Shown in pieces: positions 1 to 56,309 of a stretch of DNA of 56,309 nucleotides; within the stretch, counting starts at the first letter, position 1; each line of letters opens with the position of its first letter. The notes below the pieces were generated by a model. That model made no database searches. It was not told where the DNA came from and saw nothing but the letters and a program-made list of their open reading frames with translations. Both the position numbers and the translations under genes were made by a program. Origin of the DNA: an uncultured Pseudomonadota bacterium (GTDB taxonomy: Bacteria > Pseudomonadota > Alphaproteobacteria > RF32 > CAG-239); assembly GCA_902763905.1 (NCBI GenBank), contig CACWUA010000014.1:1-56309 (forward strand). Reading direction: 5' to 3'.

Positions 1-367
1 TGAGGTACATTCTTACCGGATCATCGGAATGACCTATATCTTTAAGATCGATATTACCGACATTGTCAATATCTTCATTGTTTTCACCATATTGAAAATC
101 TTCCGAATTTTTATCATTTTCTTCCTCGTCAAGTTCGGCATCCGAGGTAATAGTTATACCCATTTCGGATATGCTTGACATGATATCTTCTAATTTCTCT
201 GAAGACAGTTTCTCCGGAGGAAGTGAGCGATTAAGCTCTTCCATGGTGATATATCCGAGTTTTTTGCCTTTGGTAATTAAATTTCTGACAGCGGTTTCCG
301 ATGCAGAAACAATAGCTTCATCGCTATTTTCCGATTCATATAATTCCTGATTGTTTTTTTCTGCCAT
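1..367 (-). CDS. rpoD: RNA polymerase sigma factor RpoD, N-terminal part (runs off the window)
   Basis: Not in the ORF track. Manual translation from ATG at 367 gives MAEKNNQE...LITKGKKLGYITMEELN (region 1.1) ...SDDPVRMYL (region 1.2); lies downstream of dnaG. Confidence 0.95.
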   Translation of the reverse strand, partial: MAEKNNQELYESENSDEAIVSASETAVRNLITKGKKLGYITMEELNRSLPPEKLSSEKLEDIMSSISEMGITITSDAELDEEENDKNSEDFQYGENNEDIDNVGNIDLKDIGHSDDPVRMYL

Positions 368-474
368 GACGTTCCTTAAAAAATCGATTTTAATCTTTAA
401 AAAGATTACATTTGCTAGCACCGGATATATTTAGTTAATTTTTATCGGTTTGTCAAGAACAGAACTCAAAAAAA

Positions 475-2343
475 TTAAATAAAATTATCATCGGTTAAAA
501 ATTTGTTGCGTTCAATAATAAGCTGTTTATAGCGTTCGTATATTTTTTCGGCATTTTCCGGCTGTTTTTTTAGCAATGAAGTACATTCATTTATCTCTGT
601 ATCAATTTGTTTTAATTGAATTTCTTTGAGACAATCGTTGATTTCTGTTTTTAAATCTGGCAGGTCGATTTTTTGCATTTTATACATATTTAATTCCCAA
701 AGACCATCAATTTCATTAGCAAAATTTAAGCGTAACTTTTCCACAAGAGTTGCTGAATCCGTGGATTTTTCTTCTTGCATGATTTCAATAATTTCGTTTA
801 AGATTTTGGAAAAAGAAGATTTGCTGATTTCAAAATCCGCAAGACGCTCACAATATGCTTCGGCAAGCTGCGGATATAATATCATGGCTGCTGCTATTTT
901 ACGTATAAATAAATCAGTCAATGGAGGTTTTTTTATCAGATTGCCACCTTGTTTTAAAAGTGAAGGTTTACTATAATTTTTATAAATTAACTTATTGTAG
1001 TTATTGGTTTTTTGATTATTTGAATTTTCTGTAATAAGATTTGTCTGCTGATTGTTTTTAAATTCGGCACCACGTCCGAAAGTATAATAAATCCGTTTTT
1101 TCATTTCTTGTGTATAATAGTTACGGATTTGATTGTCTTTAATCTTGGCTACTTCCTCAAAAATTTCCTTTTCTATTAAGGCTTTTTGTTCAGGAGTTGA
1201 AGAGTCTTTATTCATTTTGCATTTGTGCCACAATATATCTACCAATGGTTTGGCCCGAATCATATATTTTTCAAATGTTTCCGCACCGAATTTATGCAGC
1301 AGTTCGTCCGGATCTTTAGCTTCTTTCAAGAAAATATAGTTTACGGAGTAGCCGGCTCTCAAATTGGGTAAAATACGGTCAACCGAACGAATTGCCGCTC
1401 GAATGCCGGCTGTATCACCGTCAAAACAAAGAGTAGGGGTGTTGCAAACCTTCCAAGCTTCTATAATTTGTTCTTCCGTTAATGCCGTTCCCAAAGGGGC
1501 AGTAGCGTAGGTGAACCCGAAACTGTCAAGTGCAATTACATCCATATAACCTTCACATATAATCAGCCGTTTATTGGCATAAGCCGATTCGCGGGCATTA
1601 TTCATATTATATAAAATTCGACGTTTGTTGAATATCGGAGTTTCCGGTGAGTTAAGATATTTGGGCTGACCGTCGCCTAATATGCGACCGCCGAAAGCAA
1701 TAATGTTTTTTTGTTTATCCATTATCGGAATCATAACTCGATCATAAAAAAAGTCGTTCGGTTTACGATTCGCATCTTCCGGAATGCTTATCAATCCCAA
1801 ATCTGCCATATCTTGTTCAAAAATTCCTTTGGATGTCAGATAAGCTTTTAAGGCATTATTGCCCGGTGCATATCCGAGACGGAATTTTTTTATGGTTTCA
1901 TCGCTAAGACCGCGTTTTTGTCGATAATAACTCAAACCATGAGCACCCACTGGCATATAAAGATTTTTTTCGAAAAAATCGGCAGCCATATCCATGATTT
2001 CGTACAAAGATTTTCGGCGCTGTGCCGCTTCTTGACTTTCTTTACTTAGAGCCGGTAGTTCCATGCCGACACGGGAAGCAAGTTTTTTTACTGCTTCAAT
2101 AAACGGCAAACCTTCACTGTCCATAACAAATTTTACCACATCTCCGTGAGCACCGCAACCGAAACAATGGTAAAATCCTTTGCTCTCATTAATGGTGAAT
2201 GATGGTGTTTTTTCTTGATGAAACGGGCATAAACCCGTATATTCGCGGCCGCGTTTTTGTAATTTAACTTTTTCTCCGATTACCTCGGCAACAGAGATAC
2301 GGCTACGTAATTCATCAAGAAATTTTAACAGATCGTCATTCAT
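475..2343 (-). CDS. dnaG: DNA primase
   Basis: CHC2 zinc finger (CPFHQEKTPSF...CFGC), KYLNSPET, TOPRIM EGYMDV and DGD motifs. Confidence 0.98.
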   Translation of the reverse strand: MNDDLLKFLDELRSRISVAEVIGEKVKLQKRGREYTGLCPFHQEKTPSFTINESKGFYHCFGCGAHGDVVKFVMDSEGLPFIEAVKKLASRVGMELPALSKESQEAAQRRKSLYEIMDMAADFFEKNLYMPVGAHGLSYYRQKRGLSDETIKKFRLGYAPGNNALKAYLTSKGIFEQDMADLGLISIPEDANRKPNDFFYDRVMIPIMDKQKNIIAFGGRILGDGQPKYLNSPETPIFNKRRILYNMNNARESAYANKRLIICEGYMDVIALDSFGFTYATAPLGTALTEEQIIEAWKVCNTPTLCFDGDTAGIRAAIRSVDRILPNLRAGYSVNYIFLKEAKDPDELLHKFGAETFEKYMIRAKPLVDILWHKCKMNKDSSTPEQKALIEKEIFEEVAKIKDNQIRNYYTQEMKKRIYYTFGRGAEFKNNQQTNLITENSNNQKTNNYNKLIYKNYSKPSLLKQGGNLIKKPPLTDLFIRKIAAAMILYPQLAEAYCERLADFEISKSSFSKILNEIIEIMQEEKSTDSATLVEKLRLNFANEIDGLWELNMYKMQKIDLPDLKTEINDCLKEIQLKQIDTEINECTSLLKKQPENAEKIYERYKQLIIERNKFLTDDNFI

Positions 2344-2354
2344 GTATTGTGAAT

Positions 2355-2807
2355 TTAAGATAAGAGTTGTTTAATAATGCCCGATGCCGCGCCAAAATCC
2401 ATCTGACCGGCATATTTATTTTTGAGAGCAGCCATAACTTTACCCATATCTTTGATTGAAGCAGCACCGATTTCGGTGATGATGGCTTTGATTACGGTTT
2501 CGGTCTCGGCTGCAGAAAGCTGCTTAGGTAAGAAGCGAGTAATAACATCGATTTCGGATTGTTCTTTTTCTGCCAGATCCGGACGATTGCCGTCTTGATA
2601 AATTTTAATAGATTCTTTGCGTTGCTTAATCATAGATTGCATCATAGCCAACAAAACATCATCAGAAGCCTTTTCCAGACCTTTACCGCGAGCTTCAACA
2701 TCTTTTTCTTTTTGACCGGCAATAATCAGGCGTACCGCGTTTACCGTTTGTGTATCACGGTTTTTCATGGCTTCTTTCAAACTGTTTTGCAAATCATCTC
2801 TTAACAT
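2355..2807 (-). CDS. GatB/YqeY domain protein
   Basis: LKEAMK...KQRKESI...LPKQLS...KDMGKVM; conserved position upstream of dnaG. Confidence 0.93.
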   Translation of the reverse strand: MLRDDLQNSLKEAMKNRDTQTVNAVRLIIAGQKEKDVEARGKGLEKASDDVLLAMMQSMIKQRKESIKIYQDGNRPDLAEKEQSEIDVITRFLPKQLSAAETETVIKAIITEIGAASIKDMGKVMAALKNKYAGQMDFGAASGIIKQLLS

Positions 2808-2826
2808 TTTTGTTTCCTTTCATAGA

Positions 2827-3624
2827 TTATTTGATATCTTCCAGCGTAATTCTGACTTTCCGAGCGTTCGCGGACGGATAGTTTAATAATATGCGGAACA
2901 GGGCTCCAAATTCAGGTTCCAACTTATGCTCGGATAGAATCTCCGTTATTTCATCTTCTATTTTTTCATCGGCGGTTATAACCGAGGCTTTTACCGGCAT
3001 AACCATTACGGTTTGCTTTCCTGAATTATGGAGCCGACCGCTTACTTCAATATACGATTGATTGTTTTTTATAATTTCTTTTATCTGAACGTCTTTTATC
3101 TTTAAATCTTTGCCGCGATATATACTTTCTACACCAAATCTTTGATACATGCGTTCCATAAGAGGTATTTGTGCGACGATTTCATAACGATAATCTTTAA
3201 TTATTTTGGCACTGAGTGCAATAGCAATTGTCAGCATAAAGGCCGAGAGCATGTATATTGAAAATGTGTTGGCGGTATAATGTTTGATTTTCTCCCACCA
3301 ATTCATGTCTTCTACCGCACTGCCGGAAGAAAACAAATTTTTGGTATTGTGTGAAAGGCGCCGAAACATTGCGTCAATATCGTCATTGATGTTGTTCTGC
3401 GGTGTTTCGTCAGGAATATCCATGACTTCAGAGCTTTTTTCGGTGATTGCGGCAGAAGTATCAAGTAGTCGGTTATCCTGCTCCGGCTCTACCGAGGTAT
3501 CATCACTCGGATAAACCATCCAGATATAACCGCACTCCGCACACTTAAATTTTTTTCCGTTTTCAGGAATATAATCTGCCGAAATATTGTATACCGCTCG
3601 GCATTCGGGACAACTTATTAACAT
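2827..3624 (-). CDS. MJ0042-type zinc-ribbon membrane protein (DUF3426-like C-terminus)
   Basis: N-terminal CPEC...CAEC, one TM helix, beta-rich C-terminal domain; divergent from ftsE as in many Alphaproteobacteria. Confidence 0.8.
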   Translation of the reverse strand: MLISCPECRAVYNISADYIPENGKKFKCAECGYIWMVYPSDDTSVEPEQDNRLLDTSAAITEKSSEVMDIPDETPQNNINDDIDAMFRRLSHNTKNLFSSGSAVEDMNWWEKIKHYTANTFSIYMLSAFMLTIAIALSAKIIKDYRYEIVAQIPLMERMYQRFGVESIYRGKDLKIKDVQIKEIIKNNQSYIEVSGRLHNSGKQTVMVMPVKASVITADEKIEDEITEILSEHKLEPEFGALFRILLNYPSANARKVRITLEDIK

Positions 3625-3741
3625 ATTAACCTCTTTTTTTTACACTATATTCCAAAAATATTGATAAGCAATTAAAAAAAATATTTTATTAAATAGATAA
3701 TTGTTGTAATATTCGTCTGTCATCTGTTTTGGGGGGAGATT

Positions 3742-4446
3742 ATGACAGATAATACAGCTGATATATTGCAACCGATTATTGATATGCAGAATGTTTCTGT
3801 AGGGTACGACGGTGAGGATGTATTGAAAGATATCTATCTTTCATTGATGCCGGGATCATTTAGTTTTGTAACGGGAAAGAGCGGTGCGGGTAAGACGACT
3901 TTGCTAAGTATGCTCTACCTGATTAAGCGTCCCAGCAAGGGGATTTTAAATGTGTTCGGTAATAATATAAACTTTTCTAACCGTACAAATTTAGCTCTGA
4001 TGCGGCAAAGAATAGGGGTGGTGTTTCAAGATTTTCGTCTGTTGGAGCATTTGACTGTTTATGATAATATAGCCTTGCCGCTGCGTGTGCGCGGAATGAA
4101 CGAAAAAGAAATAAATAAACGGGTAATGGAACTTTTAAAGTGGATTGAATTGCATCGCAGTGTTTATAAGCAGTGCAGTACGCTTTCCGGCGGTGAAAAA
4201 CAACGTGTGGCCATTGCCAGAGCTGTAATTAATCGTCCGGATATCCTGTTTGCCGATGAGCCTACCGGAAGTGTTGATGCGGAAATTGCCGAAAAATTGA
4301 TGCGTTTATTTATTGAGCTGAATAAAGTTGGAACTACCATTGTGTTGGCAACTCATAATGAGCAACTGACATCCTCTTATAATTATCAGAGAATAGATTT
4401 ATCCAATGGTACCGCCAAATTGTATCCGGCGTTGCAGCGTGTATAG
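3742..4446 (+). CDS. ftsE: Cell division ATP-binding protein FtsE
   Basis: [32 protein letters not shown]; followed by ftsX. Confidence 0.93.
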
Positions 4447-4457
4447 CGGAGAAGATA

Positions 4458-5366
4458 ATGTATAGAGAATTGATGCGTAAAAATGAGATTACGGTAGATG
4501 ACGAAGATACATCATTGTTTATGTATGTGTTGTCATCTATTTATATGTATTTGTTTGTAGTGGTTTTGGCTATGGTGATGGCTATTCATTCCATGGTCAT
4601 TAATTGGGAAAAAGATATTACAGGTTCGATTACGGTACAGGTGCTGCCGGTTGAAGATGAAAACAAAAAAATCGATACCGATAAGACGCAGTTGGAGATT
4701 AATAAAGTTCTGCAATATATGGAAAATGTGTCGGGAGTTAAGAGTGTTCATGTGCTTGATGCCAAAAGTATTGAAAAACTGATGACACCGTGGCTCGGCA
4801 ATAAGGTGGATATTACGTCTTTACCGATACCGCAGCTGATGGATATCCAACTGGATGAAGATGTTGAAATTAATTATGATGAAATTACGCGTAATTTGCA
4901 TAAAATAACACCCAATGCTTCAATAGATAATCATCGTTTATGGCTTAATCGTCTGTTGAAATTTGCCAATTCGCTGAATTCTCTGGCACTGGCAGTGTTG
5001 ACAATGGTGATTATTATTTGCGCATTTTCCATTTATTATTCAACCCATACCAGTCTCGGCATAAATATGAATTCTATTGAGATATTGCATATTATCGGAG
5101 CGCAAGATGATTATATTGCAAAGCAATATGCGCACAGTTATGCCAAAATCGGTTTCTTTTCGGGAGTCATAGGTCTAATGATTGCAGTGCCGACGATTAT
5201 TCTTATTTCAAAATATGCAATATCTACGGGCAGTGGTTTGTTAAACGGTGCCGGATTGAATGAGATTAATTGGATTATAATGCTGTTCACTCCGGTGTTT
5301 TCTTTGCTTTTTGCGAGATTTACCGCATATTACACAGTGCGTCGTTCATTGGAGAAGATGTGTTGA
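4458..5366 (+). CDS. ftsX: Cell division permease FtsX
   Basis: Four TM segments with a large periplasmic loop; IEILHIIGAQDDYIAKQ motif; follows ftsE. Confidence 0.88.
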   Translation: MYRELMRKNEITVDDEDTSLFMYVLSSIYMYLFVVVLAMVMAIHSMVINWEKDITGSITVQVLPVEDENKKIDTDKTQLEINKVLQYMENVSGVKSVHVLDAKSIEKLMTPWLGNKVDITSLPIPQLMDIQLDEDVEINYDEITRNLHKITPNASIDNHRLWLNRLLKFANSLNSLALAVLTMVIIICAFSIYYSTHTSLGINMNSIEILHIIGAQDDYIAKQYAHSYAKIGFFSGVIGLMIAVPTIILISKYAISTGSGLLNGAGLNEINWIIMLFTPVFSLLFARFTAYYTVRRSLEKMC

Positions 5367-5950
5367 TAAACAGAAAATATAAAACAGCTTTTTTGTGCTT
5401 TTTCTTGCCTTTGTGCATAATATTTATCTGTTGGGCGGCCGGTTTTATGTTTTTTTGCGGTAAAATTTACGGATATTCAATTGATGAGTATCATAAAACC
5501 GATGCAGTGGTTGTATTGACCGGAGGACGCAACAGAATTGCAGAATCCATTAGATTGCTGAATAATAATCTGGCAAACAGGCTTTTTATATCCGGCGTTT
5601 CGGAAAATGTTTCGATTAAAGATATTGAAGATAAGGCTAAAATTTATATAAATAATCCGGAACGGGTGGAACTGGGATATACAGCAAGGGATACTATCGG
5701 CAATGCGCGGGAAGTCAAAGAGTGGACAGAGAAAAATAATATAAATTCGGTTCGCTTGGTTACATCAAATTATCATCTGCCGCGCAGTATGTTGGAACTT
5801 TATGCCTTAAATGCTAAATTTGCAATTTTGCCGCATCCGGTGTATTCCGACCATTTATCGAAAAAATGGTTTATGTCTTGGGGAACATTTAAATTTACGG
5901 CAGCTGAATACAATAAGTTTTTGCTGGCTTGGATGCGTAATTTGTTTTAG
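5360..5950 (+). CDS. YdcF/DUF218 (ElyC-like) protein
   Basis: DAVVVLTGG, T.GNA.E and LVTSNYHLPRS motifs; probable GTG start at 5360 after GGAG. Confidence 0.88.
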   Translation: MLINRKYKTAFLCFFLPLCIIFICWAAGFMFFCGKIYGYSIDEYHKTDAVVVLTGGRNRIAESIRLLNNNLANRLFISGVSENVSIKDIEDKAKIYINNPERVELGYTARDTIGNAREVKEWTEKNNINSVRLVTSNYHLPRSMLELYALNAKFAILPHPVYSDHLSKKWFMSWGTFKFTAAEYNKFLLAWMRNLF

Positions 5951-5960
5951 GAGAAACTTT

Positions 5961-6734
5961 ATGCTTTATATCAGATCATTTTTAACCAATATTCTCTTTT
6001 TCGGTACTTTAATGATAGGTTGTACTTTACAGTTGGTTGTGGCTTTGTTTCCGCGCAAAGCAACAATTTATTTTTGGGATAACATTATTATGCCTATAGC
6101 ATTGTTCTGGATACATTTTTTTGCCGGCATAAAATTTGAGATACGCGGAAAAGAAAATATTCTGAAACAACATGCCATTTATGCTTGCAAACATGAGTCG
6201 GCATTGGAGACTTATTCATTTACGCAATTTGTGCCGACCATTACGTATATTTTGAAAAAGGAACTGATTTATATGCCGTTTTTTGGATGGACTCAGTATT
6301 TTTACGGAATGATACCGGTAGATCGCAAAGGCGGAGCTTCGGCTATGAAAAATATGGTAAGAGCTGTGAAAAAACAGACGGAAACAGGTAGACCTGTAGT
6401 TATTTTTCCGGAAGGAACACGGTGTTTACCGGGAACTACCAAAGGCTATAAGTCGGGAATTTATTTTTTGGCTGAAAATGTTAAACTTCCGGTGGTTCCG
6501 GTAGCACTCAATACCGGCTTGTTTTGGGCAAAGAATTCGTTTTTGCGTTATTCCGGAACGGCAGTCTTTGAATTTTTGCCACCGATAAGTGCCGAAGGTA
6601 AGACTAAAGAAGAATTTATGCAAGAATTACAAAATGTTATCGAAAGCAAATGCGTGGAGCTAAATAATGAAGCGGCTGCCAAATATCCGCATGCAGCAGC
6701 TATGTTGTCTCAAATTCGAAAAGAGGGTAAATAA
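5961..6734 (+). CDS. plsC: 1-acyl-sn-glycerol-3-phosphate acyltransferase
   Basis: KHESALE (HxxxxD/E), IFPEGTR and PVVPV motifs; ATG at 5961 after AGGAG. Confidence 0.9.
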   Translation: MLYIRSFLTNILFFGTLMIGCTLQLVVALFPRKATIYFWDNIIMPIALFWIHFFAGIKFEIRGKENILKQHAIYACKHESALETYSFTQFVPTITYILKKELIYMPFFGWTQYFYGMIPVDRKGGASAMKNMVRAVKKQTETGRPVVIFPEGTRCLPGTTKGYKSGIYFLAENVKLPVVPVALNTGLFWAKNSFLRYSGTAVFEFLPPISAEGKTKEEFMQELQNVIESKCVELNNEAAAKYPHAAAMLSQIRKEGK

Positions 6735-8473
6735 TGGTAAAAATATATAAATGGCTTAAATCCGTTTGTACGGTATTGGGTGCAATGTTTTTAATCGGTA
6801 TAATTGCAATTGCCATTGTACATTTGGGAGCCGGAAGCAGTGTAAAGATTCCAAAACATTCGATATTGACAATTGATTTCAGCCATAATTTCAGTGAACA
6901 TGCTTCTGACAATTTAATAGATGAGTTGTTGGAGCATCAGGGAATACAGCTGACCGATCTAATCAAATCCATAGAAATGGCTGCGACAGATAAACGAATT
7001 GACGGGATTGTCGCCAGATTGGACGTATCTGATTTGGAATTGGCACAGATTCAGGATGTGGCAAGAGCCATAAATTATTTTAGAAACAGCGGTAAAAAAG
7101 CGTATGTATATTCACAAGGTTTCGGACCATTCGGACAGGGAAACAGAGAGTATTATTTGGCTTCTTTTTTTGATGAAATTTATATGCAACCGCATACCAA
7201 TATCGGTTTAACCGGAATCGGTATTGAGTTGCCGTTTGCCCGTAGTTTATTGGATAAAGTAGGGGTTTATCCGGAGTTCTATACCAGATATGAATATAAA
7301 ACGGCAATGGCATCGTTTACGGATAAACATATCTCGAGCGCATATATGAGTGAAATGACGCGTCTGGGTAATAGTCTGATGAATGAAATCAAGACAGATA
7401 TTGTAAATAACCGCAATCTGACGGAAAATTGGGAGAATATTGTTAATCAGGCGCCGTTAAGCTCCGAACAAGGAAAAGAAAAGAAGTTGATTGATGATAT
7501 TCTTTATTTACCGGAGCTGGAAGCAAAGCTGAAACAAAACGGAGCGAAAAATTTTGTTACCGTGGAAGACTATGCTGCACAAATTTTCCCAAATGAAGGT
7601 GATATACCTGCAGTGGCAATATTGAATCTGAACGGTATTATTGATATCGGAAAAACTTCTACGGATTTTGAAGGACAAATGGTTATCGGCAGTCAGAGTG
7701 TATTAGCTGATTTGGCAGAGATAGAGGATATTGAAAACTTAAAAGCTTTGGTTATACGTATTGATAGTCCGGGAGGAAGCTATAATGCTGCCGATGAAAT
7801 TTATTTTGCACTTAAATATTTGAAAAATAAAAAGAAAATCCCAATAATTGTGTCGCAGTCGGGTTATGCCGCATCCGGCGGCTATTTTATCTCGTTGGCC
7901 GGTGATGTGATTGTGGCAGAACCAATGACGATTACCGGTTCTATCGGGGTCTTGGGCGGTAAATTTGTAATGCAGGATTTATGGAAAAAACTGGGGATAA
8001 ATTGGACTGATGTAAAAATCGGGGAAAATGCCGATATTTTAAGTGTAAATAAGCCTTTTTCAAATAAAGAAAAGCAAATTTTCAATGCGTCTTTGGATGA
8101 GGTTTATAAAGATTTTACGGAAAAAGTAGCTGCAAACCGTAAGCTGGCAAAGAATATGAATGAAATTGCGCGCGGTCGAGTATGGACTGGCAGAGAAGCA
8201 TTGGAACTCGGATTGGTGGATAAGATGGGCAGCTTGAGTACGGCAATCGGAGAGGCTAAGAAAAGATGCGGGATTAAAGCAGATGATGAATTCAAAATCA
8301 TTACATATCCGCGTGAAAAGAGTTTCAGTGAAAAACTGCGTGAATTGGTTATGCAAAGCAATGCCAATACGGTAGCTGTTTTTGCACAAAGCGGTGTTGA
8401 TATCCGCTATTTAAAACTTTTCAAACGCTTGCAATATGATACTGTGTTGTTACCGTTTATGCTGAATATTTAA
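6734..8473 (+). CDS. sppA: Signal peptide peptidase SppA (67K type)
   Basis: RIDSPGGS, AASGGY, TITGSIGV and GRVWTG motifs; tandem S49 domains. Confidence 0.95.
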   Translation: MVKIYKWLKSVCTVLGAMFLIGIIAIAIVHLGAGSSVKIPKHSILTIDFSHNFSEHASDNLIDELLEHQGIQLTDLIKSIEMAATDKRIDGIVARLDVSDLELAQIQDVARAINYFRNSGKKAYVYSQGFGPFGQGNREYYLASFFDEIYMQPHTNIGLTGIGIELPFARSLLDKVGVYPEFYTRYEYKTAMASFTDKHISSAYMSEMTRLGNSLMNEIKTDIVNNRNLTENWENIVNQAPLSSEQGKEKKLIDDILYLPELEAKLKQNGAKNFVTVEDYAAQIFPNEGDIPAVAILNLNGIIDIGKTSTDFEGQMVIGSQSVLADLAEIEDIENLKALVIRIDSPGGSYNAADEIYFALKYLKNKKKIPIIVSQSGYAASGGYFISLAGDVIVAEPMTITGSIGVLGGKFVMQDLWKKLGINWTDVKIGENADILSVNKPFSNKEKQIFNASLDEVYKDFTEKVAANRKLAKNMNEIARGRVWTGREALELGLVDKMGSLSTAIGEAKKRCGIKADDEFKIITYPREKSFSEKLRELVMQSNANTVAVFAQSGVDIRYLKLFKRLQYDTVLLPFMLNI

Positions 8474-8495
8474 TAATTAAAAGAGGGTATATGTT

Positions 8496-8783
8496 ATGGC
8501 AATAGATAATCAAACCGTGAGGAAAATTGCATTCCTGTCACGCCTGAAAGTTGAAGATGATAAAATAGAACCGACAAAAGAAGAGTTTAATAAAATTCTG
8601 AATTGGATTGAAGAATTGAATGAGGTTAATACCGATACGGTCGAACCGTTGATTTCGGTTAACGATGTTACACTGAAGATGCGTGAAGATAAGGTAACTT
8701 CCGGTAATTGTAAAGATGAAGTTTTGAAAAATGCACCGGCAGCCGAGTATGATTATTTTGCCGTGCCGAAAGTTGTGGAGTAA
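8496..8783 (+). CDS. gatC: Asp/Glu-tRNA amidotransferase subunit C
   Basis: VRKIAFLSRL...MREDKV...NAP...FAVPKVVE; first gene of gatCAB. Confidence 0.95.
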   Translation: MAIDNQTVRKIAFLSRLKVEDDKIEPTKEEFNKILNWIEELNEVNTDTVEPLISVNDVTLKMREDKVTSGNCKDEVLKNAPAAEYDYFAVPKVVE

Positions 8784-8788
8784 AATAA

Positions 8789-10243
8789 ATGAGTGATATT
8801 ACAAGATTAACGGTTAGTGAAACCTTGAAGGCATTGAAAACAAAAGAATTTACTTCATACGAATTAACGGAGGCATATTTGCGGAATATGGAAAATGCCC
8901 GCAATTATAACACTTATATTACCGAAAATGCGGAAATGGCTTTGCAACAAGCAAAAGAATCCGATATCCGTTATGCCAAAGGAGAAAATCGTGCTTTGGA
9001 AGGCATACCTTTGGGGATCAAAGATTTGTTCTGCACCAAAAATATTCGTACCACGGCAGCTTCACATATATTGGATAATTTTATCCCTCCTTATGAATCT
9101 ACAGTTACTCAAAACTTATTGGATGACGGAGCAGTATTTTTAGGTAAGTTAAATCTGGATGAATTTGCCATGGGCGGCAGTAACGAAACAAGTTATTTCG
9201 GACCGGTAATTAACCCGTGGAGTAAAGATAAACCTTTGGTTCCGGGGGGCTCATCCGGTGGTTCGGCAGCAGCGGTGGCAGCGCATTTGTGCGCTGCGGC
9301 AACCGGCACTGATACCGGCGGTTCAATTCGTGAGCCGGCGGCATTTTGCGGTATTACGGGTATCAAACCTACGTATGGTCGTTGTTCGCGTTATGGTATT
9401 GTGGCATTTGCTTCTTCTTTGGATCAGGCCGGACCGATTGCCCAAGATGTGCGTGATTGTGCAATTTTGTTGAAGAGTATGGCCGGATTTGATGAAAAAG
9501 ATTCAACTTCATGCGAAGTTGCGGTACCGGATTATGAAAGTTTTTTGGACGGAGATATCAAAGGTTTGAAAATCGGTTTGCCTAAAGAATATCGTCCGGA
9601 CGGACTTAATCCGGAAATTGCCGCATATTGGGATAAAGCCGCCGAATATTTAAAGGCACGCGGCGCTAAAATCAAGGAAATATCCTTGCCGCATACCAAA
9701 TATGCACTGGCAACATATTATGTTTTGGCTCCGGCGGAAGCGTCGTCGAATTTGGCACGCTATGATGGTATTCGTTACGGTTTCCGCGCAGATGGGCAAC
9801 ATTTGGATGATTTGTATATAAATACTCGCACTCAAGGGTTTGGTTCGGAAGTTAAACGGCGTATTATGATTGGCACCTATGTGTTATCTGCCGGTTATTA
9901 TGATGCATATTTCTTAAAAGCGCAAAAAATGCGGCGTTTGATACATGATGATTTTATGAACGCATTTAAAGAATGTGATGTGATTTTAACCCCGACTTCG
10001 CCGATAACGGCTTTTCCTATAGGAGATGAGAGTATGTTGGAAAATCCGATAAATATGTATTTAAACGATGTCTTTACCGTCTCGGTTAATTTGGCCGGTT
10101 TACCGGCATTAAGCCTGCCGATAGGGTTGTCTGCCGGCGGGTTGCCATACGGAATGCAACTCATAGGAAAGCCGTTTGATGAGGGAACTCTTTTCAATGT
10201 TGCGGCTAAAATCGAGGTTGATGCAAAATTTGAGAGGATATAG
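8789..10243 (+). CDS. gatA: Asp/Glu-tRNA amidotransferase subunit A
   Basis: Amidase signature [41 protein letters not shown]. Confidence 0.98.
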
Positions 10244-10245
10244 AA

Positions 10246-11706
10246 ATGGCGGAATACATTATAGAAACCAATAAAGGAAAATGGGAAATTGTTGTCGGAT
10301 TGGAGATTCACTGCCAGATTATTTCCAAATCAAAAATATTCAGCAGTGCGTCGACCGAGTTTGGTGATGATCCGAATGTAAACGTGTCGTTTGTTGATGC
10401 CGGTATGCCGGGGATGTTGCCCACGCTTAATAAAGAATGTGTACATCAGGCAGTTAAGACCGGTTTGGGATTAAATGCCAAAATCAATAAATATTCGGAA
10501 TTTTCTCGTAAAAATTATTTTTATGCCGACATGCCGACAGATTATCAAATTACGCAATTTCGCTATCCGATTGTCGGAGAAGGGGAAATTACAATTGATT
10601 TGAGCGATGGGACAACCAAAAAAATCGGTATTGAACGTATGCATATTGAGCAAGATGCCGGAAAGTCAATCCATGATTTGAACCCGACGAAAAGTTATAT
10701 TGACTTGAACCGCGCCGGTGTAGGATTAATGGAAATAGTTACAAAACCTGATTTTAGAGCACCGGAAGAAGCCGGAGCATTTTTGCGTAAATTACGCTCT
10801 ATTTTGCGGTATCTCGGAACATGTGACGGTAATATGGATGAGGGGTCAATGCGCTGCGATGTTAATGTTTCGGTGCGTCCGTACGGTTCGAATGAATTGC
10901 GTCCGCGCGGAGAAATGAAAAACGTCAACAGCGTAAAATTTGTGATGCAAGCCATTGAGAGCGAAGCTAAAAGACATATCGAAGTATATGAAAACGGCGG
11001 ACAAATAGAGCAAGAAACCCGTCAATTTGATCCGGCTACCGGGCAGAGTAAATTGATGCGCAAAAAAGAATTTGCACATGATTATCGTTATTTTCCGGAA
11101 CCGGATTTACCTCCGTTGGTATTGAGTGATGAATATATCAATACAGTTAGAGCCGAAATGATAGAATTGCCCGATGCCAAAAAACAACGCTTTGTGGAAA
11201 CTTTGGGACTTACGCCTTATGATGCCATGGTTTTATGTGAAAATAAAGAATATGCAGCCTTTTTTGAACAAGCAGCACAGGGACATGATGCCAAGAAGGT
11301 TGCCAACTGGATGATGGGCGATTTTTTTGCAATGCTCAATAAAAAACGTCTGGATATATCGCAGAGTCCGGTGAGTGCAGAAAATCTCGGTAATTTGGTA
11401 GAGCTTATCAGTAAGGATGTTATTTCCGGTAAAATAGCCAAGGATGTATTTGAAATTATGAGCGAAACCGGAGAAGATCCGGAAAAAATCGTTGAAGAAA
11501 AAGGATTAAAACAAGTAACCGATACAGGGACTATCGAAACAATAATAAATGAGGTTATTGCTTCCAATCCGGATAATGTTGCCGCCTATAAAAACGGAAA
11601 AACAAACTTAGCCGGTTGGTTTGTGGGGCAGGTTATAAAAATGTCTAAAGGAAAAGCTAATCCGTCGATAGTCAATAAATTAATCAGAGAAAAACTGGAT
11701 CAATAA
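10246..11706 (+). CDS. gatB: Asp/Glu-tRNA amidotransferase subunit B
   Basis: [30 protein letters not shown] and YRYFPEPDL motifs. Confidence 0.98.
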
Positions 11707-11707
11707 T

Positions 11708-13741
11708 ATGTGGATGAACAGTATTAACAAAGTAGAGCAATCTGATGCCATATCACCTCTCAATCATGATATAAGCGGTGCGTTTTCTCGTAAAGGGAAA
11801 ATTGTAAAAAAAATTAATCGAGATCCGCAATGGTTAGATACGCTGCTGGTGGTATTGTTTGTCTTTTTTCTGCCGGCTATTGATTTAATTTTGTTTGCCG
11901 GTTCCGGTGATTTGAAAATTGTTTCCGATTATTATATTCCGATTCCAGAAGTCGGAATTGTACTGAGCGGTATTCTGGCGATAGCTTTGTTGTTGATTGT
12001 GCCGTTTCATAAAAAGCGTATAGTGAAATATTCGTTGGCGGCGTCGATTGCGGTATTGTTCGTATATGTAATTTTTTGCCAGTTTTTCCTGTATTCACAT
12101 ATCTTTTCGTTAGGGAACGGAATGATACCTTTGTCTGTGGCAGTGGCGTTGCTTGTCGGCGGTGCGACCTTTGCTGTGTTTCAGCAAAAAAAAGTATTTT
12201 TTAAAGTATTATATGTTATTGCGTTTGCTGTGATGTTTGTAAACGTATATTCAGCATATTCAGGTAAAGCCGGTAATAAAGAATTTGAAGAAACGTATAA
12301 TATACAAAAACCTAGTATCGTACCAGCTGAGCGCTTTATTTATTTTATGCTGCCTAATTTAGAGTCTTATGCTTATCTGACCATGATGAACAATGATTCC
12401 GCCAGAAAAACACAGGATATAATGCAAGGCTTTTATCAAAAAAATAAATTTATCGTATATTCAAAAGCATATGTTCCGGAAAATAATTATTACGCCAATA
12501 TGATACGTAGTTTGAATCCGACTTCGAATGAATTAAGTTTTGAACATCGATTAAATACCAGATTGCTTGATAGATATTGGAGCTTTCATAACATTAAAAA
12601 TGAGTATATTTTTATTAAAAACAATGAATTATATGATATATTTAAGAAAAAGGATTATCAAATTTCAGCGTATAAATCTCGAGATTTTGATATGTGTCAT
12701 CAACAACATCAATTTAATGTTGAGCGTTGTGTTGAAAAAATCAATAAGCCGATAAATTTGTATAATACACAGTTGCCAGTAATGTCTCGAGCCGGAATTC
12801 TGGCTGTGGAGTGGATTATAAATATGCGTCTGTTTGACGACGCTTCATTTATTTATAATATGATAAGCTCTGTTATCAATATCGAAAATATACCGATGGT
12901 CGGTACCGATTTCAATAACCTGTATGTGGTAAATGCGGATAAAACTTTTGATGTTTTGTTTGAAGATGTTAAACAAGACAGCGGAAAACAAGCATATTTT
13001 GTATTTATGGATTTGCCTTCTGATATGTATGTATATGATGAGTATTGCCAGATAAAACCGCAGAATAAATGGATATCAATGATAAATTTGCCATGGATAA
13101 GAAGAGATTATAAAGAAAAAAGACAAGAGGCATATTTGCAGCAAACACGCTGTTTGTTTGGTAAAATGTCAGAATTTATCGAAAATTTGCGTGCCGATAA
13201 TATGTTAAATAACACTACAATTATCATTCAAGGAACATCCGGAGTTAATGATTTTTCAAGTGCCGTTAATGAGGTTTCTGTTGAACAGATTATGGGTAAT
13301 CGTATTGTTAATATGGCAATTTTCGATGCCTTAAAAGCAAAATATGAGGAAGATGAACGCTTTTGTACGACAAATCAAATACTAAAAGAATATTTGTTTA
13401 AGGAACAAAGGTGTGAAAATAATTTATCGGATTATCATCAGAAGATGGTGGATACGGTGGTTGAACAATTGAATTTGTATAATCGTAACATCAATGCAAA
13501 TAAAATCAATGTATATGAAAATTGGTATGACGAATGGAAAAAACAGCAAAAAAACAAGGAGATGAATACAGAAGTCTCTGAAGAATCTTTATTTGAGACA
13601 GAAACGATTGATAATGCGATGTCAGAGACTGAGGTAATTAACGCAAAAATGGAAGATAATGAAGCGATTGTTCGGGTTGATGTTGATAATTCAACTGATG
13701 ACGAAGGAAATATTGGCGATTTATTTGGAGTTGACCGATGA
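11708..13741 (+). CDS. Membrane protein with probable degenerate sulfatase/alkaline-phosphatase-fold domain
   Basis: About five N-terminal TM helices then a large soluble domain; NNTTIIIQGTSG sits where the superfamily usually has ...IIxxxDHG; acidic tail. Confidence 0.5.
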   Translation: MWMNSINKVEQSDAISPLNHDISGAFSRKGKIVKKINRDPQWLDTLLVVLFVFFLPAIDLILFAGSGDLKIVSDYYIPIPEVGIVLSGILAIALLLIVPFHKKRIVKYSLAASIAVLFVYVIFCQFFLYSHIFSLGNGMIPLSVAVALLVGGATFAVFQQKKVFFKVLYVIAFAVMFVNVYSAYSGKAGNKEFEETYNIQKPSIVPAERFIYFMLPNLESYAYLTMMNNDSARKTQDIMQGFYQKNKFIVYSKAYVPENNYYANMIRSLNPTSNELSFEHRLNTRLLDRYWSFHNIKNEYIFIKNNELYDIFKKKDYQISAYKSRDFDMCHQQHQFNVERCVEKINKPINLYNTQLPVMSRAGILAVEWIINMRLFDDASFIYNMISSVINIENIPMVGTDFNNLYVVNADKTFDVLFEDVKQDSGKQAYFVFMDLPSDMYVYDEYCQIKPQNKWISMINLPWIRRDYKEKRQEAYLQQTRCLFGKMSEFIENLRADNMLNNTTIIIQGTSGVNDFSSAVNEVSVEQIMGNRIVNMAIFDALKAKYEEDERFCTTNQILKEYLFKEQRCENNLSDYHQKMVDTVVEQLNLYNRNINANKINVYENWYDEWKKQQKNKEMNTEVSEESLFETETIDNAMSETEVINAKMEDNEAIVRVDVDNSTDDEGNIGDLFGVDR

Positions 13742-14665
13742 TTTTGGCAGAGAAAGTACATATATTTTGTAAGAATAGACGTGCTTTCTGGTCGTTGATA
13801 TTGTTTTCGATATTGTTTTTACTTTCATTGTTTTCCAAATTAATAGCAAATGATAAGCCTTTGATAATAAAGTATAATAATCAAATTTTATTTCCAGCTT
13901 TTAAAACTTATACCGATGCATATTTTGGTGGTGATTTTCCGACTGCAGTTGACTATAATGATAAGTTGATTAAAACTAACATTGCTCGCAATGGTTGGAT
14001 GATAATGCCTCCGATACCATATTCTTTTAATACGGTTGATTATTATCTGAATACGGCAACCCCGTCTGCACCTGATAAGCAACATTGGTTAGGTACGGAC
14101 GAGGAGGGGCGTGATATTGTAGCACGTTTATTGTACGGAATCAGGTTATCGGTGGTTTTTGCTTTTTTATTGACAGCAGTTTCTTCTTTGTTCGGCATAT
14201 TTATTGGGGCTGTTCAGGGATATTTTGGCGGAAAGGTTGATCTGATTTTACAAAGGTTTATCGAAATATGGGATTCTTTACCGCAATTGTTTATACTAAT
14301 AATAATTGCCAGTGTCTTTTTACCGACATTTTGGAGTTTGCTTATTATTTTGTGCTTTACAAAGTCTTCGGCGTAGTCGAATTATTTTCAGACATATTCT
14401 TCCTAATGCTGTGGTTACTTCAGTAACATTTATACCATTTATAATGGCAGAAGCAATAACTTCATTAAGCGCACTTGACTTTTTGGGATTGGGACTACCG
14501 ACAGATTATCCGTCATTGGGTGATTTAGTAAGGCAAGGTAAGGATAATTTACAAGCTCCGTGGATAGGTATAAGTATTTTTGTGGTTTTATCGAGTTTGT
14601 TATCGATGTTGATTTTTATCGGCGAGGGGATTCGTGATGCTCTTGATACAAGGAAAAACGGATGA
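13738..14665 (+). pseudogene. yejE: Peptide ABC transporter permease YejE, split by an internal deletion/frameshift near 14350-14375
   Basis: Frame 1 has HWLGTDEEGRD and GAVQGYFGG; frame 2 continues RIIFRHILPNA...LDFLGLGLP...SLG. The intervening EAA-loop segment is missing. May be an assembly artefact. Confidence 0.8.
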
Positions 14666-16242
14666 GTATGCTCGAAATTAAACATTTATCGATAGCTTTT
14701 AACGGTCGAAAAAACGATAAGTTTCAGGCAGTTAATGATGTAAACTTAAAATTGGAACAAGGCGAAATTCTGGGAATTGTCGGTGAGTCCGGTTCCGGTA
14801 AATCTGTTACGGCACTTTCCGTTTTGGGATTGTTACCATATCCTAAGGCAGAGTATACCACAGAATCTTCTATTATTTTTGAAAATCAAGAACTTATAGG
14901 ACTGGATGAGAAAAAATTTCAACAGATTCGTGGCAATAAAATAGCTTTTATTTTTCAAGAGCCAATGTCATCATTGAATCCGTTGCATAAAATAGGTAAA
15001 CAAATTGCCGAAAGTTTGAAGTTGCATCAAAATTTGAGCCGAGTGGAGATTAAAAAGCGTACAGTAGAATTGTTAGAAGCTGTTAAAATTCCGGATCCGC
15101 AAAATAAAATGAATGCTTATCCGTTTGAATTGTCAGGAGGACAGCGGCAACGGGTTATGATTGCCATGGCAATTGCGAATAATCCGCAAATTTTGATTGC
15201 AGATGAGCCGACAACGGCTCTTGATGTAACAATTCAAGAACAAATCATTGATTTATTGATGGAATTAAAGCAAAAAATAGGTATGTCTATTATTTTTATT
15301 AGTCATAATCTGCGTTTGGTACATAAAATTGCCGATAAGATTGCGGTAATGTATAAAGGAGAATTAATAGAATACGGAAGTGCCGATACCGTATTTATAA
15401 CACCGCAACATAGTTATACTAAAAAATTAATTTCATCAAATTTATTACTGAAAAATAATAATAAAAGCAAAAATGATGTAATTCTTAGAGCGGAAAATAT
15501 TGCTGTCAGCTTTCCATTGAAGAAAAATTTGTGGGGAAGGGTGGTTAAAGAATTGAAGGCTGTCGATAATGTCAGTTTTACGCTTAATAAAGGAGAAACA
15601 CTGGGAATTGTTGGGGAGTCTGGTTCCGGTAAAACCACATTGGCTTTATCCGTGGTTAATTTAGTAAATCACGTGGGAAAAATATATATTAAAAACAATA
15701 GTATATTTAAGGAAGTTAATAAATTTTCCAAGGATTTACAGATCGTTTTCCAAGATCCGTATAATTCATTGAATCCACGTATGAATATTGCACAAATTAT
15801 AGAAGAAGGTTTAACAGTTCATTATCCACAACTTTCTGAAGCCGAGAGATTGAATAAAATCAAAGAGATAATCAATGAAGTTGAATTAAGCGAGGATATT
15901 CTGAATAAGTATCCACATGAGTTTTCGGGTGGACAGCGACAAAGAATTGCTTTGGCACGTGCTTTGGTATTAAACCCGAAAATAATTATTTTAGATGAAC
16001 CAACATCGGCATTGGATGTTACGGTTCAGGCTCAGGTTATCGGTTTATTGAAAAATTTGCAAAATAAATATGATTTATCGTACATCTTTATTTCGCATGA
16101 TATGCATGCGGTTCGTGCTATGGCGCACCAAGTTTTGGTGATGAAAAACGGAAAAATCGTTGAAAACGGTTCGGCAGATGTGATTTTCAATAATCCGATG
16201 CATGCATATACCAAACAGCTGATTCATGCTTCAATTTTATAA
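14662..16242 (+). CDS. yejF: Peptide ABC transporter, fused double ATPase (YejF-like)
   Basis: Two GESGSGK Walker A motifs, two SGGQRQR signatures, two DEPT.ALDVT motifs. Confidence 0.9.
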   Translation: MSMLEIKHLSIAFNGRKNDKFQAVNDVNLKLEQGEILGIVGESGSGKSVTALSVLGLLPYPKAEYTTESSIIFENQELIGLDEKKFQQIRGNKIAFIFQEPMSSLNPLHKIGKQIAESLKLHQNLSRVEIKKRTVELLEAVKIPDPQNKMNAYPFELSGGQRQRVMIAMAIANNPQILIADEPTTALDVTIQEQIIDLLMELKQKIGMSIIFISHNLRLVHKIADKIAVMYKGELIEYGSADTVFITPQHSYTKKLISSNLLLKNNNKSKNDVILRAENIAVSFPLKKNLWGRVVKELKAVDNVSFTLNKGETLGIVGESGSGKTTLALSVVNLVNHVGKIYIKNNSIFKEVNKFSKDLQIVFQDPYNSLNPRMNIAQIIEEGLTVHYPQLSEAERLNKIKEIINEVELSEDILNKYPHEFSGGQRQRIALARALVLNPKIIILDEPTSALDVTVQAQVIGLLKNLQNKYDLSYIFISHDMHAVRAMAHQVLVMKNGKIVENGSADVIFNNPMHAYTKQLIHASIL

Positions 16243-16487
16243 ATTTGGCTCAGATTGTATAAAATTGCTTGATGTGTGTATAAAACTATACATAATATAT
16301 ATTATGCGACAAATTTGTTTATAGAAATTAGTTAATCAAAATAATATTAAATCCTCTATTGAAACTGCATTCCATCAGGAGAACCAAAGTTGACACGTCA
16401 ATACTGCCGTCATGCCTCGATTCCGACAGGAAAGGAAAGTATTGTTTTTTTAATAAAGCATAACCTATTGCAAGTTATTGATTAAGA

Positions 16488-17753
16488 TTATTTATGCGGC
16501 AGCATCTTTTGTATTTTTTCATAACTCGGATATGTTTTAATATTTCCGAGTAATGTATAAGTCAGAGGTTCGGTAAAAATTAATTGCGCAGCGTGCATAA
16601 TATCATCTTTACTGATGTTTTCTATTATCTCTATTATTTTTTCCAACGGCAAATTATCATTATGTAATAAATGACGACGGGAAATCATTTCCGCAGTTGC
16701 CGAAGAACTTTCTAAAGACATCAACATCCCGGCTTTACTCTGCACTTTGGCACGGTTTAATTCCGCATCGCTGACCGGTTCGTTACATATACGTTTTATT
16801 TCATCGGCTACTACCGGTATGTAATTGCTGATCTCATCTGCATCCAGACCGGCATATATACCAAACACTCCGCTTCCGGTATATGAATTGTTGAAGCTGT
16901 ACACACTATAAACCAGTCCGCGTTTTTCTCTTATTTCTTGGAATAAGCGCGAGGACATACCATTACCGAGAACGTATGACATTAAGGCAATCGGATAACG
17001 GTTATCATCATGGCAATTGCAAGATTTAAAACCCATCATTACTTGAGACTGCTCTGTATCTCGTTGTTTGGCAAAACATCCGCCGGTATAAATTTGTTTA
17101 TCAGGTACAAAACTTTTGTTTTTTTGTAATGCCGACATTCTGGCTTCAACCATTTTGGTAAAAAGTTCATGCTGCAAATTACCAACAGCGCATACCACGA
17201 TATTTTCCGCAGCATAATTATGAGACATATAATCAAGCAAAGTGTCGGCATTAAATGAACGTACTTTATCCGCAGGTCCCAATATACTGCGGCCGAGTGC
17301 CTGATTTTGGAAAGTCGTTTCTTGAACATAATCATAAAATATATCGTTGGGATCATCGAAATTCTGTTTGATTTCTTGTACCACAACTTCCCTCTCCTTG
17401 CTTAATTCATTTTCGCTAAAGGTCGGAGCCATTATCATATCGGCCAAAACATCAAGAGCGAGTTCTAAATCATTTTTCAGCATTTTGGCGTAAAATACCG
17501 TAAATTCGCGTGAGGTATAAGCATTGGTACTGCCTCCGGCGTTTTCGATGTCTTCAGATATTTGCAATGCATTGCGTTTTTGCGTTCCTTTGAACACCAT
17601 GTGTTCCAAAAAATGTGAAATACCGTTATTATCAATGCGTTCATAAGCACTTCCGGTATTAACCCAAATACCTACCGAGACTGTCTCGGTTTGCGGCCTT
17701 TCTACCGAGATTACGCGCAATCCGTTTGCCAATATTGAAACATTTATTTCCAT
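16488..17753 (-). CDS. M16 family zinc peptidase (MPP-like)
   Basis: HFLEH inverted zincin, NAYTS, GMSSRLFQEIREKRGLVYSV. Confidence 0.95.
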   Translation of the reverse strand: MEINVSILANGLRVISVERPQTETVSVGIWVNTGSAYERIDNNGISHFLEHMVFKGTQKRNALQISEDIENAGGSTNAYTSREFTVFYAKMLKNDLELALDVLADMIMAPTFSENELSKEREVVVQEIKQNFDDPNDIFYDYVQETTFQNQALGRSILGPADKVRSFNADTLLDYMSHNYAAENIVVCAVGNLQHELFTKMVEARMSALQKNKSFVPDKQIYTGGCFAKQRDTEQSQVMMGFKSCNCHDDNRYPIALMSYVLGNGMSSRLFQEIREKRGLVYSVYSFNNSYTGSGVFGIYAGLDADEISNYIPVVADEIKRICNEPVSDAELNRAKVQSKAGMLMSLESSSATAEMISRRHLLHNDNLPLEKIIEIIENISKDDIMHAAQLIFTEPLTYTLLGNIKTYPSYEKIQKMLPHK

Positions 17754-17846
17754 AAAAACATCCCCTGCTCTAAAAATTCAATTTGACAGCATTATATTGT
17801 CTGATTAGGATAAATCAATAGCAATTATTAAAAAAGGAGTATGTAA

Positions 17847-18515
17847 ATGAACAAAAATCCACATTTTGCCGTTGTTCTTTCAGGATGCGGACGCGCTGAC
17901 GGTTCAGAAATTCATGAGGCGGTATTTGCTTTGTTATGCATCGAAAATTTGGGTTGTACATATCAATGTTTTGCCCCGAATATAAAACAGGCGGCTGTGA
18001 TTAATCACCTGAATAACGAGCCGATGGATGAAATTCGCAATGTGTTGATTGAATCAGCACGTATTGCCCGTGGGGATATTATGGATTTAAAGGAATTTAA
18101 TGTTGATGATTTTGATGGTATTATTTTTCCCGGCGGTCTGGGGGCGGTAACAAACTGGTGCGATTTTGCTCAAAAAGGCGTTGAGTGCGCGGTTGATACA
18201 AGTGTGCGCGCGGTTATCCGTAAATGCTATGATAAAGGGCTCGTTATCGGCGCAATGTGTATTGCGCCGGCTATGGTGGCGGTTGTTCTGGCTGATAAAA
18301 AAATACACTTTACGCTTGGAGCCGGCGGCGCAACTGCACAAAAGCTGGAAAAACTCGGGGTTGTGCATGAAGAAGTCGGAGTTACTGATGTCTGTATAGA
18401 CCGCGAAAACCGTATATGCACCACACCGGCATATATGCTTGCCACTAATATGACAGATGTTTGCCAAGGTGCACAAAACCTTATTGGGGCTATGTGTCAA
18501 TTGATTGATAGATAA
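17847..18515 (+). CDS. elbB: ElbB / ES1 family glyoxalase (DJ-1 superfamily)
   Basis: VVLSGCG..DGSEIHEAV, ESARIARG, PGG.G, CIAP and TTPAYM motifs. Confidence 0.92.
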   Translation: MNKNPHFAVVLSGCGRADGSEIHEAVFALLCIENLGCTYQCFAPNIKQAAVINHLNNEPMDEIRNVLIESARIARGDIMDLKEFNVDDFDGIIFPGGLGAVTNWCDFAQKGVECAVDTSVRAVIRKCYDKGLVIGAMCIAPAMVAVVLADKKIHFTLGAGGATAQKLEKLGVVHEEVGVTDVCIDRENRICTTPAYMLATNMTDVCQGAQNLIGAMCQLIDR

Positions 18516-18537
18516 CGGATAGGTGTCCCCCGTATAG

Positions 18538-18866
18538 TGAACTGTGCCCGAAAATTTGGACAAGTAAAAAAGTCCCGAGGGCAGCTCATCAGAAGGTAGT
18601 TAACAAATGGCATCGGCGCTCGGCCGGTGTCATTTTGCTTAAGTTCCGCTGATTATGTTCATTATTATAATAATAAATATAATTTTCAACCAAAGTTTTC
18701 ACTTCATCAAAGGTTTAGCAGAATTTGATATCCAAATTATCTATTAAGTGCCCGAAAAAGCTCTCAATCAGGGCATTATCCAAATTAATTTAAAGAAGCC
18801 CCCTTTGAAAGCTTTTTTCTTCCAAAGGGGGCTTCTTTTCAACTCTATTTTCTGGTATACAGTTCA
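18538..18866 (-). mobile_element. Internally deleted IS3-family (IS150-like) element, 329 bp, non-autonomous
   Basis: Imperfect terminal inverted repeats TGAACTGTGCCCGAAAAT / TGAACTGTATACCAGAAAAT (rc) with TG...CA ends. Minus strand 18780-18589 reads DNALIESFFGHL...C*TFDEVKTLVENYIYYYNNEH..NLSKMTP, the C-terminus of IS3 OrfB with one internal stop. Confidence 0.88.
18793..18837. terminator. Perfect 15-bp hairpin inside the IS remnant, terminator-like
   Basis: AAGAAGCCCCCTTTG...CAAAGGGGGCTTCTT followed by T residues. Confidence 0.6.
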
Positions 18867-19111
18867 CAAAAACAGTGGATATCTATTTGAGAATTTGGTA
18901 ACAGCTTAAACTAATGGTACCATACACAAACATAACCGCTGCCTTTTCAACGGGGTCTAAATTAATAATATAAATCATAATTAAATCTATATTTATTTTT
19001 TAGTTTTTGTCAATATCTATTTTCGGAAATCGTTATTTTTTTTGCTTGCATTCCTTATTTTTTGTTTTATTCTGATTAGCAGCTGAATTTTGATAATATA
19101 AGGAAGATAAA

Positions 19112-20548
19112 ATGAAAACCAGAACCAGATTTGCGCCGAGCCCGACCGGATATATGCATATCGGTAATTTGCGCACAGCGCTTTATGAGTACTTAATCGC
19201 CAAGTCTGACGGCGGCGATTTTATTTTGCGTATTGAAGATACTGATCAAAAACGTTACGTTGAAGGTGCAACCGATATTATTTACAAAACATTGAAACGT
19301 GTCGGTATGAATTGGGATGAAGGGCCGGATATCGGCGGAAATTACGGACCTTATGTACAATCTGAACGCAAACCGTTATATGCCGAATATGCTCATAAAT
19401 TAGTTGAACTTGGTGGTGCATATTATTGTTTTTGCGCTCAAAAAGAAGAAGATAAAGAGGCTGATGAAGATACTCCGGAAGCTCATATTAAGCTAAAAGA
19501 TCCTTGTAAACATATACCTTTGGATGAAGCTAAAGCACGTATATCAGCCGGAGAGCCGTTTGTGGTGCGCCAAAATATCAATAAAAAAGGTACATCGATA
19601 TTTCATGATGTAGTATATGGTGATATTGAAATTGATTATGATGAGTTGGATGAAGGAGTGTTACTTAAAAGCGATGGTTTACCTACCTATAACTTTGCCA
19701 ATGTAATCGATGATCATTTGATGCAGATAACTCATGTGGTGCGCGGCAATGAATATATTTCATCAACGCCGAAATATAATTTGATTTATGAGGCTTTTGG
19801 CTGGACACCGCCGGTATATGTTCATGTTCCTCCGGTAATGAAAGATGCTCAGCATAAACTAAGTAAGCGTAATGGTGATGCGTCATTTCAGGATTTAGTA
19901 GCCAAAGGTTATCTGCCGGAAGCGATTCTGAATTATATTGCCCTACTCGGCTGGAATCCAGGGGATGAAAGGGAAATATTTTCACTTCAGGAACTTGAAA
20001 AGTGTTTTTCAAGTGACAGGTTAAATAAATCTCCGGCTATTTTCGATATTACCAAACTGACTTGGATGAACGGATGTTACATCCGTAATTTGTCTGCCGA
20101 AGAATTTCATAAATTAGCAATGTCGTATTATACTGATTTGCCGCAATCAATCGATTTTACGGCATTGAGTGCAGTATTGCAGCCGCGAATCGAAACTTTG
20201 GCGCAAATTTCCGAGGAAACGGCATTTTTAGCGGAAGTTCCGGAATATACAAACGAGCTTTATTTAAATAAAAAAATGAAAACGGATACGGATATCGCAT
20301 TAAAAGCTCTGCAGTTGGTTTTGCCGATACTGGAAAATACCGAGGTATGGACCAATGAAAATCTTTTTGAAACCTTAAAAAGCGTGGCAATGGACAACGT
20401 GATGAAAAACGGTCAAATCCTCTACCCCGTTCGCATTGCTCTTTCAGGAAAAGAAACAACTCCGGGAGGAGCAACTGAACTGGCTTGTGTGCTGGGTAAG
20501 GCAGAAACGCTGAAACGCGTTCGTAAAGCTATTGAAAAACTTTCGTAA
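19112..20548 (+). CDS. gltX: Glutamate--tRNA ligase
   Basis: RFAPSPTGYMHIGN (HIGH), LRIEDTD, KLSKR (KMSKS). Confidence 0.97.
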   Translation: MKTRTRFAPSPTGYMHIGNLRTALYEYLIAKSDGGDFILRIEDTDQKRYVEGATDIIYKTLKRVGMNWDEGPDIGGNYGPYVQSERKPLYAEYAHKLVELGGAYYCFCAQKEEDKEADEDTPEAHIKLKDPCKHIPLDEAKARISAGEPFVVRQNINKKGTSIFHDVVYGDIEIDYDELDEGVLLKSDGLPTYNFANVIDDHLMQITHVVRGNEYISSTPKYNLIYEAFGWTPPVYVHVPPVMKDAQHKLSKRNGDASFQDLVAKGYLPEAILNYIALLGWNPGDEREIFSLQELEKCFSSDRLNKSPAIFDITKLTWMNGCYIRNLSAEEFHKLAMSYYTDLPQSIDFTALSAVLQPRIETLAQISEETAFLAEVPEYTNELYLNKKMKTDTDIALKALQLVLPILENTEVWTNENLFETLKSVAMDNVMKNGQILYPVRIALSGKETTPGGATELACVLGKAETLKRVRKAIEKLS

Positions 20549-20564
20549 GTATAAGGAGTTGAAT

Positions 20565-21047
20565 ATGAAATATTTTACTATAATTGCGGTATCTGTTTTG
20601 TTGACAACAACAGTTAATGCTCAGGGCTTGGATGGTGAATTCGAGCGTATGGATATTGACGACGACGGTTATATTTCGGCTGAAGAGATTTCTGTTGTTC
20701 AAGATCAGACTATGACACAGCAAAACAAAGAAACGTTTACACTGTTGGATAAGGACGGAAACGGTTCCATAAATAAGCAAGAATATACCGAGTTTTATTC
20801 ATCTTTGGCGGCTGCTCAAGGAGGAGATAAGCCTGATTTGAATAAAAACTTTTCGGCTTTGGATACAAATCATGACAGTAAGATCAGTGCCAAAGAATTG
20901 GAAAATTTTCGTTCTGAGACCAAAGAAACACACAATCAGATGGTTATCGAAGCTCTTGATGCCGATAAAGACGGCAGAATTTCTCGAGAAGAATATGATG
21001 ATTTTGTAAAGTCAATGTCTGAAATGTTCGGCGCAGTTCAGTTTTAA
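20565..21047 (+). CDS. Secreted four-EF-hand calcium-binding protein
   Basis: Signal peptide from ATG 20565 (after AAGGAG); loops DIDDDGYISAEE, DKDGNGSINKQE, DTNHDSKISAKE, DADKDGRISREE. Confidence 0.9.
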   Translation: MKYFTIIAVSVLLTTTVNAQGLDGEFERMDIDDDGYISAEEISVVQDQTMTQQNKETFTLLDKDGNGSINKQEYTEFYSSLAAAQGGDKPDLNKNFSALDTNHDSKISAKELENFRSETKETHNQMVIEALDADKDGRISREEYDDFVKSMSEMFGAVQF

Positions 21048-21055
21048 GCGACTAA

Positions 21056-22444
21056 GTGATGTATTACAGTCTGTTTGAGATATTTTCTATCGGTATCGGT
21101 CCATCCAGCTCGCATACGGTGGGGCCGATGCGAGCGGCCAAGCGTTTTGTGGATAATTTGGCGGTGCAAGATAAATTAAAACGTGCGGTTCGTGTGCAAA
21201 CGCGTTTGTACGGTTCGTTGGCTTTAACCGGCATCGGACACGGTACATTGAATGCCGTTACTTATGGTTTGATGGGCTTAAATGCCGAAGATATTAATCC
21301 GCAAATCGAATATATTGCGGCAATTAAAGCGGAGCAAAAGTTAAATCTCGGCGGACAGAAGGTAATAGATTATAATTTTGATAAAGATATAATTTTAGAA
21401 AAGAAAATTTGTTTGACCGAGCATTCAAACGGTATGACTTTTACGGCATTTGACAATAATGATGGTGTATTATTGGAAGAGACCTATTTTTCAGTTGGCG
21501 GCGGAACAATTGTCAGACGTGATGAAGTAACCCAGAGAATCGATCGTAAACCGTATGATGTTCCTTATAGTTTTGATAATTGTGCCGAATTGATGCAAAT
21601 TTGCAAACAGAATAAACTGACAATCGCCGAATTGGTTTTGCAAAACGAAAAGAAAATTTGGGGAAAACAATTTTCCGTATCTAAGCAAATATTGAAATTA
21701 GCTCAAATCATGCAAGAAAATATTGATATAGGTATGCAAAAAGACGGGTATCTGCCTGGAGGTTTAAAAGTCAAACGCCATGCCAAAGAAATGTATGAGC
21801 GATTGCAGCGTAATTTTAACAGCAATAATACTGATTCACTCACGGCAATTGATTGGATAAATATTTGGGCGTTTGCAGTGGCAGAAGAAAATGCCAGTGG
21901 TGGCCGGATGGTTACAGCACCTACTATGGGTTCAGCCGGTTTGATTCCGGCAGTGATGCGATATATGGAACGTTATGGCAAATTCCGTAATGAAACCGAA
22001 AAGAAAAATGCGTCCATAACGTTTTTGGCTACTGCATCGGCAATTTGCAGCCTATATCGCAGTAACGCCTCTATTTCAGGGGCTGAAGTCGGGTGTCAGG
22101 GAGAAGTAGGAGTGGCTTGTTCTATGGCTGCCGGCGGCTTAGCTGCAGCATTCGGAGGAAATAATGCCCAAATAGAAAATGCGGCAGAAATAGCCATGGA
22201 GCATAATTTAGGGTTGACTTGTGATCCTATTGACGGATTGGTGCAAGTACCGTGTATTGAGCGTAATGCAATGGGTGCAATCAAAGCGGTTAATGCGGCG
22301 CGGTTGGCGTTGCAGCGTACCGGTACGCACATAGTAAGTCTCGACAGTATTATAAAGACAATGTATGAAACAGGATTAAGTTTGAATCAGGATTATAAAG
22401 AGACTTCTTTGGCCGGTATAGCCAAAAATGCCATGAACTGTTAA
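21056..22444 (+). CDS. sdaA: L-serine ammonia-lyase (Fe-S, single chain)
   Basis: IGIGPSSSHTVGPM, SGAEVGCQGEVG, EHNLGLTCDP, QVPCIERN. Confidence 0.97.
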   Translation: MMYYSLFEIFSIGIGPSSSHTVGPMRAAKRFVDNLAVQDKLKRAVRVQTRLYGSLALTGIGHGTLNAVTYGLMGLNAEDINPQIEYIAAIKAEQKLNLGGQKVIDYNFDKDIILEKKICLTEHSNGMTFTAFDNNDGVLLEETYFSVGGGTIVRRDEVTQRIDRKPYDVPYSFDNCAELMQICKQNKLTIAELVLQNEKKIWGKQFSVSKQILKLAQIMQENIDIGMQKDGYLPGGLKVKRHAKEMYERLQRNFNSNNTDSLTAIDWINIWAFAVAEENASGGRMVTAPTMGSAGLIPAVMRYMERYGKFRNETEKKNASITFLATASAICSLYRSNASISGAEVGCQGEVGVACSMAAGGLAAAFGGNNAQIENAAEIAMEHNLGLTCDPIDGLVQVPCIERNAMGAIKAVNAARLALQRTGTHIVSLDSIIKTMYETGLSLNQDYKETSLAGIAKNAMNC

Positions 22445-22455
22445 AGGAATAATTG

Positions 22456-22965
22456 ATGAAAAAACTATGTCTGTCGGTATTGTTTTGCATTTTATCCGCA
22501 GGCTTTTCATCTGTTGCAATTGCCGCAGATGATGTTGGAATCACAAGTGTTTTGGTAAGAAAAAGCGCACGTAAAATGTATTTAATGAACGGAGATGATA
22601 TTGTGCGTGAATATACCATACGTTTAGGAGGCAATCCGGTAGGAACTAAAATCAAAGAAGGTGACAATCGTACACCGGAAGGAGATTATGTTATTGTTTC
22701 ACATAATCCGCAAAGCGCATATCATCTTTCTCTTAAAATTTCTTATCCTACCTCGGAACAAATTAAAAAGGCGGCAAAAAACCACTACTCTGCCGGCGGT
22801 GATATTATGATCCATGGTTATCCCAATAAATCTCCGACAAAAATATTTAAATGGATTCATAAATTTATAGATTGGACAGCAGGATGCATTGCCGTAACCA
22901 ATGATGAAATCGAAGAAATTTATGTGCTTGTACCGGATAATACACCTATTAAAATAGAACCTTAA
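22456..22965 (+). CDS. L,D-transpeptidase (YkuD family)
   Basis: Signal peptide, EGDNRTPEG, GGDIMIHG...WTAGCIA catalytic motif. Confidence 0.92.
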   Translation: MKKLCLSVLFCILSAGFSSVAIAADDVGITSVLVRKSARKMYLMNGDDIVREYTIRLGGNPVGTKIKEGDNRTPEGDYVIVSHNPQSAYHLSLKISYPTSEQIKKAAKNHYSAGGDIMIHGYPNKSPTKIFKWIHKFIDWTAGCIAVTNDEIEEIYVLVPDNTPIKIEP

Positions 22966-22982
22966 TTTTTCTAAAAAATATA

Positions 22983-23010
22983 TTGACAAATTTTTTAAAA
23001 CAGCTATAAT
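22983..23010 (+). promoter_or_regulatory. Consensus sigma70 promoter
   Basis: TTGACA-N16-TATAAT, about 190 nt upstream of the 23202 ORF. Confidence 0.75.
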
Positions 23011-23201
23011 GGCACTACTAAGCATATAAATTACGCATAATTATCTATCGTGTTGTGTCTAAATGTGTTGCTTGATAAAAGTTGGGACACTGATATCTAA
23101 ATATAGAATTTGTTCGGTTTTACCCTTATGACTGATAAGGCACGGTTTTTAACGCACTGAATTTTGATATGGCACGATAACAAACAGAAAGGAAGAATAA
23201 A

Positions 23202-24581
23202 GTGAGATATATTACCGGTGAAAAATTGAATGGGGATATGCATGAATATCGCCGTTTTAAGAATAAAAAATTTTCTCAATCCCAATATTATAAAAGCGAA
23301 GAAGTCGCAGAACGTGCAGAAGCTTTATTGAAAGGGTATGAAACCGGCGCTTTGGATGTGCGGGCAAAAGATCAAAAAATCATGGCTCAGTATATTGATA
23401 CGTTTGCCAATGAAAAACGTGAGATTTTGTTAGGTAAACTGCAAAAAAATGCGATTTTTGATGTTGAAAAATACTTAAAAGACAGTAAACGTACATACTG
23501 GCAGAAACTGTTTAATATCGATCCGGATAAACCGATAGAGCTTTCGGGCAGAGCTATGGAAAATAGGGTTAAACAATATAATATGGTTTGCCAGCAATTG
23601 TCTCATGGTTGGTTCCATAAAGAAAAAGTCTATAAAAAACAATATTTACTTGAACATGAAGCAGACAGCTATGCCAATGCCTTTATTGCCAATCGAGTGA
23701 ATGTTGCTTGTGATGATGTGCCGGCGCTTAGAAAATATTTTATGACTTTTATAAATCAGAACAATCAAAACAATATTTCTAAAGCAATTTCAAAACTGGA
23801 TAATTCTCCGGCAGATGCTTTTGCCGAAAAGCGCACTTCCCTTTGGCAAAAGATGTGGACTGCAGTTAAATCTAAATGGAACGGTATGAAAAAAAATGCA
23901 CAAGAACAGGCTCCTCGTGCCAAAATTGTGATGATGGAAAATAAGAAATACATTAAGACTGCGGCTTTTACCGGATTACTCACTCTTGCCGGTATCGGAT
24001 TTCTAAAATCTGATACTATGGCAAAAACTCCAAATATGAGTAAGATTAAGTCTAATACAGAAATTAAAACGAATAAAAACTTTGTATTTAATAAATCAGA
24101 ATCTAAAATCAATACCGATGCGTTTGCTGTAAAAACTCCGGAATTAACGCATGAACAGAAGATTTGGAAGAATTTTTATGATACCAAAAATGAAATTCAC
24201 GGTGCGGCATTGAATATTGATGTTGACGGACTTTATAAACAAATTGAAAGTCAGAAAAAAGCCGGTGTTTTTACTGTGTCGGAAAATATCAGCAACGAAC
24301 GCATTGCATACACTCACCTGATGTACATGCAGTACGGTTTACAATCTCCGATAGATGTTGCACTTAACAGTAAGCAAAAAATTTCCGAATCGCAACAAAA
24401 AGCTATTGAAGAGGCTATCAATATTGCCGGAGAAGATGGTGTCGGTATCAGAACATTATCTGTGGCTATAACTAAACGAATGGGGCGTAAAATTGGCAAA
24501 AACAGTGCTTATGACCGCGCTTCATATGATTTACAACAAAAGTTTATTGCTAGTCGCAATGCTGTAAATAATTTACGCTGA
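23202..24581 (+). CDS. Hypothetical basic protein with one internal hydrophobic segment
   Basis: 459-aa ORF, GTG start after GAAAGGA, own promoter and terminator; no family recognised. Confidence 0.75.
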   Translation: MRYITGEKLNGDMHEYRRFKNKKFSQSQYYKSEEVAERAEALLKGYETGALDVRAKDQKIMAQYIDTFANEKREILLGKLQKNAIFDVEKYLKDSKRTYWQKLFNIDPDKPIELSGRAMENRVKQYNMVCQQLSHGWFHKEKVYKKQYLLEHEADSYANAFIANRVNVACDDVPALRKYFMTFINQNNQNNISKAISKLDNSPADAFAEKRTSLWQKMWTAVKSKWNGMKKNAQEQAPRAKIVMMENKKYIKTAAFTGLLTLAGIGFLKSDTMAKTPNMSKIKSNTEIKTNKNFVFNKSESKINTDAFAVKTPELTHEQKIWKNFYDTKNEIHGAALNIDVDGLYKQIESQKKAGVFTVSENISNERIAYTHLMYMQYGLQSPIDVALNSKQKISESQQKAIEEAINIAGEDGVGIRTLSVAITKRMGRKIGKNSAYDRASYDLQQKFIASRNAVNNLR

Positions 24582-24612
24582 TATCCGTCTTTATACAGAT
24601 ATTGCAATATTG

Positions 24613-24637
24613 GAGAGCCGGTTAAATACCGGCTCTC
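24613..24637 (+). terminator. Hairpin terminator after the 23202 ORF
   Basis: GAGAGCCGGT-TAAAT-ACCGGCTCTC perfect 10-bp stem; U-tail is weak. Confidence 0.6.
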
Positions 24638-24737
24638 TAAAAGTATTGAATATTTATATAAATTTAATACTTTACAAGTTATACAGGTATATGTAATATT
24701 GAGGTAATGAGGTGTAATGTTTATAAGGAATTAGCTG

Positions 24738-25338
24738 ATGAGGAATTTTGCTCAATCCGGTCGTTCAATGATTGAAATGCTTGGTGTTCTGGCTATTATC
24801 GGGGTTTTATCAGTAGGAGGTATCGCCGGTTATTCAAAGGCTATGCAAAAATATAGAACAAACCGAGCAGTTGATTTGATTACACAAACCGTAACACGGA
24901 TGCATGTAGCTTTTATCGGGCAAAAGAATTACAATAGTTTGGGTGCAACATTAGATGAAACAAATGAGGTTTTGATCAGTGCTAACGTTGTTCCTGCAGA
25001 TTATTTAATTCACAACAAAGAAGGTGAAATTATTAAGCCATATCGTTTTCGCAATCCTTTTAAGGGAAGACTCGAAATGCGTGTGGGGGATAAAATAAGA
25101 GAAGCCGATAGGAATGCTTTTATTATCCGTTATGAGAACCAACGGATTGGGATTTATTGCCTTGGCGATTAATGAACCGTTACCGGCAGATATACATTTG
25201 GAAAATTGTATTTCTTCAAAACCGATACAAATGGGACATGCTATTCACTGTGCAAAAGATAAAACCATGCTGATTGAGGTTGCGGCACGTGCGTGCTCCG
25301 ATGTTAAAGATAATTCTATCGAACTTATGTTTTATTAG
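24738..25338 (+). pseudogene. Type IV pilin-like protein, split near 25135
   Basis: Class III signal QSG|RSMIEMLGVLAIIGVLSVGG; frame changes after AFIIRYEN to TNGLGFIALAIN...C...C...C..NSIELMFY. Confidence 0.75.
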
Positions 25339-25449
25339 ACCTTAAAAAATAAGGTGTTTAATTTATTAACCTCAAGGATTAAATTTGTTGCTTTTTTGAT
25401 TAATAATGTTAGAGTGTTGCTACAAGATAATTAATCAATTGGAGAGGCA

Positions 25450-26404
25450 ATGCCGCAAATACAGCAAAAAGTACCTTTTGTCTCGGTTATTATACCGATA
25501 TATAATGTCGAAAAATTTTTACGGCAGAGTCTTGACTGTGTCATCTCTCAAACATTGAATGATATTGAAATTATATGCATTAACGACGGTTCAACAGACG
25601 CTTCTGCGCAGATTGTTGCCGAATATGCAGCCAAAGATTCACGAATTAGGTTTTTTTCTCAAAAAAATGCAGGATACGGAGCTGCGGTAAATCACGGTTT
25701 GGATATGGCTATCGGTAAGTATGTTGCCATTTATAGCTGACAATGCCGATTTAGTCAAGGCGGATTACTTCAAATATTGGAGCAACGGAAATGATAAATA
25801 TGAAACAATAGCTAAAAAAGAGGCTTATAATAAAGTATTTACACCTTCTCCGGAAGTATATCTGAGTAATATATGGGGATCGATTTGGTCGGCTATTTAT
25901 CTTAATCAAATGATAAAGGATAATCATATCCGTTTATCAGAAACATCCGGTGCTTCTTTTCAAGATACCGGTTTTATTTTTAAAACAAATATATGTGCCA
26001 AACGTGTAATTTTGTTGGATAAAGCTTTTTTACATTATCGGCAGGATAATAAATCAAGTTCAATCAACAGTAAAAATAAAATATTTTGCGTATGTGATGA
26101 ATATGATGATATTGATGAATTTATCCGTAAATATAATTTGCGGCAATGGCAAAATTTAGCCAATCGCAAACGCTGTGAAGCTTATTTTTGGAATTTGGAG
26201 CGGTTATCTCCGGAAAATCGGCAAATTTTTATCGATCGGGTTAAGCCGTTTCTGTTGCAGGTAAAAGAGATGACTGCAAATGGAGAATTTTCTCTTTCGG
26301 CGAAAAAATATAAAAAATTGGAATTATTGAGAAAGTCAGAGAAAAAGTTTTTGAGATATTATAAAATCAGGGATTTTTTACACAAATTAAGGAGCATAAT
26401 ATGA
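25450..26404 (+). pseudogene. Family 2 glycosyltransferase, split near 25730
   Basis: VSVIIPIYNVEK...INDGSTD...GKYVAI, then a frame change to IADNADLVKAD...SFQD...YRQDN; the DxD-bearing segment is missing. Confidence 0.8.
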
Positions 26405-27501
26405 AAAACTTAGTTGTCGGCGCCGGCTTTTCCGGTGCAACCATTGCCCGCAAAATTGCGGAAGAATTAAACCAAAAGGTAACGGTAATCGATACCAAAA
26501 GCCATATTGCCGGAAATGCTTACGATTATCGGGACCACAACGGTATCATGATTCATAAATACGGCTCGCACATTTTTCATACCAACCTAGATAATGTCTG
26601 GGCGTTTATCAGCCGTTTTGCCAGTTTTAATACCTATATGCACCGAGTGGTGGCAGTAATTGACGGCATTGAAACTACCATTCCGTTTAATTTGCGTACG
26701 CTGTATAATGTATTTCCGGAAAGTATGGCTCAGCGTATGGAAGAAAAGCTCTTGCAGCACTTTGAATATAATAAAAAAGTACCGATTTTGGAATTTCAAA
26801 AACAAGATGATGCCGATTTGAAATTTTTGGCACAATACGTTTATGAAAAAATATTTTTGCATTACACCACAAAACAATGGGGCGTATCGCCTAATGAAGT
26901 TGATGGCGCCGTAACCGCCAGAGTTCCGGTTTATATTTCTTGCGATGATCGCTATTTTCAAGACAAATATCAGGGAATTCCGTTTGCCGGCTATGGTAAA
27001 ACCGTGGAAAATATGCTGGATCATCCGAATATTGAGGTACGCTTAAATACTAAGTTCAGCGATTATAAAGAAGATTATGACCGCTTGTTTTATACCGGTC
27101 CGATTGATGAATTTTTTGATTATAAATTCGGCGAATTGCCGTATCGCAGCGTTAATTTTAAGCTTGAGGAATTGGATATGCCGTATTATCAATGCAATTC
27201 GGTGGTTAACTATCCGTGCAACTACGATTTTACGCGTATTCACGAATATAAGCATTATTTGAACGACTTGTGCGAAAAAACGGTTATTGCTAAGGAATAT
27301 TCAGAGTTTTTCGAACGAGGTAAAAACGAGCGCTATTACCCGATTCCGAATGAAGCTAACGCGGCGCTCTATCAGCAATATTTGTCAGAGGCAAAAGCTC
27401 TTAAAAATGTATATTTCTTGGGGCGTCTCGGTGATTATAAATATTATGATATGGATAAAGCGATTGCTCGCGCATTGGAACTTTTTGAGGAGATAAAATA
27501 A
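26401..27501 (+). CDS. glf: UDP-galactopyranose mutase
   Basis: VGAGFSG, HKYGSHIFHT, YFQDKYQGIP, LPYRS, RYYP, GRLGDYKYYDMD. Confidence 0.97.
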   Translation: MKNLVVGAGFSGATIARKIAEELNQKVTVIDTKSHIAGNAYDYRDHNGIMIHKYGSHIFHTNLDNVWAFISRFASFNTYMHRVVAVIDGIETTIPFNLRTLYNVFPESMAQRMEEKLLQHFEYNKKVPILEFQKQDDADLKFLAQYVYEKIFLHYTTKQWGVSPNEVDGAVTARVPVYISCDDRYFQDKYQGIPFAGYGKTVENMLDHPNIEVRLNTKFSDYKEDYDRLFYTGPIDEFFDYKFGELPYRSVNFKLEELDMPYYQCNSVVNYPCNYDFTRIHEYKHYLNDLCEKTVIAKEYSEFFERGKNERYYPIPNEANAALYQQYLSEAKALKNVYFLGRLGDYKYYDMDKAIARALELFEEIK

Positions 27502-28784
27502 TGAAAAGAAATACAGTCAAAGTGCAACCAAAAGTGTCAGTTATTGTACCGATTTATGGCGTTGAAAAATACCTACATCAGTGTGTAGATAGTATTTTGG
27601 CACAAACATTGAAAGACATTGAAATTATTTTAGTTGATGATGGTTCAAAAGATAAATGTCCGCAAATTATCGATGAATATGCAAACAAAGATAAACGTAT
27701 TGTAGCAGTTCATCAGCCAAATGGCGGGTATGGTCGCGCCGTTAATCATGGTATTGAGCTTGCAACCGGTGAATATATGGGTATTGTGGAGCCGGATGAT
27801 TGGATTGAGCCTGATATGTATGAAACACTTTACAAACATGCAAAACAATATGATGTTGATGTGGTAAAAGGACCTTATAATGATTATTTTGATAATCCGA
27901 GAGTATATCGTAAATTATGTGATCATGCACATAACATATGTCCAGAACATAATCCGTTTAATATATATGAATACCCGATGCCTTTACAACACCATGCCAG
28001 CATTTGGACAGGTCTTTATCGCTTAAAATTTATTAAAGACAATGGAATACAGGTTTTAGAAAAAAATAAAGGACGATATGCTGATCAAAACTGGAGATAT
28101 GAAACTCTGATGTTGGCAAAAAATATTTATTGGGAAAATCAACCTTTCTATAACTACAGATTAACCAATGAAAATGCTAGCTCTTTCAAAAAGAATAATC
28201 CTGATGATGTTTTTGATATTTATGAGGAGTTGTATAAATTTTTAAAAAAACATCCTCAAGAATTTGAACAAATTAAAGAACATTTATATATAGAAATATA
28301 CAGACACATGTTTTGGAATCTATCTCGTGTTGATCAAAAATATTCGCAGTATTGTCTGAATAGAATTCACAATGTATTTAATGAAATGGATGTTGATATT
28401 GTTAAAAAATCAAAATTTTTCAGCGAAGATGAAAAAAAAATGTTTATTAAATTATCTGATAAAAATTATGCAATGAAAGTAGCTCTAAAAAAATTACAAG
28501 ATAATATATTCTCGATTAAGAAATCTTCTTCTCGTAGACATAAAATTCTAACAGTATTAGGTATTAAATTTAAATGGAAAAATGCTGACGACTACACAAA
28601 CAAATACTCTATGAAATTATTATTTTTCTTTCCTCTTTTTTCTCTTGTTCAAATAAATGGAAGGAGGATATATAAAATATTTGGCATTCCTGTGTTGAAA
28701 AAGCGTAAAATGGCAAATGGTATTACTACAAAATACTATCTGTTAGGTCTCCCTCTTCTAAAAGTGAGTAGAAAGGATTACTAA
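27501..28784 (+). CDS. Family 2 glycosyltransferase with repetitive C-terminal tail
   Basis: VSVIVPIYGVEKYL, VDDGSKD, VEPDDW; tail of Kx(I/L)(F/L)G(I/L)P-type repeats. Confidence 0.92.
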   Translation: MKRNTVKVQPKVSVIVPIYGVEKYLHQCVDSILAQTLKDIEIILVDDGSKDKCPQIIDEYANKDKRIVAVHQPNGGYGRAVNHGIELATGEYMGIVEPDDWIEPDMYETLYKHAKQYDVDVVKGPYNDYFDNPRVYRKLCDHAHNICPEHNPFNIYEYPMPLQHHASIWTGLYRLKFIKDNGIQVLEKNKGRYADQNWRYETLMLAKNIYWENQPFYNYRLTNENASSFKKNNPDDVFDIYEELYKFLKKHPQEFEQIKEHLYIEIYRHMFWNLSRVDQKYSQYCLNRIHNVFNEMDVDIVKKSKFFSEDEKKMFIKLSDKNYAMKVALKKLQDNIFSIKKSSSRRHKILTVLGIKFKWKNADDYTNKYSMKLLFFFPLFSLVQINGRRIYKIFGIPVLKKRKMANGITTKYYLLGLPLLKVSRKDY

Positions 28785-29806
28785 TGAATACAACAATGGC
28801 AAAACTAATATCTATATTTATTAAAGATGCACAAAAGAAAAAATTTATATACAATATTCTGACAAACAAAGAATATAAAAATATAAATAATAATACGCAA
28901 ATATTGGAAAAATTAGAATCTAAAATAGATAATTTACAAAAATTAGAAAAATTAGAATCTAAAATAGATAATTTACAAAAAAGCATTTCAAATTTAACTA
29001 GTGTTGTAAGGGCTAAAACAGATGCGTCTTCATTAAAAACTGCTGTAGGAGATTTACGATTGCAGCAGTTAGGTTCTTTGGCATTGCTTAAGAATATTAT
29101 AAAATTTTTTGAGGATAATAATCTAATTTATTGGCTTGAGGCAGGAAGTTTATTAGGAGCAGTTCGTCATAAAGGATTTATTCCTTGGGATGATGATATG
29201 GATATTGCTACAACACGAGAATGCTACGAAAAACTAAAACAGATTCTGCCTAAGTTATGTAAAAACGGTATAAGTTATAGTGAGGGTGATATAATTCGTA
29301 TTTTCTATAAAAATACATCCTTACAAGTAGATATTTTTCCTTTTGATTCTGGAAATTCTGAAGAATTGCCTGATGCTGTGTCATATAAAATTTTAACAAA
29401 TAAATTACAAAAAATATTTGATAATATACCTTTTGATTGGTCTAATTACCGAAAATCCACGATTCCCGAAGAATATAAATTAAAACTTCGCGATATTTAT
29501 AAAGATGAAATATTACAAAATAAACCAATTCCTGAAAAGGCTTATCTATTCTTTGCTCCCCATTGTTTTACATGGAAAAGAGTTTTGTGTAAATATGACG
29601 AAATTTTTCCTCTTAAAAAGATTCAGTTTGAACATATGGAGCTATGTATACCTAATAACGCTTATATGCATTTGCATAATTATTTTGGGGATTTTGAGGT
29701 ACTACCAGATAAAATGAGTTCTCATCATGTTAATATAGGAAAAAATTTTTCTGAGGAAAATATTTGTGATATTTTAGATTTTATTGAAAAAAGTAAATTA
29801 CTTTAA
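28784..29806 (+). CDS. LicD family phosphotransferase
   Basis: YWLEAGSLLGAVRHKGFIPWDDDMDI, VDIFPFD; N-terminal coiled coil. Confidence 0.93.
   Translation: MNTTMAKLISIFIKDAQKKKFIYNILTNKEYKNINNNTQILEKLESKIDNLQKLEKLESKIDNLQKSISNLTSVVRAKTDASSLKTAVGDLRLQQLGSLALLKNIIKFFEDNNLIYWLEAGSLLGAVRHKGFIPWDDDMDIATTRECYEKLKQILPKLCKNGISYSEGDIIRIFYKNTSLQVDIFPFDSGNSEELPDAVSYKILTNKLQKIFDNIPFDWSNYRKSTIPEEYKLKLRDIYKDEILQNKPIPEKAYLFFAPHCFTWKRVLCKYDEIFPLKKIQFEHMELCIPNNAYMHLHNYFGDFEVLPDKMSSHHVNIGKNFSEENICDILDFIEKSKLL
28904..28981 (+). repeat. 39-bp tandem duplication (LEKLESKIDNLQK x2) within licD
   Basis: Two adjacent copies differing at one synonymous position (TTG/TTA). Confidence 0.95.
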
Positions 29807-29816
29807 GGAGGATTCA

Positions 29817-30221
29817 ATGAAACGCATTATTACTTATGGTACATTTGATGTTTTGCACTACGGACATGTCAATTTGTTAAAAAGAGCAAAAGCATTAGGA
29901 GATTATCTTATCGTTGTACTTTCCAGTGACGAATTTAATCAAATTAAGCACAAAAAATCATTCTACACGTATGAACAACGTAAAATGATTTTGGAAGCTT
30001 GTCGCTATGTCGATTTAGTTATTCCTGAATATAACTGGGAGCAAAAGATTGATGATGTAAAAAAATATCAGGCAGATATTTTTGTAATGGGAGATGATTG
30101 GAAAGGAAAATTTGACTTTCTAAAAGATTATTGCAAAGTAGTTTATTTGCCGCGCACACCGGATGTTTGTTCTACTAAAACACGAGAATATCTGAAACAT
30201 CGAGAAGCAAATGGTTCATAA
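29817..30221 (+). CDS. tagD: Glycerol-3-phosphate cytidylyltransferase
   Basis: ITYGTFDVLHYGH, MGDDWKGKFD, YLPRTPDVCST; ATG 29817 after AAGGAGG. Confidence 0.93.
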   Translation: MKRIITYGTFDVLHYGHVNLLKRAKALGDYLIVVLSSDEFNQIKHKKSFYTYEQRKMILEACRYVDLVIPEYNWEQKIDDVKKYQADIFVMGDDWKGKFDFLKDYCKVVYLPRTPDVCSTKTREYLKHREANGS

Positions 30222-30262
30222 AAAAATCAAAGTAAAGGATAATATTATAACAAAGGTATATA

Positions 30263-30487
30263 ATGAATACGTCTGAAGATATCGAACAAGCAAAATATGT
30301 TGTTCTGACATTGATAAGAAAACTGTATGCATTATCGGAAAAATGTGATGATAATGACAGGTCTGATTATAATAAAAAAATCAAACAATTACAAAAAGAC
30401 TTGAAATTTGTTGATAAATCAGTTATTCTCGAGAAAATAAAAAATGTTTATGTACCATATTTGCAACAGTTGGAAAAAGAGGAATAG
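30263..30487 (+). CDS. Small helical protein, candidate antitoxin
   Basis: 74 aa, charged and helical; its stop codon abuts the zeta-like start and its 3' end carries the GAGG RBS. Function inferred from position only. Confidence 0.55.
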   Translation: MNTSEDIEQAKYVVLTLIRKLYALSEKCDDNDRSDYNKKIKQLQKDLKFVDKSVILEKIKNVYVPYLQQLEKEE

Positions 30488-31310
30488 ATGAAATTCGAGC
30501 CGATATTATCACCACAGGAGCATCAAAAGTGGGTAGAAGAATTGATTATCCCAACTTTTACACGGGATTGTACCCCCTCCTCCAATCCGACTTTTGTTTT
30601 GATTACCGGACAATCGGGAGCCGGTAAAAGCTATTCATCTCGGCGGTATGCTCAGGATAATTTAGATGAATATCCGGTATTATTCGGTACCGATGATATT
30701 AGACAGCTACACCCGATGGCGGATGAGATTATCAAACATGATCGTGCCAATTATACTTTCAGGACCAAAAAAGATGCGGGAATGGCACGCACAAAATTGT
30801 TGGATCATTGTTTTGACAAAGGTTATAATATTGTAATAGAAAGCATTTTACTGGATCAGCGAAGTTTCGATTTTCTTTAGACAAGAAGAGCAGTTAGCTA
30901 TTACACATGAAATCGGTTTTCCGGCCACTCTCGGAGTGCATGACGATTCTTATTATTTACTTCCGGATATCTTAGCCAATATGAGCCGTCATAATACAGT
31001 AGATCGTATAAGCATTTATAATCGCAGATACTGCAATTTTTACGATAGCAGTGTTCAAGATAAAGATCCGTTGTTGATTCAGCGCAAATTGCGTGAAGCT
31101 CGTAACAGTGCGCTAAATCGTGAAGATATGACTAATGTGGCATTAAAGTGGATAGATGTTATATCTATGATGAAAGAGCGTAAAGCTCCGACTAAAGAAC
31201 TGAAAACCGTTGAAGAATTATTTACTAAATTTATGAGAAAATCAGGACTTTTGCTATCGTCTGATTTCAAGAAGTCTATTTTATTCAAATCCGGAATATT
31301 GGAAAAATGA
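30488..31310 (+). pseudogene. Zeta-toxin family P-loop kinase, split near 30849
   Basis: LITGQSGAGKS, GTDDIRQLHP, GYNIVIESIL; second frame from about 30849 reads YWISEVSIFFRQEEQ...HDDSY...DRISIYNR. The intervening Gy-strand segment appears to be missing. Confidence 0.78.
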
Positions 31311-31891
31311 AAAAATATTTTTATATATTTCGTCATGGACAGAGTACTTATAATTTGGCCGGCAGAACTCAAGGACAAACCAATGATTCGGTGCTGACTG
31401 ATTTGGGAAAACAACAAGCTTTAGAAATCGGCACAAAACTTAAAGATAAAAATATTGAGATTATTCTTTGCTCGCCATTGGCACGAGCTAAACAAACTGC
31501 CGAGTTGGCTAACATATCTTTACACTGCCCTATTGTCGAGGATGCTCATTTTATTGAAGTTAATGTCGGTGAAATCGAAGGTATGCACTATACAGAGATA
31601 ATGAATAAATTCGGTGAAAAATATCAGCAGTGGCGCAGTTGCGATACAAAATATGAAAATTTGCGTTTTATCGGCGGAGAAAGCAAAAAAGAAGTTAGAC
31701 AGCGCGTATTTGAAGGATTGCAGCAATATGCCGAAAACTCACCGTATTCTGTTGTGGCAGTTTCTTCTCACGGAATAATGCTGACACAACTGCTTATTGC
31801 ACTTGGTCAAAGCGGTACCGATGTTTCTAACGGAAGTATCTTATGCTTATCTTATTGCGGCGGAAAATGGCAAATTGAAGAATTTATGTAA
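31307..31891 (+). CDS. Histidine phosphatase (phosphoglycerate mutase family)
   Basis: FRHGQSTYN, SPLARAKQTA, GES, SSHG; ATGA overlap with the zeta gene. Confidence 0.93.
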   Translation: MKKYFYIFRHGQSTYNLAGRTQGQTNDSVLTDLGKQQALEIGTKLKDKNIEIILCSPLARAKQTAELANISLHCPIVEDAHFIEVNVGEIEGMHYTEIMNKFGEKYQQWRSCDTKYENLRFIGGESKKEVRQRVFEGLQQYAENSPYSVVAVSSHGIMLTQLLIALGQSGTDVSNGSILCLSYCGGKWQIEEFM

Positions 31892-31982
31892 GTTATTGCG
31901 AAATTATGCCTTAAAAATGTATGCTTGCTAATCTTTTATTTATCTTTTTTGATTACTATATCCGCAGATGAGAGGATGTGGT

Positions 31983-33728
31983 ATGATGCGTAAGTTATTG
32001 CTCGGTATTGCTTTATTGTTCGGTGCGTTGAATTGTTCAGCCGCGTATGCGGGTGATTCGCTGAAAAGTACAGAGAATACCTCAATTCAACTTTATCATA
32101 ATGGTAAAGACCAGGTGTTGGCAGAATTTACGATCCAGCCTGACTGGCATATTTCATGGAGCAATCCGGGGGATGTGGGGCAACCTACCGAGGTAACGGC
32201 AGTAAATGCAACAATCGAGGTTTTAGAACAGTCAATACCTGTAGCGCGCACTATTTATGACTTTATGCATGAATATTTGTACGAAAATAAAGCCTATTAT
32301 TCTCTTCGGGTGAATAATCTCAATGATGCCGAAATCACATTTAATTTTGTGGAATGTAATGATGTTTGCAAACCGGAAACATTGACGTTTAAATTAGCGG
32401 AAATAGCAGCTTCCGATAAGACACAATGGGAGATGTTACGGCAACGGGCAAAAGAAACTTTTCCGCAAAAAATTACCTTAATAAGTCCCACAGATGAAAA
32501 TTTATTACAATTCGATACAGATGTAACCAATCAGATGTATTTTGCTCCGACACAAAAAAACATAATTGATGAAATGAGTATCAATATTGAAGAAACTCAA
32601 AACGGAGTTAATGTGCGTTGGCAATCCGAGCAGCCGCAGCAACTAAAACAGGCTTTGTTATTGACCCCCGATAATGCTTATTTGATTAATATAGAATATG
32701 AAAATACATTAAGTTTGAAGCTTTTATATATGATTCTTTTAGCTTTTATCGGCGGTATAATTCTCAATGCCATGCCTTGCGTATTTCCGATTTTAAGCCT
32801 GAAAATATTTACATTGTTAAAAAAGCCACAAACTGGGATAATCCCTTATAAAAACGCACTTTTCTACACATTAGGGGTGTTACTGTCTTTCATTATTCTG
32901 GCGTTGATTATGTTATGGTTGAAAACCGGAGGCAATAACATCGGCTGGGGTTTCCAACTGCAAACGTCGTGGTTTGTGGGGATTATGGCTGCGGTATTTT
33001 TCCTGTTGTTCTTGTTTATGACGGATATTTTGCATTTTCCTGATTTTGCCGGCAACACCATTCATCGTCTGTCCGGTTTTAACGAATTTACCACCGGATT
33101 TTTTGCGGTATTGGTAGCCAGTCCGTGTGCAGGTCCGTTTATGGGGGCGGCCATCGGCTATGCCTTTATGCGCACCAACACCGAAGTTATAGCGATTTTT
33201 ACGGCATTGGCATTCGGTTATGCCCTACCCTATGCACTGATTGAGATGTTTCCGCAGGCTTTGCACCGCATTTTGCCAAAGCCGGGGGCTTGGATGCAAA
33301 AGCTGAAAATCATTCTCTCCATACCTATTTTGATTACGGCGATTTGGCTCGGTTCCATTTTTTATACGCAAATTATGACCGATACTTATGCCGCCGACAC
33401 CACCGAGCTTGATTGGCAACCGTTTGATGCCGAGAAAATTGCCGAACTTAACGAACAAGGACGTAATGTTTTTGTTGATTTTACCGCCGATTGGTGCCTT
33501 ACGTGTCAGTTTAACGAGAGATTTATTTTGAAAAGTCAAAGATTTAAGGAATTTGTGCAAGAAAACAATGTGGCTTTATTTGTGGCCGATTTAACCGAAC
33601 ATCAGGAAGATTTGGGAACGGCGCTTTCGTCTTACGGACGCGACGCCATTCCGCTTTACGTGTATTATCATCAAGGCAAATACGAGATTTTACCGCTGTT
33701 TTTCAGCGTAAAATCCTTACCGCAATAA
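31983..33728 (+). CDS. dsbD: DsbD-family thiol:disulfide interchange protein
   Basis: N-domain WHISWSNPGD...CNDVC, TM motifs MPCVFP and SPCAGP, C-terminal thioredoxin ADWCLTC. Confidence 0.9.
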   Translation: MMRKLLLGIALLFGALNCSAAYAGDSLKSTENTSIQLYHNGKDQVLAEFTIQPDWHISWSNPGDVGQPTEVTAVNATIEVLEQSIPVARTIYDFMHEYLYENKAYYSLRVNNLNDAEITFNFVECNDVCKPETLTFKLAEIAASDKTQWEMLRQRAKETFPQKITLISPTDENLLQFDTDVTNQMYFAPTQKNIIDEMSINIEETQNGVNVRWQSEQPQQLKQALLLTPDNAYLINIEYENTLSLKLLYMILLAFIGGIILNAMPCVFPILSLKIFTLLKKPQTGIIPYKNALFYTLGVLLSFIILALIMLWLKTGGNNIGWGFQLQTSWFVGIMAAVFFLLFLFMTDILHFPDFAGNTIHRLSGFNEFTTGFFAVLVASPCAGPFMGAAIGYAFMRTNTEVIAIFTALAFGYALPYALIEMFPQALHRILPKPGAWMQKLKIILSIPILITAIWLGSIFYTQIMTDTYAADTTELDWQPFDAEKIAELNEQGRNVFVDFTADWCLTCQFNERFILKSQRFKEFVQENNVALFVADLTEHQEDLGTALSSYGRDAIPLYVYYHQGKYEILPLFFSVKSLPQ

Positions 33729-33752
33729 CTCTAACCAAAGAAAGGAAAACTT

Positions 33753-34298
33753 ATGAAAAAACTTCTACTTGCTTGTATGGCGCTTTTCTTAACCTCTTTC
33801 AATACGTCAGCTCAAAATGTTAATCCGGAAGACGTGATTGTGCTTAAATTAAAAGACGGCGATGTTTATATTCAAACATATCCGGATGTTGCGCCTAACC
33901 ATGTTGCCCGCATTAAAGAGTTAGTGCGTCAGGGCTTTTACGACGGTTTAAAATTCCATCGGGTGATTGACGGCTTTATGGCGCAAACCGGCGACCCGCG
34001 CGGTAACGGCACCGGCGGCAGCGGGCAAAACCTCAAGGCTGAATTTAACAACAAGCACCACGGCCGCGGCACGGTTTCGATGGCTCGGGCGATGGATCCG
34101 GATTCTGCCGACAGCCAGTTCTTTATCTGCTTTAAGGATGCCGGTTTTCTGGACGGTCAATACACCGTTTGGGGACAGGTTATCAAGGGTATGGAATTTG
34201 TAGACAACATTAAACGCGGCAATCCGGCCGACAACGGTACGGTTATCAATCCGGACGTGATTGTTTCGATGAAAGTTCTGGCAGATATGCAGAAATAA
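33753..34298 (+). CDS. Periplasmic cyclophilin-type peptidyl-prolyl isomerase
   Basis: Signal peptide, FHRVIDGFMAQTGDP, SMAR, SQFFI, LDGQYTVWG. Confidence 0.96.
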   Translation: MKKLLLACMALFLTSFNTSAQNVNPEDVIVLKLKDGDVYIQTYPDVAPNHVARIKELVRQGFYDGLKFHRVIDGFMAQTGDPRGNGTGGSGQNLKAEFNNKHHGRGTVSMARAMDPDSADSQFFICFKDAGFLDGQYTVWGQVIKGMEFVDNIKRGNPADNGTVINPDVIVSMKVLADMQK

Positions 34299-34321
34299 TA
34301 TTATCCGTCATTGCACAAAAC

Positions 34322-34349
34322 AGCCCCGTACCAGAAGATGTACGGGGCT
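34322..34349. terminator. Hairpin between convergent genes
   Basis: AGCCCCGTAC-N8-GTACGGGGCT. Confidence 0.7.
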
Positions 34350-34354
34350 AATAT

Positions 34355-35260
34355 TTAATTTTCATCAATACAACTTTGCAAAATCTCAGAATCCGGCGCA
34401 TTATTCTTAAATTCTTGTAATTCTTTTTCTGATAATTTACTGACCTTATCTTCCATACATTTAAGAATTTGCTTTCTTATTTTATTTTTTCCGTAATCGT
34501 TCATTTTCTTTTTTGCATTTTCTTCCATAAGTATGATTTTCGCCTTGGCTGTTGTTGAAATAATTTCATCTACGCTATATTCGGAGAATATGCAATCCTC
34601 AACCTTTATAAGGACTTTTAAGTCATTTTCCTTATATGCTTCCAATTCTTCGTGGGATAAACTATTGATACATTTTTCAAAACTGTCATCCGGCAATCCG
34701 TTGTTTTTCAAAAAATAATTATATACGAGATATTTTTTATATTCTTCATCGGAATCATATTTCTTCAAACATTTAGTAGCTAATTCAGAGTAGAAATCAC
34801 CAATTTTCATCAGCTTACTGTCATTTTTATCTTTATTATGCGTTTTAATGTACCAGCGTTGATATTGCGGCATTTTATAAAATGCTTCTTTGACGCATTC
34901 TTCTGATTTAGAAAACGGATATTCAAGATTTGCCAAATAATCGTCATCACTTAAGTAAAGAAAACATTTATTGATTTTCTTATAATAGACATCAAGTTTA
35001 TCTTGCGAAAGCGAACTCATTAATCCACTACGCGCTACTTTATCGGCATTAGCAAGTTGTTTGAATATATCCTTATTATATTCGCTATTTAGATACGCTT
35101 TGCATTTGCATTAATCCGGTGAATTTGGCGCTTCTATTGAACAAGTTTCGATGTATTTGTTGATTAAAAATGTGTTGCTGTTCATATATGCATAAGCACC
35201 GATGCCGCCGATACATAAAATTGACGCTAAACTTGCAATAATCGCTGTAATTTTCTTCAT
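34355..35260 (-). pseudogene. Cys-rich exported or membrane-anchored protein with one in-frame stop at codon 50
   Basis: ATG 35260 (after GGAG) gives MKKITAIIASLASILCIGGIGAYAY...PD*CKCKAY..., continuing in frame into the 221-aa ORF; TAA at 35113-35111. Confidence 0.8.
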
Positions 35261-35261
35261 T

Positions 35262-35954
35262 TTAGTCTCCTTCGGGGTTGGTTAGATTATTGATTTGAGA
35301 TTTATTTACTAACCTCATCAATTCTTTCAGATATGTTCGCTTCGGATTATTCTCTCCTAAGTTTTCTACATAGACTTCGAGACATTCAGGACAATATTTA
35401 TAAAGAGCTTTGATGAATTCATCCTTTCTAGAATGCATTTTTTGCAATAAACCAAACATTGTGTGTATATAATCTAATTTACGTGCATATTTTTTCATAT
35501 AAAAAATTGCTAAATTGTAAGCTTCAGGACTACCTATATCTCCAAGAGCAGCTATTTTTAAGTCAACCGCATAACGATTATTTTCATTTTTCTTAAGTAA
35601 ATCATCACATATAGCAATGGCTTTTTGATATTCTTGAGACATTCTGAATTCTTTTGCTTTTTGCAATTCTGTTTTCACTGGCTCTATTAAAAATTCTTGA
35701 TTTGCATAAAACTCTTCCAAATCATAATATGCATCTTCCATTTCTTCATACTGTCTATCAATCATATCAATTATATTATAGTAAGCATCTTCATAATAAG
35801 AACAATCTCTATCGTCGGTATCTACTCCTTCATAATAACATTGATTATCACTATCATTATAGTAGTAATTATTATGTTTTACCCCGCCTATAGATTGTTG
35901 CATCTGCTCTATTTCTTCCTGTAGAAATTTTCTTATTTCTTCACTATTACTCAT
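35262..35954 (-). CDS. TPR-like protein with very acidic Tyr/Asp-rich N-terminus
   Basis: ATG 35954 after AAAGGGG; AKEFRMSQEYQKAIAICDDLLKKNENNRYA is a TPR-like pattern. Confidence 0.7.
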   Translation of the reverse strand: MSNSEEIRKFLQEEIEQMQQSIGGVKHNNYYYNDSDNQCYYEGVDTDDRDCSYYEDAYYNIIDMIDRQYEEMEDAYYDLEEFYANQEFLIEPVKTELQKAKEFRMSQEYQKAIAICDDLLKKNENNRYAVDLKIAALGDIGSPEAYNLAIFYMKKYARKLDYIHTMFGLLQKMHSRKDEFIKALYKYCPECLEVYVENLGENNPKRTYLKELMRLVNKSQINNLTNPEGD

Positions 35955-35977
35955 AATCGTATCCCCTTTCACACCAT

Positions 35978-36007
35978 AAAAAAATCCACCTTAAATAAAT
36001 AAGGTGG
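35978..36007 (-). terminator. Intrinsic terminator/attenuator in the leader of the TPR-like gene
   Basis: Minus strand CCACCTTA-TTTATT-TAAGGTGG-ATTTTTTT, about 25 nt before the start codon. Confidence 0.75.
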
Positions 36008-36101
36008 TCGGAGAGTTCGTAAATCATATTGCGTGAAATGATTCTTTTAGCCTTTAAAATCATATAAGATTTTTGGACATACGCTAAAAGCTCCCCGACC
36101 A
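36005..36101 (-). ncRNA. C4 antisense-like structured RNA
   Basis: Closing stem UGGUCGGGGAG/CUCUCCGACCA, arm CUUUUAGC/GCUAAAAG, arm AAUCAU/AUGAUU with loop containing CACGCAA, then unpaired UUACGAA; both are complementary to upstream sites. Confidence 0.72.
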
Positions 36102-36130
36102 TATTGCTATGAATCGGGGATATATTTATC

Positions 36131-36247
36131 GTCGGTTGTTACGAATAACCGACAATTTAACGATGTTACATCCGAACACCGCACGCAACAAAGGCTTACG
36201 ACAGCCCGCACCTTTTTTATTTAGGTACTAACCGAAAATTTCGGCTG
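36131..36247 (-). promoter_or_regulatory. Upstream target region (c4 a1b1-like) of the antisense RNA
   Basis: Hairpin GGCU-GUCGUA-AGCC exposing UCGUAA, followed by UUGCGUG; second hairpin GUCGGUU/AACCGAC with loop containing UUCGUAA. Confidence 0.62.
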
Positions 36248-36252
36248 AAATC

Positions 36253-36281
36253 AGCATAACAAACTAAATTTTTTTTTGCAA
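36253..36281 (-). promoter_or_regulatory. sigma70-type promoter for the C4-like leader
   Basis: Minus strand TTGCAA-N17-TATGCT. Confidence 0.65.
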
Positions 36282-36323
36282 CATTTTTTGAGGTATGTAT
36301 TTTATATCATCATTACAAAATTT

Positions 36324-36347
36324 AAGGCTCTCAGATGAGAGCCTTTT
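36324..36347 (-). terminator. Hairpin terminator after the transporter gene
   Basis: AAGGCTCTC-AGAT-GAGAGCCTT. Confidence 0.65.
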
Positions 36348-36371
36348 GCATATGAGCACAATATCCGCCTT

Positions 36372-37760
36372 TTAGTTGAACACAGCCATTATCAGCAGTA
36401 AGCCTAATCCGAGCGGAGCGATGTAGCGCAACGTTATCAGAAAATAACGGGTAAAACCGCTCGATACGTGTGCACTGCGGCGAATGTTATGAATTATCGG
36501 TTTCATCGCCTTATAGCCCACAAACAGCGCCATCGTCAGCGATACAATTGTTGCCGTATATGTCGAGGCCAGCCAATCGGCAAACGTGAACAAATCGCGT
36601 CCGAAAATCTTCCAATCTAACAGGCCGGAAAATGAGGCCGTTACTGCCGTAAAGCCCAAACCGGAAATCAACATTACCAACAAAGCCGCCGTAAAACGCG
36701 AAACTTTCAGCTTATCAATAAACAAATTGGTCGGCATTTCAAACAGCGAAACCGTCGAAGTTACGGTCGCCAACATCAGCAACAAATAAAAAGCCAATGC
36801 CCAGAAGTGTCCGCCGTTTAATTGTTGAAACACCAGAGGCAGGCTGATAAACGTCAGCCCCGGACCGGATTCTGCCGACATTCCGGCGGAAAAAATTGCC
36901 GGTATAATGATTATCGCACTCAAAAGCGCCGCCATCGTATCAAAAAATTCAATACTGCGCACCGACTTAAACAAATTCTCCCGCGGCGAAAAATAGGAGC
37001 CGTAAACCAACAGAATACCAAAGCCGAGCGATAGCGAAATAAAGGCCTGTCCCAAAGCGGCGGTAAAGGTTTTAAACAGCGGCGTCCAACGGAAACCGTC
37101 GGCCGTAAATCCCAAATGCGTCTTATCAATCGTCAGCAGAAAATCAATCCCTTTCTCTGCTCCGTTTAAGGTTAGCGCCCGCACACTCAACAGAATAAAT
37201 ATCAAGAACAAAACCGGCATCAGATAAAGTCCGGTTTTCTCAATGCCTTTGCGCACTCCGCCGATAACCACAACCGCCGTCGCCAACAAGAAAATCAAAC
37301 CGCTGCTGTATTGAATCGTAAAGTTCTGCGTCAACGATTGAAACTCGTTTTCAAGATTGTTTTGGCTTATCAACATCAACTTGCCGCTGACCGCCTCAAG
37401 AAAATAATACAGCACCCAGCTTGCCACCAAAAAATAAAATGAGAGGCACAAAAACACACCGAAAGCCGAAAACCAACCGCCGAAAAACGACCACAGTCCC
37501 AAGTGTTTCATTCCGGTTTGTTCGCCGATTAGCCTATAAGAATCAATACAGTTACTTTTGGCAGTGCGGCCGATGGAAATTTCCGCCACCATCAACGGAT
37601 TGCAGATCAGCAACAAAATCAACAGATATACCAAAATAAAGCTCAAACCGCCATATTGTCCGCACAAATACGGAAAACGCCAAATATTTCCCAACCCGAC
37701 GGCGGAACCGGCCGCAGTCAGGATAAAACCCCATTTACTGGAGAAATTTTCTCTTTTCAT
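36372..37760 (-). CDS. Sodium-dependent transporter (NSS/SNF family)
   Basis: RENFSSKWGFILTAAGSAVGLGNIWRFPY, GQAFISLSLG, GPGLTFISLP. Confidence 0.95.
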   Translation of the reverse strand: MKRENFSSKWGFILTAAGSAVGLGNIWRFPYLCGQYGGLSFILVYLLILLLICNPLMVAEISIGRTAKSNCIDSYRLIGEQTGMKHLGLWSFFGGWFSAFGVFLCLSFYFLVASWVLYYFLEAVSGKLMLISQNNLENEFQSLTQNFTIQYSSGLIFLLATAVVVIGGVRKGIEKTGLYLMPVLFLIFILLSVRALTLNGAEKGIDFLLTIDKTHLGFTADGFRWTPLFKTFTAALGQAFISLSLGFGILLVYGSYFSPRENLFKSVRSIEFFDTMAALLSAIIIIPAIFSAGMSAESGPGLTFISLPLVFQQLNGGHFWALAFYLLLMLATVTSTVSLFEMPTNLFIDKLKVSRFTAALLVMLISGLGFTAVTASFSGLLDWKIFGRDLFTFADWLASTYTATIVSLTMALFVGYKAMKPIIHNIRRSAHVSSGFTRYFLITLRYIAPLGLGLLLIMAVFN

Positions 37761-37872
37761 AAATTATCTCTCTTGAAATATATTCTATCTGAGCTTTTAT
37801 ATCTTAAAATCAAACTGTTGTAAACAAGATTATTGTCAATATTACCAAGATACAAAATACGACAAATATAGA

Positions 37873-37900
37873 TTGACATTTTATATAATTTTGCTAACGT
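37873..37900 (+). promoter_or_regulatory. sigma70-type promoter
   Basis: TTGACA-N16-TAACGT with extended TG. Confidence 0.5.
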
Positions 37901-37948
37901 AAACAAGTTAATTTTATTATTTTAAAACTTAAAAAAATTATTACTGCT

Positions 37949-38716
37949 ATGATTGTGTTATATGTAACCTGTGCTGGGGTCGACGAGAGGACTAATATTG
38001 GAAATCTTGTCAGGTTGATGGAAACTTTTCAATTCGGAGAAATCGGTATAGAGGTTTCCGAAAGACAATTTTCTGTTCATAATGAGCGCATTAAGTGGAT
38101 AAAAGAGCTTAATGACTATATTCTGAGGGATAATCGCTTTGTTAATGCGGCGCTTCATATTAGCGGCACTTGGGCTGAGAATATGTGCCATGGCATAGTT
38201 GTTCCCGAGTTGCAACCATTGCTCAAATTGCAAGATATATATAAGACACCGCTGTTTAAGAGGATTAAATTAGACTTTGTGCTTGAAAAAGGTGATAATC
38301 CTGACGATATCGGCAATGCCTTGTTAAAATTGCAATATCAATTGCATCGTCGTTTCATTATCCGCTGTAATGCCGATAATGAACAATTTATCGAGCAGTT
38401 GTTGAAAAATGGTGTTATGATTGATTGCTTGTATGATAAAATTATTCATGGTGTTAATCTATCCACGAACAACCAGATTTATGCAAATCTGCTAAAAGGT
38501 TATTCTTTGGAATTTACACCGTATAATGTTCATAATCTGATGGCTCAGATATCTTCAATGTATTCTAGATCATCTTTTAACAATCCAATCTATATTGAGG
38601 CTCAGAAAGGATCACTTGAGTACAGAGGGAAAATTTCATTGGATAGATGCAATAATTTTTTACTGGCTTTCAGAGAATGGTATACTCAGTATAAGTATCA
38701 AACCTTAGGATTTTAA
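37949..38716 (+). CDS. Hypothetical protein, probable degenerate TrpF-like (beta/alpha)8 barrel
   Basis: VTCAGVDERT, AALHISG.W, LYD, GYSLEFTPYNV and IYIEAQ resemble in order the PRAI-like motifs T.TG.D, LH..G, LD.SGG, GYAGGI.PENV and WIDMES. Confidence 0.5.
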   Translation: MIVLYVTCAGVDERTNIGNLVRLMETFQFGEIGIEVSERQFSVHNERIKWIKELNDYILRDNRFVNAALHISGTWAENMCHGIVVPELQPLLKLQDIYKTPLFKRIKLDFVLEKGDNPDDIGNALLKLQYQLHRRFIIRCNADNEQFIEQLLKNGVMIDCLYDKIIHGVNLSTNNQIYANLLKGYSLEFTPYNVHNLMAQISSMYSRSSFNNPIYIEAQKGSLEYRGKISLDRCNNFLLAFREWYTQYKYQTLGF

Positions 38717-38718
38717 GT

Positions 38719-38748
38719 TAAACCGTCGGCTAATTACCGACGGTTTAG
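38719..38748. terminator. Hairpin between convergent genes
   Basis: TAAACCGTCGG-N7-CCGACGGTTTA. Confidence 0.7.
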
Positions 38749-38770
38749 CTTATTTTAAAGTGTTTATATT

Positions 38771-39475
38771 TCAGCTTATCAAATCTTTGATGATTTCGCC
38801 GGCCATAATCAGCCCGACCACCGACGGCACAAACGATACACTCCCCGGTGTCTGCCTTTTGCCGCTGTTTTCATCACTAGGCAGAGGTGTCAGCGGCGGT
38901 TCTTCCGAATATACCACTTTGAGATGATTTATCCCGCGTTGCCGCAATTCCCTGCGCATAACTTTTGCCAACGGACAAACCGAAGTTTTAGCTATATCCG
39001 CCACCTTAAAAGCGGTTGCGTCGAGCTTATTGCCCGCACCCATAGCGCTGATAATCGGTGTGCCGGCGGCATTTGCCTGTTCCGCCAAAGCAATCTTTCC
39101 GGCAACCGTATCAATGGCATCGGCTACATAATCGTATTGCATAAAGTCGAATTCCGCCTGATTTTCCGGTAAGTAAAAACATTTATGACAAAACACTTTT
39201 ATATCGGGATTTATATCTTTGGCACGCTGTGCCGCCACCTCAACCTTTGCCTTTCCGATGGTGGAATGAAGCGCAATAATCTGGCGATTGATATTGCTCA
39301 AACTAACCGTGTCATTGTCTATCAAATCCAATGCCCCTACTCCGGCGCGCGCCAATGCCTCGACCACATAGCCGCCGACACCGCCAACTCCGAACACAGC
39401 CACCCGCGAGCGTCGCAATTTTTCAACTGCGTCAGCTCCAAGCAATAATTCCGTTCTGCTAAACTGATTTACCAT
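38771..39475 (-). CDS. tcdA: tRNA threonylcarbamoyladenosine dehydratase (ThiF family)
   Basis: FSRTELLLG, GVGGVGG, SNINRQ, MGAGNKLD, CPLAKVMR, VVYSEE; ATG at 39475. Confidence 0.92.
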   Translation of the reverse strand: MVNQFSRTELLLGADAVEKLRRSRVAVFGVGGVGGYVVEALARAGVGALDLIDNDTVSLSNINRQIIALHSTIGKAKVEVAAQRAKDINPDIKVFCHKCFYLPENQAEFDFMQYDYVADAIDTVAGKIALAEQANAAGTPIISAMGAGNKLDATAFKVADIAKTSVCPLAKVMRRELRQRGINHLKVVYSEEPPLTPLPSDENSGKRQTPGSVSFVPSVVGLIMAGEIIKDLIS

Positions 39476-40338
39476 TTTGTGCGCGGCCTGTCCCCATACA
39501 TTCCGGCCTGTATGCACAGCGGTTTAACGATTTCATTGGCATTACCCTGCACTTTTTCAATGCGATAGGCGCGCTCACATTCCCATGGCGTCACCGGAAA
39601 TTGTTTATTCCATACATTTAGTATCGCCGCCATATTTTCGCTGATACGATAGCGCGGATATGTGTTTTGCATATAAAGATAAGTACGGGCAATCAAACCT
39701 TTAACCGCATCACGCGGCTCCACTTTGTTTTTATAAATTGCCATACCGCCGCAAACGCCAAAAGTCGGCTTAATCGGCTTGGTAAACTGAGTAAAGTTAT
39801 AATTGGCGCGCAAATAATTTACCGCACCGATAGCCGGATACAGGTTATACATATCGGTATACATATAGCGAAACTCCTCGCTTTCCTGTTCGGCACAAGC
39901 ACGACCTTTGAACTTTTTGCCTTTTTTGGAAACGCAAGCATCTTTGCCGGCAAACCATTCCGGAAAAGTTTTGCCGAAATTTTGTGCCGGCACAATATGT
40001 TCCCATTCCATACGGGTTGCCTTGCGCTGCAATTCTTCTTCCGAAATATCATAAACGTCAAATTCGGCAGTTTGCAAATCCGGCAACGAGAATCCGCGCG
40101 GACGAATGATTTTTTTGTCTTTGGTAAAATCGGCGCCGCAATAAAGAGTTATTCGCTGATCATAATATATTTTATTCAGCATTTCTTTTTTTACGGCATA
40201 AAAAGACTGGCTATGCCGATTGCCCCAAACCTTGTCTTTCGGTTGTTCGGCATCTTCATCATAACTCCAAAACCAAATTGCCTGAGCCGACAGCGGCAAA
40301 ATCAGCAACAACGCGGCTATTATCCAAATTTTTTTCAT
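39469..40338 (-). CDS. endA: Periplasmic endonuclease I (EndA/Dns family)
   Basis: Signal peptide, TLYCG, RMEWEHIVPA, DMYNLYPAIGAVN..R.NY, IARTYLYM, QGN.N. Confidence 0.92.
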   Translation of the reverse strand: MKKIWIIAALLLILPLSAQAIWFWSYDEDAEQPKDKVWGNRHSQSFYAVKKEMLNKIYYDQRITLYCGADFTKDKKIIRPRGFSLPDLQTAEFDVYDISEEELQRKATRMEWEHIVPAQNFGKTFPEWFAGKDACVSKKGKKFKGRACAEQESEEFRYMYTDMYNLYPAIGAVNYLRANYNFTQFTKPIKPTFGVCGGMAIYKNKVEPRDAVKGLIARTYLYMQNTYPRYRISENMAAILNVWNKQFPVTPWECERAYRIEKVQGNANEIVKPLCIQAGMYGDRPRTKW

Positions 40339-40448
40339 CTTTGCACTTTCTTTAATCGTTGTGTTTGTCCGTATGGTAAGAACAAATCAAAAAAAAGTCA
40401 ATAACGGACTGATATTTATTGCAAGTTCGTTTATTTTTAAGAGTAAAA

Positions 40449-40496
40449 AAATATCCTGCTCTTTCAATTAAGAAAAAACAGGATATTTATTTTTTG
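40449..40496 (-). terminator. Hairpin after the 40956 ORF
   Basis: AAATATCCTG...CAGGATATTT flanked by A and T runs. Confidence 0.55.
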
Positions 40497-40503
40497 CTTT
40501 TTA

Positions 40504-40956
40504 CTATTTCCACTTGTCATACACGTCTCCGTTAAGAGAAACATACACGACTTTATCGTCTCCGCCCTCATATTTGGCGATACAGGGAACTATTTTTCCT
40601 TCTTCGGTTATCGCTGCTGCATTGTAGCGAGAATCATTCGGTTCCGGAGTTCCCAGACAATATTTACCATCAATAACAGCGTATGGTACGACCAAATCTT
40701 TGGCAGGAATTAATCCGGCTTCGACCACGTCTTTGTGATTTATCCGAGAAAACCCCTGAAGCCAGAAAACTGACGGAACCTGCTGTTCTTTAGTTGTGGT
40801 GAGAACGATTGTTTCACTTTCATATTCCGCCGTTGCCGGTGTAATGTGAAGATATGCATCATCCTCCGTTTCAACAATTTCGTAGTTATCACCCACGGTC
40901 TGGGCATATGAAATCATCGAAACAAGGAGCATAGAGATTATCAACAGATGTTTCAT
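40504..40956 (-). CDS. Hypothetical secreted protein
   Basis: Signal peptide MKHLLIISMLLVSMISYA|Q; two Cys; no family recognised. Confidence 0.7.
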   Translation of the reverse strand: MKHLLIISMLLVSMISYAQTVGDNYEIVETEDDAYLHITPATAEYESETIVLTTTKEQQVPSVFWLQGFSRINHKDVVEAGLIPAKDLVVPYAVIDGKYCLGTPEPNDSRYNAAAITEEGKIVPCIAKYEGGDDKVVYVSLNGDVYDKWK

Positions 40957-41260
40957 CTTGTATTTTGTTATTAGCCTTACAATAAGTCGTACTCGCATTT
41001 CGGCATCAATTTTGACTCGATTTTACTATCCGGTTTTTGTATTAAATACAAAAATTACAGACTCTGCTCTCTAAACAAAAATCGACTTGATTGCCTTATA
41101 GCTTACTGCACATTATTTTCAGGCCTCCTTGCGGAGAACGTTTATAATCCTACGGAATAATATTAATTGCATTTAATATAATGGCAAATACAATAATATC
41201 AGTTTAACGGCTTTGTTTTAGCATATTTTGTACAAAAATCAAGTTTGAAATTTAATTTGT

Positions 41261-41291
41261 AAAAAAACCGCCCTATTCATCATAAGGCGGT
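41261..41291 (-). terminator. Intrinsic terminator after gyrA
   Basis: Minus strand ACCGCCTT...AGGGCGGT followed by a T run. Confidence 0.75.
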
Positions 41292-41314
41292 AATTTCATT
41301 CATTGAAAACGAAA

Positions 41315-44134
41315 TTAAGCGTCGGCCTCGTCGGTACGCGGCTCGCTGATTGCCTCTGCTGCGATTTCCGCATTTTCGGCCTCGGTATCAATCACGTTGT
41401 CGTTTTCCTCGTCGATTTCCTCGTCGGTGCCTTCATCGGCATCAAGTTTGGTTACCGAAACAACGTTCTCATTTTCGGCAGTACGGAACAAAATCACGCC
41501 CTGCGTCTTACGACCGGCAATACGAATGTCGTCAACCGGCATTCTGATAAGTTTACCGCCGTCGGTTACCATCATAATATCCTTATCTTCGGTAATCGGG
41601 AACGAGCTGACAACTTCCTTATTGCGCGGCGACATTTCCATATTGGCTATACCCGAACCGCCACGGCCGGTCACGCGATATTCATACGAAGAAGAGCGCT
41701 TGCCGTAGCCGGTAACAGTTACGGTTAAGATGAATTCTTCCATCTTTTGCATTTCTTCAAACTTCTCTAAGCTGAGCAGGTTCAGTAAGCCGGTCTGATC
41801 AGCCGTAATGCAGCTGGTTTCGCCACTTTCGGTATCAATGCGTTTCATGGCACCGGAGACTTTCAAATACTCATCGCGTTCTTCAATCGGGGCTTTAATA
41901 TGCTTAAGCATGGTCATCGAGATAACTTCATCGCCCTTTGCCAACTTAATACCGCGCACGCCGGTGGAGTTACGGCCGACAAACACGCGGACATCGGTTA
42001 CAGGGAAGCGAATACATTTACCTTGGCGCGTTGCCAACATAATATCGTTGTTTTCATCACACATGGCAACATTAATCAGCTTATCGCCTTCGTCAAGTTT
42101 CATTGCAATCTTACCGTTAGATTGAACGTTGACAAAGTCCATCAGGCTGTTGCGACGAATGTTACCGCTGGCGGTAGCAAAAGCAATCGAAACACCATTG
42201 CACTCTTCCTCATTCTCCGGCAATTTCATAATGGCGGTAATGTTTTCGCCGTTTTGTAACGGCAACAGATTGATGAACGGCTTACCTTTAGAAGTCGGCG
42301 AACCGAGCGGCAATTTATAAACCTTCATCTTATACACAATACCGCGGCTGGAGAAGAACAACACCGGTGTATGTGTACTGGCTACAAACAGACGCGTCAC
42401 AAAATCCTCGTCTTTGGTGGTCATACCGGATTTACCCTTACCGCCGCGCTTTTGCGCTTTATAAGCGTTCAGCGGTACGCGTTTGATATAACCTTCTTCG
42501 GTCACGGTAACTACCATTTCTTCACGCTGAATCAGCGATTCAATATCTTGATTGTATTCAATATCCTGAATTTCGGTCATACGCGGTGTGGCATATTCAT
42601 CTTTAACCGCCACCAACTCATCACGCATAATGCCGTAAAGTTTTTCGCGGCTCGAAAGAATAGAAAGAAACTCTTTGATTGCCGCACCCAAATCCACCAA
42701 TTCTTCGTGAATTTTATCGCGTTCCAAACCGGTCAAACGTTGCAATTTTAAATCCAAAATCGCACGGGCTTGGTCTTCTGACATTCTGTAAACACCGTTT
42801 TCTACTTTTCTGTCCGGCTCATCAATCAGCTTAACCCAATCTTCAATTGTACCGGCCGGCCATTCGCGGCTGACTAATTGTTCACGAGCGTCTTGCGGTG
42901 TCGGTGCGTTTTTAATCAGTTCAATCACCGGATCAAGATTTTCCACGGCAATTGCCAAACCAACCAAAACGTGCGCGCGGTTGCGAGCTTTATTCAAGCG
43001 GAACACAGTGCGACGACGAATTACTTCTTCGCGGAACTCGATAAAGGTTGAAATAATATCGCGCAAATTCATCATCATCGGACGGCCGCCGTTGATGGCA
43101 AGCATATTCATACCGAAACTGGTTTGCAATTCGGTGTATTTATAAAGCTGATTCAAAATCACATCGGCTTGAAAATCGCGCTTGATTTCAATAACGATGC
43201 GCACACCCTGACGGTCGGATTCATCGCGAATATCGGAAATTCCCTCTATGCGTTTGTCTTTAACCAACTCGGCAATATGTGCCACCAAATTGGCTTTGTT
43301 TACCTGATATGGCACTTCATGGACAATGATTGCTTCTTTATCTTTGCGAATTTCTTCAATCGAGCATTTGGCGCGCATCATAATTGAGCTGCGGCCGGTC
43401 AAATATGCCTGTTTGGCACCGCCGTAACCCAAAATCAAACCACCGGTAGGAAAATCCGGCCCCGGAACAATATTAATCAGTTCTTCCACGCTGATTTCCG
43501 GATTATCAATATAAGCGCAACAAGCGTCGATTACTTCGCCCAAATTATGTGGCGGAATATTGGTAGCCATACCTACGGCAATACCGCTGCCGCCGTTTAC
43601 CAATAAATTAGGGAAACGTGCCGGCAACACCGTCGGTTCTTGCAAAGATTCGTCATAGTTCGGCATAAAGTCAACGGTATCTTCATCCAAGTTATCGGTC
43701 AAACAAGCAGAAACCTTAGCCAAACGCGCCTCGGTATAACGCATGGCCGCCGCACCGTCGCCATCCATCGAACCAAAGTTACCCTGTCCGTCCACCAGCG
43801 TCACCCGCATAGAAAACGGTTGTGCCATACGCACCATTGCTTCATAAATGGAACTGTCGCCGTGCGGGTGATATTTACCCATAACATCGCCGACGATACG
43901 CGCCGATTTACGATAAGGTTTGGTCGAATCATAGCCGTTTTCATACATTCCGTAAATAATACGGCGATGCACCGGCTTCATACCGTCACGCGCATCCGGC
44001 AACGCACGCGAAACGATTACGCTCATGGCATAATCCAAATAGCTGCGGCGCATTTCTTCCGAAATCATGGTCGGGGCGATATTATCGGTTTTTACCACAC
44101 TAACTTCCTGTGTTTCTTGAATTTCTTCAGTCAC
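41315..44134 (-). CDS. gyrA: DNA gyrase subunit A
   Basis: [22 protein letters not shown] catalytic Tyr, GyrA-box QKRGGKG. Confidence 0.99.
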
Positions 44135-44296
44135 TTCATACCTCTTGAATTTTCTTAAATATTAAACTGACTAAATATAGCAAACACGGCATAAAATAGG
44201 AAGTTTTTTTTGTGTTTTATCCACCTGTAAAAGTGCCTGAAAAATAAAAAACTTCCGAAATAAATCCGGAAGCTTTTCATAAGAATATGTTTATTT

Positions 44297-45679
44297 TTAT
44301 TTGATTGAGCTGTTCAAACTGCGAATAATCTGATTTTGCTTATTTATATCTGTCGGAGTAATGATTTTGGCACATTCATCACTGCGCTTTTGTAAAGTTA
44401 CGGCATCAGATGATGCAAAGAACGCATCAGATATTTTAACAATTTGTTGGTATTTTGCTTCGGTGATGCCGGCTGCAGCAGCAAAGAAACCCGACGCCTG
44501 ACGCATATTGGAGTTTTCTCCATTACCCAAGTAGCTTAAACAATATACGATTTCCTCATCTCCGGCGTAGAGATTTTTATCTAAATTTGAAAGCTGCGGT
44601 TTATAAACAGGTTTTTTAACAATCGGTTGCGGAGTTTTTTTCTTTAAATCTGTTTTTGGTTTTATAACCTTGGTTTTGACCTTATCCTGGGCGGTGACTT
44701 TGGCCTTTTTAACAGTTTTTTCTGTTGTCTTTTCACTTGCTTCTTTAGCAAGTTTTTCCGCTTTTTCTGCAGCTTCTTTGGCAATTGCTTTGGCTTTTTC
44801 GGCCTCTTTTATCTTTTCTTCTGCTTCTTTAGCTTTTTCTTCGGCTTCTTTAGCTGCCTTATTTGCTGCTTCTTTAGCCTCTTTTTTAGCTTTTTGTTCA
44901 GCTTCTGCCGCTTCTTTTACGGCACTCAGCTCAGCTTTTTTAGCATCTTGAGCTGCTTTTGCGGCTTTTTCGTATTCATTCAAACGCTCGGTTAAAATTG
45001 TGTTTTGTTCTTGCATTTGTTTTAATTGTTCTTCCAATTCCTGATTGCGCATTTCTGCTTGTTCTTGAAAAGCTTTTGCTTCCAATACCGAGGATTTTGC
45101 TTGTTCCAAAACAGCATACATCCTCGCCATATCGGCCGCCGGTATGGTTTCTTCAAGATTTTCTGCTTTTTCTTGATTTTTTTCACTTGCAGGTATAGCC
45201 GCAGGCGGAACTTCCGATGATACGGTCTTTTCTTTGGAAGCCTGTGCAGGTTGCATAGCTTGTATCTCGGAATTTGTTGTTGATTGTGTTTGTTCTTGCG
45301 GAGCAATATCCGGCTGAGCTTTCACTATTGCATCTTTTTCTGCTCTTTGTTGCTGAACCTGATGTAAAACAGCGGCGACATCGGCAACTTTTTTCTTTTC
45401 TACAATTTTAAGCGGAGTCCAACCTTGAGCGTTGCTGATATTCATATCGGCACCGTATTGCAATAGAATCCGTGCCATTTCGGCATTATTAAGTGCAACT
45501 GCATAATGCAAAGGTGCATTACCTTGTGCGTTGACAGCATTAACATCTTCCCCATTGTTTAATAAAGCCAAAACAGCTTCTTTATCATTTTGCTTAACAC
45601 TGTCAATCAGTTCTTGCAACGAGGCATGGGCCTGTGTGGTAAACAAAATAATGAAAGCAATTAACAAACTTTTTTTCAT
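44297..45679 (-). CDS. Secreted ankyrin-repeat protein with Ala/Lys/Glu-rich coiled coil
   Basis: ATG 45679 after AAGGAG; signal peptide; GNAPLHYAV and GWTPL ankyrin motifs; KEAAEKA-rich stretch; two-Cys C-terminal domain. Confidence 0.82.
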   Translation of the reverse strand: MKKSLLIAFIILFTTQAHASLQELIDSVKQNDKEAVLALLNNGEDVNAVNAQGNAPLHYAVALNNAEMARILLQYGADMNISNAQGWTPLKIVEKKKVADVAAVLHQVQQQRAEKDAIVKAQPDIAPQEQTQSTTNSEIQAMQPAQASKEKTVSSEVPPAAIPASEKNQEKAENLEETIPAADMARMYAVLEQAKSSVLEAKAFQEQAEMRNQELEEQLKQMQEQNTILTERLNEYEKAAKAAQDAKKAELSAVKEAAEAEQKAKKEAKEAANKAAKEAEEKAKEAEEKIKEAEKAKAIAKEAAEKAEKLAKEASEKTTEKTVKKAKVTAQDKVKTKVIKPKTDLKKKTPQPIVKKPVYKPQLSNLDKNLYAGDEEIVYCLSYLGNGENSNMRQASGFFAAAAGITEAKYQQIVKISDAFFASSDAVTLQKRSDECAKIITPTDINKQNQIIRSLNSSIK

Positions 45680-45783
45680 ATTTTTCTCCTTATAGATATG
45701 CCGAAATCTTTTTTGATAATAACCATTTAATTTTAATTTGCAACATTTTTTAAGGCTGACCGCGAATCGATCAGCCCTAAAAA

Positions 45784-47541
45784 TCACAATTTAAGTTCAA
45801 TATGCAAATCTTTAAGCTGTTGCTCGGTTACGGTATTCGGGGCTTGCATCATCAAGTCCTGAGCTTTACCGTTCAGCGGAAACAGAATTACATCGCGGAT
45901 AATCGGCTCATCCAGCAACAGCATTACTGTACGGTCAATACCGGGAGCGCAACCGGCGTGCGGAGGTGCCCCGTATTTGAAAGCATTTATCATACCACCA
46001 AATTTATTATCAACAACGCTATGATCATAACCGGCAATTTCAAAGGCGCGATACATAATTTCCGGACTATGATTGCGCACCGCACCCGAAGCCAATTCTA
46101 CCCCGTTGCAAACCAAATCATATTGATAAGCTAAGATATCCAACGGATTTTTAGTATTAAGCGCTTCCAAACCGCCTTGCGGCATAGAAAACGGGTTATG
46201 CGAAAATTCCACGGCGCCGGTCTCTTCATTTTCTTCATAGAACGGAAAATCAACTATCCAGCACAATTTAAATGAATTTTTATCAAATAAATCTAAGGCC
46301 TCGCCTATCATGTTACGAACAACACCGGCAAATTTATTAATGACTTTTGCCGCACCGCCCATAAAGAATATGGCATCACCATCTTTAGCGTTGAATTGTT
46401 GTTTCAATTCGGTGATTTTTTCTTCGCTGAAAAATTTAGCTATACCTTTGGCACCGCCGTCTGCAAAAGCAATGTAGGCTATACCTCCCATTCCCTGCTC
46501 TTTGGCATACGCATCGAATTTATCGAAGAACGAACGTGGTTTATTGCCGGCATTGGGAGCTTTAATGGCGCGGATTTGCTCTCCGTTTGCCGCTTTTGCA
46601 TCATACACTCCAAAACCTGAATTATTGAAAAACGCAGTAGCATCATCAATAATCAACGGATTACGCAGATCAGGTTTATCGCTGCCGTATTTAAGCATAG
46701 CCTCACGGAACGGAATACGTTCAAAAGGCGCTTGACTAACGGTTTTACCATTAGCAAATTTATTGAAAATCGTGCCCATGGTATATTCTATTACCTTAAA
46801 TACATCTTCTTGAGTGACAAAAGACATTTCCATATCCAGCTGATAGAATTCGCCCGGAGAACGATCGGCTCGCGGATCCTCATCGCGAAAACACGGAGCA
46901 ATCTGGAAATACTTATCAAAACCGGAAACCATTAACAGCTGCTTAAATTGTTGCGGGGCTTGAGGCAGAGCGTAAAACTTTCCCGGATTTAAGCGCGACG
47001 GAACCAAAAAGTCGCGAGCACCTTCCGGCGAAGACGCAGTCAAAATCGGTGTTTGATATTCATTAAATCCCTGCTCGTGCATCAGACGACGCATCTCGGA
47101 GATTACTTTGCAACGCAACAAAATATTGTTGCGGATTTTTTCGCGGCGTAAATCCAAAAAGCGATATTTCAGGCGCAATTCTTCCGGCTCGTTGCATTCT
47201 CCCGTGACCTGAACCGGCAAAACATCTGCTTCGGAATAAACTGTTACTTCCTCAACCTTTATCTCAATATCTCCTGTCGGTATGTTTTTATTGACACTCT
47301 CGCGCGCCACGACCTGTCCGACAAAACCGACCACGCTTTCTACGCGTATATCTCTAATTTTTTCAAACAAATCAGAAGAGCTATCAAATACACATTGGGT
47401 AATGCCATAATGATCGCGCAAGTCAATAAAGCATAAATTCCCTAAGTTACGCTTACGTTGTATCCAACCTGCAAGCTTAACCCTTTGACCGATATGTTCC
47501 GTTCGCAGCTCGCCGCAAGTATGAGTCCGATATTCGTTCAT
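45784..47541 (-). CDS. aspS: Aspartate--tRNA ligase
   Basis: [41 protein letters not shown]. Confidence 0.98.
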
Positions 47542-47659
47542 TATTTCCTCTTTATTTATTAAAACTGTATTTTGTTCTAAAGCGTATTTACAATAAAATC
47601 AACCCTAAATTAAAAAAATATTAAACACTGTTTGATATCCTATCAGAGGAGGAAATATT

Positions 47660-48826
47660 ATGCAATTAATCAATACAACAGAAAAATTAAATGAATTTTG
47701 CAATGTTTTGCAAAATCAAGCTTTTATAACAGTTGATTCGGAATTTATACGCGAGCATTCGTATTATCCGAAATTATGTCTAATTCAAGTAGCCTGTGAA
47801 CAAGATTCGGCAATTATTGACCCTTTATCTTCTACGGATTTATCAGCTTTTTTTGCAATTTTACAAAATCCGAATATTGTAAAAATTTTCCATTCGGGAA
47901 GACAAGATATCGAAATTTTTTATAATTTAACCGGACATACTCCGAAAAATGTTTTTGATACGCAAATTGCCGCTATGGTGTGCGGCTTTGCCGAAAATAT
48001 CGGATATGGCAATTTGGTGCGTGAAATAACACATGTGGATTTAGATAAATCACAGCGCCTGACCGATTGGAGTTTACGACCTCTTGACGAATCGCAGCTG
48101 CAATACGCTATTTGTGATGTTACTTATTTGATTGATTGCTATAAATATTTGATTTCCTATATGAAAGAAAATCATAGAGAGAATTGGGTTGATGAAGAAA
48201 TAAATCAGTTATGCGATGAAAGTGGTTATTGTATTAAACCGGAAAACGCTTGGCTGCGAGTTAAGCACAATGTGCATTCACCGCATTTTTTGGCTGCGCT
48301 TAAATATTTAGCTGAATGGCGTGAACGACGAGCTCAAAAATTCAATACTCCGCGTTCCGGAATTTTAAGAGATGAAGTCTTGTTAAATGTTGCCAGTGCC
48401 GCACCTAAAAACATTGAGGAATTGAAAAATGTCCGTAATCTCAAAAAAGAGGTAATAAGCGGTAAATTGGGGATTGAAATTATGGAAGCTCTTGATAAAG
48501 CCAGAAAAAATCCTATGCCTGCAGATATTTGTCGTTCTGATCGCAAGCAATGCTGTAATATCCCTAATCATGAACAGAGTCTGGCGGAAATTCTGAAACT
48601 TTTACTTAAAATTAAAAGTCAAGAATCCGGAGTGATTGCCAGATTAATAGCATCTGATGAAGATTTGCGTTACATAATTTTGAATCAACCGGAAAAAACC
48701 CATTCCATGCAAGGATGGCGCTATGAAGTTTTCGGACAATATGCCGAACAAATATGCCGTGGCAAGTTGTCAATTTCCTATAATCCGAGAAAGAAAAGTA
48801 TAGAATTTAATAGTTGTATTAAATGA
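47660..48826 (+). CDS. rnd: Ribonuclease D
   Basis: VDSEFIRE, LCLIQVA, FDTQIAA, DWSLRPL...YAICDV, HRDC region, GWRYEVFG. Confidence 0.95.
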   Translation: MQLINTTEKLNEFCNVLQNQAFITVDSEFIREHSYYPKLCLIQVACEQDSAIIDPLSSTDLSAFFAILQNPNIVKIFHSGRQDIEIFYNLTGHTPKNVFDTQIAAMVCGFAENIGYGNLVREITHVDLDKSQRLTDWSLRPLDESQLQYAICDVTYLIDCYKYLISYMKENHRENWVDEEINQLCDESGYCIKPENAWLRVKHNVHSPHFLAALKYLAEWRERRAQKFNTPRSGILRDEVLLNVASAAPKNIEELKNVRNLKKEVISGKLGIEIMEALDKARKNPMPADICRSDRKQCCNIPNHEQSLAEILKLLLKIKSQESGVIARLIASDEDLRYIILNQPEKTHSMQGWRYEVFGQYAEQICRGKLSISYNPRKKSIEFNSCIK

Positions 48827-49094
48827 TTTTGTTGAGAAGCGTCAAAGTCATAGCTTTTTATGGTGCAGTACATTAAATAAAAGTCATCTTTTTTTTGCAT
48901 CGGCAAAAATTTTGGGATATTCCGTATATAGCAGTGCTTGGCGATATTATGTGTATAAAATAAACAAATTCGTTTAATACAGTCAATCCGAATAATTATA
49001 TACAGAGGTATAAAATTTTATCAAAAATACTTGCAATAACTGGGAATATTTGTATGAATATTCGTAAATTATATGCAAATTTGGAACCTATATC

Positions 49095-50567
49095 ATGCCC
49101 TTGCTTGTGTTTTTATTCGGTTTTATGTTTTTTTCTACGGCTAATTGGATTATTCGTAAATATGGTCCTGTTACCTATGAACAAATCATATTTCATCTGA
49201 ATATGCCTTTCAGCTCAGAAATAAGGCTTGTTTTAAGCTATTTACAGAATACGGTGATGACCGGTGCCATTATTACATTGGTGTTGTGGATTTTATTTTC
49301 GCAAAAATATCATTGGAAATTCAAAAAAATCGAAAACTGCAGAAACTATATTTATTGTCATCGTTGGGCACTATCTTTGTTGTGGTTGCTTTTCTGTGTG
49401 GTTTATTATTGTATAAAAATGAATGTTTGGGCTATGATCAATCATCAACAATACAAAAGACAAATTTCAAACTTTTATGAGCAATATTATGTATATCCGC
49501 AACAGACACAAATAACGTTTCCGGAGCGTCCGCGCAATTTGGTAATCATTTTTATGGAAAGTATCGAATCTACTTTTGCCAAGACACCTTTACATGATTA
49601 TTGGAATGCTGATTTAATTCCTGAATTACACACTTTGGCCGATAATAACATTAACTTCAGCGATACCCCGTATATCGGAGGAGCATATCAGGTGGACGGA
49701 ACTCAATGGACACAGGCGGGATTATTTGCAAAAACCTGTGGCGCACCGATTCAACTGCCGTTGCGTGAGGCTAATTTCTTTCAGCCGAAGAACGATTTCT
49801 ATCCGAATGCATGGTGTTTATATGATATTTTACGCCAACAAGGATACAATGAAAGTTTTATGATAGGTTCAAACGGCGAATTCGGCGGTATGGATCGCTT
49901 TGTAAAAACCCATGGTCAACAACATTTCATGGATACGTTATATTTTACGCGTTCAATGAGCAAACTGGCATATAAAAAGCGGCGCAAAAATATGCCGGAT
50001 GAACAGTTGTTTCCGTTGGCAAAAGAAGAACTTGATTTATTGGCCAAACAGAATAAGCCGTTTGTATTCACACTGATGACTTTGGATACGCATTTCGGTA
50101 CGCAGGATTTTTCCGATAAAATATGTGAGCGCGCTTACGGACCGGATAATAATTTGCAAAACGTAGTTTCGTGTGCCAGTAGGCAAATAAATAATTTTGT
50201 GGAATGGTTACAACAACAGCCGTATTATGAAAACACTACCGTGGTTTTGCTCGGTGATCATCTGATGATGAATGATGCTTTTACACCGGAAATGAACCGC
50301 AAACCGTTGAATATTTTTATCAACTCGGCGGTGCCGGCGCAAAACAGCAAAAATCGTATATTCACTCCTTTTGATATTTATCCGACTATTGTGGAAAGTA
50401 TGGGAGCACAAATTAACGGACACCGTTTGGGCCTCGGCACTTCATTATTTTCTGCCGAACCTACGCTTACGGAAGATAAAATATCCGTTGAAGACATGAA
50501 CAACGAAATTCGTAAATCATCAAAAATTTACGATTGGCTGCTTTATGGTAAACAAATTGAAGAATAA
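49095..50567 (+). CDS. LTA-synthase/MdoB-like phosphoglycerol transferase (sulfatase superfamily)
   Basis: N-terminal TM helices, NLVIIFMESIE, WT nucleophile motif, TLDTH, GDHL, GLGTSLFS. Confidence 0.88.
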   Translation: MPLLVFLFGFMFFSTANWIIRKYGPVTYEQIIFHLNMPFSSEIRLVLSYLQNTVMTGAIITLVLWILFSQKYHWKFKKIENCRNYIYCHRWALSLLWLLFCVVYYCIKMNVWAMINHQQYKRQISNFYEQYYVYPQQTQITFPERPRNLVIIFMESIESTFAKTPLHDYWNADLIPELHTLADNNINFSDTPYIGGAYQVDGTQWTQAGLFAKTCGAPIQLPLREANFFQPKNDFYPNAWCLYDILRQQGYNESFMIGSNGEFGGMDRFVKTHGQQHFMDTLYFTRSMSKLAYKKRRKNMPDEQLFPLAKEELDLLAKQNKPFVFTLMTLDTHFGTQDFSDKICERAYGPDNNLQNVVSCASRQINNFVEWLQQQPYYENTTVVLLGDHLMMNDAFTPEMNRKPLNIFINSAVPAQNSKNRIFTPFDIYPTIVESMGAQINGHRLGLGTSLFSAEPTLTEDKISVEDMNNEIRKSSKIYDWLLYGKQIEE

Positions 50568-50571
50568 GCTT

Positions 50572-51399
50572 TTATTTACGGTATTCGTGTGCCGGATAAC
50601 ATCCTAAAATCTGATAATTTTCCGAAAAGAACTTAAGCTCAGACAATGCATATTGCAAAGCGCGTGAATGAATATGTTGCTCTACTTCAATATAAAACTG
50701 TGCTGAAAAAAACTTACCGCCGAGCAAATAACTTTCAAGTTTGGAAATATTAATACCGTTGGTGGCAAATCCACCCAATACCTTATACAAAGCGGCCGGA
50801 ATATGCTTGGTTACAAACACGATTGAAGTAATAAATCGGCCTCCGTCATTTACCGGAAATTCCTCATTTTTCTGCATAATCAAAAAGCGCGTTGTATTGT
50901 TATCGGCATTTTCTATATCAGATGCTACAATATCCAGTCCGTAAATATCTGCTGCCAATACGGAAGCAATTGCCGCTTTGGTTTTGTCTTGCTCTAATGC
51001 TATTTTCTCGCATGATTTAGCCGTGTCAATCCGTGAAACCGCTTTAATTCCGTGAGTTTTCAGAAATGTCGAACATTGCGCCAATGCTTGCGGATGCGAA
51101 GCTGCACTTAATATATCTGATAAATTTGCTCCTTTAACAGCCAAAAGCTGATGCTTTATCCGCATAAAATGTTCTCCGACAATATGCAGTCCTGCTTCCG
51201 GTAATAAAAAATGCACATCGCTGACACGTCCGGCATTTGAATTTTCCACCGGTATCACCGCCTTATCGACGGTACCGTTTTTTACCAATTCCATGGCTAT
51301 TTCAAAAGTATCGCACGGAATATATTCCTGATTAGGAAACAATGTGTTGCAGGCAATATGTGAATAAGCTCCGGGAGCTCCCTGATATGCAATTTTCAT
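50572..51399 (-). CDS. pheA: Prephenate dehydratase
   Basis: IAYQGAPGAYS, PVENS, SHPQALAQC, NTTRF; ACT domain INISKLES. Confidence 0.96.
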   Translation of the reverse strand: MKIAYQGAPGAYSHIACNTLFPNQEYIPCDTFEIAMELVKNGTVDKAVIPVENSNAGRVSDVHFLLPEAGLHIVGEHFMRIKHQLLAVKGANLSDILSAASHPQALAQCSTFLKTHGIKAVSRIDTAKSCEKIALEQDKTKAAIASVLAADIYGLDIVASDIENADNNTTRFLIMQKNEEFPVNDGGRFITSIVFVTKHIPAALYKVLGGFATNGINISKLESYLLGGKFFSAQFYIEVEQHIHSRALQYALSELKFFSENYQILGCYPAHEYRK

Positions 51400-51517
51400 T
51401 ATTTTAGTCCTTTCTTAAACGGGTATCAAAATAAATTAAAAATTATAATTGTCAAGCATAACAGTTGTTTTAATAAAAAGACTTAATATCAGGAATGCAC
51501 ACTTTGTCTGCAGTGTA

Positions 51518-51545
51518 TTGACTTTGACAAACTTGCCGCTATAAT
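51518..51545 (+). promoter_or_regulatory. sigma70-type promoter
   Basis: TTGACT-N16-TATAAT. Confidence 0.65.
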
Positions 51546-51574
51546 GCGGAATGTTTTTGAAATTAGAGGCGTTA

Positions 51575-52408
51575 ATGGATATTTTAATCGATACTTTGAT
51601 TGATAACATAAAACTGTTTCCGTTTTTGTTTGTTACCTATTTATGCTTGGAGTATATTGAGCATAAAACTTCGGATAAAACTGCAAAAATCATAAAAAAA
51701 GCCGGTTGGAGCGGTCCGTTGGTGGGAAGTATATGCGGAGCATTACCGCAATGCGGTTTCTCTGTTGTGGCTGCCAATTTTTTTGCCGCGCGGGTTATTG
51801 GTATCGGTACGTTGTTGGCGATTTTTCTTTCAACATCCGATGAAATGCTGCCGATTATGATTTCGGGAGCCGTATCACCGCTTTTAATTACTGAAATAGT
51901 GCTATATAAAATTTGCTGCGGTATCGTCTTCGGTTATATGGTTAATTTTGTTTGGCGTAAATATAAACCGCGGCCGCAAATCAATATTGAAGAATTATGC
52001 AATAACGAAAATTGTCATTGTGAGACTTCCGTTATCAAACCTGCGTTGTATCATTCGGTACGTATAGCCGTGTTTTTATTGGTTGTAACATTAATTTTTA
52101 ATTATGCCGTCAGTTGCTTAAATGTTGATACAGTAACCTATTTTCTGCAAATTCCGCTGTTGGGTGAATTTATCAGTGGTTTAATCGGTCTTATTCCCAA
52201 TTGTTCGGCTTCGGTTATATTGACTCAGTTATATATGGAAAATTGTATCGGTATCGGAGCTTTGATGAGCGGTTCTTTAGTCAGCGGCGGAGTTGGATTG
52301 TTGGTGTTGTTCAGAGTTAATCGGCATATAAAAGAAAATATAATGATAATTGCCATATTGTATATGTGCGGAATTATCGGCGGTTTGTCGGCACAGATTG
52401 TATTCTGA
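51575..52408 (+). CDS. Putative manganese/heavy-metal transporter (10-TM exporter-like family)
   Basis: Internal repeat G.LPQCGFS / GLIPNCSAS, LSTSDE, and a Cys/His loop (CNNENCHC). Confidence 0.75.
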   Translation: MDILIDTLIDNIKLFPFLFVTYLCLEYIEHKTSDKTAKIIKKAGWSGPLVGSICGALPQCGFSVVAANFFAARVIGIGTLLAIFLSTSDEMLPIMISGAVSPLLITEIVLYKICCGIVFGYMVNFVWRKYKPRPQINIEELCNNENCHCETSVIKPALYHSVRIAVFLLVVTLIFNYAVSCLNVDTVTYFLQIPLLGEFISGLIGLIPNCSASVILTQLYMENCIGIGALMSGSLVSGGVGLLVLFRVNRHIKENIMIIAILYMCGIIGGLSAQIVF

Positions 52409-52489
52409 GGTGTGTTTTTTTATTGACTTTTGTCCACAATATGATACATAATTATATAAAGCAATTATCAATGGAATAGGACTGAGACT

Positions 52490-55400
52490 ATGGCAGAAAA
52501 TATAGATTATGAAGCGCTGATAGATGAATTGGCTCAATCGGAAACAGCACCGGAACGTTTGGTGGAAATTCAGCAAACATTGGGACAGGTTCCTTATGCA
52601 CAAAGAAATGATAATTTGGATTTTGTATGGAAAGAAACTTATAATAAAGCCAATGAGATGATAGAAAAATTGGCCGAACAATCGCTGGAAGGTGCTTCAT
52701 TAGATGATTTAAAAGCTCTCGACAATCTTCTGGAGACGTTTGCCTCACATACCAACGGCGAATATACAGGCTTGGCTGCAGAACTTAAAGGTAAAATAGA
52801 TAAACGCCGCGAAGAATTGCCAAGTGAAACCCCTTCTCCGGCAAACGAAGAACAAAAAGAGCCTCCTCTCGAAGAAAGTAGTATAGAAACTAAAGAAGAG
52901 GAAAAGGAAAAAACACCGGAAGCGGGAAACGAAGAACCGATAAATATTCATGATGAAAAAGATGAAGAATTTTTAGATTCCATTACCGATGAAAATAAAG
53001 CGCAGATTGGTTCACGCTATGAACGACTTGATGCCGCTGCCCAAGCTATAGGCAATGTGTTTGAAAATAATCCGGAGAAAAATCAGAACGTTGATTTTAG
53101 CGGTATTAAAAACTTTTTTGATAATGTTTGGATTGATCAATCCTTACCGGATGATCCGGATAAAGAGCCGACCAAAGAAGATGTGCAAAAGCGCGATGAA
53201 TTGCGCTCGCAGATGTTTGATCTTGCCGTCAATATGTCGCTTAAAGATTTGGTAAAAGACGAAGCTGTTGATAAAGGTGATGATAAGGAATTACAGAAAA
53301 AACTACTGGAGACAATTCATGATAATATGACTTTTTTGAGTTATAATCTGGTAGGTAATCAGCAGGCATTTGAAGCAATGGAACGCGGCACGGATATCAG
53401 TAAGCTGACACTGGAGGAACGTAAGGCCTATATTGATATGCAGATGAGTTCAACTAACGATGCAATGGCAGCGGCAACTGCAGCCTTAAACGGTAAAAGA
53501 TCTCCGATTCGCGTTTCTTCGGCCGCTATTTGTGCTACAGTAGCTTCTCCGGCACGGCAAGTTGAAGATTTTGCCGAAGGATTCAAAGAAAAAACCGGAA
53601 TCGGTAAATTATGGAATAGAGTCAAAACTTTTGACGAACATATGACTAAAACTCATCCCAGACTGTATCCGTTGGCAAAATCATTGGCTATTTCTTCAAT
53701 CGGTGGTCCGGGAGCTACCATGGCTTATGTCGGATATAATACATACAAAGCCGGCAAAAAGGTATTTGATGAATACAAAGCTCAAAAAGCAGCAACCGGT
53801 ATGACTTTTAAGGAGTATTGGTCGGATAATAAAAATAAAGCAAAAATTGCCGGAGTGGCATTATCTGTCGTATCAGCCGCTATTTCCACATGCGCCGGTA
53901 TTAATGGTATAACCAACGGCAACTTCGGAATCGCCGGCAATTTAACCGGTTCAATGCTTTCCGGCTCAGCCTCAATCGGTGATATTGCCAATCAAGGATG
54001 GAATCAAATTTCGGAAAGCGCCGGTAATCTGATTAATAAGTTGTCAGATGTAAATAACTTAAATCCGCTGAATGCCGGTAAAAAAATTATTGATACTTTT
54101 GCCAATCGCGGCTGGATGAATGTTTTAACCGCAACCAATGCGGCAAACACCTCATATAGAGCATATTTAGAAGCACCGCAGGGCAAAAAGATGGAAGCAG
54201 CCCGTAAAGCCTTTATCGGTTCATTTACCGGTACCTTTATCGGTTTGGCCGCATCGCAAGCTGTCGCAAGTATGACACATCAAGCTGCGGAAAACAATAA
54301 TACTCCGGTGGATATTAAATCAATCGAAGCCGGAGAAAAAGAGTTTATGGATGCCTATAAAGAGGCTGAGCTCAATCATGAGTTTGATATGAATATTTAT
54401 CGTCCGCAGGAAGAAATTGACGGCAGTCAGCTTGATGAAATTGAGGTAATCGGAAGTGCACACCACCATGGAGCTCCTACTATACAGCATGAGTCAACGA
54501 CTGGTGTCCATGAAGTGTTTCATGAAGCAGAAAAGCCTTCAACCGGATTGCCGGAAGTAGGTTTTGTGGTAAACAATGAAGATGTTTCAATAGCAGACAG
54601 CGGAAATTTGGAGGACAATCTGAACGCGGCTCGCGGTAATTATCTCAATCATCATCCCGAGATTGATTTCGGTAATAATTCGGTAGAGATTACTGGAGAG
54701 GATTTAGACGCAACAATTACCACCAGTACCGAGGAATTGAAACATAATGACACGGTTATAGGATATGAAAAGAGTGTTGATACCGTTATAAAATCATCGG
54801 AATTGGATATGGAAAGACACGAGCAGTTGGCTCATACAGATACCGGAGAGGTAAAGTTAACCACCAATGAAGGAGTTGTTGCGGCAAGTGGTAACGAAAA
54901 TATTCCGGAAGGAGCCAAAATCGTAAGTGTTGTTGATTTTAAAAATGACCAATCCGAATTGCATATAACCAAATTTGAAGTAACCGATGAAAATGGCGAT
55001 GTGAAGTCGTATATTGCCGATAATAGCGGTAATGTAAAAGAAACACCGGCAAATTATGATGAAAACAAAATATATGCAAATGGTAAAGGATTGGTGCATG
55101 ATACCGCCGTTACCAAGCTCGAAGCAGAGCAACAAAAAGCCGAGACTGAACAAACCGGTGCACAAGCCGTCAATCTCGGAGTGGTTGAAAAGCCGGCCGA
55201 TCAGATGGATATGAGCGAAATCAGAGCTCAACAAGAAGCCGCTCTTGAGGCTGAACAAACCGGTGCACAAGCCGTCAATCTCGGAGTGGTTGAAAAGCCG
55301 TCTGACCAGATGGATATGAGTGAAATCAGGGAACAACAAAAAGCCGCTCTTGAGGCTGAACAAATCGGTGCACAAGCAGAAACTAAACAAGAACAACATG

Positions 55401-56296
55401 AGGATAACTCTTCAGAAGCTTCAGTTCCTATACATGAAGTTAACGGATTCAAATATCAAATCGATGAAAATGGAGAACTTACCGGAAATTGTCATTTATT
55501 TATTGATAATAAGGTAATGGATACGGCACTTGTACAACACCTGATGCCGGATTATAATAGTGATGGAACACAGCGTTTCGGAGGCAGTGGTATTGACTGG
55601 GCTTATAAAGACGAAAAAGGTATGTATCATTGCGGCGGTTCGATAGGTACAATAAAAGACAGCGTAAGAATGGCAGAAAGAATAGCGTTGCAGACAATAG
55701 TTAAGAATAATGTGGCGTATAACGATTTAGCCTTAAAAGATCAGGAGACGCTGACAGACGGAGAAAAGAAGTTTATGCATAACCATGAAGCAGCATTGGA
55801 AAAACGCGGACTGGTAAATCAGAAAGGCGGTGTATTGGAATATAAAGATTGCCCTCCGAGTAAGTATTGTCACCACATCCATGATAAAGTAGCTTTAGCC
55901 GATGCAAATGCTCAAGATAATGTTTCTTATTTTGAAAATCGTGCGCGTGATTTATATATCAAAGGAAATCTGACAACATCAGTTGAAGATGGAAGAGCTG
56001 TGTCTGTCGGTAAAAACGGAGTTATGATAACAGATGATAAAGGTGCTCTTCAGGCGTACACACTAGATAAGGAAGGATTGCATAGAATGCGCGGAAGCGG
56101 AAATATTACAGCAGAGGAGCTTACTCAAATTAAAAGTGATATAGCTAAAGTAGCCGGTGAGGATAATAAACTGTTAAAGCAAATAACTGCATTGGAAAAA
56201 AGCGGACAACAAAGGTTCCCAAGCGCAGCTCCAATCAGAACTACAACATTGGATACCAGAACAATGACGCAGAGCAGAGGAAATGTAAACGGTTAA
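52490..56296 (+). CDS. Large acidic hypothetical protein (1268 aa)
   Basis: Uninterrupted ORF with AGGA RBS and an upstream TTGACT promoter-like site; central Gly/Ala-rich hydrophobic helices; internal tandem repeat. Confidence 0.85.
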   Translation: MAENIDYEALIDELAQSETAPERLVEIQQTLGQVPYAQRNDNLDFVWKETYNKANEMIEKLAEQSLEGASLDDLKALDNLLETFASHTNGEYTGLAAELKGKIDKRREELPSETPSPANEEQKEPPLEESSIETKEEEKEKTPEAGNEEPINIHDEKDEEFLDSITDENKAQIGSRYERLDAAAQAIGNVFENNPEKNQNVDFSGIKNFFDNVWIDQSLPDDPDKEPTKEDVQKRDELRSQMFDLAVNMSLKDLVKDEAVDKGDDKELQKKLLETIHDNMTFLSYNLVGNQQAFEAMERGTDISKLTLEERKAYIDMQMSSTNDAMAAATAALNGKRSPIRVSSAAICATVASPARQVEDFAEGFKEKTGIGKLWNRVKTFDEHMTKTHPRLYPLAKSLAISSIGGPGATMAYVGYNTYKAGKKVFDEYKAQKAATGMTFKEYWSDNKNKAKIAGVALSVVSAAISTCAGINGITNGNFGIAGNLTGSMLSGSASIGDIANQGWNQISESAGNLINKLSDVNNLNPLNAGKKIIDTFANRGWMNVLTATNAANTSYRAYLEAPQGKKMEAARKAFIGSFTGTFIGLAASQAVASMTHQAAENNNTPVDIKSIEAGEKEFMDAYKEAELNHEFDMNIYRPQEEIDGSQLDEIEVIGSAHHHGAPTIQHESTTGVHEVFHEAEKPSTGLPEVGFVVNNEDVSIADSGNLEDNLNAARGNYLNHHPEIDFGNNSVEITGEDLDATITTSTEELKHNDTVIGYEKSVDTVIKSSELDMERHEQLAHTDTGEVKLTTNEGVVAASGNENIPEGAKIVSVVDFKNDQSELHITKFEVTDENGDVKSYIADNSGNVKETPANYDENKIYANGKGLVHDTAVTKLEAEQQKAETEQTGAQAVNLGVVEKPADQMDMSEIRAQQEAALEAEQTGAQAVNLGVVEKPSDQMDMSEIREQQKAALEAEQIGAQAETKQEQHEDNSSEASVPIHEVNGFKYQIDENGELTGNCHLFIDNKVMDTALVQHLMPDYNSDGTQRFGGSGIDWAYKDEKGMYHCGGSIGTIKDSVRMAERIALQTIVKNNVAYNDLALKDQETLTDGEKKFMHNHEAALEKRGLVNQKGGVLEYKDCPPSKYCHHIHDKVALADANAQDNVSYFENRARDLYIKGNLTTSVEDGRAVSVGKNGVMITDDKGALQAYTLDKEGLHRMRGSGNITAEELTQIKSDIAKVAGEDNKLLKQITALEKSGQQRFPSAAPIRTTTLDTRTMTQSRGNVNG
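55146..55377 (+). repeat. 105-bp (35-aa) tandem repeat, about 2.2 copies
   Basis: Units start at 55146, 55251 and 55356; EQTGAQAVNLGVVEKP(A/S)DQMDMSEIR(A/E)QQ(E/K)AALEA. Confidence 0.95.
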
Positions 56297-56309
56297 ATAA
56301 AGGATATTT

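Follow-up and report, generated by a model that had tools for sequence, protein, structure and literature searches.

The minus-strand leader at positions 35978-36281 of the window (the whole stretch of 56,309 nucleotides that was analysed) belongs to a large and uncatalogued family of structured leader RNAs that occurs in several phyla. No family of Rfam 15, C4 and c4-a1b1 included, detects this element. Members of this family stand directly before ordinary bacterial genes, mostly those of surface proteins, which they probably control. We consider it fairly probable that this leader of about 270 nt is a self-contained, cis-acting unit and a divergent relative or close architectural analogue of the c4-a1b1 plus C4 arrangement of phages P1 and P7 and of the seqA-CI arrangement of P4. 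The window copy is composed of the following parts:

36253-36281, minus strand: promoter-like TTGCAA-N17-TATGCT, read from the sequence (TTGCAA 36281-36276, TATGCT 36258-36253)
36208-36246, minus strand: 5' hairpins P0 (36245-36231) and P1 (36228-36223 with 36213-36208)
36192-36207, minus strand: Pa, a 4-bp hairpin whose 8-nt loop displays site a (UCGUAA, 36201-36196)
36182-36188, minus strand: single-stranded site b (UUGCGUG), 7 nt after a and 3 nt after the Pa stem
36131-36181, minus strand: hairpins P3 (36181-36175 with 36167-36161) and P4 (36153-36147 with 36137-36131)
36145-36139, minus strand: second copy of a (UUCGUAA) in the loop of P4
36092-36120, minus strand: competing hairpin H1 (36120-36112 with 36100-36092), which sequesters the closing stem's 5' strand
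36006-36100, minus strand: C4-like three-way junction, composed of H2, arm P5/P5i, hairpin Pb' and junction a'
36100-36091 with 36015-36006, minus strand: closing stem H2 of the three-way junction
36090-36044, minus strand: P5/P5i, first arm of the three-way junction
36042-36023, minus strand: hairpin Pb', whose loop carries b' (CACGCAA, 36035-36029)
36022-36017, minus strand: junction a' (UUACGA), with AAC next
35978-36007, minus strand: intrinsic terminator found by scan, with an 8-bp stem, a 6-nt loop and T7 (hairpin 36007-35986)
35952-35967, minus strand: Shine-Dalgarno (SD) sequence AGGGGA (35967-35962) and start codon (35954-35952)
34355-35954, minus strand: downstream genes, namely a 230-aa ORF (35954-35262), a 49-aa ORF (35260-35111) and a 221-aa ORF (35020-34355)

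The pairings were followed in the MAFFT alignment A1, which holds 57 same-genus copies out of 61 unique hits. The partial copies L021, L094, L101 and L026 were excluded, and L005 and L028 had been removed before as duplicates of L004 and L001. A smaller set, A3, comprises 54 of these 57 copies, without the near-duplicates L009, L072 and L074. The whole structure is 86.3% paired in the 57 copies compared to 71.5% in shuffles, and none of 500 shuffles reached this value. The 281-nt leader of the window itself folds with -91.2 kcal/mol (z = -6.3), and 0/200 shuffled sequences folded equally well. All complementarities which an earlier note on this DNA had listed are present on the minus strand where it placed them. 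The covariation of loops and targets among relatives, which it had named as a check, was observed for 13 of 13 pairs, each changed on both sides, at 96-98% pairing. Of these, a:a' contributes 6/6 pairs (paired in 96.2% of the cells) and b:b' 7/7 pairs (97.9%, with 4-5 pair types per position). Among distant copies the complementarity of a and that of b were each found in 45 of 47, versus 22% and 40% of the controls, respectively; 51 copies had been listed for this comparison, and 4 of them were dropped with an unmatched junction pattern. The duplicated upstream target described in the earlier note also proved to be real. A second a 6-mer in the P4 region covaries with a in 6 of the 57 copies, versus 0.4% of the non-self control pairs.

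The surrounding helices are conserved to different degrees. In A1 the Pa stem is 94.7% paired, P3 85% and P4 70%. Hairpin P1 reaches 39.6% in the formal count, because MAFFT misaligns that region; by eye it covaries in the alignment (GUGCC/GGUGC, GCGCC/GGCGC, GAACC/GGUUC). Alignment A5, consisting of 99 distinct sequences fitted to the covariance model, gave 97.1% pairing for P5 with 8/8 pairs covarying and 94.3% for Pb' with 5/5. The internal loop of P5 contains unpaired nucleotides (GCGUAUGUYCA / AAAGGC) which are invariant across phyla.

The two mutually exclusive folds proposed in the earlier note are upheld by the alignments. Two alternative partners exist for the closing stem's 5' strand, GGUCGGGGAG: the upstream CCCCGAU, with which it forms H1, and CUCUCCGACC, with which it forms H2 and the C4-like fold. 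This strand is common to the two helices, and compensatory changes preserve each of them. H1 is 96% paired in A1, and H2 97% in A1 and 98.6% in A5, where 6 of its 10 pairs are changed on both sides. Columns 181, 209 and 317 of A1 covary three ways. The minimum-energy fold contains H1 in 48/57 copies. H2 was found in 0/57 copies in unconstrained folds, in 3/57 with a/b blocked and in 10/57 with a'/b' blocked. These blocked folds were rejected as a demonstration of switching, since H1 dominates every state and no clear switch appears. Likewise, the 3' strand of hairpin P1 was discarded as an antiterminator. Its duplexes with the 5' arm of the terminator have -10.9 kcal/mol for self and -9.8 kcal/mol for non-self combinations, a difference of only 1.1 kcal/mol, with 0/5000 permutations as low among copies that are related to each other.

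At the two ends of the leader, the promoter-like pair agrees with 8 of 12 sigma-70 consensus positions, and a promoter scan with a cut of 9/12 did not report it at 36253-36281. In most of the 57 copies a TTGACA/TTGCAA-N16-18-TAnnnT pair ends some 20-30 nt ahead of the first conserved hairpin. The scan for terminators confirmed the terminator that had been described as overlapping the closing stem of the RNA. Its first 2 nt are part of H2 in the window copy, the overlap amounts to 2-4 nt in other copies, and its helix reaches 80% pairing in the 57 copies. As read from the letters of the window copy, GGGGAU at the SD is the reverse complement of AUCCCC, part of the H1 5' strand. Sequence determinants for a putative 5' end made by RNase P at GGW, a rule taken from PMC5320573, and for a CCA-like 3' tail are present as well, with AU followed directly by GGUCGG on the 5' side and GACC-ACC on the 3' side.

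The earlier note had taken the element for a domesticated RNA switch. Far from being a single cassette, it is one of hundreds of copies in several phyla, and the window's genome alone carries 5 of them. A covariance model of the 3' domain produced 764 matches in the 151 genomes of the host family, distributed over 136 genomes with up to 23 scored per genome. The class-level tally of 20/151 genomes includes G000 and the unpublished genome G211, on which nothing else stated here depends. A pattern scan of genome contigs found at least 120 matching stretches, 80 of them listed, which shows presence and not distribution. The element also occurs in other Alphaproteobacteria, including plasmids of Sinorhizobium meliloti and Agrobacterium vitis, and in metagenome-assembled genomes labelled Acidobacteria and Verrucomicrobia, labels which may reflect binning errors. 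Furthermore, it is found on 22 viral contigs and on conjugative plasmids. A BLAST search with a GC-rich copy matched 12 plasmid records and none of 50,697 phage records.

The position of the leader relative to genes is constant. An ORF of 40 aa or more accompanies 56 of the 61 hits (60 distinct loci). Relative to the end of the nhmmer match, its first in-frame ATG, GTG or TTG falls between 24 nt before and 41 nt after in 55 cases and at 103 nt in the remaining one. Of the other 5 hits, 3 are truncated by the end of the contig and 2 show no such ORF. Every copy examined that has enough downstream sequence lies directly upstream of an ORF, and distant copies behave alike. The same sensor domain is combined with two kinds of putative expression platform, a terminator or a hairpin pairing with the SD, e.g. 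ACUCCCC...GGGGAGU. The 3' strand of H2 runs into the terminator in AT-rich lineages, and in GC-rich lineages the SD pairs with this strand or with the 5' strand of H1. Sixteen SD-type copies are listed; in the 5 of them that were folded the SD is paired in the minimum-energy fold in every case, and both strand matchings mask it. The use of the closing stem's 3' strand as terminator arm or anti-Shine-Dalgarno sequence points to an action in cis. Control in cis is equally suggested by the constant position before the ribosome-binding site and by the complementarity of the SD to the closing-stem strands.

The downstream genes were surveyed in set A2, which takes for each of 54 copies the first following ORF that reaches 60 aa, with L005, L028, L009 and L072 excluded and 5 further copies having no ORF of at least 60 aa or running off the contig. 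These 54 ORFs include surface proteins and glycosyltransferases, 13 of them with LRR_5. Adhesin-like, lipoprotein, pilin-like and glycosyltransferase genes and one GGDEF gene were encountered. By family name no antirepressor was present among the 54 ORFs, nor among 22 ORFs behind distant and viral copies, whose matches were confined to PHROGs of unknown function and to unrelated Pfam families.

In the window the downstream gene run closes at a terminator at 34350-34321, and the products of 230 and 221 aa both lack a Pfam family. Eight neighbouring proteins were scanned; they are housekeeping proteins or have no Pfam family, in line with the previous statement that phage genes are absent nearby. 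The block from about 34300 to 36313 is missing in two close relatives, where the gene of an SNF transporter abuts a cyclophilin gene. Contigs from two sequencing runs contain the leader from 35976/35979 to 36263 at 95-99% identity with both flanks differing. The RNA-library run X1, a library that may contain DNA, yielded a 141-nt contig identical to 36081-36214, and the contigs of run X2 did not match the leader. The four runs were compared as assembled contigs, from which starts, ends, strand and level are not readable.

The proposed likeness to phage P1 agrees with the consensus structures that Rfam prints for this phage and with the P1 annotation. The immI region of phages P1 and P7 consists of a1-b1, the C4 antisense RNA, a2-b2 and icd-ant (RF03163 and RF01695, clan CL00128). 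As in this region, a promoter is followed in the leader by a hairpin, a 4-bp hairpin that exposes a in its 8-nt loop and a single-stranded b about 7 nt further on, so that hairpin P1, Pa and b take the places of the c4-a1b1 hairpin, the 4-bp hairpin with a1 in its 8-nt loop and the single-stranded b1. About 65-80 nt after b the three-way junction follows, in which H2, P5 and Pb' correspond to the closing stem, hairpin A and the large-loop hairpin B of C4. Hairpin B, the second of the two, displays b' in its loop, whereas a' occupies the 7-nt junction that leads to the closing strand, with AAC next. The closing stem begins with AUGG and is followed by CCACC. In contrast to P1 and P7, the first hairpin of the leader family is extended into a long arm whose internal loop is invariant, a2/b2 are missing after the RNA, the closing stem enters a terminator or pairs with the SD, the genes behind are not icd/ant, and neither Rfam model detects the leader. 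In the window copy a2/b2 are absent over the next gene's ribosome-binding site. Neither a nor b recurs on the way from the RNA to the ORF, which bears out the missing downstream target reported before, and the phage immunity context of icd/ant or an antirepressor downstream is absent.

The search with both Rfam models suggested in the earlier note gave no match to the leader at any threshold tried. RF01695 (C4, gathering score 45 bits) did not match the window at gathering or the region 35850-36400 at E up to 10, and produced only an unrelated match of 13.9 bits on the window's whole genome. On element loci it found nothing at E up to 1 for 8 viral loci and at E up to 0.1 for 8 loci of named genomes. 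It was detected in 1 of 151 class genomes, and that genome was negative for the new 3'-domain model. RF03163 (c4-a1b1, gathering score 46.7 bits) had no match at E up to 10 on the window copy, in its genome or on distant copies; the same search finds phage P1 with 51 bits. The 3'-domain model R1, applied to c4 of phage P1, gave 6.2 bits with an E value of 0.59, the best match in 2 kb and not significant, and its results were unconvincing on three other true C4 loci and not significant on G320. This weak performance on true C4 loci leaves homology with C4 unsupported. A weak Rfam match to Spot 42 (19.8 bits, gathering score 80) was treated as chance. In the literature we found no report on C4 antisense RNA in alphaproteobacteria.

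Further known systems share individual properties with the leader family. In seqA/CI/seqC of P4, one transcript carries a target site and, downstream of it, a structured RNA derived from the leader, and the outcome is termination of transcription (PMC4825925); unlike P4, no downstream seqC-like site was found in the leader family. IsrK of the Salmonella prophage Gifsy-1 likewise is a leader RNA with its own terminator. It is described as a short terminated RNA which activates its own read-through mRNA in trans, this mRNA being translationally silent via long-range pairing, with alternative structures deciding on translation (PMC4825925). For IsrK activation in trans is proven, whereas it is only guessed for the leader family, and the Rfam isrK model has no match in the window; on phage P1 this model reaches 35 bits in the a1b1 region, short of its cut-off of 50. 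Group 1 of Acinetobacter baumannii comprises multicopy chromosomal C4-like sRNAs with variable a'/b' and coverage starting at GGW (PMC5320573). Both families have many copies of a C4-like fold, and the closing stem of the leader starts with GGU. The Group 1 RNAs differ from the leader family in being recognised by the Rfam C4 model (PMC5320573), and the leader family differs from them in being tied to a downstream ORF and in having covarying upstream a/b sites. The Brt RNAs of Bartonella henselae, an alphaproteobacterial family, were compared by description too. This family has nine highly transcribed leader RNAs, each about 200 nt long, which terminate ahead of the downstream gene and were proposed to be riboswitch-like; unlike in the leader family, these genes encode XRE regulators (PMC5387305).

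We propose that the leader would act in cis on the gene behind it. Its default output may be a short terminated RNA or an mRNA with a masked ribosome-binding site, and a change of partners among the H1, H2, a and b strands would turn expression on. The likeliest candidates for the trigger would be the short RNA of the cassette itself, acting in trans on the nascent leader as do IsrK and P4 CI, or RNase P cleavage at the GGU with which H2 begins. Tentatively, and with a low probability in our estimate, each cassette could be a self-addressed feedback switch, whose C4-like RNA binds a/b of its own locus via a private a'/b' code and flips H1/H2. The terminated or processed C4-like RNA would then accumulate and bind only the nascent leaders of its own locus. 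The response to cognate RNAs in trans suggested in the earlier note is speculative. Within genomes the a/b codes showed no sign of selection for insulation. The scores were 7.73/13 for same-genome non-self and 7.41/13 for other-genome combinations, and 13/310 same-genome versus 163/2882 other-genome non-self pairs scored at least 11.

An orphan riboswitch or protein-binding leader is an unlikely explanation in our judgement. The three-way junction with its invariant internal loop would then bind a small molecule or a protein, a:a' and b:b' would be ordinary long-range helices or pseudoknots, and the C4 likeness would be convergent. Such a leader agrees with the invariant unpaired nucleotides of the P5 internal loop across phyla, with one sensor domain serving two kinds of expression platform and with multiple copies before genes for surface proteins, adhesins and glycosyltransferases and before one GGDEF gene, a set resembling those under second-messenger riboswitch control. 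Moreover, a and b vary no more than other unconstrained helices, P4 and P5i among them, and the C4 model does not match the leader. However, coincidence would have to be large to produce the part-for-part agreement with C4 and c4-a1b1, which extends to AAC before the closing strand and to the CCACC tail. Moreover, no candidate ligand can be named, and the downstream genes have no common pathway.

Decidedly less plausible is a free-standing C4-type antisense RNA that would be set free by its own terminator, perhaps also by RNase P, repress targets elsewhere in trans, such as those on incoming phages and other elements, and stand before a gene incidentally. The element does possess its own promoter-like pair and terminator, copies reside on 22 viral contigs and on conjugative plasmids, and A. 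baumannii provides a precedent (PMC5320573). Against this, the constant placement before the ribosome-binding site and the SD complementarity argue for cis control, and none of the 22 scanned ORFs behind distant and viral copies is an antirepressor. In addition, trans targets in the own genome were rejected, as the a-N(7-8)-b arrangement typical for the family was not found outside a copy's own leader in the window's 95%-complete genome; a and b co-occur at other spacings in a few places, which fits a rough chance estimate of about 1.7 per code. We regard it as very improbable that the element is a recombination or mobility module, i.e. a portable promoter-leader cassette shuffled between accessory genes with RNA structure being secondary. 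The block missing in the two relatives and the near-identical leaders between differing flanks would suit such a module, but it leaves the 13/13 covarying a:a' and b:b' pairs and the covarying three-way junction unexplained.

RNAs of the C4/CI type are textbook phage immunity factors. Here a design like that of C4 appears as a leader in 136/151 genomes of a gut and rumen alphaproteobacterial family and is absent from Rfam 15. Multicopy chromosomal relatives of C4/CI are described so far in gammaproteobacteria, namely in A. baumannii (PMC5320573). With the leader family, genome annotation gains a large group of RNAs that had been unannotated, and there is now a testable model for the so far unexplained a1/b1 sites of phage P1. 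It could account for the control of variable surface genes in small-genome gut bacteria, and it is open to experiments through its copies in two cultured carriers, Sinorhizobium meliloti M270 and Agrobacterium vitis. If the cassettes were indeed feedback switches, they would provide an RNA-based memory or dosage control for each surface-protein gene, and the immunity logic of P4 and P1 would be reused dozens of times per genome. The C4/CI module would then be a general bacterial regulatory device and not a phage curiosity.

The element lies on the minus strand between a transporter gene and a 230-aa ORF. When the sequence was re-read, all sites named in the earlier note were found where it had placed them.

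Features of the locus
37760-36372, minus strand: SNF-family transporter gene, upstream of the leader (Pfam SNF)
36345-36324, minus strand: the transporter gene's own terminator (terminator scan)
36281-36253, minus strand: promoter-like TTGCAA-N17-TATGCT (read from the sequence)
After the promoter-like pair, minus strand: leader, about 270 nt (read from the sequence)
36007-35986, minus strand: intrinsic terminator with seven T (terminator scan)
3' of the terminator and before the 230-aa ORF, minus strand: Shine-Dalgarno (SD) sequence AGGGGA
35954-35262, minus strand: 230-aa ORF without Pfam family
35111-35260, minus strand: 49-aa ORF between two larger hypothetical ORFs
Minus strand: 221-aa ORF without Pfam family

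The leader folded with -91.2 kcal/mol (z = -6.3 versus shuffled sequences). A block of approximately 34300-36313, comprising promoter, leader, three ORFs and terminator, is missing from two close relatives (loci L029 and L032), where the SNF transporter gene abuts a cyclophilin gene. The cassette thus represents an accessory segment that was either inserted or deleted. The 49-aa ORF has a signal-peptide-like N-terminus; it may encode a small membrane protein or represent a remnant. In two public runs (X8 and X9), contigs carry the leader (35976-36263) at 95-99% identity, flanked by unrelated sequence on either side. Since the break points fall at the leader ends, this leader apparently moves as a module.

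The earlier note had described a domesticated RNA switch. The element is not a single cassette but belongs to a family with five copies in the window's genome (1.53 Mb, 71 contigs). When 24 further genomes of the genus were searched by BLAST, 16 had matches, one of these genomes as many as 17. Altogether 61 distinct copies were gathered, of which 57 were aligned (alignment A1). The expected covariation between loops and targets was observed for every base pair of both a:a' and b:b', the helices formed by the upstream sites and their complements in the 3' domain.

Pairing in alignment A1 (cells paired; pairs changed on both sides)
a:a': 96.2%; 6/6
b:b': 97.9%; 7/7
P5, first arm: 99.3%; 8/8
Pa, 4-bp hairpin showing a: 94.7%; 3/4
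Pb', hairpin B: 98.6%; 1/5
H1, competing hairpin: 96.0%; 2/7
H2, closing stem of the three-way junction: 97.0%; 3/10
Terminator: 80.0%; 6/8

The whole structure in A1 without H2, which was counted separately, was paired to 86.3% versus 71.5% in shuffles, and none of 500 shuffles reached this value. Sliding the 3' partners by 1-3 columns reduced pairing to 36-47%. In a subset of copies, the inner hairpin of the P5 arm is longer and carries a conserved UAUCUCUG motif (A1 columns ~240-260; e.g., L010:1137-1277).

The 5' strand of H2 is also part of H1. In ten copies a G of this common strand is changed to U; reading the rows, the H1 partner is A in all ten and the H2 partner in eight (seven by column counts, in which two rows are shifted by one column). 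Because the partners of both helices follow this change, H1 and H2 are both under selection although they are mutually exclusive, and the two alternative folds proposed earlier stand. RNAalifold favored a nested long-range helix (GGAG:CUCY plus a:a' and b:b') enclosing H1 and P5. Minimum-energy folds of the 57 single sequences contained a:a' in 51, b:b' in 52, H1 in 48 and the terminator in 36 cases, and H2 in none.

The assignment to C4 was not reproduced by the available models. Infernal searches with Rfam C4 (RF01695) and c4-a1b1 (RF03163), the upstream target module of phage P1, gave no match on the element, nor did Rfam 15 at any threshold tried for the window copy and for distant and viral copies. 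With the same tool, phage P1, whose record annotates a1, b1, c4, a2, b2 and icd, scored 68.8 bits for C4 and 51 bits for c4-a1b1. When the consensus structures are placed side by side, however, the parts occur in identical order. In both RNAs a hairpin precedes a 4-bp hairpin that shows a in its 8-nt loop, and single-stranded b lies about 7 nt after a. Then comes a three-way junction with a closing stem that opens with AUGG, a 5-bp second hairpin whose 10-12-nt loop holds b', and a 7-nt junction with a', followed by AAC, the closing strand and CCACC. Unlike in P1, the first hairpin of the present C4-like domain forms a long arm whose internal loop (GCGUAUGUYCA / AAAGGC) is invariant, the tight alternative hairpin H1 is present, the downstream targets a2/b2 are missing and an expression platform follows directly. 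In P1 itself (L270 48320-48365), ACGCCC just 5' of c4 is by eye complementary to GGGCGU within the 5' strand of the closing stem of C4 and looks like an H1-type alternative hairpin.

A covariance model of the 3' domain (R1; 121 positions, 35 pairs, 54 sequences) was used for further searches. Its best match in 2 kb of P1 falls exactly on c4, yet with 6.2 bits and E 0.59; three C4 loci from a different alphaproteobacterium were not matched convincingly either. Homology to C4 therefore cannot be established with such models. R1 matched 136 of 151 genomes of the family (genome G000 counted), 123 of 134 good-quality genomes and 21 of 23 genera, with one to at least 23 matches per genome. Several genomes of 1.2-1.6 Mb (G118, G181, G079, G116, G135 and G170) carry at least 23 matches each, and their copy number may be higher. 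The class set consisted of one genome from each of 150 families, the window's own included, plus G000; 20 of 151 genomes were positive for R1, a tally including G000 and the unpublished G211. RF01695 matched one of the 151 and none of the R1-positive genomes.

The motif pattern was found in 22 viral and at least 120 genome contigs. R1 confirmed 38 matches in 37 loci tested (44.8-114 bits) and 102 matches in 100 loci. Named records among the matches listed include Rhizobium, Shinella, Phyllobacterium, Celeribacter, Xanthobacter and Granulicella rosea; metagenome-assembled genomes among them are labeled Rickettsiales, Micavibrio, Acidobacteria, Verrucomicrobia and, in one case, Flavobacteriaceae. 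Plasmid copies were detected on Sinorhizobium meliloti M270 pSymA (67 bits) and an Agrobacterium vitis plasmid (70 bits). In the wider alignment, which was fitted to R1, H2 was paired to 98.6% (6/10 pairs changed on both sides), P5 to 97.1% (8/8) and Pb' to 94.3% (5/5). In 45 of 47 distant copies, a' had an exact upstream complement of at least 6 nt (22% of non-self controls); the b' region likewise had one in 45 (40% of controls). Relative to the core, most of these sites are located around -50 and -40. The hairpin B loop of some GC-rich copies (L274:1563-1676, L275:1563-1676, L143:8685-8803) comprises just 3-4 nt and the b' complement overlaps the stem, so that there b:b' and hairpin B would be mutually exclusive. 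In Shinella kummerowiae, an unrelated ar15 (AbcR-type) sRNA (94 bits, L179:941-1051) is located at a distance of about 6 kb from the element.

Among 61 hits (60 distinct loci), 56 were followed by an ORF of at least 40 aa starting just past the element; of the other five, three lie at a contig end and two showed none. The first in-frame ATG, GTG or TTG was located between -24 and +41 nt of the nhmmer match end in 55 of the 56 and at 103 nt in the remaining one. Visual inspection placed the likely start codon about 15-45 nt past the U-tract, after a GGAG-type ribosome-binding site. A promoter-like pair is present in most of the 57 copies, with its end about 20-30 nt 5' of the first conserved hairpin. 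In AT-rich lineages the H2 3' strand runs into the terminator, sharing 2-4 nt. GC-rich lineages often lack a U-tract; there the H2 3' strand (AACUCCCC) is instead complementary to an SD sequence few bases 5' of the start codon (e.g., ACUCCCC...GGGGAGU). This platform is the strongest clue to the mechanism: the combination of one sensor domain with either of two platform types, invariably placed immediately 5' of an ORF, speaks for control in cis. All five SD-type copies folded (of 16 listed) had a paired SD, with the H2 3' strand while H1 was formed in two and with the H1 5' strand while H2 was formed in three; hence the default state looks OFF. The SD of the window copy (GGGGAU) is likewise complementary to AUCCCC in the H1 5' strand.

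The a/b code is unique per copy within a genome, b being the discriminating part. Codes within a genome were no more orthogonal than those of unrelated copies, and a/b variability resembles that of other unconstrained helices; neutral compensatory drift suffices as an explanation. The duplicated upstream target noticed earlier holds for a sub-clade, in which a second a site in the loop of P4, a later upstream hairpin, covaries with a (6/57 copies versus 0.4% of controls). The absence of a downstream target copy was likewise confirmed. Apart from the leader's own sites, the window's genome contained no a/b target with the spacing typical of the family; a' and b' thus appear to address only their own leader.

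In line with published precedents, we favor the leader as a cis-acting control of the following gene. According to PMC4825925, the short terminated RNA IsrK acts in trans on its own silent read-through mRNA and activates it, and P4 CI pairs with seqA and seqC, resulting in termination. PMC5320573 describes multicopy C4-like sRNAs of A. baumannii that are apparently cut at GGW by RNase P. The switch could be driven by the leader's own short RNA or by an RNase P cut at the GGU with which H2 begins. An orphan riboswitch or protein-binding leader with convergent C4 likeness is unlikely; a free-standing antisense RNA acting in trans is less probable still, and a mobility module hardly probable at all.

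Multicopy C4-like RNAs on chromosomes and self-acting RNAs derived from leaders are already known, so the kind of regulator is not new. A full-text literature search of accessible main texts yielded no paper on the family. New are the family itself, which spans several phyla undetected by Rfam 15, its copy number of up to at least 23 in genomes of 1.2-1.9 Mb, the fusion of a C4-like RNA to terminator or SD platforms, and a1/b1-type pairing proven by covariation without a2/b2. The gene set, one of surface proteins, is also new. The window's own downstream ORF matched no family in a scan of 54 downstream ORFs, of which 13 encode BspA-type leucine-rich repeats; others encode glycosyltransferases or capsule-synthesis proteins, PEGA lipoproteins, a YadA adhesin, a beta-barrel or opacity-type porin, a PLD-like protein, a secreted nuclease and an RHS protein.
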